DNA of 64,000 nucleotides from Utricularia gibba (lineage: Eukaryota; Plantae; Magnoliophyta), in the NCBI GenBank assembly GCA_002189035.1, contig NEEC01000008.1, positions 3,162,001 to 3,226,000 of the forward strand, written 5' to 3'. How positions within the stretch are numbered: the first letter of the stretch is position 1; every line of letters starts with the position of its first letter. Under the pieces are notes generated by a model. The model saw only the letters and a list, made by a program, of their open reading frames with translations. It was not told the DNA's origin and did no database searches. The position numbers were made by a program, and so were the translations under genes. Positions 1-64,000 of the stretch are shown here, piece by piece.

Positions 1-768
1 GTCGACAAGGGCGTGGTTGAGCTCGCCGGAACCAACGGCGAGACCACAACACAAGGCCTCGACGGTCTTGCGCAGCGTTGCCAACAATACTACGCAGCAG
101 GTGCCCGCTTCGCCAAGTGGAGAGCTGTGCTGAAAATCGGCCCAAATGAGCCTTCACAGCTCGCTATAAACGAGAACGCCAATGGCTTGGCGCGCTATGC
201 CATCATTTGCCAAGAGAACGGTTTGGTGCCAATTGTCGAACCGGAGATCCTGGTCGACGGCCCTCACAGCATCGATAAGTGCGCCGATGTGACCGAGCGC
301 GTCCTCGCTGCTTGCTACAAGGCTCTCAACGATCACCATGTCCTCCTAGAAGGCACTCTCCTGAAGCCAAACATGGTGACCCCAGGTTCCGAGGCCAAGA
401 AAGTCACCCCGGAGATCATCGCCGAGTACACCGTCCGTGCTCTGCAACGCACCGTCCCTGCCGCCGTCCCGGCCATCGTATTCCTCTCCGGCGGACAGAG
501 TGAGGAGGAAGCCACAGTCAACCTCAATGCAATGAACAAGCTGAAAACAAAGAAACCTTGGAGCCTATCCTTCTCATTCGGGCGTGCGCTTCAGCAGAGC
601 ACTCTCAAAACCTGGGCAGGCAAAGAGGAGAATCTCCAGAAAGCTCAGGCAGCGTTCCTTACACGGTGCAAGGCTAACTCCCAAGCCACCCTTGGTACTT
701 ATGAAGGAAGCAGTGGCCTGAGCGAAGCTGCATCTGAGAGTCTCCACGTCAAGGACTACAAGTACTAG
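1..768 (+). CDS. FBA: Fructose-bisphosphate aldolase, cytosolic class I (3' part; gene starts before the window)
   Basis: Open frame from base 1 with class I aldolase motifs ([53 protein letters not shown]) and the cytosolic-type C-terminus HVKDYKY. Confidence 0.97.
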
Positions 769-1028
769 GCATCGGGAGGCGGGTTTCGAGTTCATAACCA
801 ACTCCGGCGTGATCGGTTCTTTTCGAGTGTTGGTTGACATGTTCTGGGTTCCCTGTTTTCTCCTTTTGTTGATGGTGTGCCTGAGACACATCTGAGTCGT
901 TTGGAATGTGTTTTGCTCTGTTTTCATTCCTAAGATTACATTACCATAAAGAAGCATAAAACTCGACATGGGAACAGCGGACTCCTTACTACAACAACAA
1001 GCACATCTAATCATACAGTCCGAGTTGA

Positions 1029-2064
1029 TCACGTTGGTCGCATAGTTTCAATGTTCTTGTTCAGTTCTTCAAGCTTCTTCAGCCTCAGATGCTCGCTCTC
1101 GCTCACCATCTGCACCAGCTTGTTTCAATAATTCTTGATGAGAAACCAGACAAAAGAAGGGCAGAAAAGGGATAATCTTGATGGCAAAACGACACTCACC
1201 TCCATCAATCTTGTGATGAGTTGTACCTTTTCTTTGTTTTTCTCATTGTAGGCATCGAGGGCTTCCTTGTAATCCTTCTCCTGTAGATACCAACGTTAAT
1301 CGGTGTTCTCCTTGCCGGATTGCTACAATGTTATATAAGAGGAGATATAACAAAAGGTACCTTCTTCTGGCAAATCTGTCCAAGAGGTTTCAGCTCCTTG
1401 TTTACCACGTCGATTTTCTTTCTGATGAGTGAAACCTCCTTCTTCATGGGATCAGCCAATGCATCTAGTTGCTGAGGTTCACAGACCATTCACTTAGTCA
1501 ATAAGTATATCAGGAGTAGGGGTTCAGATGTTGCAAGAACATAACCAGAGAGTAGTAGGTTTCCTGTTCATGTAAATGATCTAAAATCTAGCAGATCTGG
1601 TTAACATTGTAGCATTGTAGCATTGTAGCACCCACACGATTGAAATCAATATTTTCACCTCCCTGCCCCGATGAAGGGAAAAGAAACTGAAAGTACCCAT
1701 CAGTTAGAACTCCATTTTTACACCTGTTCTGCCTTAAAGAGTGAAATGAAGAAAGAAATTTAAGGTACCCACGAGATATAACCCCACAAAATTGCATAAC
1801 GTTCTGCCAAAGCCCAAAACTACGAACTTCTACCTCGCGAATGGTGGCGAGGCGCTTGGTTTCCTCCTCGATTCGCCCCAGCTGGGCCTGCACTTTCTCC
1901 TTAACCTCCATCTTCCTCTTCTCGATCTCCTCTTCCTTAGCCCTGAAACACATGAGCGCAGAATTCGACATCTCTTCGTCCTCCTTCGCCATTACACCAT
2001 TCAAGCTCGAATTCCCAGAAAGGAGGCCTCTAGCGACTTCCAAAGACGACTCTTTCTCCCCCAT
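1029..2064 (-). CDS. RAB6-interacting golgin / DUF662 coiled-coil protein, 4 exons
   Basis: ATG at 2064. Spliced translation gives FRAKEEEIEKRKMEVKEKVQAQLGRIEEETKRLATIRE / QLDALADPMKKEVSLIRKKID...KPLGQICQKK / EKDYKEALDAYNEKNKEK / MVSESEHLRLKKLEELNKNIE. Introns are GT-AG. Confidence 0.9.
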
Positions 2065-4039
2065 ATAGAGAATAACCCTCACCGACTTGCTTCCTCCTCT
2101 AGAAACAGAGCTCCTTTGGTTTCGCTCTCTCTTCACACTACGGATCGCCGGCTTCTAGTTATCCCCGCCGCGCCGTCAACCCCCCGCGCGTTCATGGAGC
2201 TCGCCCCGTCCCTAATCCCATTTGTATTGTCGTCTTTGGAAACCCTAATGAAACACAACTCCACTCCAGTGTGGAGCTAATTTTAGTAAAGATCTGTGTG
2301 CCATAAACGTCCTGCATGCGGATGGGCCACGTGGCACAACTACTGTAATGAATGCGTGTGTGCTCCCATTGGGCCAGGACCATTTTGAACTTCATTTCTA
2401 ACGTTCGAATTCCGTACATTCTTCAACTACTTCCCATCTAGAGATAATCCCAAAATAAATAGTGTTTGGATGTTACTGTTTTTGTTTTATAATTTAGAGT
2501 ATAATTATTTTATAATATAAAAACGTTTATTGCTATAAATCAACTTTGTTATCAAATGTTTATTTAAAAAAACTTAGAATCATTTATTATTTTTGAAAAA
2601 CGATATAAATTCAACTTTAATGTTATAAGTCTAGAATCATTTCTAACTTATTAAAAATACTTATCAAAACGCAATTCTTGGTATACTTATTGCTCCAAAA
2701 CACATGAATGTGTTTGTTTTATCAAATTATATAGATTTCGAAATGGGATTATAAATTATAAGATATTTAGTTGGAAAGTTTAAATAAATTCGAAATTACA
2801 TGAATTTTTTTAATCTAATGTATATGGGTCTATTTAAAATCATATCTCGTTCTTTACTTAAAATCACTTAATCTCATTTTTAATGCCAATAAAATTAATT
2901 GTAATACATCAACTTTATTTAAACCCAAATAAATTAAACATATTTTATCTCATTCCCACCAACCAAACATTAGTAAAGTATATAAAAGTATCCATCCATG
3001 TAGGGCATTATTTAATTTCTAATTAAAAAATGAGATAATATTCAATTTAATTATTATTTATTTATAAATAGGATACAATTTGATTCCTAAAAAAATTATT
3101 TACATAAAATGGGATTTGAGTATTTCACTGAAAACATGAAATATAATTTATTCATGATATTTATGAGGAGATGGTACCACTAAATCTCATTTCATTCACA
3201 ATATTATCCTCTACAAAAAATAAATATAATTTATTTAGAAATTATCCATGAAAATTGGAGTTTGTGTTGTGTCGGTTGTAAGAAGAAGGGGTTGTATGTT
3301 GTAATGAATTGGTCAAAGCACGAGTCCACATGTCTTATCATCCCACCCTCATCTCCCTCCCACGTACCTACATTCTTAATACCTATCAGTACCCACTACC
3401 AGTTTTTCCCCATTTTTTTATCATTAAAAAATTAATATTTCTCACAAAAATATTCATTTTTCCCACATAGAAAACAAATACGTGGAAAAATGGATACTGA
3501 GAAATGGGGAAAATAAAAATAATAAATAAAAGGAGCAATTTAAAAAGCTATCTTTCGAGTCCATTCCTTCTTTGTTCTGTTCCCAAAGCTGCAGATGCAG
3601 GTACTGAGGCACCTGCAGTAGTAAACTCTATCTATCCATCAGCCTCATTTACTCTCTCTTTTTTCTTCTTTATTTTTTATTTTCCAAGAATATAAAAATA
3701 TGGGAAAAAAAGAATTGAAAGAAGAAAAAATGCACCCGACATTCTCATTTTGAGTGTATTATTGGATAATTTAGGAAGTTAGTGGGGAGGGGAGTACCAG
3801 AAATCGAATACGTTGCCCTAATTTAAAATCGAGTACTGAGTCTCTGTGTCTCTCCCCCACATAAACACACAGACTCTTAATTGCTCTGCGTTGTGTCGGG
3901 GACAGTTGTGTTTTTGCGAGCAAAAAGTTTCATTTTTTTGTCTTCTTCTCTTCCTCCTCTCCCATTGACCATTCCCCCATTTCCATTTTCAGTGTTTCTC
4001 AACTTGTGCTTCGCTTTTCTCAGCTCGGGAGTCTTCAAC

Positions 4040-5072
4040 ATGAACGTGGTTCAGCAGCAAGCAGGGCTCCATTTCAGCGTTTCCCAGTGGCAGGATTTCG
4101 AGCTCCACGCTTTGATCTTCAGGCACATCGTTAATGGCGCTGCTGTGCCTCCTGAGCTTCTTCATCTCCTCAACAAAAGCATCACCACCCCATCTTCGAC
4201 TGACTCCTCTTCTTCTTCCTTGTATTACGCTTCTAACCCTTTTCAGTATTTCCCTCATTACCATTCTGCGCGTAAGTTTGCTTTTTTTGGTTTTTGTTTT
4301 TGGTGTTCTTGTTGTGGGTATGGCTTTTTTGCTCATGTTTTTGGTTTCAGTGATGCAATCGGGTTACTGGGGGAAGGCGGCGATGGATCCGGAGCCGGGT
4401 CGTTGCCGGAGAACCGACGGGAAGAAGTGGCGGTGCTCTCGAGATGTGGTGGCTGGGCATAAGTACTGTGAGCGTCATGTGCACCGTGGGAAAAACCGTT
4501 CAAGAAAGCATGTGGAAACTCCCACTGCTTTGTTCGACAACGGCGCCGCCGACGACGATGACCGGAAAACTGCCGACTCCGCCGAAGGTGGCGGCGCAGG
4601 GACGGCGCAGTTTCGTTCCATGAATCTTCTCCAGTTCCAACAAAGGTGCACCAGTTTTTTTTTTTTTTTTTGTCGTGTAGGTTACATGCTACGTGCCAAC
4701 TTTTTTTACGAACCGGTAGTCTGTAGGGCGCCGGAGACAAAGTGTCCTTTCCAAGTGCTGAATGATTCCGGCGGTCGTGACCGGACACTGCGGCCGTTTT
4801 TTGACGACTGGCCGAGATCAGGCAACGAGCCGAACGATGGATCAAGAAGCTTGACGACCAATTTGTCCATTTCAGTGGCCGGGAACTCTGATTTCTCCCT
4901 GAAGCTTGGAACAGGGAACGAAGATGAGCCCCGTTCTCAGGCTGGAAGCAATGCAAGAGAAAGGAATTGGATCGCAACCTGGGAGTCGGCGAGCAACACC
5001 CTCGGCGGACCTCTGGCGGAGGCGCTCCGATCGTCGAGTTCCAATCCATACTCAGCTTCAGGAGCTACTTAG
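4040..5072 (+). CDS. GRF: Growth-regulating factor (GRF3/4-like), 3 exons
   Basis: Divergent QLQ domain ([30 protein letters not shown]), WRC domain ([20 protein letters not shown]...[16 protein letters not shown]), and FFD, TQL-like and GGPL motifs. Introns 4272-4350 and 4646-4726. Confidence 0.95.
4496..4517 (+). promoter_or_regulatory. miR396 target site in the GRF WRC-coding region
   Basis: CCGTTCAAGAAAGCATGTGGAA is complementary to miR396 (UUCCACAGCUUUCUUGAACUG) with the usual single-nucleotide bulge. Confidence 0.92.
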
Positions 5073-5375
5073 GAGGTTGGTTCCAAACCTGTCATCAAAC
5101 ATGGAAAAAAACTTCTACATCAGTTGTGTTACTTGCTCTGGTTTGCCCCTTTTAGCTGATCCTGCAAAATTTTCAATCCTTCGGCTCAAGTTTGAATCCA
5201 TGAATAAAGCATTTGTAGTGTACTACAACACATTGAAGTGATGACTTATTGGAGATGATAATCAATCCCTAGTCCCCTGATTTTACTGGCCCCAGACTCT
5301 CCCATCAGGCCATCTACTTTATGCAGCAGCATTCGCTCTGAACACCATGGAGAGTTCTGAAAGCATTCTGGGTAG

Positions 5376-8300
5376 CTACTGATCAGCCAAGGCGTAAACT
5401 AAAGCTGTTCTAGCGGGTGAGTAGACCATAAAGGATCGAGGCCGGTCGTTGTACCACCCGTCCTGTTCAGGTAAGCAAGGTTCTTGTTATATTCATGAGA
5501 AGAATGGAGTATTATGGGAAGAAGGAGAGCAAAATATGGTAGTAGTTACCGTGGTGAAGTATTCTGAGTCGTGACTGATTCTACCAAAGCCTCCGAACAT
5601 GGCATCATCTGAGTCCAAAACAATCTGAAAGACATTGGGTATTATTCCTGTTAGGATGTTTTGTGACGGTTATGGATTTGGTACAAACATGGAGCCGTAT
5701 ATACCTTGTATTTTCCTGGCTTCAAGCAGCCGACTCTGTAATCAGAGTAACTGTTGGTATAGTGGAAGTTGAACACAAAAACCAAGTTGCCCCTTTCAAA
5801 GATGATCACTCTGTCTCCCTCATCCTTCCTTGAAATGTACTGATGTTCCGATGTCATGAACTGCAAGAGGATTCTGAGGCTCAGTTTAAAGAGAGTAATA
5901 GAGCACCTTTCCCAAAAGCACCATGGTATTCATTTTAGATGACTGGAGAAAATAGGTTTTAGAAGGAAAACATACACCATAAGTTTCTTCGAGATGCTGC
6001 ATTGCTCTGTCGAACTCTTGCATACCCCGGTATCTCAAAAAGTGCGCATCGCCCTTTAGTAGCAAACAAGTTTCAAACATGAGACAACTGTAAAGCTAAA
6101 CTCTTGTACTAGCCACAAGTTTCAAACACATTATTTTGTAGTATAAGATTCAAATGCTGAACTAAGGATATCACTTGCCAGGTCGAATCTACGCCTGCAT
6201 TTGTCGAAGCTATTATTATTTCCGGGAATAAATCGACCATCGGGAAGACGTTGATCTGCTCTGGGGAAATCAATCCACTCTGACATGAGAGGCAGGTAGA
6301 ACGTTAGCAAGTGGTTCACCGATCCTACAGCAAAACATAGTAGAATTTTTCCAACTGTCTTCATGTACAGTGTTGTGCTTACCAGGATGCCCGAATTCAT
6401 TTCCCATGAAATTGAGGTATCCTTCTCCGCCTAAACCCATTGTGATGAGTCTGATCATCTTGTGCAAGGCTATTCCACGATCGATGGCAGGTGTGGCAGG
6501 TCGATCCAGTGACATGAAGTCATACATATCCTAGAATACGATTAAAACCAGCAAATGAGGTGGGAAGCATGACCTGGTATCACGCCATTGAAATTACCTT
6601 GTCCATCAACCAGAATGCAATGGTCTTATCTCCGACAAGTGCTTGGTCGTGACTTTCAGCATATGAGATGCACTTTTCCATCCACCTTCTGTTTGTAAGA
6701 GTGTGTACAATGTCTCCCATTCTCCAATCTTCATCCCTATTTCTGCATGAAATAACACAAAGAAAAGCATTAGGCTAAAAGATTCTCAGTGCGGTCGTGC
6801 CTATTGTCTCCAGCCTAAGCATTACAAGAGATCAGGTACCGTACTTTAGCAGTTCAATCCATTTATCTGCAATTGCCATGTGTAAACGATAATCAAACCC
6901 AACTCCACCATCTTCAACAGGAATGCAAAATGTTGGCATGCCGCTGACCTGTTTCAGTGCATGGCTTAAGTTAGCTTGTTGACCATGAACAACATTTTTG
7001 AAGCTAAAAAAATTCAACTAATTGCTTCAATCTTACATCTTCGCCAATCGTTATGGCATTGGGATAGAGTCCATGAATGAGATCATTAACGAGCATCAAA
7101 TACACCACAGCATCCACATCAGTTGCAAATCCAAAGTACTCATCGTAATTGCCAGTAAATGCCATCTTCGTGTATGGAAATAAAAAATTCAAACAAGATA
7201 ACTTGATATAATGCTGAACCAATTACTTCTATCGTAACAGTCATCCTCACAGAAATGCTAGTACCTGCAATCCATGGTGAGTATACATCATCGACGTCAC
7301 ACCATCGAATCTAAAACCATCAAACTTGTATTCTTCCAACCACCATCTTGCATTCGAGAGAAGAAACCTCAAAACCTAAAATTGCAAGATCAGATAGCTA
7401 TGGCAACCATATTTTCCAATGTCCAAAAAAAAAAAATTATAGTAAAATGCACATACTTCCCACTGTCCATAGTTGAATGTACGGGAATCCCACATCCAAT
7501 GATAACCCCGCGGTCCAGAGTGAAAGTAACAGCTATCCGTGCCATCAAACATATTCAACCCATCCAAAGTGTTATTTGATGCATGACTGCAGAGAACAAG
7601 CGTTTTCAACAAATGAAAAAAATGACTACCTTTTTCAATGGAATATTAAATAAAGAAGTAAATCAGTTACAGAACAACAAACCAACCATGACCAAAAATG
7701 AAAGTTGAAAGAAAATGAATGTCATGCAAAATCATTAAATAATGTGCGATGTGTGCATTTGTACCCATACCTGTGCACAATGTCCATGAGAACTACTAAT
7801 CCCAATTCATGAGCTCTGTCTATTAATGACTTCAAATCATCAGGAGTCCCAAAGCGGCTACTTGGTGCAAAGAAATTTGTCACATGATAACTGCAGCAAA
7901 TTGAGGAGTCAAAATTTTCCCAAATTTGGACAAATGGCAAATGGGAGACAAAAATGATATATCAAGAAGAAAAATATTGAGAGGTTGTTGGTTTTTCATG
8001 CCACAACCATTAACTAAAAATGCACACATTGCGATACATCTGAAATGAAAACTTATTACCCAGGAAAAGCTATAGCATGGTTGGTAAATCGTGTGTGTAT
8101 GTTTCTTAGAAATCAAATGAGATTAAAAAACAGATTTATTGTACACTGGAAAAAATTAAATTACCCAAAACTGGCATAATAGGAATGCTCCTGAATTGCC
8201 ATTATCTGAACAGCATTATAACCGAGTTTTGCAATACGTGGAAGCACTACATCTCTAAAGTTGGCATATGTATTGATAACGGGCTCCTGCATTAAATTTT

Positions 8301-10833
8301 GGTATGGGAGCATTACCATAAACATATAAAGTAAGTTTATTAAAAATGATACTTTTGAAATAAATAAGTTGCACTTTTCAACAGTCATAAAATTCATGAT
8401 AATGAGAAAAGATACGGGAACAACAGGCTACAGATATTAAACAAGGAATAGAAACCATACTGTACTACTCATTCCAACATGAGATTCGTATATCCTGAGT
8501 GATTTTGGTTTCTTTGGTTGGGGATGTTTGAAGACATACTTTTCCTGAAAAATAAATTAAACAAAATAGTCACGATCATTAAGGATAGACAAAGAATTTT
8601 CATCCAGAAAACCCAAAGAATAGTTAGGATCTCCAAATCATTAAATTCTGGGATATAACTAGAGAACGTATATACACAAACAAGCAAATCCTTTGGCGAA
8701 GGTACCTCTTCTGGTGGATCATAATAAATTCCATTAAAAGGAATTTCCCCAGGTGCTTGAACTGAGAAATTGATCCAAGCTGGAATTGAATCTTTTGTAC
8801 CCGAAGGAGTATCCATGCGAATCTTTGTAAATGTGTGAATTGGATTATTATCTCTTCAAAAGAGGTATGATAAAACTACGAGTTTTATATGCCAACAATT
8901 AGTTGTAATTAGTGATCTACCTTTACACGTGAACCATGGGGTATTGCTGGAGATCCATAAGAGTTATTTGGCAAAAAGACCTCCCACACACCAAATTCAT
9001 TCTGTTCATCATTACAGAGCAAGAACAATAACCGAAAAATCATGTTATAACAGATAAAGATACAAAAGCTTATATTTTGATGGATCAACTGATACTTACA
9101 CAGGTCATAACATTAGCATTAGGGTTCCAATTGTTAAAATCCCCAATGAGACTTGCTGACTGCAGAAATTTCAAAGCTGACATTAGAAAAGTGAAGCTTG
9201 CAGACAATGTTAAACCCAACAAATAAAATCCCAGTCAAAGTTAGAAGTGAGCAGCTCAAATTGTAAATTCCTTAATTATTGCATCAAATTCTGATTAAAT
9301 TCATGCAAGGTATTTTATAAGATAACATTTAAGTAAGAAGCCGTACGGATTCATGAGGACCATTTAATCGTATTAATCAAGAAAAAAGTGGAGTTTGAAT
9401 CACAAACGCTATCAGAAATATCATTTTCTGGAGACAAAGTGCCTAAAAAGCCATTGGATGTCAAGGAATCACAAAACAAGATATGTAGCACTGACCTTTG
9501 CCGCAGGTGCCCACTCTCTGTAAGTTATCCCTGTTTCACTGGAAATGGAAAAATAATTAGCAATCAGAATATGCAGATCATGAATTGAAAAATATTGGAT
9601 AAATTTAACAGTGAGGCTGCTGCATACCTTCGAGTAAAGCCATATTTCTCATAACCACGAGAAAACATTTCCAACCCACCCTCAGATTTTTCAATGGCAT
9701 CATGCAGTTTTCGATATTGGCTAAATCTGCAGAACAGAACAAAGATAAATAGAAAAGCTAAAATACGCATAAAATTAATGAAGTTAAACACATTACCGAT
9801 AATCCAGATGATGGCGATATGTGCGCAACATCGGATCTATCTCATATATCTTCTGGCCATTTCCTGTAGGACGGATGTTCATATCTCTGTTTCTGAAAGG
9901 TCCCTCCCTTACTGATTTATCTGAGTTCGCTGATATTCCTACAGCACTTCTGCCAGTATCTCCATCTACTGATTTTATGGCAGAGAAGTCATCCAACGTG
10001 TTCAATTCCACTGAGCTTATTTGATCAGCCAAGGTCTCCTGGCCTTCAGCTTTTATTTGTTTATCTACTTCCAAATTTTGTGCATCATCATATATCTGGC
10101 ACGAGAATCAAATTTGGAACACATTATCATAGACAATAGTTGTTGAGGGCTTCTCATGCAGTCATGGGCAGCGCAAATTTAATTGCAGGATGCATTCACA
10201 ATGGAAAATCAAAGCTGAAAATAACTATGCACGATTTACGTAACATTCTTGCCAGACTGGCAAAACTAGTAAAATTTTGTCGTCAACATTGTATTTACTC
10301 CGTATCAATCTAAGAAGAGGCACGAAAATGATTACGAACCACCTCAGGGACCTCCAACTCTTTTGTAGGCATTGGTGAATCAGCATCATTGGTTCCCGGA
10401 ACAAGGATCTTCTCTGATGCGGTTGCTCTAGAAGGTCTGGATTCATTAAATTTCCCACAAAGGATCGTCGTCCCTGCATTGAAACGATAAATGAGATCAT
10501 TCACGAAAGCCATTAAATTCCTACTACGAAGATTTCCTGTGTTCATTTCCAACCTCAAGGATTCACAAATCAACCAGGTATAGAAAATCCATACAACAAA
10601 TCCAGTAAAGACATATAATCATATACCCCAAACGCCACCATGATCTAAAAACATCAAATCCAATAGCGATCAAAGACAGTGAGAAATAAATGATTTTGAT
10701 TACGGGAATGGGATTGGTTTTTTTTCAAGTATAACCGGAAACCGGCATTTCCACCATCACCCAACCCTTCCCGTCCCCTCCTGCAAACAGACGGAAAAAC
10801 TGGCAAGCGCACTCCAGGCAAAGTATACACCAT
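5376..10833 (-). CDS. SBE2: Starch branching enzyme II (1,4-alpha-glucan branching enzyme), about 22 exons
   Basis: [14 protein letters not shown] at 10833. GH13 motifs [99 protein letters not shown]-terminus [23 protein letters not shown]. Confidence 0.97.
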
Positions 10834-11351
10834 TTCTCTGTCAACCCTTCGGTGTACTCTGGAGTGAAGGCTCAAGGTTTTACACGATGCGATCTCCCGA
10901 AATCCAGGTGTCAACAGATCCTTATAAAGGTACGCAACTCTAGGTGGCAGGTGCCAACCTACACAAATCAAGGCTGCATGATATTTTGAAGAGTTGGGGA
11001 GGCACCGTTGTCACAAGGCCCACCTTCGCCTATTTTGGGCCGGGCCCCGCTCAGGGCTAGTTGGGCCCACCAGATCATAGGGGCTGGCCCGCCCGCTCTA
11101 CCTGCAGCCCGTGCAAAGAATAAGCCAATCGTGTGTTAGTAAATTATATTACCGAGGAGCAACGGTAAACAAAAGTAACGAATCACAATTAGACACGTTT
11201 CCTATTGGGTGCCACAATGCACTGCGTCAATTTCTCATCGCGCAATTACAGTTTCTTATTATTTCTTGAAACTTCCGGCCAATCTCATCGTCAGTCGGGA
11301 AGAGACGAACCGCGGAGCTTGTTTTTCATCAGTAGTTTGTAGATTGATCCA
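10834..11351. promoter_or_regulatory. Shared divergent promoter of SBE2 and MDHAR with a site II (TGGGCY/GGCCCA) cluster
   Basis: 518 bp between the two start codons; several GGCCC(A)/TGGGCC motifs at about 11015-11100. Confidence 0.6.
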
Positions 11352-13891
<2,540 letters not shown>

Positions 13892-14090
13892 GTTCCATCC
13901 GTATGTTCTCCTCCATTATCGAAAACACAAGGTTGGTATGCCATCTACTTCATCTGCAAGCAGTCATATTCCTATTTCAAGTTCAATAAAGCTTGTGGCA
14001 CCTGCACCATGAATCCATAAACTACCTTTTTAAGTTACATATACATCTCCTAGAGGTAATGGGCACTGCTGCACAGTTATGATACAAAGT

Positions 14091-17000
14091 TCACTTGTGG
14101 AAGATGGAGAAATCGACTTCTTGGCAGCGCACCAAACCTGCAGCTCCGCCGTAACAGAGCCACTTCTCGCTACGTTTGTTCGGACTCCATCTCAGACTAC
14201 GCAGGAATAAGCTCGCTGGAGGGAAAACTAAGGCTTCCCTTGATTTGTCTTCTTCTTCTGCAAGTGGTTTCTCTGCAGAAGGACAATAGCAGCAATAATT
14301 ATCACTATGGATTTGCACCTATAGGGAGATGCAGCAGCAGAAAGCAAGTGTACACTACCTGAAGTACCCTTTTTCTTTCTTGTCTCTGGAAAGGGAGCAG
14401 ACCGTTTCATGCTTGGGAATCTCGCGGTGGATTTAGGACTAGAAGGAGTAGATACAACAAGGGTGGATTCCTCTTCAGACAGCGAGCCGCAAAGAAGGTG
14501 CTGTACACGATTCCGGGATGGATCTTTGATGTATCGACTTGTTGGGTGGAAGCAGTTCGTGGTTCCTTCCTCACCACAATATGCAACCGCACCTGAAAGG
14601 AAGCTAGGATAAGTAGGAAACCACAGACAAGTGCTTGGTTTTGGTTACGGGTGAGGGGTCGTGCCCGAACCTGTCAAACGTGAAGCTTGGATGCTCCATA
14701 TCGCAAACGACGAACACTCGAAACTGTGTAGCCCTTGCTTGGATGACCTGTTTTGTAAATCGAGTAGCCATAGTGCTCCATCATCCCCAGAACCAAAGAT
14801 GCATCTATACACAGCACATAGATGATGTAAACTAAAAGAGAGAAACTGTATATATCATTGATCAAGCGAACATGGTACCTTAGTTCTGGGAGCCAATCCA
14901 AACCGTATGTGATTCCATGAAGAGTATGGTCCCACAACGGACGGAATGGATCACTGGGCACATGGATTAATTAGTGTAGCACAAACATGTATAAAAATGG
15001 CATTTCCCTAATTTGAAGCATAATTTGCGTCCAGGGGCATAAAAGAAAATAAACTAGTGAATTTCCTGAATGGAATAAACTTATGCATCTATCAACACTC
15101 CTCATATGGCATTGACATACCGTATGTCCCAAAACTTGAAACCTCGAGGACCGGCTGTGGCAACAATATTTGCACTTTCAGGATCACTGCATAGTTCAAA
15201 AAACAAAAGGAGATTTTATGCACATCTTGCTCATTAATTATGGCAATGCACAAGGTGCTTGCAAGAGGGTATGTGGTTCTAGAGGGAGTGACAGATGAAA
15301 CTAAATATGATTTCATAAAAAAAAATTACAGATGAGACTAAGGTTTTCAGTTTGCATACCCTCGAACTGGTGTCCAGGCTAGTGTTCTAATAGGACCAGT
15401 GTCCGCCATAAAGGATAGCAAAGGCGTCGTTTCTGAAGTAAAGCAACACAGTTGGAAAACTCAGTTTAGATGGGACTTTCGAATATGCAGAAAGGGTTCT
15501 AATCAAAGTATAAACTAGTGAAAGCATAATAACAAGAGCGATAGAAGTGCACGAGACCTTCTGATGGATCAGTAATGCAAAACTTCCATAATGCAATCTG
15601 CAGTGTGAGAAGTAGTTAAGGCATTAACAGCAAACCCACAGTAGAGAATAAAATATGCCCGAAACTTGAGCAGAGAAAACACCTCCATTGACAAGTAAAA
15701 AAAAATAATGAGAAGAAAAATGGGAGACAAATTAAATGTTACCAAGCCATCATGACATCCAGCCAAAAGCATATCATACGGAGGCAAAGTGGACCACTCC
15801 AGTGTTAGAGGAATGCTGAAAGAATAGTGGAAGAAAATTAGGAAATACGAACAAGTAATTAGCCATCTTCATACGCATCAGAACGACTTCTTGAGAGAGC
15901 ATAAGCTTAAAATGGTGTGTTATTGCTTAATAACCTTTGCCTATTGCCACACTTCAGAACTGAACATCTGAACACAGGCTGCAGTTTGATGAATCGAGGA
16001 TCAGTACTCTCCTGATTAGCAGGATAAAAGAGTTTAAGTGCACGAGGATGCGGCACCTCCCACCTGCGAGAACAAAAATAACACTCTCTATTGAAAAACC
16101 AGAGTAGGAAAGAAAATCCCAATTGGGAACCAAAGACACAAGGTTCTTACACTTCTAGCGCACCATTTCCTAGCAAAACTGCGAGAAACCCCAATACTTT
16201 GGTAGATACAGGATTTCCTTCACTGACAGGTCGCCATTTAAGATCCCATGCAACCATTCCATCGTGTGCTAAGCACAACATCATTCTGGGTACCGCAATG
16301 TTTGAGGCAGTAGAGTCCTCCAGTGTAATGGCACTACTATGGATCTTACAAGTTGTGCCATGGGATTGTGTCATGCAATCACATATAGGGAAACAGGGTA
16401 GCGGATCCTCAAGGGGATCATTTTGTTCACAGTCAACAAGAACACACGAAGAGTTATGGGCAGCGAGATGCTTTTTCCATGGCTTTAATTTCTTCCTGCC
16501 ATCAGGAGCAGCAGACCTTGATGCACATGTTCTCTCAACATGAACAGGATCTTTGCGCATATTTACATCGTCATAATTTTGAACATGTTCACCAGCCATA
16601 CCCAGAAAACTTGATGTAGGTATGCCTGCACTGTATTCGATGCCGAGAGATTCAGTGAGTTGCCTATCAGCATTGATCGTATCAACAGTAGATGAGACTG
16701 CAGGGCATTCTATGGTGAGAATGTCAGGGGTTTTGCTATCAGCATCAATCTCATTACGAGGGCATTTCCTTGGTCTTCCCCGTGGCTTCGGTGCAGGCTT
16801 AGGACTGTCAGCATCAATCTCATTACGAGGGTATTTTCTTGGTCTTCCCCTTGGCTTTGATACTTTTATTTCGCTTGGCTGGCTTGCAGTTTTTTTCTTT
16901 GTCGACTTTTTATACGTATCTGAAGGCAAATCTTCTTTAAGACAGAGAGACAAAAAACACCATATCTGGATGGCACCTCTGCCAGTTAAAGGAGCACCAA

Positions 17001-17858
17001 GCTTGTGATATGAAGAGTTAGGAGGATGAGCAGCAATAGCAACAAACTACAAAAGAAATTTTCAAAAACAATTCTAGGTGTCATAAAAAACACCAAGAAT
17101 TGACCGCAGGCAAAAAAAAGGAAATCCGTCAAATAGGATCTTAAAAGAAAACATGACATGCAAAGATAGAATTTCAATGCTCATAAAAGCACCTCAGCAT
17201 TGACAGGACAATCCGCATCCTGATTGACCTTAGGGCACCAGTCTAATCCCCATACTGAACCACCAACATTCATCACAAAGTCTTGACTGCAATAAAAAAG
17301 CAACCTGTCATGAAAATATCGAGTGAAAGAAGAAGGATCGCATACATTATTCAAGAGTTTAATCTACCTGAATCCTTCGAATATCTTGTTTCCAGTTTGC
17401 TTCTCTTTCTGAGATATCTACAACAATATACCTTAAATTGTAACTTCAGAGCGCTCGCCCTTCTAATGAAAGATCGTACCTTGGAAACAGACGCAGAAGA
17501 AAACTGAGCCAAGGTAATCTCCCCACCTACATCCTGCTTTACTGAATCGTTCAAAAGAGAAAACTTTACAGCACGTGGTTCGTACGCAAAATCTTGCCAT
17601 TCTCTGCAAACACTACCTGGTAAACAAAAAATACAGGGAACACAAAACAAACTACACTGCAAAAAATAAACTATGTTACCTGACGTAGTCGACTGAATTA
17701 GACAGTCTTTCAATTTCTGCTTCATCAGCATCGATAATCGCAGACTCTCCGCACAGTACATCTATGCCATCGACTACTTTGAAGTGATTCTCCACAGAAT
17801 TGTCGAAGTTGGAAACAATGATTCGAGGTTGATCCTCCACATCAGCCTGGCTACTCAT
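14091..17858 (-). CDS. WD40/AT-hook protein, At1g19485-like (putative TFIIIC beta/GTF3C2-Tfc6 homolog), about 12 exons
   Basis: Spliced motifs DFVMNVGGSVW, KPRGRPRK x2, LCLAHDGMVAWDLKWRP, LAVLLGNGALEVWEVP, LLAGCHDG, KFWDIRDPFRPLWD, WLCYGGAAGLVRCQE. Exon phases are consistent. The TFIIIC assignment is by recalled similarity. Confidence 0.82.
16739..16858 (-). repeat. 69-bp-period tandem duplication encoding two AT-hooks
   Basis: TCAGCATCAATCTCATTACGAGGG(C/T)ATTT(C/T)CTTGGTCTTCCCC occurs at 16739 and 16808. Confidence 0.9.
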
Positions 17859-20800
17859 TCAAAAAGTCCAAAATTTTAACTAGCTGTCAAATTAACGCCT
17901 CCTCGTCAGAATTCTCCGGCGAAGACGGAGGCAGGCAGCGCCACGGCGGAAGCAGAAGCAAAAAATGCCGGAGAAGAACAACGTAATGCCCAACTCCCCA
18001 ATCTCAAAACGAATGGGTCGATTTTCAGAGCCGAAACAACACGAGAAGACGCATTCGAATAAAAGCCCAGTAACAGCTTATTGAAATCCCCCCAGGCCCA
18101 ACTAATAAAAATCTATTTCGGAATAGTAGAATCGGGTCGGTTTTCGAACCGAAACCAACCGAATAATTTAATTTATTTTTAATACTTCATTCGAAAAATC
18201 AAATTAATTAAACTTATAGTTTATTTTAATATTTTCAAAATAAGAATTTTCGGAAAAAATCCATGATATTTACTGGATGATTTCCAAATTTGATCATACT
18301 GTCATATGTATGTGATAAAATTTATCATTCTTAATATTAATTTTATATTAATATTTAATATAAAATATGAAAATAATTAAATTGGATATTTATTAGAAAA
18401 GGAAAGTACAAAGTCACTTAAATAGTATTTATTGCCTGATAATTATGAATGTTTTAAATAGTTACTCGATTTTTTGTAGATGGCGCAGTAAAAAGGAGGC
18501 GGTAATTAAAGGAAAAGCGGTCAATGGGTACAGCTAATCATGTAATTCTGAAATTCCAAGCCACGTAAAATCATTACCCTCTGTAAAAAAAATAATAAAA
18601 ATAATAAATAAACAATTCACGTCAACCCGCTGTCGGCTTCCTTTGTTTAATCCAAAAAATCCTGATTAAATACTTTATATATTCCAGCATTTTTTAATAA
18701 TAAATTTGTAATAATAGCTTTTATTAAATTTAAATACGATAATATGCAGAAAAAAATTACCCTAGAGTTGATTTTCATGGGGGAGTGAGCTGAGCTGAGC
18801 GTCACGTGGTAGCAATTGCAGCCGTCACCCATCATTAGGGCTGCAGGGATTTGCAATTATTTTAAAAAAATTAATTAAAATATTTTCTCTCTGTAGCCTC
18901 CAGCGAAAAGAAGCGAAGAAGCACCAGCAGCCATGCCGACCTATGCATATAAATTTTATTTTTATTAAAAAAATATCGGTTATATAGTAAAAAAAACTGT
19001 AAGAAAATGATGCGTTGGAATGATGAAGTTCTCGTTGGAACAAAGCAGGTGGAGTGATGCGGACAAAAATGGCATGTTGGGGCATCTCATTTGCATCATT
19101 TTTATTACATACTTTGAACTACATTCTTATACTTCGGATACATTATAACGTACAGAGGGGCGAAAGAACTTGACCCAAGAAAGTATGTAATGAACCTTAG
19201 TGAATCTTAAATCATTTTAAGGACGAGGTAAATGTACATTTTATATAAATGGATCTTATCTAATTTTACATGAAGTTTTTTTTTCTCAAAATGAAAAACG
19301 TAAAATTGTAATAATTAAATGTTTATAAAGAATAATATCATAAAAAGATAATAAATCGATATATTTATAGTAACTATATTATTTGTGGAATAACTAAGAT
19401 TCCAAATTTAATTACAATGATACTAGTGTTTTAAAAATGGGTTTAACATATTTTTCATCAATTTGGATTGCATAGAATTAAATTTTGATTTGAAGCCATG
19501 AGTATCACCATAGTTTTTGTGACAATGAATGATGAAAACATTAGGAGGCATGAAACCAGACACAAAACAAAAACTCCATGGGGGGTGAAGATGATGACCA
19601 TGGGCATACCATTTAATGTACATTGCATGCAACTTCAAATCCATGATGATTAATTATTATAGTTTTTTTTTTTCTTTGTTTGTTTGAATTGGACCACGCC
19701 AGTATGATGATTATTACTATGGTTGCAGTAGGGCTAGCAGTTGTAATGGCAACTCAGATTATGATGAGATGAATGAATGAATGCTCCATGCTCATTGCCC
19801 TTTCCCATATTCCCTTTTGCCTTGGAATAATTTGATCATTTTTATTTTCTTTTTTATACGTTAAGTCAAAAAAATTAATATTCAAGATTGAGATTATGAG
19901 GGTATTGGGAGTCTAATGGTTTGAGGATTTGAGGCATAAAACTGTGATTAGTAGAGTGATTATTTGCAATTTAATATGTCATTACTGCCCGTTGGATAAT
20001 CTTAATTAATACCAGCTGGCAGAAGGAGTCCCCAATGTCCAAATCCGTCATTTCCTCTTGGCGAGCTAGGCTGCCCTGTCCTGCCCCTGCACCGGTAATC
20101 ATAGTACTAACTAACTAATCGCCGTAACAAAAAAAAAAAAGAAAAAAACATTTAAAAATTGTAACATTTTCCGTAACGGTCTGCCCACCGTATTTTATTT
20201 TAAATTATTTAGGGGAATTAGGAATATTTGAATAAATTTGGTCATTTTTTTATTAATATATATTAAAATAATTAGGAGAATGTACGGACGCCACGTAGTT
20301 CGTGAGTAAAATAAATAGATCCTCATGAAACAAAACAAAAGAGAATCGATGGTATGATGGGGCCGACTTCTCCATTGGTTCGGACCAATCCAAATCATCA
20401 TTACGAATCTTAGGCCCTAAAGGGGGGGGCCCGAGCCTACATGGCGGGATGGAGTACCGGAAATGCCCCCGGTCCATGACGCTGGAATTACGAAAAGGCC
20501 CTCCGCGCGCCAGCCCATCATTCACATGACGCTATCCCCTAAAAAGAAGGCTCCTTCATCATCATCACCTCCCAGAGTAAAAATGGAACCCCTACATTTA
20601 TTATTAAAAGCCTTCTTTCTTCCCTTCCATGCATGATTATTGCCAGTCTCCCTTTTTCTTTTTTGTTACACCTTATGAATGGATTCATTCATTCCTTCCT
20701 TCTTGTCCATCCCTCTCTCTCTCTTGAGCTCGCTCTGTGTGCATACATGTGCGTGTTTCCTCTGCTTTGCTGCACTATAAATACCCCCCCATTGGTGCAA

Positions 20801-20935
20801 TTCTCCATTACCCATTCCGCCTTCCAAGCTGCCGTCCCTGCTCTGTGTCGTGGTAAGGCTTTTGTGATTTGCTGCTTTGATTGGAATGGGGGTGTGAAGG
20901 AATGAATGAATGAATGTATGGCAGGGGGAGAAGGA

Positions 20936-21157
20936 ATGGAGAAGTTGAACTCGAAGCTGTACTTGGAGAACTGCTACATCATCCAAGAGAACGAGAGGCT
21001 GAGGAAGAAGGCCCAGATCCTGAACCAGGAGAATCAGGCGCTGCTCAATGAGCTGAAGCAGCGTCTCGCCGCCGCCGCGGCCGTCGCTGGAAACAAGATT
21101 CCTGATCTCAATCTCTCCGGCTCCTCCGCCGCGGTGGCGCCGAAGAAGGCGGCGTGA
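20936..21157 (+). CDS. ZPR: LITTLE ZIPPER (ZPR3/ZPR4-like) leucine-zipper microprotein
   Basis: MEKLNSKLYLENCYIIQENERLRKKAQILNQENQALLNELKQRL. TATA box at about 20776; probable 5'UTR intron 20853-20924. Confidence 0.93.
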   Translation: MEKLNSKLYLENCYIIQENERLRKKAQILNQENQALLNELKQRLAAAAAVAGNKIPDLNLSGSSAAVAPKKAA

Positions 21158-22403
21158 GCTGCGGTGGCAGTGTCATTGCTTAGTTAGTTATCCATCTGTT
21201 ACATATGGAAGAGGTTGTTGTGTTTTGTCACTTGGAATATAAATCAGATTAATGACAAGGAAGAAATGTCGGAAATGTTAATTTCCATGTATTATAGTAA
21301 CATTTTCGAGCAAAATGAAATAATAAACAATTATTAAAAAAATAAAATTACATCAAATGGATAATTTAGAAAATAAATAGATATTTTTAATGGGAATTTC
21401 CCATTTGGGGTAGGTGGCCGGGAAATCTTACTTGGATCCGTAACGCTTGTTTGCTCCAATATCCGAATAAAACTATTTAATAAAAAGGGTAAAATTGGAA
21501 GCCATTTAAAAAATCAAATTCCTTTTTATATTAAAATACTTTAAATAAAAGATATCCTGCACATTTTGTTTTTAAAATTAGTTTTTTTTATTTATTATAA
21601 ACACATTATATTTTTTATTTTAAAAAGGTGAATTGAATTGAATATAAAATATTAAATATTTATCAAAAGTAGATAGATAATTTATAAAACAAGATGATAT
21701 AATTTAATATTATTCTTTTCCCCAAAGGAAAATAAAGTATTCTTAATGCGACATTATGATCCAAAATTCAAAGTGCATGAACAAGCAAACGAGATCTATA
21801 AATGTTTCGCGTGCATTCAGTCAATCAAAGCATGGCAAAGAGAATGTCTCACGTCTAAGTGACAAAAAAGTGAAAGTTACTGCTAAAAAGTCAAGTGTCC
21901 AAAACATTTAATATCTAAAAAAACATGTATCCAGAGATGATGTGCATGAGGGAACAAGTAGCTGAAGAAGTCAACCACCAAAAAAGGATCATGAAGAAAC
22001 TCCAACTCAATGTAATGTGGAAATGAATACATTAAAATCACTTGTTTTGTGTACATGAATGATTACACGAACCGCCTTAGCGGTTTCCCAGCTCAATCCT
22101 GGACAAAAAGCTTTGATTCATATATTTATGGAAGAAAAGCAAGTAGCTTATCGAGTCAGAGTAGCATGAATGAATAGATCTACCTCAGGTTACAGCCAAA
22201 GAAACAAGGGCCTGCTAAGGTTACACTTTTATGCATTATCCTATTCATGTTTCACCAGATTTTCGGGCCGTCAATTCAGAATCCTTGCCTGCAACTTTTT
22301 TCGCTTTAGATCTTGGAAACGAGAATAGGTAATGATAACAGTTAGTGGCATCAACTGGAAACAATGTTACCAGTGACTCCCAATGCTGTTTGTCTTCAAT
22401 ACT

Positions 22404-24617
22404 TTAGCTCCACCTGCAGTACTTATGCCAGCAGCTGCAAGAATATGTTTGATCGTTGTATAACTCTGGCCTCGACAATGGAAATAACATCCAGATAAAG
22501 CCCAGAAACCCCAATACAAATGCTGCGGTTACAATTCCTGAGAAGCAGTGAGCAATAATGTTAACTTATGCTGTGCCAACTTCTGAAATGCACCTAGAAT
22601 GGAAGTCCTGAAATGTCTAAGTACATCATGAAAGGCCAGGAAGAATTTGACTGTAATAGGCGTGGGTGACAACAAGAGTTTAGTAGATTTGCAGGCGGTG
22701 TCCACCTCATTTTAAATTGAATATTGTTTTTCTGGGGACTTATGAACCAAAATTGTTGTTCACACTCAAAATCATTAGTTTTAAAAGTTCTATCAATCCC
22801 TATGGACTAAATGTCCTCTAACACTTCGTCACACCCCTATGGATGCAGTGTACTGAGCTGTTTTGAATATTAATATTTCAACTGTGTTTCCTCTAAAGGA
22901 ACCACAGGTGAAAACAAATCATGGTTTTTTTTTTTTTTGTTGGTGCAAAATAACTTAAGCGAGTTGAAAGCCAGAGAAGACATAATTGTTTACAATAGTA
23001 ATCGCACGAATAAACCAAAGGCAAGAGATGCTTCAGAAACCATGAAGTTGAGAAGCGAAAGAATACTGATTGCAATGGGGAAGTATAAAAAACAGAATCA
23101 CCATAATATAAGAAATATTACCAGATCTACGAGACAGTACAACCGGCAAGCCCATAAAGTTGCAAAATATATGGGCTACAAGTGGCGCAGTGAGATGCCC
23201 TGTATCAGAGGACCCTTAGTGTAAGTAGCTAAATGATTCAGGTGAAGGTGTTTTATAAATGACTTCATCAGGGAGGGGTTGTTTGCCTGTACGAATAAAA
23301 AGGAATGAAGCATAGGCCCCAAAAATAACAGTGTATCCCAGCTGAAAACCTGAAGAGAAAATGAAATACTAATTTCGTACAGGTTCGCATATCACAGGAA
23401 ACATCCAAATAAAGAATAAAAACTTAAACGCTACTAGTTGAATGTGATTCCATGCAAAACACAATTCATTCACGGAATATGAAAGATCAAAATTTGGAGA
23501 AAGAAATATATACCTACACTTAGACAAGCTTTGGGTAAGCTGTGGTTCTTTTGGACATAGAACTCATATAAATGATTCAAGTGAGCTGCGACAAAAAATT
23601 AAATGTAAGTAAAGGAATTGAACCATCAAGAACACGCCAGATACTTACCTAAACTGAAAAACAAGGGGCACAAAAATACAACAGTATAGGTATCGAACCC
23701 TGCACAGAGTAGCAAAGGAATCATGCAAGCTCTGAATACCAACTCTTCTGTAAGTGGAGCCTGTTTTTAGCGAAACAAAAAGTAAATATCGTTGGAACAA
23801 CATGAACCTTTAGAGATTACACAAGTCTGCTTCAAAAAAGCATTGGAGAAAAGAAAGGCAAATTGATACAAAATAATCTTGCATATTAGGCAGCAACTGC
23901 CTAAGACAAAACTTTAACAGGATCACTCACCACAACATAGTTACGCCAAGATGAGATATTGGAAGTTAGTGAAACAATCCCTTCACCTATGCATGAAAAA
24001 AACCCAGATATACATGCATTCAACGAACTGCCCGGGCACCAAAACTCTCATTTTTAGCTTGGAGAACTGAAAGCAGCTTAGCAGCAAAGGAACCATAGTA
24101 CATGAAGGAAGTCAGGACAAGTGGAACGATCACAGCTTGAGACTGCTAATACAGAAAATTGGATTTACCAATCAGTCACCCTCAATCTGATATCCATAAA
24201 GCATACAAACAATCACAAAACGTACAAATAGGAAACCAAACATTCGACATGAGGAGAGTGCTCACACTATGATCGAATCTGATGCCATAAACTCCGAGGA
24301 AATGTAGAGCATTCCAACTTCTTATCTAAAAAAAATGACAAAAAAAAATCAAAACATATATTCAACCAATTGCTCCCTATCCACCAATAAAGAATAAATT
24401 TGCTTACGGGAAGGATGAACGCGCAGAGTATAACAGAGACGAGGGATGACACGCCGACGCATAAAAAGCGCCGAATCATAAACGACTTGAACGAATTGGG
24501 AGGCGGTAATCGAAGCACCAGTGAAGGAAAATACATGATTCCAACGTACAAAACTGCTAGAGCTGAGCAGGAACCTACCGCCGCCGCCTTTGTTATCTCG
24601 CCGCCGTTGAGTTCCAT
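22404..24617 (-). CDS. FACE2: CAAX prenyl protease 2 (RCE1/FACE2), about 7-8 exons
   Basis: N-terminus FMIRRFLC; [56 protein letters not shown]; ends [21 protein letters not shown]. Confidence 0.93.
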
Positions 24618-24689
24618 GGTCGTCGGTAACTGAAAGCCGCCTTTAACGTCAACAAAAGTCTTTCCACTTGCGTTCTCGACCCTCTCATG

Positions 24690-24830
24690 TGGGCCCACTA
24701 CAAAAAGCAAACCCAAATACGCCCCATCCTTCTAGCCCACTTATTCAAGGCCCAAACACTGTGGGCTTAACAATTTTATAATGTCAGTCCAAATGGGTTG
24801 ATTTGGGCCTCTTACCATTGTTGGGCCTTC
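24690..24830. promoter_or_regulatory. Site II (TGGGCY) cluster upstream of FACE2
   Basis: At least five TGGGC(C/T)/GGCCCA motifs within about 140 bp. Confidence 0.6.
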
Positions 24831-25231
24831 GTAATGGGAGTTTGATAGCGTCGGTCAACTTTGGTCAAAATCATTGAACTAGTCAAGTTTCGTCTCTCTC
24901 ATGCAGGAAGGGTTCTTTTTGATGGTTTTCTAACACTGTTCCTGAGTTGCACTGTTGAACTACAGCTTCGGGTTGCCTGTTTTCTTACAATCGTTTTGCT
25001 TTGTGTCATCTGTCGTTAGTTTTTGTATATGGGCATGAAAACAATGGCATCTGCACAGTAACCATAAATGGTTAGGCAATCGAAAACGATAAAGCTCTTA
25101 CTTTTCTTTCAAGCTGCAGCACAGACACAGTCACACAGAGGAGCCCCATGACTGTACGGACAAGGTACAAGGGAAAAAAAAGGCACCAAGATTCCTTAAG
25201 GATTGCCCTTCTTTAGTCACACTCATAACCA

Positions 25232-26081
25232 CTACATGACACGTCCATTTTCCATGCTTTCTGGGAAGAAACACAGAGTTTTCGGCACCGTCCTCCTCGG
25301 AGCCGCCTCCCGGAGTCTTCTCCCGGCGGTCTCCCGCTGGCAGTTGAAGAAGACGGCCGCCACCGGGAGACCCAGGTCGTTGTCGGCGGCGAAGCGGCGC
25401 GTGCAGAACCCGTCCCTAGAAACCGGTATGCTTTTCACCGACTGCCGGGCCCTCTGCCTGAACAAAATGAATACGAACCGGTGTATCCCTATCGCCGGCT
25501 TAGGCTTCTCGTAGCCCACCATCGTCTTCCCTGCAAAACTAGTTCTAATTTTACACCTGAAAAGCGCAAATTCACACCATGTCATGTGACTCACCAAATG
25601 TAGCATTTGTTGTCCCTGGAATGTCGGTCACTAACCTGAAACGCCATTAGCATTCAGTAGGAAAGAAACAAAACAAAAAAAAAACAAACATATGAGAAGT
25701 TAGGGTTTCTTTCTCAAGCATCACACCAATGGAGTTTCTCCCTGAGATAAGGGTCACTTGGGCCAGGAACATCTGGATCTAACATGACCTAACATCACAG
25801 TACAAAGAAAAACAAACCCAAATTCAAACATGAAAAACCAAGAAGAATAAAAGATAAAAAAAAAAAAAATTCTATGTCATATGAGTTACTAAGGTGTAGA
25901 AGGTTCTCATGTCGCCGGCGTCGATCTCCACACGGGGGCGATGCCCAACTTCGGCAGGACGGAACTCCGAGCAGTTGACAACGTGCCTGTTGGAGTAGGA
26001 AATGTAGATTTTGCAAGTGGGGGTGAAGGAGTCCAGAACATCTCCCACAACCCTGCTGATCACAAGAGAGTCATAAGACAT
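25232..26081 (-). CDS. TFL1: PEBP family, TFL1/CEN-type floral repressor homolog (divergent), 4 exons
   Basis: Exons 26081-25890, 25788-25727 (62 nt), a 41-nt exon 3, and exon 4: the canonical PEBP layout. Motifs [41 protein letters not shown], segment-B Asp (SRDGF), [21 protein letters not shown] box at about 26158-26166. Confidence 0.9.
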
Positions 26082-26540
26082 TTCTGCAAACAGGTGACGC
26101 AACAGAGAAGGAGGTGCAGGAAGTGATTGGGCAGAAAACTCGTGGATGGGGGGCAGCTTTATATAGACTGGATGAAGAAGGCAATCGTGTATTAATCCAT
26201 TTAACACAGGGATCATCTTTACATACGCAATTAGAGTGATAAGATCTCCTACTTTTGCACTTAACCTCATTGCGGTTCTAAGTTTTGCCCTTCGCTCCAG
26301 TTTTCTGCTTTCAATTTATAATCGTAATTTTGCAAGTATATAGAAATAACCAAAGCAATGAAATAAATTGTTTTTAGAAAACAACAAAAATTGATTATTC
26401 TATACTTTTAAAAAATAAGAAAATTTGAAGACTTGCAACATGAAAACATAGCGAAAGTTATGTGTTGGGATGTCCTCCAACAGTCAAAATAAAATGAGAC
26501 ACAATAGAAATCTAAAAATACAATCATTTTTCTAAAATAA

Positions 26541-26735
26541 AAATCTAAACCCTAAACCTAAAGTCTAAACCCTAAATAAGTTGCAAAACTCTTAGTAATG
26601 AATATGTCACATGAGGTTCATGCATTATCACATTAGCATCACTGCTTCTACGATTGTATTTAAGTGGATACTAGGAAAAACTGAAAAAAAAAGAGATACG
26701 AAGCACTACTATTTATGTTACCTAAACCCTAAATC
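26541..26735. repeat. Degenerate telomere-like (CCCTAAA/TTTAGGG) motifs
   Basis: AAATCTAAACCCTAAACCTAAAGTCTAAACCCTAAA at 26541-26576 and CCTAAACCCTAAATC at about 26721. Confidence 0.7.
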
Positions 26736-28709
26736 TTGAACAAACATTTCCTATTTAAATCCCAGGTAGTGAATTTGCGAGTTAAAAAAGAAGAAAACCC
26801 TACTTCCCATTTCTGCTACTGACTATTCACCTTTCGCCCAACTCTATTCCTTCATGGTACAATCCACAGTCCCCATAAAAGACCCCAACACACAGTAACT
26901 AAAAATGTTACTGTGTTTACTGTCGTGTTGTTGTAAAAAAAGTTACTGTTTTTGTCTTGCGTAGAGCGAGCTGCTGCACTACACTTTGGAATGGAATGGA
27001 TGGTAGAGTAGTTGTTGGAGTCCTTTTTAGAAAAAGCAACACGTGAACCAACGAGAGTAGCCTGCCCGCTACACAAGCTGAAATGACTGATTAGTTGAAA
27101 GGGGAATAAAGGGAGTCTAGTTTTTTTTTTCTTTTTGTTATGTAATTTTAGACGAAATTAATAAAAATCAATGGCGTAATTAATTACTATATTGTATTTG
27201 TGGAATGCAATAATTTAATTGTATCAAACGGGTCGTTTGAATGATTGGGGTTATAATTCATTATTAAATAATTAAATCAGATTTCGTTTTTTTTTTCCAA
27301 AAAATAAAAGTTGGCGCGGGGGTGGTACTACTATCGTACTGTTTGATTCGGTTTTAGTGCGGAAAAAGGTGACTCTACTCCTAAAAAATCACCTACTTTC
27401 TGATCTTTTTCTTGGTCTTTAATAATTGAGGCATTTCTTGGTATGTTTTTTTACTTTGCATAAATAGTAACAGTTACTACTTTTGTTGCTACAAAATAGT
27501 GCACCTATTACTACTTATATGCACCCTGGCTTGCCATTCTTCCATTTCACTTTTAGAGTTCGTTTTTTAATAAGGTAATAGCATGTTAAGCATAATATAA
27601 TTAAATATGTATATAATTAATTGTATATAATATTTGATATTTGAAAATAAAAATTTAAGTATTATGAGTAATATAGAATTATGAAATTTATCCGTTTGTG
27701 ATAAAATTATTACACAAACACGTGAAAACAAAAGGTAGAAGATATTGTTTGGAAGGATTTGTCCCGAACGGATAAACATGAATCAACCACGTTTATTTTC
27801 GGACAAACATACGCTTATTCATTATTGCCTCCTCTACAGAGGAGCTAGGGAATGTCAGCACGCACCTTTTGACTCTAATGTCTGGCGCTGTTTTTCGATG
27901 AAGGCACTCGATTTCCCTCTAGGGCTCTTTAGGCTCTAGTGATTCTCACTGGAGCAAGAGGGCTTCTGTGACTGTGCGGTAATTCCCCAAGACTTAAACG
28001 GTAAATGATTCTTCTAAAGCTGTGTTTTAGTGGCATTAACCTCCATTTGACAGCAGAGTAGTGATAAAGTTTTATAAAAGCAGATGTTGGTCTAGCAATG
28101 ATGTTGCTGTGTAGAAAAAGAAAGTGATCCGGTGAGAATCAGGAACATCTTTTGTTTGTGGGAAGCATTATTTGTGCATGCACCTCTCCTCGATAAAGGG
28201 GATGGAATGGTAACATGGGTCTTGTTGTGTCACGAAACACCATCCCCATTCATGATACACGGTCCAGCTCTCAGCTTCCAATGTCCCGTTGTCTCTCTGG
28301 GCATCCCATGCACTGGCTGCCACCGCGACCCTGGAGAGCTTGCCAGCATCTCCATGGGTGAGGTACATGGCGAGGGAGTGGAACTGTTGGCCCTCACGCC
28401 CGGAAAACAATGCGTGGGCAGCAGGGTAAGTTTAGGCTAGGCTGCTCTCTGGGAGACAAGCAGAGCTGTTGTTTTGGCCATGGTTGATTTGGTGGTAAAC
28501 TGCGGTTTTTGTGCAATGGCATGGGATTTATTGGGTTGATTATCACGGGAGCTACTCTAATAACTGAACTATTACAGATGGTTCATGCTTCGGTACACAC
28601 ACAATGGAAAAGATTCAAATTCTACTTGGTATTTGAACAAGTTCGATTTTCGATTCTTCTAATGTTTGTATGAGCAAATGTTCTGTAAAAACTTCCATAA
28701 TTTAAAAGC

Positions 28710-31472
28710 TCACGCAAGTTCTTTGAATCGCTCTTCCCAGTCTCGAGCATCATAATAATCCCTGGCACTGAAGTTCCTCTCAGCCAAGTCCCGAGCACTG
28801 AGTAGCTGCAACACAAAGGTAGAGTAACTCCTTGATGAACTTCTAGATTTAAACCGTCTGATTTTGCAGAAACAAGCAATGTTCCTTCATGGAAATTTTT
28901 CGGGTTGCGATACGATACGAAACGATACACGAAAATAACATGAAATTTTTCTTTTTACCTTGCGCTGCAAGGATGGATCAGGAGAACTCAGGGACCTTGC
29001 ACATTTTTTCCTGGCACGGTTTCTTCTTACGAGTTTGGTGTTTGTGTCTTGTATAAATAACCATCTGACAAATGGGATCACAAAGAATAATCCAGAGTAC
29101 ACCTGCAATGTAAGTCCAATAAATGAAGTGCAGCAGTCCCCTAGTTCGTAGCAAACGTGTGCTTTGAAACTGTTGATGTAAATCAATGAAGCAATGGTAC
29201 CTGGAGGAAGGGATATACGAAGGAGATAAATGATACAAATCCATTCGAGTTTTCGGTTGTGGTGTTCCTTCAAGTGAAAGAAAAATCAACATCGCAGCAA
29301 GATATGGAAAGTACCCAAGAAAAAAAAGAAGCAAAGAAGTTTACTTTAGCATGGAACCAAGAACTATAACGCCAACCAGATTGAGACCTCCAAGAAAAAT
29401 AGCTGCTGCTCTCTGTGGAAGACTGGTTTTGCTGTGAACAGAGGAAAATACATATTTTTACCAAGAAATTGAGTGCTGTCATGAAACAAAGTTCTGGATT
29501 CACCTAAACTTCCACTTCTTTTCCAATAAGAAGGTCTCTTCTCCATCCCACCATTTTTCGTGATGCCTCCCATTGCTTGTGTGTCGTAGATGTGGAAAAC
29601 AGTACAAAATATTTCCCTGCAGTTACAGGTCAATATGGCATAATTATGTCAAAAAATACACGGTCACATGCTTGTCTCTGCACGCTCTGGTTTCACGCGA
29701 TAGCAAAATGGCCATGAGGAACAGGGAATACAGGTATATGTATCCATGCGTTAACGAGCACACGCACATACACAGATGCCGATAAATAGATATTGAAAAC
29801 TATGAAAGAAAGTGAACTGACATGCTCATCTACTTCTGGCTGGCCATCGAAGTGCAGCAGTACTGGCAGTATGTATGACTCATCATCCTGTAGAAAAGCT
29901 GTCTCAAAAAATCAGAAACTACAAAGCCCATAACACTGTTGAATACATGCTGCAAATTTAAAAAGGGGCAAATTTCGGTTCAATGCAAAGAACCAATAAT
30001 GCTATAGCACCTTTCCTACATCAATCTCAGGATCGAGGTATGGAGCAAGCTCCTCAGCGGTCACAACACCATCATTCAACGAAATGCATTCCCCTATCTG
30101 TGAAATCAACAAAGAGCATTTTGAAGGTGATGATTCTAGAGGGCATGATAGAAATGCGCTTACCAATTTCCATCTCCTTTTTTCAATCTTATGATTCGGG
30201 TCGCCATCACCAAAAACAAATGAGAAGACCTACAAAATGATGATATGCTAAGAAAAGGGAATCCACTCAAAGGTTTAAAACCAGCACTGAGAAGGTATCT
30301 TTACAGAATCAATGAAGTTCATGTCGCCAACAGTTTTTTTCAATCTTCGTCCTTGGTTAAATGGATCAAGATACCTAGATAAAGAAATGAAAAATGCTTG
30401 AATATCCCCCTTACGAACACCCATACAACAAACAAGCACTTGCATAATTACCAGAGCAAATCAATGGGATTGAAATAAAATGGGGAGACCGATTCAGAAA
30501 ACCTTCCTCTTCTCCCATGGCTATAAGTATCACTGTTACAAAATAGACAAGCACTCATAAAAGAACATTGATATCATGCAGGCAACTTGCTTACAACAAC
30601 GTATTTTTTTTTTAAAAAAGAACAATGAGATATTAGCACGTTTGCTATTTTCTTTTTGCTGCTATACATATGCAGCTTCAAAAGAGATTAAAACCAAAAG
30701 TCATGCAACATATTTGAAAATATGGGCTTCAAAAAATCATGACAGGAAGTACATTAATAGTACCGGTTGCTCGAGGCCAGAGCATCAATGCCGGTATACA
30801 CGAGAACAATGGATGATAGCAGAGCAATCCCAAAAGAAACCCTCAACAGGTACTCAGCTGCAATCTGTAACTCAAAATGAAACAAACTATAAATTCGATG
30901 GTCGTAAAGAAAAATGGAGTGGCAATCACCTCACCTTCCCCTTCCTCAGTAAAGGTTCAATTTTCATCCTAAATGACTTATCAGCAAGCTTCGACAAGTA
31001 GTCCTCGGAAAATACGTACAAAATGTCTCCTTCATCAGAAACCTAACAATTAATGACACGAAAGCCGTAAGGATACGGTCTTCAAACGCACCTAAGGATT
31101 ATCGATTACCTGTAGGAAGCCATTAGTATCAGCAGCAAGAGCTTGAAGAGCTCTTTGGGCATCACTCAACTTCAGCCCTGATTTACTTGCAACATCACCA
31201 ATTGTAGCTCTTCTCCCACTTGAATCAATAGCTTCAATAGCTCTTTCACGTACGCTCGAGTCCAATTCATCACTCTCAACAACTCCACCGAAATAATAGC
31301 TTCTGTTGCTGCTAGTAGACAACCAGAAACGGGTTTCAAATACCCATGATTTTCTGATCGGGGTGCGAATTAGGGATTGCGGGAAACTAGAAAAATGGGA
31401 CAGTGAGGGTTTAGCATAGAAATTTGAGAAGTGAGACTCAAAATTAACAACAAAATCAGCATGTAATGCCAT
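28710..31472 (-). CDS. Uncharacterized chloroplast membrane protein, At5g03900-like, about 12 exons
   Basis: Transit-peptide-like N-terminus, then GRRATIGDVASKSGLK...ALQALAADTNGFLQVSDEGDILYVF, VFSFVFGDGDPN, VTAEELAPYLD, DESYILPVLLHFDGQPEVD, LLSARD. Exon phases are consistent. Confidence 0.88.
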
Positions 31473-31668
31473 TAATAACGTCCCGAAGAGCCCTCCATTC
31501 TTTCATCGTTTAACTGCGTTCATTTTGCAGAGGCCGTCTTTCCTTTACGGATACCCAACAAAAACGCCATTTTTGTAACAGCGCCAAGTTCACTGATATT
31601 GAATAAAATTGTACACATACATAGAAAGTTTGCTCCTTTCTCCTAATATGGTGCAAGGGGTTGCAAGC

Positions 31669-33108
31669 TCAGCCTACTGATTTCGCAAGTCCCTTCATGA
31701 ACATATTATAAGTAGCAAGATCAGGAATAAATCCTTTATCCAACATCTCATTCAGCAAAACTTCTCCCTCCTTTCTTCGGCGTTCTCTAATACAACCCGA
31801 AATCAAGATCCTGAGCATCATCCCATCAGGGCAAAAACCTTTTTTTGAAGCTAAAATCCTTAACTTGTTTGCTTCCGATGTTTCTCCGACTCTGCACATA
31901 TCCTCAACAACACAACTAAATGTGACGTTATCTGGTAAAATATCCTTATCTATCATTTTCCTCAGCAAATCAACTGCCTTTCCAATCTTCCCTGACATCC
32001 GTAAACCTTCAATCAATGTTGTACAAGCAATCATGCTAGGTGTATAACCTTTGTTCCATAACTCATTCATGAACCCAAGTGCTCTTTCAGTGTTCCTGCT
32101 GTTGCAAAGCATCTCTATCAATGAGGCATATTCAAAATCCTGTGGCAAAACTCCTTTACCCATGAACTCAGTCATCAGATCAGCCGCTTCTATTACCTTA
32201 CCCATTCTGCATAGCCCATCAACCAAGATTTCACATGTGATATATGAGAATTCACACATGAGTTCAATCATCTCACGGGCTATTCCAATTGCTTCATCCG
32301 CTTTTCCTTCCTGAAAGAATCCTCTCATCAATGTGTTGAAACTGACAACATTTGGAGAACACCCCTGTTCTTTCATTTCCCTGAACATCTCCACCGCCAT
32401 CATAAATTGATCATTCTTACAATACCCACTGATCAAAATGTTGAACGTTGTTGTATCAGGTTTCACACGGTGACCGAGCATTTTCCTGTAAAACTCAACC
32501 CCTTTATCCAATTCCCTGTGCTTGATCAAACCATGGATTACAATATTGTACAAAGAAACGTCTGGTTTACCATCAATCAGCCTCTTCATCGTATCGAATG
32601 CGTGGAGTGCGTCATCAAATCTGCGCGTTTTGCAGAAAGCAGAAATGCAAACACGGAAAATGGATTCAATTTTGGAACAGGAAAAAATTCCATCTGCGCA
32701 GGGGCAAGGATTGCAAGAAATGAACTCTACAAGAACCGGGAGACAATCGATACGGTTAGTGGATACAAGAGATCGAACCATGTATTCATAAGTAGTGTGA
32801 TCATGACGAAATGAATCGAGAGTCGCGGCGTAACGGAAAAGATGGAAATCCAAGTGACTGAGCGTCGGGTGATGGCGGAGGCGGCACTTGAAGAAACGGA
32901 GGAGCTCATTCGGCGTTATATCAAGTGGGTTTTTCTTGATGTAGATTTCTAACAGGGATGAGAGATTTGTTAATTGGGCATGCGTTTCACCGGCGGTGGT
33001 CGGTGTCACTGCCGAGGTAGAAGGCGACAGCTCAGGGAATGGCAGAGGTCGCGGTATCGCTGCCGCCGGCTTGGAGGTGAACTTCCCAATCGACAGACTT
33101 CTCGACAT
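31669..33108 (-). CDS. P-class pentatricopeptide repeat protein (At2g36240-like), intronless
   Basis: Tandem 35-aa PPR motifs (PDVSLYNIVIHGLIK, PDTTTFNILISGYCK, PNVVSFNTLMRGFFQ and others) plus CPCADGIFSC. First ATG at 33108. Confidence 0.93.
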   Translation of the reverse strand: MSRSLSIGKFTSKPAAAIPRPLPFPELSPSTSAVTPTTAGETHAQLTNLSSLLEIYIKKNPLDITPNELLRFFKCRLRHHPTLSHLDFHLFRYAATLDSFRHDHTTYEYMVRSLVSTNRIDCLPVLVEFISCNPCPCADGIFSCSKIESIFRVCISAFCKTRRFDDALHAFDTMKRLIDGKPDVSLYNIVIHGLIKHRELDKGVEFYRKMLGHRVKPDTTTFNILISGYCKNDQFMMAVEMFREMKEQGCSPNVVSFNTLMRGFFQEGKADEAIGIAREMIELMCEFSYITCEILVDGLCRMGKVIEAADLMTEFMGKGVLPQDFEYASLIEMLCNSRNTERALGFMNELWNKGYTPSMIACTTLIEGLRMSGKIGKAVDLLRKMIDKDILPDNVTFSCVVEDMCRVGETSEANKLRILASKKGFCPDGMMLRILISGCIRERRRKEGEVLLNEMLDKGFIPDLATYNMFMKGLAKSVG

Positions 33109-33361
33109 TCCGCTGCTGATTTGTATGGCAGGGTTGCACAAAAAAAAAAGCGATCTTCACGCCTTATGGGTATCGTGGACTTAAGAGCGAGTTTTTGAAG
33201 GGTTTTACGAACATAAACCTCTCCATGTCAAGTACTGTATTTGTGAATATATTACCCAGGAGAGGGAACTAGTCACAAATAAACTAAAGCAGTACAATCA
33301 AAAGACCTTTTGATACCAGATGGAGTCCTTTTTTTGGTGACTAAGAAAACAGCTAATTCAC

Positions 33362-33808
33362 CTACGTTGTAGTCTCAAGGGCTGAGATTTGTCCTTTGCA
33401 AGACATGTAACAATCTTCGGTCTGGTCCCTATGCAGCTTTTGAAACGTATGTTCAGCTGGAAGTCGCCCTTGTTCTAGTATAGCCTGCAGTTCTTGTTTC
33501 CGGATAAAAAACTTAACCCTCACAACTGCAGCCCCTTCTTTGAATGTATCATCTGAAAAGCTCACCTTCTTTTTCTTTTTAGTTGTTGGGCAGGAACCTG
33601 TAAGAGGAACAAGATAGTAACTGTTACCATGCATCATTTCTTCATCTGGATGCAGGTGCTTCTGTGCCGGAAGGTTGTCGGATATTGCGTGGTGGGAATA
33701 CTCTGTTAGTACTTGATGAACCTTTATTGGGGAGCTGTACATTATGATTTCACCATCTTGTTTCACTACCCTGACTCTCTTCTCCTGAAGGACTAAGCAG
33801 TTTCCCAT
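33362..33808 (-). CDS. DUF4228 (PADRE) family protein, intronless
   Basis: MGNCL N-terminus (acylation-type), VVKQDGEIIMYSSPIKVHQVL, YYLVPL, KKKVSFSD, VVRVKFFIRKQELQAIL. Confidence 0.88.
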   Translation of the reverse strand: MGNCLVLQEKRVRVVKQDGEIIMYSSPIKVHQVLTEYSHHAISDNLPAQKHLHPDEEMMHGNSYYLVPLTGSCPTTKKKKKVSFSDDTFKEGAAVVRVKFFIRKQELQAILEQGRLPAEHTFQKLHRDQTEDCYMSCKGQISALETTT

Positions 33809-34344
33809 GTTTGAGACAAGCAAAGGAAGATTAGAGGGACCGAATCAAAATTAAGTCTGGTGTTAGAATAAGGCTTTTGTGATTGCAGATATGTGGTACT
33901 TATAGAATAAGACATCCCTTTTTCTGTTGAGAATATGCTAGATAAAAATGTCGGTGCATTATGTTTGAAATTTTGCTCATTTATTCATGAATCCAACAAT
34001 ATTCCTTGTCATTCATCATGATACTGTAGATAGTGATCTCTGACTGTTGCTGGTGGATATGGAATTTTTGCTACAAATGTCGGGTTCTCACTGAGTGGAG
34101 CATCACGACATATCATTTTTTTACTGAGCACTTGCTACTCAAACTCCCTGCCATACGTTGATTTTTTCCTACAAATGATATGAGTAAAACGCAGCTCTTA
34201 CTATGCTTATGCATCATGTTTGCACAGAAACTCCATGCTTTTTTTGGTATATCTTAGTATTGGGTTATCCTATTTGGAACTCTTGTCTGTTGCTTTGAGA
34301 AAGGTATTGATTAAATGGAGTAGGAGACCTACCTGGAAGTGCAA

Positions 34345-35000
34345 ATGAGAGAACTGTTGCATAACTGGCTGTGGGGCTTTAGATTGCATAGTGGTAAGTG
34401 ATGATAGCCATATGTTGTTTTGGCGTTCAAATTTTGGATTATAAGTAGAAGAATGTACTAAATGTGGGGATTGATATGACATACAAAAATACATCTTATT
34501 TGCGCACCATATCAAGACATCTTAAAGTAGATTTCATGAAAAGAGATTTGCATCTTAAGGATATTTATCTCCTGCATCATATTCTGATGCATATATTGTA
34601 CTTTATTAAAAAGAAAAACCTTGATACATATCTTGTTCTTGAAAAGTATTACAAAGACCTTTCACATGAAAAGTTTTCAATTTTATCATTCCATAGTAAA
34701 ACTCTTGAATTCCTATAAAGTTTACTGAAGAACTAAATCTTTGTAGCTGAATTCATGGGAATTAAGGCGAAGTTGCTGTGTGTATGGTTTGTTGCATTTC
34801 AGAAAAAGAGTTGATGGAGGTCCAAGCTCTTAATGATTGGCTTAAAGAGTGGATTTTTTTTCATTACGATGTTAGTTATACTTTATTTGTGTAAAACACA
34901 TGCATTTACAAGGGGAAAACATGGATTTAAGAAGCTAAAAGAAAAATGTCAGTGGAGCACTTGTGAAAGTTTCTGCAAGTGGCGCACCTGCGAGTACTGA
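34345..35000 (+). CDS. Candidate three-exon 60-aa micro-protein (unknown)
   Basis: Exons 34345-34393, 34803-34848 and 34913-35000 are joined by two GT-AG U-rich introns with matching phases. No homolog recognised. Confidence 0.25.
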
Positions 35001-35838
35001 TGCCCTGAGTAATGTTACCGAAAAAATGGAGTGGAAGTTCAGCAAAAGCGGTTTCTTTTTTTCTCGCGGTGGGTGTGTCTCTGAAGGTGGAAATGGATCA
35101 ATTTCATGTCAGTCTGCAGATAATGATACTATTACAGTGGGCCAATCCAATCCACCATTCGAAAATATGGCGTAGAATAGGTGCTGTACTGATGCCATAT
35201 GCCTTATAGGAATACGAACATTAAGTATCCTTGATTTCTATATACTTCTCTATGGATTTTTTTTTTCAATGGCAAGATTATATACTTCTCTCTGGATACT
35301 TTGTTATAATGTATCCTGTGGACCGTGTTTTGCATGTTGGAATAAAGTTATTAACTTTCACCAACCACACTCAGAATAAAGGAATGAAGAAGAAAATGTT
35401 GTTAAGGAAGAATTTGTTGAAGTGTAATGATCACTTCGGTTGCTAGTGAGCAAACCCCACTAAGGTGCTGGCTTTTGTGCCAAACACTGGGACCAACCCC
35501 TGTCTTGCTTGAGTTGGGCGGCTACCGCCAGGTTGAATTCTTGACACCCATTGTAACCAGGTTCAACGTTTCTAGAGCTTGTGTTACAAATTCTTTGCCT
35601 TAGATGGCTCAAGTATGCAAGCGTAGTGTAGATCAATTCTACTCTGTACATGCTAAGATTAATGTAGCTTGTTCTTTGCAAGCGTATCCCATGATTCATT
35701 GTTTTTCACTTGGAGTTTATGTATCAGAGCAAATGGTGGCTGTTTTATAGGTTGTTGTGTTATTTATATACAATAGCTCCAGAGCTCGTGGAGCTTGTAA
35801 TTTGAAAAATTGGTGGGGTTTGGTTCTTGAATGCCTCC

Positions 35839-37378
35839 TCAATTCCAACAGAAGCCATTTAAGTCCAGCTGGTTGCTCAGTGAAGGAGCAGTGTTTTCCT
35901 CATATGTGTTGAGGTCCAATGGTGAGGAGGAGAGAGACTGCAGTTTTAACCCCGATGCTATAGAGCCATTGCTTTCAGGAACGCCAATGCTCATTGTCAA
36001 ATTGCTTGAGTCTGTTTCTGCTGCAGATCCTTTTTCTGCATTGTTTCTTTCTGTTGAGAAGATATTTCTGCTCTCTTTCAGATATTCAGTAGCACCAAGA
36101 TCTGTGTTTTCAATCTTCTTCTCGTGCTGACTGTCCATAGGTGACCTGAAACTGACTGGTCTAAATCCCATCAGGCCATTGTAAGATTCTCTGTCCCTGA
36201 TAGAACATTCAAACGAGGTTGTGCAGCTGTCCATGGATTGAGCTACTGGCCGACTTAGTGTATTTTTCTGCAGGCAAATATCTTCGAGTTCTTTCATGCC
36301 TGGAAACGCTGAGGTGAGGTATTGTGTGGAAACTTCGGACACCAAATCAGACAAATGAACCTTTGCTTCCTCCAGATTGAGAGTCCCGAGATTCTGTGTC
36401 CCGATGGTTTCTTGTGCTTTTTCAAGTACAGACTGCAGATATTTTCCTTGAGCTTCTATCCTCAGCTGCAAGTGCCTCTGTACCTTAAGATGAGAGAACC
36501 TACTGATTAGCCTTTGAAAACTAGGAAAGTATTTTTTTTTTTTTTCAATTGAAGTGGAAACTATATCACTTAGCCATACTTCAAGCTGTTCGTGTAGCCG
36601 TCTTTGCACTTCAATCTGCATCTGTATTGCTTCTCCGATGTGAATATTTCTGAAATGGTGAACCCAATGTCAGTTCGATATACTGATAGTAGTGAGAAAA
36701 GAGATAAGATTGTTCAAACATACTGACTTGTTTGTGTGGGTTGGTGTGTTTTGGTTGCTGGGAGGTGTAGTACTTGTTGTTCTATCACCCGTGGCTGTAG
36801 TCATTTTTCGTTCCATTAAAACGATTGCAACATGATATAGCATTTCATTAGAATGGATATCACATGCTCTGTCATTGTAACATTCCTTACCAGCTTTGTT
36901 GCTCGAATTATTTGCTTGCCCACAGAGGCTTTTACTGAGCCTATACTTCTGGAAGTCCAAAAATGGAAATTTTGATAAGCAAAAAGTTCATGTGATGAGC
37001 CACATATTTATCATAGAATCTTTACCTGCAGGTGACTCTTCAAGTGGTATAAGGTTAAACCTTGGATCCCCATGAGTTTCATTACTGATTTTGGGGTAGC
37101 TTCTGAAAAGCATGAATGATCCAAATCAGCCGAGTCCAGTAAAATTTTTTTCTTTTCACAATGGAGCTTCGTGAAGTGTTTTCATGCTTACTCTCTGCTC
37201 CTCCCAGATGATTTACTGCTTCCACGAACCGTTGGTGGAGGTCGGGAGTCCATTTCAGCCTCGGCTTCGCATCAGTTGAAAGAACAAGCCCCAAGTCTCC
37301 AGAGCCATTCTTCATTCCTTGAACAAACAAGTGCCTTTCTGGGGTAAGGCTCTGTCCTGGATGGTGCTGATGGTACAT
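35839..37378 (-). CDS. MYB-CC (GARP/G2-like; PHL8/MYR-type) transcription factor, 6 exons
   Basis: [37 protein letters not shown]...TLYHLKSHLQKYRL (SHLQKY MYB) and the coiled coil [41 protein letters not shown]. Confidence 0.95.
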
Positions 37379-39066
37379 ATTTTTCCTGATAAAATTTAAA
37401 CCTAAATCGATGGCTTGTGTACAAGAGCATGTTCCTGGTAATGAAAATGTTTCTACTGATAAGAACTACCTTGATGCTTTCTAGATGGTCGACCACCTTG
37501 AATGATCAATGCTTCTTGAGACCTTGTTTTCTTCAAAGCCTTTCACAGGGAGAAGTGGGATGTCTTATGAGCATTTTATACAAGCCTTGAGGCATAGCAT
37601 CTTGAACAATGCCAGCAAATGGGACATGGGAACCCACGGGAACTACGACGACTTGACAAGAGATCATGCCCGTCGCTTTATTGCAATAAAAAACCAACGG
37701 ATACATCTGCAGCACCCCGGTAAAGTTCTCTCACTTAGAGTTCCTTTCAAAAAGATGAGACCTTATGGCAGATTCGAGAATGGATTCTTATCCGTCCTCC
37801 CCTTTCAGTTGTAGTCTTAGTCATCTACAAAGTTACAGGAACCTTATTCTCAGAATCTGCACCAGAATCTTTCTCAGTTAAAATTGCTTGAAGGAATCTG
37901 ATGATTCTGTTCTATAAGTAGCTTGACTAAGGCATCTCCTTAACACTGAACTGTTCTATAAGTTCTGTTCTATACAGAACTTACAGTTCATGTCTTCATT
38001 ATCATGATTAGAGTCATGCTTGCTGTGATTCTAAGAGTGTAACCAGTAGGTTCGATAACATGATCCACATTAGCTCCCACCAAGAGTTCTCCACAAATAT
38101 CATTTGATCCTAATGTGGTTGGATATTTATGCAGCTAGTAGGAATCTGCTGGAAAGTTGAGTGTGAAGGTTCCACGTCTTGAGTTGCTGGCATATGGATA
38201 GGTATGAATTTTGTCGAGAAGCAATGCATCAGCTGCTTGACTTACATCGAAGCATGATGTGCATCATTCACTCTTAGGCTTGTATTCTTCATCTAGTTAG
38301 CCATTGCTTCCTTGAAGTCCTCCATCTGCATAGCATTCACCTTCTCTGTGTTTGTGTTAAGAGCTTTGCCAAACTGCCACTTTTAAGAGAGCAGCTGAGC
38401 CTTGAGCCAGGATGGTCCTCTGAATCTGGATGAAAGGAACATTAGAGGCTATGAGAAACAGTGCTTTAGACAATGCGATCATTGACTAAACCTCATGTAA
38501 GACTGCTTCTTAGGTGAGGAGCGAAAACGACTCGGTGCGAATTGTATTCCGTTCCGGTGCAAAGAAAAAGAAAAGAACAAGACCATGAGGAGAACAATTC
38601 CTTGGAACAGAAAAAAAAAGTCTAGATTCTGAGGAACAGAATCTGAGAATGTTAACGCAAACTAAAGGCCTCAGAGAATCTTAGCCATTCCTTGAAACAA
38701 GGGCCATCAAAAATGGGTTCTCTGCTAGGTGTGCTAACTTACATTCTCTTTTATATCTTCTCCTGCGCAAGAATAGCTTTAGATGCTTTGGGGACAATGC
38801 TTGATTTTTTTATTACAGTGCAAGACATATCACACTAAATGTATTGTCAACTAACCAAAGTGGGACTCTCAACTTTTAAGTTTAGAGTTTACCACTTTTA
38901 GCATAATTAGTTCGCGCACTTGGGAACCTGAGATTGTGATAAGATTGCACCAGTGATACTATTCAAACCACCGAGTTGGAGAAAGGAAACAAAAAGTTTT
39001 AAGAGATGGCAGAGGAGAGCTACTGTCACTCAGTGATGCCAGACGAACCTCGCTCAAAGCAGCTAC

Positions 39067-39969
39067 TCAGTAGAACATGTGCTTGAATTCTCCATTAGCT
39101 AGTTTACAAATGCTATTGTAGCTCGCCATGTCTGCAGGTACACAAGGGGTGAGAAGAGAGCCCATAGTTTGCTTATAAAAATATAAACAAAGGTGAGGGG
39201 TTATTGAACGATGATAGCAAGTTTAGTACATAACGCGAGATGCCCACCCAATGAAACAGCTAGCGAACTACGATTTGCACACGTTCATGAGTGCTTGAAG
39301 CAGTTACATACTGGAAATCAAGTCATAAGAATGAACTCTATGATACTGGTGGATTTTGATATTGTTAAAATGGCAAGCAAAAACAAATCTTTCGACAAGA
39401 GTAGGTATTGGAACATCATTGGCAATCGAAACTGATAATATGAACTGATAGAGCAATGGTGAATCAAAAAGCCATAACCACATTCACAGTCTTATGAATC
39501 TTAAGTTCAAAATAGCAAATGCAAACACATCTATAGGCATTCCATCAAGAAATCCACATAAAAAGAGTGCTTAATAGTAAACCAACAGAATGAACTGCAA
39601 GGATTGTTGAATCAAGAAGCGATAAACGCATTTCAGAAAAAAGTAAAGGTACTAACATACAAAGCAAAAAACAACATCAACGGGGTGACAATGCAATGAT
39701 TTGATTACCTAGGTCATCTCCAAAATTAGTCCAAAACTCAGCCTCAATCGATTGGTTACTGTCAGCAACTCCGACGACTTCTACAAAAGTAGTAAGTGGA
39801 GCAGGTGGACGCCCTTTGATAACCAATTGTTTATCGTCCGTAGATTTCCCGATGACCGAGCCGCTCCATCGGATCTGATTACCTGAATTGCGGCTCTCAC
39901 TCTCCGACCTACGTGCATCCTCAGCAAATCTGCATTCACAAGCACCGCGGGATTCGAAGTATCCAACAT
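39067..39969 (-). pseudogene. RPA3: Replication protein A 14-kDa subunit (RPA3), frameshifted in exon 1 as sequenced
   Basis: MLDTSNPAVLVNADLLRMHVGRRVRAAIQVIRSDG is in one frame. GSVIGKSTDDKQLVIKG...EVVGVADSNQSIEAEFWTNFGDDL is in another frame (2 extra nt at 39863-39864). Exon 2 (39131-39067) is intact: DMASYNSICKLANGEFKHMFY*. Confidence 0.85.
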
Positions 39970-40290
39970 TTTTTTTCCGAGAAGTTCGGCTGATCAGAGA
40001 AACAGACCGCAGCAGAAGAAGAAAAACAATGGCGGCAATATTCCCGCGCTAAATCATATCCTCTTTAGAACAACTTGAGTTGGGCTTTTTTGGGCTGGAG
40101 CATGGACCTACATGAGTAACTGAAACCGGGCGAGGCTCATTTAGAATCCGGGTCAGATAGACAACAATAGGTCTAGAAGCCCAGTACAGTTCATATATGA
40201 AGAGGAGGCCCGACACCGCTTCGTCGCCTCGGCTAGGGTTTCTTCTTTTTACAAGCGAAGCCGTCCATCCTCTCAGTCGCCGCCGGAACC
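39970..40290. promoter_or_regulatory. Divergent RPA3/RPS14 promoter with E2F site, site II motifs and telo-box
   Basis: ATTCCCGC (E2F WTTSSCSS) at 40040-40047; TGGGCT motifs at about 40080-40095; TAGGGTTT at 40234-40241. Confidence 0.7.
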
Positions 40291-41565
40291 ATGGTATGTA
40301 CGGTCGTAGCTGAACTAGTTGCTGACGATCCGCTTATTTTTGCTCTGCAGGCTTTTTTTTTCTTATCTGAATGTTGTGCGGATTCCTACCATGACGAACC
40401 TTTGATTCGTGCTGTTTTTTTTCTTTGAATGCTCTTTATATAAGGTCTCGAATTCACTTGAGAACTAGAGTTATATGTGTTTTAAAGCCCTTTGCTGCTC
40501 TTGATGAGATATGGAACTCCAGATTATCTTTGAAATTTATACGTTGTTACCTTGTTCTATCCTTTAGTTTGTTTGTCTGCTTCATTTTTTAGTCTAAGAG
40601 AAGAACCAGAGAGCCCAAAGAAGACAATGTCACCCTTGGACCTGCTACCAGGGACGGAGAATTGGTGTTTGGAGTGGCTCATATTTTTGCATCTTTCAAC
40701 GACACTTTCATCGTCAGTAATTTATTAACTGTATTCTCTTTAGACTGTTTGCAGCTCCGATTGAAACTCACCCAGTTCCTGCTGATTTATAATTATTTTG
40801 CAGCATGTGACCGATATATCTGGAAGGGAAACCATGGTTCGGATCACTGGTATGTTTTCGATCTTTTACTCGTGTGCGATGCTGTTCGTTAACCCAATAT
40901 TTTTTTACCACACTCCCGATAAACTGGTAACTCTTGCATCCGTGTGTGATGCATTATTTCTGGGGCAGACGATGAATCCCTTTTACGAAATGGGTAACTT
41001 GCATCTGAAACATCTTGATGCGTTATCACCTTGGAGAACTGATGCCCTTTTTCCTTTCTGCAAGATACTTTTTCATTTCTTACCCTGTGCGTTGTATGAT
41101 TGGTGATGTCCTTTTCCTAAATATATGTATCTCTGTGTTACACTGCATCCCAGGCGGTATGAAGGTGAAGGCTGACAGGGATGAGTCATCACCATATGCA
41201 GCTATGCTTGCAGCTCAAGATGTTGCCCAGAGATGCAAGGTAATGCAATGTGTGTCCCACTTGGGTGAGGTTTCTATTCATCACTAAGACAAAACACACA
41301 GGAATTGGGAATCAATGCGTTGCATATCAAGCTCCGTGCGACTGGTGGCAACAAAACTAAAACTCCCGGCCCAGGAGCTCAGTCTGCACTCAGAGCCCTT
41401 GCCCGCTCTGGCATGAAAATTGGTCGCATAGGTACTGCGTCTTTTACATTCCCTGGCTCAAAGCCTTCTGCTCAACAATCTCCTTTGCTTGTTTCAGAGG
41501 ATGTCACGCCTATTCCAACTGACAGCACCAGGAGAAAGGGTGGCAGAAGAGGTAGGAGGCTTTGA
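40291..41565 (+). CDS. RPS14: 40S ribosomal protein S14 (uS11), 6 coding exons
   Basis: ATG-only first exon at 40291, then [92 protein letters not shown]. Confidence 0.98.
40963..41047 (+). ncRNA. Intronic box C/D snoRNA, dual-guide snoR15-like (U16-type D' guide and U55-type D guide)
   Basis: Terminal stem GGGCA/TGCCC; C box ACGATGA 40969-40975; D' CTGA 41005-41008; C'-like TTGATGC 41015-41021; D CTGA 41039-41042. Guide TCACCTTGGAGA is complementary to 25S UCUCCAAGGUGA; guide TGGGTAACTTGC is nearly complementary to 18S GCAAAUUACCCA. rRNA targets are from recall. Confidence 0.85.
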
Positions 41566-41987
41566 GCTCACAATCTGCTCCTCAACACAATCTGTTTTGG
41601 TTTCACTTGTCATCTTCTGGATTCTGCAAGCCTTTCATTTTGGACCTTTCCATTATGTGAGAGACTGCTTCTAAACAGTTTCAACTGCAAACTACGTAAT
41701 CAGTTTCTATTCAGAGCCACGTCTAGAAACAACAATTTGACTGAAAGAAAATACAATTTTAGAAGTTCAATATTCATGGAAGGTGTTATTAAGAAAAAAA
41801 AAAGTGATATGGCTTGCTGATTATCTTGTGCGGGTTTTTGTGCAAGGCCGTAAGGTTAACCATAAAGCATCACAGCGGAACTTGGCATATCAACTATTAT
41901 CGAAGGGAAAGTAGTAAATTTTTTCAATAATGAAGAATTAAAAGGAAAATGGTTAGATCATATATTATAAAAATAATAATAACATAC

Positions 41988-42067
<80 letters not shown>
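41988..42067 (-). tRNA. trnL-UAG: tRNA-Leu (anticodon UAG), 80 nt, no intron
   Basis: GACAGTTTGGCCGAGTGGTCTAAGGCGCCAGATTTAGGCTCTGGTCCGAAAGGGCGTGGGTTCAAATCCCACAGCTGTCA: cloverleaf with long variable arm, A and B boxes, and a downstream T5 terminator. Confidence 0.98.
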
Positions 42068-42337
42068 ACAAGTGGGATTACATCAGTTAACAATTTTAAT
42101 TATTCTTAAACCTTAGAATCTAAAAAGATTGACTTTCACTGTTTATATAAACGTGTACATGTTTGACCTTGCGTAATAGCAGATGCATTGGTAGGGATAC
42201 ACACAGCAGAAGTAATCAAAAAAACGATGAAACACGTAGAGCAGCAAACAGACCCCCATAAACGTTACTAGCTCCAAAACACCCTGAGACTAGCCATTGC
42301 TTCGTGTATAAAAGCAAGCAAGCAACCACAGTCATGA

Positions 42338-43864
42338 CTAGCTCTCCATTGTATCATGCTCTTCATCACTTAGATCAAGATCTGCGAGCAGCTCCTCCAA
42401 TGGAACGGAAGGAACATCGTCCACATCACTACCAGACGCCACCTCTGTTGGCTGATACTCTGTATTCGAATACAGGGAAAGACCAAATCGTAGATCCGGG
42501 TTTTCCTCCAAGTCTCTGCAGAACTGCTCGTACTCTGAGTTCATCTTCTCGTCACCATCTTTACCTTTTGCAGAACTGTCGACTTCCATGGGCAGTGACT
42601 TCAGCTTCCAAGAGCGAGGCTTGCCATGCCTCTTTTGGCGCTTCTCCTCATAGCTCTTTTTAATCAATATTACATCAGGGAGAAAACGGCCCTTGTAGTT
42701 GTCCATTTCAATATCATTGCTATTGGCACCATATAAATCATAACCAAGAGCATAATCCCCAGGATTCAGAAGATGCCCCAGATGTGTCCTCACATCAAAT
42801 TTTATGTCATTCCTCCCAAAATCCGATACACGAGCTACCTGGGCATCAGCAAGACGGTACCTCAGACCACCAATGCTTACTTCAGATGAAACTGGTTCCA
42901 CATCCAAAACTATGTATTCAACAAGCTGTCGGCTTGACAGCAATGGCTTAAATGAGAATCTCCAGTACTGATCAGCATCTAAGTAGCTCTGCCTAAGTGT
43001 AAATGGATCCAGCAAAGCAATATTGTTGGTCACTTTGCTACACACTACAAGTGGACCGAGGTTCCCCAAAGCAGTGGAAACTCTGTTGGGAAGGAAAATC
43101 AAATCTTCACGGCAGATAGGGCTGATTTCAACTGAAAATGTGTACTTGTAATTGAAATGGTTGCTCTTTGGATCATGAGACACTAGTTTCTTATCATCAC
43201 GGCTCCTTATAGGAGTTACCTTTCTCAAGAACTCAATAAACTTCACACCATGGCTCCGATTATTGAAAAAGAAGTCAATTCCCTCATCCATTTGCTTAAT
43301 CCTGATAGCATGCTTTGCAGCATCGTGCTTTAGAATAAGCTGCTCCAGGTAGAAGAAAGTGCGCCTGTGTGAAACATGCTGACGAAGTTGCACTGCTGCA
43401 ACCCATTGATCAGGATTAGCTTGGACCCTGGAACACGACTCACATAATTGATCTTTTACTATATATTCAACGATATAAACATCTTCAAGAACTACTTTGT
43501 AAACTTCTTTTTGTACCCAAAGCTTGACTTTAATCCTCTTGGAGTGAGGTTCAGTCCAAATGAATTTTGCATCAACCACACGAACCTTGCTCAAGTCCTT
43601 CAACCGCTTCACACAGAAGTCCAACAGCACATTTGACTCTAACTGAGCTTTGATCCATGTTCTCGGTGGTTGCAAATAGCTTTCACAATCTTGGCAATGG
43701 TAAATGGTAACTATCTTCTGAAGGCCGTCTGTTATGTTATGCTCAGATCTTAAGCAATTTACACACATATTTGCAGCATTCGGTTGCATCGTAATGCCAC
43801 ACTTGCAACATAAGACGGTGCCCATGGTTTGTGGCACATAAAACATACCCGTGCTTTGCTCCAT
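42338..43864 (-). CDS. NMD3: 60S ribosomal export protein NMD3, intronless CDS with probable 5'UTR intron
   Basis: VLCCKCG...PNAANMCVNCLRS, CQDCESYLQPP, FIWTEPHSKRIKVKL, WVAAVQLRQHVSHRRTFFYLEQLILKH, PICREDL; acidic C-terminus with DLEENPDLR. Confidence 0.97.
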   Translation of the reverse strand: MEQSTGMFYVPQTMGTVLCCKCGITMQPNAANMCVNCLRSEHNITDGLQKIVTIYHCQDCESYLQPPRTWIKAQLESNVLLDFCVKRLKDLSKVRVVDAKFIWTEPHSKRIKVKLWVQKEVYKVVLEDVYIVEYIVKDQLCESCSRVQANPDQWVAAVQLRQHVSHRRTFFYLEQLILKHDAAKHAIRIKQMDEGIDFFFNNRSHGVKFIEFLRKVTPIRSRDDKKLVSHDPKSNHFNYKYTFSVEISPICREDLIFLPNRVSTALGNLGPLVVCSKVTNNIALLDPFTLRQSYLDADQYWRFSFKPLLSSRQLVEYIVLDVEPVSSEVSIGGLRYRLADAQVARVSDFGRNDIKFDVRTHLGHLLNPGDYALGYDLYGANSNDIEMDNYKGRFLPDVILIKKSYEEKRQKRHGKPRSWKLKSLPMEVDSSAKGKDGDEKMNSEYEQFCRDLEENPDLRFGLSLYSNTEYQPTEVASGSDVDDVPSVPLEELLADLDLSDEEHDTMES

Positions 43865-45277
43865 TTCTTGGTCATAAAAAATCAACCAACGAATTAGGTA
43901 AGAAAATACATCAATATTTACATAGGGAGAAATTCATTCTATGAACCATGTACAAAAGATTATAATTTTCAGGCAAGAAAAACCTTAAACCCAATCAACT
44001 CAAAATTCCCAATTTTCACCCAACCAAAATGAAAGGAAGCTCAGCAAAAAAATAGTGACAGTTTTGATTAATAATACAAAAACCCAGACTGAACATGCAC
44101 AGAAAATCACGTAATAAAGGTTCATATTTCACAAACCAAATTCCAGGAAAGCGGCGGCAGCTTAACAAACAAAAACCCTGAAATTCCATCATCGGATTGT
44201 GTTAAAAACAAGATCAAAAACCCACTTGATTTCATTTTTACGAGAGAAAATCGAGGCTACTCACATAATTTTCCGGCCTTTCAAGATACTATTCTGTCGG
44301 AGACGGCGAGCAGCCGGCATAGAAGAAAGAAACCCTTGGGCCAAGCCCTTGGAGACACAGCTTTAAGGCCTGTCGATTGCTATTGGGCCCACTTAAAGTT
44401 GCACATGTACTACATTTGACAAGTATTTATTTTGTTTTCAAAAGATTGTATATAAAATTGCTAAGTTTTAAATACAATAAAGTAAATTTTGTTTGACATA
44501 ATTTCTTGAAAAATATTTATGAAAAAATAAAAATTTAAAATTTTTATTTATTATTTTTAAAAACGACTATAAATTTTTAATTTCAATAAAGTATAATTCC
44601 TCAATAAATTTCTGCTTTTTGGTTTTTTGTTATCCTACGTGTGCTAAATCGAATTGGGCTTTAAAATGGGCTGATCCTGAGCCTGGGCCTCTCGTTATCA
44701 TCCTATATCCAATTAGAAGTGAAACTGTCGATTGCAATTGACTAAACGAATAGTTAGATTATTTTCTTCTTCGTCGTGCGGTACAACTTCCGGTGAACTC
44801 TGGAGCACTGTGTTCTTGCCACCAGAAAGGGTAACCTTTTTTCTTGCTCCATTTTTTTTTTTAATTTCAGCCACAATCACAACTCTAGGTAGCTATTTTT
44901 ATCCTACTTCTCCATTTCGCTTTCGGATTCTCCACCTGTTTCTTTTATGCAATGGCAGGAATATCAACGTTTACAGTAGATTTTCAGCCGATCTGTTTTT
45001 GCTCTTACTGAAGGCGGATCCGTGCGCCGGGAGTAGTGGTTGCTGAAGTTTTCTGATTTTTCCTTCCCTTTTCTGGCGTATTGTGTTAAATCTGACTTGC
45101 ATTATGATCGCTTGTTGATTTTCTTCATCTTTGAAATCTGAAAAGCATCTGCATGACATCTGAAATATGTTATTGTTTGGAATGCGATTGTGCTGTTTAG
45201 CTTTTGTAGTGATGTGATCTGTAATTGTTTGGTCTTGAAGTTCCCTGTATGTTGATTCTGACCTTTTGTAGGCGACA

Positions 45278-48200
45278 ATGTCCACTAATCTTAATCAAAA
45301 TCGACTGGGAACCGGCGCAGTTCCGTGGAACCAGGATGCTGAGTCATTGTTCCGGTTGAAATCTATTTCAGAAATCAGAAATATAGAAGCAGCCACTAGG
45401 AAACAGATCCAGGATAAAAGTGAGGAGCTTCGTCAGCTGGTAGGAAGCTGCTACAGGGATCTGATTGACTCTGCTGATTCCATTATTCATATGGAGTCAA
45501 CCTGTAGATCCATCTCTAGTAATATATCTGGCATTCACCACGCGATTCTTTATTCTATATCATCACCTGAGGTTCCAAGGTCTCCACGGGTATCTTCTGA
45601 TTCAGTGGGAGCCCGAACTTATGGAATAGCTTGTCGGGTGAAGTATCTGGTTGACACTCCAGAAAATATATGGGGTTGTCTTGATGAATCAATGTTCTTT
45701 GAATCATCAGCCCGCTATATGCGTGCGAAATATGTACACCACAACTTGCTCAACTGCAAGAATAGCAAGAATGTTCTATCCAACTTCCCATTGCTGCAGC
45801 ATCAGTGGCAGATAGTGGAAAGCTTCAAGGTCCAGATCTCTCAGAGGAGTCAAGAAAGACTGCTAGACCACAGTAGTAATTTGGAGATCAGTGTATATGC
45901 AGATGCATTAGCTGCAGTTGCTGTAGTTGATGAACTTGAACCAAAACAAGTGCTCAACCTATTTCTAGATTCTCGAAAATCAATCATGTCTCAAAAGTTA
46001 AGCACCTGTTGTCGAGATGCAAATGCTGGTTCTGTGGACGTGATTTCTGTGTTCTGTGATGTCCTGAAGATAATTCAAGTGACTGTTTGTCAAGTGGGTG
46101 AGTTATTTTTGCAAATTTTAAATGATATGCCTTTATTTTATAAAACTGTTTTGGAGACACCTCCTGTTTCACAATTGTTTGGAGGCATACCAAATCCTGA
46201 AGATGAAATAAGACTGTGGACTTTATTCAAGGACAAGCTGGAATCGGATATGGTTTTATTAGATCGAGATTTTATTTCTAGGACTTGCTCTGAATGGCTG
46301 AAAAACTGTGGGAGGTATATCATGAGTGAGTTTCATGGAAGGTACTTGATAGATGTGCTTGGCAGTGGATATGAGCTGTCAATGGCTGAGAAGTCAATAA
46401 GGGACACCATGAACAATAAACAGGTATTAGAAGGCAGTTTAGAGTGGCTGAAAAGTGTGTTTGGATCTGAAATCGAATTACCATGGAAACGTGCACTTGA
46501 GCTTGTCTTGGGTGAAGACTCAGACATATGGAATGATGTCTTTGAGGAAGCCTTTGTTCAAAGGATGAAAACAATCGTGGATTCACAATTTAGCAAATTA
46601 AGTGGTGATGTTGATGTTTTGCAGTCTGTTCGATCAATAGTGAAGCCTCTCAGTGAGTCTACTGATTCTGAAGACTATTTTAAAAGATATCAAAATGCAG
46701 GTTCTGTGTGGTTCATGAATTCAGATAATAAAAAGTTTCTTTCTACTCCTGGATCAAAATTCCAGCAGCCAGTAGAAAATGATTTACAAAGCTGTTTCAG
46801 GTCTCACTTTGGTCCTGAAGTGAGCCATATTAAAGAAGCTGTGGATCAATGCTGCAAAAATGTTCTTGAGGATCTTCTTATTTTTCTTGATTCCACAAAT
46901 GCGCCAGTTAGGCTGAAACTTTTGATTCCGTTTGTGCAAAACAAATGCCACGGAACTTTATCAGGCATTTTAGCACACCTAAAGCTTGAGCTTGAAAGCT
47001 TATATGCGGACGTACAAAAAGAAAGTAAGGATGCTACCTTTGGACTCTCTCCTGCTGTTCTTGTTGAGAGATCAATATTCATTGGGCGCCTTATGTTTGC
47101 CTTTCAAAAGCATGCGAGGCATATTTTTGTCATCCTTGGACCACCAAGATCATGGGTGAGTGAAGATTTGGGTGCTGTGGGTAATCCATCGTCTTTTGGA
47201 TTCATGCAAGGGCAGCTGGCTACTGACTTACAAATTATCAATAGTCTGGGAAGGAAAGCTCCGGATTCCAGCGGGAAACGAACTTCTCTGTTGACTGCTG
47301 CACTCTTTGGAATGGATGATAATGCGGGTCAACAACTTGAAGAATTAAGACAGATCACACAAGAGCTTAGTCTTAAAGCCTATAATTTATGGATATTGTG
47401 TGTTTCTGGTGAACTGTCAAATATCTTCTCTAAAAACCTGAAAGACGATGATGCCTTGTCCTCAAGTTCTCCTGTTAGGGTAAGTTTGGAATGTAATTTT
47501 CTGATTTTGTGCTGTCATGGTATATCAATAATTTGCCTCATCCAAAAAGTATTTTTTAGGGAACGTAGTTAATGTTTTGCATTAGATCTTTCCTGTATGC
47601 TGGGAAAATATTGTGAGTAGAAGAGAAATATTTCCATGATTGCCAACAATTTCGGAATTGTGAAAAAATATTTTTTTATTTTTTATTGCAAAGCAGGGTT
47701 GGGAAGAGATTGTGTTGAAGCAGCAGGATCAGTCAAGTGAAGGCCAATCTGATATAAGGATTTCTCTTCCCTCTATGCCTTCTCTATATGTGACCTCATT
47801 TTTATTTTATGCATGTGGAGAAATCCATCGTGTTGGTGGCCATGTACTTGAAAAACAAGTTCTACAGAATTTTGCATCGATGCTTTTTGAGAAGGTAAAC
47901 TTTAGAGGATTGTAAGCAATGTTTCATGGATCCTGCATAATTCACATAGTGTTTTTAATAACTGGGATCTATAAGAAGGGTGATTTGGAGCTGCGTGGCG
48001 GTAGCAAACTCCCTCCTTCTGTGTAATGTTTTTAACATCAATATCATTGCACAGGTCTTGGGAATATATGAAGATTTTGTGTTAAACACCGAACCTGGTG
48101 GGTCTCCTATATCAGAGAAAGGTGCTCTGCAGATTTTATTCGATTTGAAGTTTGTGGCTGATATATTGTCCGTCGAGAATGCAAATAAAAATGCAAATGA

Positions 48201-49301
48201 AGAGTTGGCCGAAACCACAAAAACCAAATCTCCTTTCAGAAGGAAACAGAAGATAAAACGCTCTCAGACAATCACAGAGGAACGCATAAGCAAGTTGGTC
48301 AATTGTCTTTCAGAGAAACTTGATCCCATAGACTGGCTCACGTAAGTTCTGGAAAACTATTAGAGCTTGGCATGCAGCTATTTCTTTTTAACCATGGGTG
48401 GAGATCTGTATTACTGTTTACATGGAAAACTCCCAGAACTTTATTTTGTTTAGAAATATCCCAAGTGTGCAACTTGAACTTTAAGTTGCTTCTGTGGAAA
48501 GTTCAAGGCTGTTTGTACTCATCTAAAACGTGTAGCGATTAATAGTGGGACCATAAAAATGGTGGGAACAAGGCCTACATTTTGTATGATGGCTTCCATA
48601 TTTATATATTCATGCTTCTCATATCATTTTTTTATCAGGTATGAGCCTTATCTATGGGAGAATGAAAAGCAAGCGTATTTGAGGCATGCTGTCCTTTGTG
48701 GGTTCTTCGTGCAACTAAATAGGATTCATGTGAATATTGTGCAGAAGCTCCCCACAAACTCTGATTCCAATATCATGCGTTGCTCCAAGGTGCCTCGTTT
48801 CAAATATCTACCCATCAGGTCAGTGAAGCTCCCGCACTCACCGCATTGCATCCTGATACTTGTCATGTGTGTGACGTAACCGTCTAAAGCTTTATACCCA
48901 TGAACAGTGCCCCAGCCTTGTCAACTAGGAATGCTGTTGGGACCCCTGTGTCCTCGTCCGTGGATGATATTTACTCAAGAAACTCCTGGAGAAGCTTGAA
49001 AAACGATGAACTTTCTCGAAACAGCAACTTGAGTGATGACTCCAGCCTAGGTGTTGCTGCACCATTCCTCAAGTCCTTCATGCAGGCATGCATTTTACCC
49101 TGTGCTCTTATTCTCTTACTCACTTAGACACTTTCAAAATTCCCAGTGAAACGTTTTCAGGTTGGGAGCAGATTCGGAGAGAGCACCTTGAGGCTGGGTT
49201 CAATTCTAGCAGATGGGCAAGTTGGCAGATTTGGAGAGATCTTACCTTCTCAAGCTGCAGGGCTTCTATCTTCCCTCAAAGCCACACGATCCGATTCGTG
49301 A
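45278..49301 (+). CDS. COG1: Conserved oligomeric Golgi complex subunit 1 (Vps51-family N-terminus), 6 exons
   Basis: DAESLFR...[88 protein letters not shown]; ends KATRSDS*. Confidence 0.93.
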
Positions 49302-49856
49302 TCACCTATTCAGTTCTCATGGAGAGGATTCATTCCTGATCTATCTCTTTACAGACAGACACTGTTACAAGATTTTGGACCCTCAATAAGAACATCTACC
49401 TCCATCTCAGTGTAATTAGATGCTACTCGTTACTGTATATATATTCTTTTCTTTTTATTCTTCCACCTCTTGTGTCCGACCACGCTCCTATTCAACAGCA
49501 CTCTCCCCGAGGGCACCAGGTAAATTTAATTTTGTTTCTTCATAACTGAGTTGCAGCTTCGGAAAAAGGCTTTCAAGTTTTAACATGGAGTTGCTTTTGT
49601 GATTTCAGTATGCATTGGCGCATGATCGGAGGATGATGATCAGGACTTCCTGAATGCAACCTTTTACCCAACTCCAGGGGGAGCTGCATTTGTTAGACAA
49701 AAGGTCGATACTCGCAACATCCCTCGTTTACGATTACTTGAGATATGGATATGTTTCTATGTCACAGATAGAAGCTTTTGTGTAAGGTAAAATGTGCTCT
49801 ACAAAACCCTGCGCATCAGTTGTTGAGGTATCCGCCAACGGTCCATACATTGTTTG

Positions 49857-51132
49857 TTACTCTTGATCACACGCATTAAGAACACGCAGTTTACACCTGC
49901 TACACCTCTCAGCTTGATGCTGCTTATTGTGAATTGGGCTGCTGCAACTCGGAGCTGGGAATGATCTTGATACCAGCAGTGCAGATTTCCCTCTGTTCCT
50001 CTCAAGGCAATCGCTTCTTCTTTCAGCTTCATCATGTCTCTCCCTGTCGAAATCGCCGTGCCACGATTCTCCGATCGGATCGGAGACAAATATTGGGGCA
50101 CCGCGCCATTGGCACAGTGCGGTATCTTTCCTGTGTGTGTTGAGCTGAACTGAGAAAAGATCACTCTCCCCTGACTGTCGACATTGTTCGACACTGTCGG
50201 CTCCTTCGGCTTGCTTATTGGAATCCCTTCTTGCTCCAACGAAAGCTTCCAGCTGCCGCTTTAGCTTGAGAAAAGCTGAACTCTTCACCCCATGTTGATT
50301 CTTTGGCTCAACATGATTCTTTTGTTCCTCTTCTTCCATCACTCTCCTTGCCCTCCTCTCAAGCTCCAGCTCCGACCTGAGCTTCTCCATCTCTTCCCGG
50401 AGCTTCTGATTCGCAATCTCCGATTTGCGCCTTGACTTCCTTTCAGCCTCTAGCTCACTTGCTATGCATACCATAGCTGCTTCAACGCCCTGCTGCTCCT
50501 TCTTCTTCCAGTATCCTTGCTTGTTATCCCATTTTGCTTCTACAATCTGCTCTTGTGCAGTGAGATCATTGACCTGGAGACAAGCCTTGTCGATCTCGGC
50601 ACCGATGGCCGAGATTAGCGACATGGCAGATGATGAAGGAGGATTAGACTGGCCCAGAACATGGCTGACTATATTCACCAGCTCCTTTGCAGTCGTCAGT
50701 GCATCACAAATCTCTTTCAGGTGACTGCAGCCACATGATCTGCTCATAGCCACAGACAGGGAAGGAGACTCCATCTGCAAATGGATTTGCTAACAACATT
50801 CATAAGCACAGATAGGTGGGGGAGTGAATCTGGAAATGCAAAAGCATACTACCTCCATGGAGCTGTGGCTGGTAAGAGAATCATCAAGAGACAGCAGTTT
50901 CTCTGGTCCTGATCTACCCTGTTTCTAAAAGATAATAGCTTTTAGAGGAAAACTTGCTAAATAGGTTGTGAAGTGCTGAGATTCTGGAAAAAGGAAAGGT
51001 GATCAGAGAGAAGGCAGAGTTTGAGTGCACCTTTGAGACATTGTGATTGGATTGGAATGTCCACTCCTGGTTCATCTTCTCCATCTCAGAAGCAATCTTT
51101 CTTGCATCCCATCTTCTTTTCTCCAGATCCAT
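49857..51132 (-). CDS. Plant coiled-coil protein, At3g11590/At5g41620 (BLT-related) family, 3 exons
   Basis: Spliced model MDLEKRRWDARKIASEMEKMN / GRSGPEKLLSLDDSLTSHSSME / ...ALTTAKELVNIVSHV...SSSAMSLISAIGAEIDKA...ELEAERKSRRKSEIANQKL...ELERRARRVMEE...ESDLFSVQLN. Confidence 0.75.
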
Positions 51133-52208
51133 TTTCAGAGGCCAAAGTTTGAAAGACACAAACCCCCAAGTAGTAGTATAAGAAGAAGAAGAACAAGAGA
51201 AGGTAATGGCTGAGAAAATGCCATGTGGTGGATTCTACTGGCGGTTTTATACTTGCAATAGCCGACCTGACTTTAGAGCACATAGAAAATTACTGTCATT
51301 TGCAACTTATCAAGCTCGCAAATGGCTTGACGAAATCCATTGGAAGATGAGGGAGAAAACAGTTGATAGAATAATTTAATTAATTATGTATTTAAATTAT
51401 TCATATTTAAATAAATTTTATAAATATACATTTAGAATGATATTATGTTAAAGTTGATAAAAAAGTTATCGAACATAAATATTTAAAAATATGAATAAAA
51501 CTATTTCATACTATAATATATAGAGTCAAATGGTGCATGTGCAATAGTTTTATGATAAAAATATTTTAGTAAATCAATTTGTTTTTGAACTTCTAGATTT
51601 TATAAATCAATGCTTTTTTACTTTCCAAACAAAAATTCTAACAAATCAATTTACCACCTTTCTCTCTGTGTTGTTTGAACCACATTCTAGTTTCTTGCTC
51701 TGATCTTAGAACTCCGCCATCAAAACCTCCCTCTCGAAGCTCCGTCGTGCACAAGGTCGGGTTGGAATGAATTGGGATCTCGGGCGATATGGCTGGACAA
51801 CTAAATGATTCTAACGGAGAGGCAGAGGCGGCCCCTCGGCGCTGTTAAAGGAGCGAGGTATGTTCCGGGCTAGCGCTTTGTTGTTGCTGCGAAGCAAGTA
51901 GTGCACGTGGTTGGTATGCTGTGGGCTATGGGGCGAGAGTGTGCGCATTCGCTTGGATCGATCCGAGTCCCATCTGTCCACCTGAAGCATCACTTTCTTC
52001 ATAATTGCGCCAAGTGAGATACATCATACATTGTACTGAACCACCAAGTGAAGAAGAAAACCCCTTTCCTCTAATAAAATATAATTCAGTGCCACTATCC
52101 GCTACTGTTTCAGTTGGTCCACTAACTCACTTTCTGGTAAGGGGATTATACCATGGTCCCTTTTCACAAAACTGGGTCCATCTGCCCCCAAACTATCTTC
52201 AAACAAGG

Positions 52209-52343
52209 TGGTTTTTTGAATCTATGGAATTATATTGGTTATCTGATGTGAAATGAATATATTCAGTTCTCAAGTCTGGTTTTTTGAATCTATTATATTG
52301 TTTATCTGATGTGAAATGAATATATTCAGTTTCCAAGTTTGGT
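52209..52343. repeat. Direct tandem duplication, about 65-bp unit, 2 copies
   Basis: TGGTTTTTTGAATCTAT...TTATCTGATGTGAAATGAATATATTCAGTT..CAAGT is repeated at about 52209 and 52277. Confidence 0.9.
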
Positions 52344-52526
52344 GTATTGAATTTGAACATGTTGATTCTAATCAGTGTCAAGTTAAAGGGATGGAGGAGG
52401 GTATAGTTTCAGTTGTTATAGGAGATGATGAGACTGGTTTAGAGTTTAGGATTCGGAGTTTGGGGAAGGTGTGAAAAGGGTATCATATGAAATCCATGTT
52501 ATTCATATTGGTAAGGAGAATGGTCT

Positions 52527-54362
52527 TCAGAGACTGTTATAGGATCTGTCATGAAGATCGTTCAAAAAGGAGAGGGCAACTGCAGCGTGAAATGCAGCTC
52601 CGATGGGAAGAACGTCCTCATTGATCACCACGTGGGGGGAGTGCAAGCCTTGGTCCGGCTTCAGTGTTCCGTTTCTTGCACCGACCATGAAGATGGCGGC
52701 CGGCATTTTCTCGGAGTAGAAGCTGAAGTCCTCGGCCCCCATCACCATCGGGCAGAGCTGCATGTTCTGCTCCCCGAGTAGCCTCTCTCCGACTCCCTTG
52801 GCGTGCTCGTAGATCAAGGGGTGGTTGTTGGTGGCTGGATAAGGAACCAGGCGATCCTCCATGAAGTCCACTTCTGCAGTACACTGATGCACAGATGCTT
52901 GCATCTTGATCACCTGCAAGGATTCCGTGCTCCAAATGCGAATAAGCATCCAAGTTTCCGGGATCAGATGATGGCTATCAGGTAGTAGTTACCTCTGTGA
53001 TTCTCTGCTTGAGGTAGGAATGGCTTTCGGAATCCATGAACCTGAAAGTCCCCCCGAATTCGACAGTCTCTGGTATCACGTTGAATGCTGAACCACCTCG
53101 AACGTACCCGATTGAGATAACCTTCCAAACAGAAACAAGTAATTAAAAGAGTGTAAAAGAGATGACACAGAGATAAGAAGAAGGAACATACTCTAGCCTC
53201 AAGAGGATCAGTTTCTCGTGAAACGATGTGTTGCAGTGCAAGAATGGACATCGAAAGAGCAGGTGTAGGATCTCTAGTCCTATGAGGGGCTGACCCATGT
53301 CCACCTTTTCCAGTAATGACCACTGAAAATCGACCACTTCCGGCGAGGATCGGACCAGGTCTGGAGGTAATTGAACCAGTAGGTTGCAAGGGATCTACAT
53401 GTAGACTCAATATGCCTTCACCGCCATCCAAAGCTCCATCTTTCAGCATATGCAAGGCACCACCATAGCCCTCTTCCGCCGGTTGAAACACGAGTTTAAC
53501 CGAGCCCTTGCACACGCAAATTCGAAGTCAAAATCAGTGAAGGAAACAGCCAGAATGACATAGATTTACAACACAAGGATGGTACCTTTAATTTATCGCG
53601 ATTCTCTTGCAACAGCTTCGCTGCTCCAAGCAACATTGCGACATGCACATCGTGGCCACAAGCATGCATTTTCCCATCAATCTTACTCTTATGCTCCCAT
53701 TCCACTAGTTCCTATAAAGAGCACACCCTTTCTCAGTAATCTCCACGATTTGGGTGAATCAATACTGTAAAAGCAAGAACTTTGGGTTTTTTTAACCATA
53801 CCACAACATACAAATTCAATTACATGATACAACATGCGTCTTTCAGAGAGTCGTATGCATCAGGAAGCCCGTCTTAGGGCAGAAAAATTTGAACTTTACC
53901 AAATTTCGTCAGTTTCACGAGGGAAACAGCATGCCAACAGTAACGTCATATAACGATCGAAGAGAAACACAAAAACGATCAAGCCCACAAACAAGAATGC
54001 GAAAAAGAAGGCACCTGAATAGGAAGCGCATCCATATCTGCTCTGAGGCCAAACCACGGCTGGGTTCCAGACCCAATAGTAGCGATAACGCCCGTTTTCG
54101 CGACCGGCCATTCATAACGAATACCCATTAAATCAAGCTCATTTCTAATCAACTCACTCGTTTGATTCTCCTCAAATGCCAATTCCGGGTACTCATGGAT
54201 CCTCCTCCTCACCCTTTTCAACCAATCGAAAAACTCCACGTCCCTCGCCGATCCCAAGAGCTCCCTCGCGAGCGCGCCCACTTCCACCGAAGCCGAGACA
54301 TGGATCAGCGACGAGGAAGAAGAAAGAAGAAGTAGAAACAATGAGCAAAACCAGTACGGCAT
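52527..54362 (-). CDS. ILL: IAA-amino acid hydrolase ILR1-like (M20D amidohydrolase), 5 exons
   Basis: Signal peptide, then [86 protein letters not shown]. Confidence 0.95.
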
Positions 54363-54869
54363 GGGGCTCTCTGTAATGGTACAACGACAGCAGCCGAGGG
54401 CTTGCAAACGATATATATTATTACAAGAGTGGAGGGCGAAAGATCCGTTTTGTTGCTGTCATCCTGGTGGCGACGGAATAGAACTGAAAGCAGTCTGTTA
54501 CCTGACCAGAAATGGGCAACCCTTCTATTGGGCCGGAGCCATCGATCATATAATATGGGCCCTTCAAATGGCCCACATATGAGGCTCACATACGCGGCCC
54601 ACACAAGTTGGTTTAAATTTGTTCCCAAGAATCCCCCCCCCCCGCCATCCCAAGGCGTGTTTGTTATTGATACAATAAAAAAAAACCAATTTCTTAACCA
54701 ATAAACCATTTTATTCAAGAATTAAAATACTTACTACCATATCACACAAAAAAACCTACAAAGAGAATTTATTCAAAAATATTCATTACACAACATATTA
54801 ATAATATATTTGATTCAAAATATCTTGAAAAATAAAATTATATATATTGTATGTTATGATCATATTCTC

Positions 54870-55440
54870 GATTTGTGCTAAATATATTGTATGGTACATC
54901 CTGATCAAAGATTGAAAATACTACATAAAACAATTTTTTTCACAGCAAACGTATATTACAACTATATTCTTAGTTTATACACAAAATATCTGAAATATAT
55001 TACATATATATATGTCGATATTAAAGAAAAAATACCCTAAACGCCAAAACACATGTATCTTATAATCGTATTCCTAATTCATATATAAAATGTGTGAAAT
55101 ATATTGTATGGTACATCCGAGCTAAAGATCTAAAATACTACACAAAACAATTTTTTGTCAAAGCTCATGTATATTATAAACATATTCTTAGTTTATACCC
55201 AAAATATGCAAAATATTATATATATATATGTCGATATTAAAAATAAAACACCCCAAACGTCAAGACACATGTATCTTATAACCATATTCTTAATTCATAT
55301 ATAAAATATATTGTATGGTACATGTCAAAATTGAAAATCCAAAATAACTAAAAAAATCATTTTTCTGCCAAATCACATATATTTTATAGCATATTTTTAA
55401 TTTGTATACAAAATGTGTGAACTATATTGTATGGTACAAT
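54870..55440. repeat. Degenerate AT-rich tandem repeat, about 210-bp unit (2.5 to 3 copies)
   Basis: AATATATTGTATGGTACA recurs at about 54881, 55098, 55305 and 55421 (variant). Shared internal blocks include TATATGTCGATATTAAA and ACACATGTATCTTATAA. Confidence 0.85.
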
Positions 55441-58033
55441 AGGTATGCTTTAAAATGAAACATTAGGAAAACTAGACCATTAAATATGATATCCCATGGA
55501 CCTTGTTCAAATGTAACTTTGACTCTATTAGACAATAAAAATAAAAAATAATAATAAATTTAGAAAATAAAAGGCAAAAAACGACGACTTTGACAATTTT
55601 AGAGACATGGGTGGCAGGAACATTAATTTGGATAGGGAAATAAACTATTTATTTATTAAGTGGTTGAATTATCTGCATCACATTTTATATGAATATTATA
55701 ATTAAATTATTTTTAAATTTGAGTATAAACATAATGGGTGGAGAGTGTGGGTCCCTTTGCAAGCACGCCAACGAAAAAAAAGAAGAAAAAAAGTAAAACA
55801 AGACTTGATTTTCCCAAAGTCTTCTTTGTATTAAAAAAGTTTGGACATGTTCACATCGTGACATTTAAAACTTCTTCTTATACATTTTATTATTACAGAC
55901 ATAGAATGAGTGAAAAAGGATTCTTAGGAACCCCACATGCCTTCATATTCTTAGGCAAGGTTCAGATTCTATTTTTAATTTTTTTATTTTGAAAATATAC
56001 ACAAAAATTTGAAACACATTCAGAAAAATGGAAATCATCACAACTATGTGGTTGTGGGTTGTATAAATTAATTATTAAGAATTAAAACCATAGTTGACGT
56101 AAATAGGGGATTGATTTTAATGCGCATACAATATTTTATTGTAATGGAGCCGTACTCGTGGAATTGTCACAACTTGTGATTTTTCCTTTTTTTTTTTTTT
56201 TGCCTCAGAGGTAAAGATAAGGCGTGGGGAAATTCAATTTTGTAGGTGAAAAGGTAATTATTATTTATTACTTCACTATTTTATTTTGGGAATTGAGGGA
56301 AAAACTCCGCCATTTTATTTTCTAAAAAAACACCAGACACAATGGATAAATAAATGGTGCATTAAAGTACTAGAAGGAATAAGCAAAATCCAGTCCCCAA
56401 ATCCGACGTCACCCGTAGAAATTGAAGGCAATTTCGGTGAATCAATTATAAAAGTGAGCATACATCAAACATTATGTTAAAAAAATGATCATTCTCTATA
56501 TAATTTATTGATTGAGTGTGTATGAGAGAAATTGTAAGTTGCCATTTTTCTAAATGATTCCAATTTTTCCATTGAATTTATATTTTTCTAGACAAATTTA
56601 AATTTAATAAGCATATTTATTGAAAAAAAAAAGAAAAAAACATGTTTTAATTTTAAATCTGTATTTTATTTTAATCCATATAACTAAAACTTCAAAAAAA
56701 AACCGCACGTGTTTTAAATTTCAAGACTGACTAACCAATTAAATCAAAAATTGGATTTAATATTATTTGTTTTTTTTCAAAAAAAAAAGTGAGAAAATGG
56801 AGCCGAATGGGACTCCCTCTCCGACACGGTCGGCTTGACGAAGCGGCACTGCGCGCCTTCTTCCGGATGGTTGTCGCTGAAAGTGCGGACACAGGGTGAC
56901 GCACTGCTCCTCCCATTCAAATACCAACGAGTCAAGTACGCACCTCCCCTTCCGGTTGGTGAAAACATCATATTTTAAGAATGGGAGGAAAGCTAAGCTA
57001 CAAGGCCCCTAGCAGTACGGCTTCTTATTACAACCACAGACTCAGGTCAATAAAATTACCATATTTTAAAATGAGTACCAGAGTCTGTTGTCTTCACATC
57101 CCCAAAGGACTGCGGTCTATATGCACAAAAATCCGAGCCGAGCCGAGCCGGGGTCCATTTCTTAATTTCTGGAACTTCAGGGGCCCTGCTGCTATTATTA
57201 CTTCTTATGACCCCCCAACAGCAGATTCAACCTTTTCTCTTTACATTTGAATTGAATCCATTATTATAATAGATTGAACCGATTTCATTCATTTTTAATT
57301 ATATAATATATAAAAATATTCATGTAATCTGAAATGAAACCCTAATTTTCTCTTTTTATTTATTTCTATAATATAACCGTGGGGTAAAAGGAGTAAAAAT
57401 ATTAGAATGACTTCAGAATGCATAGGGCGATTATTTATTTATTTAGGGTTTTGGTGGGCATGGTGTCGTCTTGCGTCACGCCAATCCGTCTAAATTTAAT
57501 TCGAGTGCATCCATCCACGTCGTGGCAGTTCGTGCTTCATTTCACAACTCTCATTTTTCTAAAATTTGGTGTCACCGTTTCCTTTTTTTAGCTTGTCGCT
57601 TTCAGATCTTGAAAACAAAAAACACTATTAATGGAGTTTGGTTATTGAAACTTTATTTGGTAAATCCCACTACCTCTTCATTGACTTCATCTTCAATTAA
57701 TAAACCAGTATTTTAAAATCATATTCAATTCAAATTAATCCCATTCAATTTATTTTAGAATTCAAATTAATTCGGATGGTGTGTGATATGTATCATCTTC
57801 TATAGTTCTATGTATATATATATGTGATCGCCCTCCATTCCACAAAACCAACAACTTTCGTCGGAGCGGCCGAGATCGGAGACCGCAAGGCACGCGCCGC
57901 CGCCGTTGAGCTCCTAGAGGTTTCCGTCAACGGTATGTATCTACATGTGTGTTGTGTCTATATACCGGTATGCATGACACTGGGATGCTTGAAGCCTGAA
58001 GGGCTGTTGATCGATGTTGTTTTAGTCTTGAGG

Positions 58034-58470
58034 ATGAGTCGAAGAAGCGAACCTAAGCTGGAGCTGCGGCTCAACATTTCGCCGCCGGGACCGAGCCAGC
58101 TGCAGGCTGCCTCGCCGACGCTATCGCTGTCGTCCACGTTGAGCTCCTGCCTGTCGTCGGAAATGAACAAGGGGGAGGCATCTTCTTCCCAATGGTAGCA
58201 ATTGTTTAATTTCTTCTGTAGAAAAAGATGAGAATCATCAATTTCTTTGTTCTAAAGACATGAATCGGGTTTGATTGCGTTTTGCCGAATAGGGATTCGA
58301 CGAGTCCGGAGGCGAAGTCGATGATGCTGGTGGGTTGTCCGAGGTGCCTGATGTATCTGATGCTCTCCGAGGAGGATCGGCGGTGCCCGAGGTGCAAGAG
58401 CACGGTGCTGCTTGATGTCCTGAATGACGCCGCCGCCGTGACCCGGAGCCGGACGTCAAAGAGCACCTAG
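58034..58470 (+). CDS. GIR: GL2-interacting repressor (GIR)-like EAR-motif small protein, 2 coding exons
   Basis: MSRRSEPKLELRLNISPP (LxLxL EAR), SSCLSSE, then after intron 58195-58292 STSPEAKSMMLVGCPRCLMYLMLSEEDRRCPRCKSTVLLD. Probable 5'UTR intron just upstream of the ATG. Confidence 0.9.
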
Positions 58471-60642
58471 AAAGCTTGGAATATAGAACTGCTTTCAAGT
58501 ACTTCGTCTCTATAAAATAATAAAAAAGGTATATTTATTTTTATCTGTTTTTATTTCAATGAAATAATATTTTTTGTTTTAAAAATAAAAGCGAAAAATG
58601 AAATAAATGTACACTCAAGTAGTTCAAGGGCGACATTACAATTAAGCATACACATTATTGAAGGATGAGATGATACCATGCATGTGATGGTGTCATTGGA
58701 ACAATCTCCATGTGCATACATTCTACCTAAATATTCAAAATTAGTTTGAATATTAATATTCAAAAATGTTATTTGCCTATCAAATATGATTACTTTCAAC
58801 TATTCTAAATTTATTCTTCTATATTGTGGTATTTGCCCGCAAGCAAATGGAATTAGTTGATCTAAAATCTAAATCCTAAACCCGAAGTTATTTACAACTT
58901 AAGTTATAACATGTATCTCAAGCTACAATCCCATCCACAATTTCAATCTTTCAAAATCAAATTATGACTATCTCTAGACTATTCAAAATCTGGTATTAAA
59001 TAAAAATGTCTCGTACAAGATTAATATTAGCTAAGGCTATTATCCACTATTATTAATCATACTTTTACAAATGTGTTGTACACCGGTTACTTAGCTTTCT
59101 CAATTTGGTTTAGGTTTGTGATAACAAAGGGATGTGAAGTACAATGACACCAATGGTGGGTATCATCCATCCGGTCACTTTGTGTAATATCATGTCATAT
59201 CAACCCGGATGTAATAAACTAGCAACATGTCTATTCTAGTGATGTGCATTGATGGCAACATAGGTATCCATAACCCTAAAAGGGTTTTTCATAATATATA
59301 AAATATTTATACCTAAATATATATATACCGGTGTTTGATTAACTAGTATACATATTGCAGACTTGTATAATTATACCATTCATATACTTATTTTTTTAAT
59401 ATCTTTATGATATATACAAGTAGAAAAGAGGAGGATAAGGGTTAATTATATTTATATCACTGAAATACACATATTTCTATTTTTACATATTAAAAATTAT
59501 ATATAATTAAATATATATATATATACACATATATATAGCAAAATATATTATATTTAAATATACTAGTATTATAATATCAAACGATGTATAAACTTGATTG
59601 ATCCTTCGGTTCGAAAATCAACTATGGACTGCTCCCTCCGGCCCATCTTCAGAAAACGTGGGCCCTAGGCCCAAAATTAAATAAAGAGCGGCAGCCCATC
59701 TGTATGGTTTACGTCTTTCAACCCATGTTTAGATCTTAATCCAACTCTTATGATGAAAGTTTTCGCGACTCAAACAGTTCATTATAGTTCGATTACCATT
59801 TTTTAAACATTGATTTGTACGCTAATTTTTGTAGTGGGTGTGGGTCCTCCTCCATCCACGTGGCGTGAGATCTGGGGACATGTAGTAGTCATTCAAAGAC
59901 AAGTGTCAGTTGATTTGAAGGGAGTGCCATAAATGTTATGTTACGCATTTACTGAACCTATCTGCTCTCGGCATGCCCAACACCTCATTTAAGTTTGTAT
60001 GCCTTAAGACATGTTGAATGTCTTGTTCCTTCTTGTGGGGGAAAAGACATGTTGAATCCTAGAATTTTTTTTTCCCAATTTGATCATCATACGTTCGTTG
60101 TTCGGAACACGAAGAAGTTAGGGATTTACATTTTTCTAACATTGTTTTCGGAAAAATTATCTATAAATAGAAATGCTTCTGAATGGAAATTAATTCTAGG
60201 GTAAAATTCAATTATTTGTGAAATGGGATTTGGTAATTTTATTATTCTTATATTAAAAATAATTTTGAAATTTCATGGCCATGGATGCGGATACCCCCAC
60301 TGTGCCCATTGCACCCAGTCCCACGTATTAAAATCCCCCCACATGGCCACCATGTCGCCCATAGCATATGCAGATTCAAATTTCCCTCTTTCTTGAACTA
60401 CAATTTAATTTTGATGCCATTGTATTAGATGTTTTAATTCCGATTTGATCTTCGTTTTTTAGTTTTTTTTTTTTACGAATAATATGATGTTTGGTGATTG
60501 TGGATTAGAAATTTACAATTTTTAGATGAATTCATTTGTTTATTGATAATTTTTTGTGGAAAATGAAAATTGAAAAATATAAGTAATTTATGGTATGTAT
60601 CGCATCAATGATTCGGCTAAAAAAAAAATCGTTTTTGAGGGG

Positions 60643-61445
60643 ATGAAGTTTCCGTTTCATTCCAAGGCCAACGAATCCTCCGCCGCCGCCACAGCATGGC
60701 GGTGGCAAGTCTGCGCATACAGCCCCAGAACCCTCTCCTTCGATTCCAGGATTTTCAAAACCACCAACGCCGCCGCCTTCCTGGAGGAGGAGTTGAGAGG
60801 AAATGCAGATTCATTCTCAGTGCTTTCATCGGAAAGTCCGACGGCAAAGCGCGATGGTTACGCAAGCCTAAGAGCTTTAATCGACGAATCTGAAGAAGAG
60901 GATGATTCCCATCCATCGCTTCCATCAAAAATCCTGGACGGGGGGACGAAGAGGAAGCATTTGAAGGCAAGGCAGATTCATTTTCTCGCCTCCCCTCAGA
61001 GATCTCCCCCGACAAGATAATTAAGTACGACGATCGGCTGTTCTTCCATCCGGTCGAAACGAGCTCGATCCTGGAAGAAGCCAAGATCTCCGACTTCAAG
61101 GCAAGGATCTTGGAGGTCGATTCGGTGAACCCTGTTCTTGATTTCAGGGGATCGATGATGGAAATGGTGGACGCACTCCAACTGAAGGACTCAGAGGGGT
61201 TCGAGAGACTGTTGGATTGCTATCTGAGAGTGAATGAAGAGAGGAACCATGAGTACATCATGGAAGCTTTCGTGGATTTGATGAGTCCGCTTCGTTTGTC
61301 CGCCATTGAAGACAACGCCTTTTCTTCCAAGTGCTGTTGCTTTTCTTCCCCTGTTTCCTCCTCTTCCTCCTCGTGCTCTTACACCGGCGCTGAACATGAG
61401 AAAAGCAGCGACCTTGGCTCTGGTTCTTGCAGCCTGAATGCTTAG
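60643..61445 (+). CDS. OFP: OVATE family protein (OFP13-like), split across two frames as sequenced
   Basis: N-terminal frame MKFPFHSK...WRWQVC..PRTLSF..IFKT. C-terminal frame DRLFFHPVETSSILEEAK plus the OVATE domain (NPVLDFRGSMMEMV...LLDCYLRVN...IMEAFVDL). The frame switches between 60906 and 61018. Confidence 0.85.
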
Positions 61446-61578
61446 AGAGAGTTGTATTAGCCAGCTGATTAATTTAGCACTTCAGACTTAATTACTCTAC
61501 GTGCTTATTCCATGGTTGTTAATGGCTTTTATTCTCCCGGCTTCATCAGAGTGATTGGTTGAGTTTCGTGGTCTGGAT

Positions 61579-61647
61579 TTTTAGGTTTTGATTAGGGTTT
61601 TGTGGTTTGGATTTAGGTCCTGATTAGGGTTTTTTGGTTTGGATTAA
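61579..61647. repeat. About 35-bp tandem duplication containing TAGGGTTT telo-box motifs
   Basis: TTTAGGTTTTGATTAGGGTTTTGTGGTTTGGAT is followed by TTAGGTCCTGATTAGGGTTTTTTGGTTTGGAT. Confidence 0.75.
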
Positions 61648-63669
61648 ATGTATTTTCCAACCGCAGAATAACCAAAACTCCTATGCCATTTTAATGACAG
61701 GGCGACTTACTGTTTATGTTTTTACATCAACGGTAATGATGTGCTTTTTTGAAGGATTCAAGTTAAAATATTTTTTAAAAAAATCCTTTTTAAATTATTT
61801 TGAATTTTAAATATTCAAATAATTTACCTCTGGTCAGTCTGTCAAAGAATTTACTGTTCCTATTTTTTAAAACTTAAAACTATACGGCATTTTATATTTC
61901 CAATTAAAAAATAAATTCATCGAACGTAACTAAAGGACATTTCCAATTATATTAAGTACATCGATTCCGTGAAATTTTGAAATATCATTTTTAGAATCAT
62001 AATATAATTACATTTCATTATATTGAAAAATTGTCATTGAAAAATAATAATCGACCAAAGGTACAAGACAAAAGTACGCTTTGATGGACGTGAGAAGATA
62101 ATGTGGGGCACACAATGCAAATTTGAAAAATATTGAAACCCAATACTAATTTTTTAAAATAAAAAAAATCTACATATTAAATTATTATTTCTAGCCCAAA
62201 TAAAAACAAAATGGGCATGGATTGTGAGTTTCCCCATGGGCCTCTTCATACCCTTCTAATTAAATAATCATAAGCTATACATGATAAGATTTACCTGTGT
62301 TATTTTTTAAAAAATATACCTTATATATCATAAAAAAATTAAGGTTTTCTTATGGTTATGTATTTTCAAAATGATTTTTTGGAAAATGGGAATGTGAATT
62401 AAATTGAATTTATGTTATGTAAGTTTAAAAATAAATTGAAAAATGAGAAATATGTCCTATTATTTTTATTTTATAATCATTTATGAATGACATTATATAT
62501 AATACATTTCACCTCCAATCTATTGGAACCCTAGAAATAAAAAGTTGAAAAAGAAATTTAAAGAAATGGCTTAAAATAGAGAACAAAACACAAGTTATAA
62601 TTCGAATAAGAGTGAAAAAAATATTTTATTTTGAATTTATTTGTTATTTTGTTAATGGAAAATTTTAAAAATAAGAATGTGAGTGGAACATAGGGGTATT
62701 CTTATCTTCTAGAATTGAAGACTTTGCAAGAGCAAGGTTGGGTGGCTATGTGGAGGGTGTACATATTGAGTACAAACCCAAAATTCTTTGATCGCACAAG
62801 ATACTACAGTGGTTGCTACCCAGCTACTCCTCTACCACTCTACTGGTGTTGAGTGTTGTCTGTGCCCAGTGAAGTGGTTCAAATCCATGGTGAAAGTAGC
62901 GAGCAGGAGTGGCACCACACAAGCAACCTGCCTGCCCATTTGTCAGTCTTAGCTCAATTAATGCTTCAGCGAGCTATCTGTGATTCTTTTGATCTGTCTT
63001 GCGACCTGCGAACAACAAGCGGGTGCATGAGTTTCTGCAACTGTGCTACTGGGTGATGAATCAGATTCCCTTTTGATTCATCTGATCTCAGAACAGTAGC
63101 ATAAGTTCGAATCAGATTCCCATCTTAAGTCAGGCGCATTAGACTGAATCAGACCAAATTTGTTCTTGTAAAAGTTTGAAAAAATGTGGGAGAAGACGTG
63201 ATGGCCTCCCAACCCGCCATTTCTGTTCTCCCCGAGCTCGTGACAATCACAATCTCAGTTCATGGTTCCTCGACGCCATTGTAGCCAACACTAAAGTGAA
63301 GAAAGCAGCATTTTTTAATTACACTTTCCCCAAAAGAATAGGTTGCCATTTTCTTATTTAAAAGCGGGAAGATCCATCTGTATCTGACTCTCTGTGCTAC
63401 TTGTTTGGGCTTCATGGTGAAGGGATGCCAAGTGTTGTTGCAGAAAGGGTTAGTTTCTAAATAAGTGACACTATATAGTGATATCTGGTTTTCTCAAGGA
63501 GCAAAATATTGACTTCTGGTGCCATCAATTCACTCAGTGGCGTAATTGACCAAAAGTCTAGCCCCTGGTTAAAGAAGCCCCCAATTATTCACTTTGCTCA
63601 GAGGTAGAGAGTCAAGTGTTGTTTATTTTTAGGGTACCAACTTGCTCCAATACTGCGTATCAAACTTGA

Positions 63670-64000
63670 CCATCCAAACCATCTTCGCTTCCATCCCTCC
63701 ATTTAGTCTTCACCATTCATAAAACTGCACCGAATTTCGATGGTATCGAGTTTTCCGTCGATTTGCAAAATTGGGGTTTTCTTGTTCTTTCGACACAATC
63801 GATTCCAAATCTGAAAAACGAGTAAGAATAGAACGTTCTCGGATTAGGATTTAGGGTTTTTCGATCAATGAAATGGTTTGAGTGGATATATTGTCATTGG
63901 ATTGAACACAATTGGAGAGTTTTTTTTTAAATAATAATTTTTATTTTTCAGAAAAGGCATTTTTTTAAGAGGTTTTAAGACATTCAGTAGTCAAAGATAG
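63670..64000 (+). other. Probable 5'UTR and first intron of a gene continuing beyond the window
   Basis: Pyrimidine-rich leader, a strong donor GA|GTAAGA at about 63820, and a telo-box TAGGGTTT near 63852. No CDS is visible. Confidence 0.35.

Follow-up and report, generated by a model that had tools for sequence, protein, structure and literature searches.

On the minus strand of the 64-kb stretch of Utricularia gibba DNA analysed here (the window) lies a PEBP gene that codes for a lysine, Lys82, at the site that is His88 in TFL1 and Tyr85 in FT. Lys82 is confirmed as a real, rare and selectively maintained variant in a generally fast-evolving genome. The gene probably encodes a working TFL1-like repressor with Lys standing in for His at the switch site, a reading to which we give a probability of roughly 0.55; nothing yet shows a new function that this protein might have acquired. 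In the FT/TFL1 family the His/Tyr site is the textbook example of a single residue that decides between repressor and activator activity, and in the accepted structural account the external loop owes its shape to a hydrogen bond between His88 and Asp144. A lysine that occurs naturally at this site and is kept by selection offers a ready test of this account. Should TFL1 activity be supported by Lys82, a hydrogen-bond donor or a positive charge facing the Asp is what matters, and not the His itself; otherwise the lineage possesses a new kind of PEBP regulator.

The gene has GT/AG borders at all three of its introns, which are 64-101 bp long and AT-rich with long T runs. Searched back against the window by tblastn, the model matched at 100% and was the single PEBP copy within the 64 kb. 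Plant FT/TFL1 genes usually have four exons, with an exon 2 of 62 bp and an exon 3 of 41 bp, and the same four-exon layout with these two exon lengths was found in 6/6 Lamiales orthologues. Minus-strand translation reproduced exactly the positions that the initial annotation had given for exon 2 and the AAA codon, and its reading of NGHE replaced by NCSE in exon 1 was seen as well; the frame and splice sites, described there as intact, belong to a complete open reading frame. At the 3' end the canonical stop is lost and the frame continues into an extension that first repeats the usual end motif.

Table 1. Coordinates in the window of the PEBP gene, its key codons, nearby sequence motifs and a neighbouring gene.
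Feature	Position	Strand	Remarks
PEBP gene	26081-25232	-	4 exons, 197-aa product
Exon 1	25890-26081	-	192 bp, 64 codons; ATG at 26081-26079
NCSE	25976-25965	-	Exon 1, residues 36-39; NGHE in relatives
Exon 2	25727-25788	-	62 bp; W codon finished by the first base of exon 3
Lys82 codon AAA	25735-25737	-	Aligns with TFL1 His88 / FT Tyr85
Exon 3	25595-25635	-	41 bp
Exon 4, coding part	25232-25530	-	Includes stop at 25234-25232; GIHR, TFL1-type segment B, C-terminal part
Asp138 codon GAC	25412-25414	-	Equivalent of TFL1 Asp144, from alignments
C-terminal extension	25235-25315	-	27 codons, past the family's usual ...RETAARRR end
Fourth telo-box, AAACCCTAA	25700-25708	-	Intron 2
Possible TATA box, TATATAAA	26158-26165	-	77-84 bp 5' of the ATG; putative, read from the sequence only
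Telo-box motifs, AAACCCTAA	26547-26555, 26567-26575, 26724-26732	+	470-650 bp upstream of the ATG
NMD3 (60S export adaptor) gene	42341-43864	-	Neighbour; single exon

The reality of the Lys codon was examined in independent sequence data. Five DNA runs carrying one species label contain at least part of the stretch, and the contigs of four runs were compared with the window over 25100-26300. The contigs of run X1, probably the source sample of the assembly, covered the whole interval with zero differences, and those of run X4 covered exon 4 alone, also with zero differences. Run X3, which comes from another sample and another study (~40x word depth, ~97% identical), covered 25100-26271, where it departs from the window by 27 single-base differences and a 5-bp insertion; the Lys codon contains none of them. 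The codon therefore reads AAA, and not CAC or CAT, in the contigs of both X1 and X3. A sequencing or assembly error at this codon has a practically negligible probability, since at the contig level the identical AAA was obtained from different samples and studies, and since His to Lys (CAY to AAR) takes two base changes; the earlier argument that a single-base error was unlikely agrees with this codon count and with the presence of AAA in two genotypes. Asn (AAY) would be a possible one-step intermediate on the way from His to Lys. The insertion in X3 consists of 5 bp of A at 25855, in a T/A run of intron 1. The divergence of X3 rises sharply just 5' of 26271 (26271-26300 and further upstream), in the promoter region.

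For the occurrence of Lys at the switch site, PEBP sequences were placed on one reference alignment and the switch column was read; the sample was drawn from the best 120-150 matches per search and is not a census. Among the 270 PEBPs in the matches listed, the column held His in 134, Tyr in 83, Trp in 33 and other residues in 20, with Lys in 0, so that the variant is not widespread in this sample, wide occurrence being one possible objection that the initial annotation had raised. The 101 TFL1/CEN-type exon 4 matches had 97 His, 2 Tyr and 2 Asn at this site, and His was present in 17/17 other members of the Lamiales TFL1-type clade described below; that Lys is tolerated here cannot, then, be taken for granted. 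The 110 representatives of 50%-identity clusters, from an exhaustive search, carried His (32), Tyr (34), Trp (31), Phe (7), Leu (3) and Val, Ile or Arg (1 each), and a further 59 PEBP sequences carried His (5), Tyr (47), Leu (4), Trp (2) and Pro (1). The sole basic residue among the 270 was the Arg of a protein from the green alga Micractinium (P0359, YRERLHW); this PEBP is only distantly related and falls outside the FT/TFL1 clade, and it also differs from the present case in having Arg rather than Lys. His was replaced in 4/101 of the repressor clade, by Tyr in Olea CEN-like 4 (P0056) and Cucurbita CEN-like 1 (P0243), although both are in that clade, and by Asn in Phragmites CEN-like 1 (P0066) and Primulina CEN-like (P0092); none of the four has Lys and none is close to the window gene. 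Full-text literature searches returned no paper with the REKLHW string, none joining His88, TFL1 and Lys, no PEBP paper under H88K, Y85K and similar names, and none on Utricularia PEBP genes. When metagenome contigs were scanned with a degenerate DNA pattern coding for D-P-[YF]-L-x-E-K-L-H, two chance matches came up, neither of them a PEBP gene.

This rarity, together with the two base changes required, favours an alternative in which Lys82, perhaps with the extension, alters binding at the pocket mouth or the seating of segment B and makes the protein a modified regulator. Such a change might take the form of binding to an anionic lipid head group or a phosphorylated partner, of a repressor that acts more strongly, more weakly or on other targets, or of a sub-functionalised copy beside a His paralogue. 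Lys is longer than His and always charged, and it lies at the mouth of an anion-binding pocket, so ligand or partner binding may change; the unusual companions of Lys82, namely the extension, NCSE and E101T, point in the same direction. We hold this functional shift to be possible but on the unlikely side, for reasons that come from the family placement, the selection analysis and the conserved residues.

Exon 4 alone matched the solved structures of CEN, TFL1, FT and Hd3a at 2.7e-25 to 1.2e-14, with values of 2.7e-25 for CEN (1qou), 7.3e-24 for TFL1 (1wko) and ~1e-16 for FT, and it matched PF01161-annotated proteins at 1e-22 to 1e-27. The exon 1 and exon 4 pieces, too short when submitted singly, returned no family in Pfam hmmscan; the PEBP pocket motifs DPDVP (exon 2) and GIHR (exon 4) are both present. 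A word-indexed search with exon 4 matched 364 PEBPs with top identities of 73-77%, none of the matches extending into the C-terminal extension (coverage ~72%, at most 81%), and the search with exon 1 gave a best match of 62% identity and no orthologue with NCSE among the matches listed. With these top identities there is therefore no close orthologue in the searched collections. In a tree of 53 rows, the window protein was nested in a Lamiales-only TFL1-type clade (support 97/82) that includes Abeliophyllum TFL1, Striga TFL1, Salvia TFL1, Sesamum CEN-like 2 and Buddleja, with the FT-type proteins in a separate clade (100/99) and the MFT-type proteins as outgroup (100/98). Its terminal branch was 0.57 against a median of 0.12, about five times longer. 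The alternative placement in the sister CEN/SP-type clade was not rejected by the AU test (p=0.40); with FT and MFT set apart, membership of the TFL1/CEN subfamily is secure, but the finer placement is not.

The residues that separate the subfamilies agree with this placement. Compared with Arabidopsis TERMINAL FLOWER 1 (1wko) and Antirrhinum CENTRORADIALIS (1qou), the window protein is alike in its four exons, DPDxP, GIHR, the Asp of SRD (D138 in SRDGF, the equivalent of Asp144) and a DND/END-type triad; it differs by Lys for His88, NCSE for NGHE, Thr for the Glu of FGKE, the 27-residue C-terminal extension and the long branch. With FLOWERING LOCUS T and Hd3a (1wkp, 6igg, 3axy) it shares the fold family, the exon structure and the 14-3-3 contact residues, but it has neither Tyr85 nor Gln140 nor an FT-type segment B (YAPGWRQ), and it falls outside the FT clade. 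In place of the Trp of MFT it has Lys.

Selection on the gene was measured between the two genotypes. The coding sequences of X3 and the window differ at 10 positions, 8 synonymous and 2 non-synonymous (L67V and T166A), which gives a dS of 0.060, a dN of 0.0044 and an omega of 0.074 (138 synonymous and 453 non-synonymous sites). Under neutrality the chance of at most 2 non-synonymous changes among 10 is P=0.00025. Divergence was 2.9% in non-coding sequence and 1.7% in coding sequence, and the extension had zero differences. From the 8:2 synonymous excess and the low omega, purifying selection is acting on the gene now, and the neutral dN/dS against which the gene was to be checked is not what was found. 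Lys, being common to both genotypes, is older than the genotype split; its conservation in both under strong purifying selection can also be read in favour of a functional shift.

To analyse the long branch, a Goldman-Yang type branch codon model was fitted in which the window branch had its own omega. The fit used 169 gap-free codons, was made on each of three topologies and included orthologue coding sequences from Sesamum, Buddleja, Abeliophyllum, Rehmannia, Erythranthe and Fraxinus (all Lamiales). Omega was 0.064-0.071 on the window branch and 0.12 on the other branches, a difference that is not significant (likelihood-ratio test, p = 0.11-0.20). The window branch had a dN of ~0.185, against 0.016-0.056 in the other terminal branches, and a dS of ~2.6-2.8, against 0.13-0.46. 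The GC3 of the PEBP coding sequence was 0.69, compared with 0.32-0.54 in the six Lamiales orthologues, which is a strong compositional shift in the lineage; dS being saturated and GC3 shifted, in violation of the model, the branch omega is a rough value. The synonymous branch is as inflated as the protein branch or more, and the long branch therefore reflects a lineage-wide rate acceleration, with neither relaxed nor positive selection on the PEBP gene. The genome is fast at all sites and no result here indicates adaptive change in the gene; the lack of a non-synonymous excess on the window branch argues against a functional shift.

At columns at least 95% conserved among 89 relatives, the window protein departs at 5/79 (G37C, S43A, H82K, E101T and R171L), the median being 1. 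About 28% of its residues differ from the nearest relative. With 74/79 of the conserved columns retained while ~28% of the residues were replaced overall, the conserved sites are thus still strongly protected, and the loss of one named conserved column in such a lineage is unusual, not extraordinary. Five altered columns are accordingly unremarkable here, which again weakens the case for a functional shift. The same five departures, set against the median of 1, and the loss of the canonical stop with its 27-residue read-on could suggest instead that TFL1 activity is lost and the gene is drifting, with changes at the switch site, at the stop codon and at conserved residues of exon 1. The RNA-labelled run, which gave no contig over 25100-26300, might be added on that side, though it is uninformative on expression. 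Drift of this kind is very improbable given the omega of 0.07 between genotypes (P=0.00025) and of 0.06-0.07 on the long branch, the intact frame and splice sites, and the conserved columns that are kept.

The other determinants of the TFL1 type and the partner-contact residues are all retained, which also speaks against a functional shift. In FT numbering, from the alignment, R62, T66, P94, T96, F101 and R130 are kept, which we take to be 14-3-3 contacts from Hd3a/14-3-3 structure work, as are the second His of LHW, E109, D144 and N152. Both segment B and the DND triad resemble those of TFL1, and the loop has zero FT-specific residues. The second His of LHW corresponds to FT His87, which is reported to pack against Tyr85. 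In 7/17 Lamiales TFL1-type proteins (P0015, P0077, P0432, P0094, P0421, P0008 and P0009) this His is replaced by Gln, Leu or Met; the window protein retains it. Tyr85/Gln140 and His88/Asp144 have been described as critical pairs (PMC3276106; PMC9556947), with His88 bonding to Asp144 in TFL1 (PMC9556947) and Glu109 hydrogen-bonding to Tyr85 in FT (PMC6854094). E101T was considered as a loss of FT Glu109 and rejected, as counting places the change at Glu104 and the equivalent of Glu109, E106, is retained. The partner Asp of segment B, which the initial annotation had reported as kept, is indeed present as D138, so that a contact between Lys82 and this Asp may be possible.

Its overall interpretation stood in part: Lys82 is a real and rare variant, and the gene is intact, evolves under purifying selection and retains the Asp. 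The proposal of neo- or sub-functionalisation found no support, with an omega of 0.06-0.07 against a background of 0.12, the TFL1-type determinants in place and the synonymous rate equally inflated.

For the working repressor that we favour, the following course of events can be proposed. The change from His to Lys would be one of many replacements fixed in a lineage whose synonymous and non-synonymous rates were raised several-fold above those of its relatives, with purifying selection as strong through the acceleration as in the orthologues. At the entrance to the anion-binding pocket, Lys82 would serve as a positively charged hydrogen-bond donor, and its contact with Asp138 of segment B would keep the external loop in a conformation of the TFL1 type. 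The protein would then still be a repressor, dependent on FD and 14-3-3, which it would bind as before, and competing with FT; this activity we infer from the sequence. More speculatively, and in our view rather doubtful, Lys82 and the tail might re-tune the anion-binding pocket, for example towards tighter binding of an anionic phospholipid or a phosphorylated partner. The switch would then have a third natural state in addition to His (repressor) and Tyr (activator), and this in a plant whose shoot architecture is highly unusual.

Some further observations concern the surroundings of the gene and the sequences retrieved with it. Telo-boxes are plant promoter elements linked to Polycomb recruitment, and the 64-kb window contains 10 of them against 0.91 expected, a number reached in 0/100 shuffles; four of the 10 cluster at the PEBP gene. 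The protein of the neighbouring NMD3 gene is at most 80% identical to database proteins, with Sesamum as the best match; its tree places it as sister to Genlisea aurea (SH-aLRT 97), a joining of two branches each 2x the median length that may be a long-branch artefact. Taken with the short introns of the PEBP gene, this placement suggests a genome of the Lentibulariaceae, probably Utricularia, and the long NMD3 branch is in line with a general acceleration of the lineage. Three single-exon neighbours had no exact match in the collection searched. The top exon 4 match (P0001, on L001) was considered as a relative with tiny introns and rejected, as it groups with monocot CEN, reads REHLHW and has no flanking genes in common with the window. 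The locus itself (L001:5492-6243, plus strand; ENA ERZ26165887, a metagenome-type accession of 566 kb) holds a complete CEN gene of monocot type, whose introns measure only 66-86 bp, and its source is likely a small-genome aquatic monocot in the sampled material.
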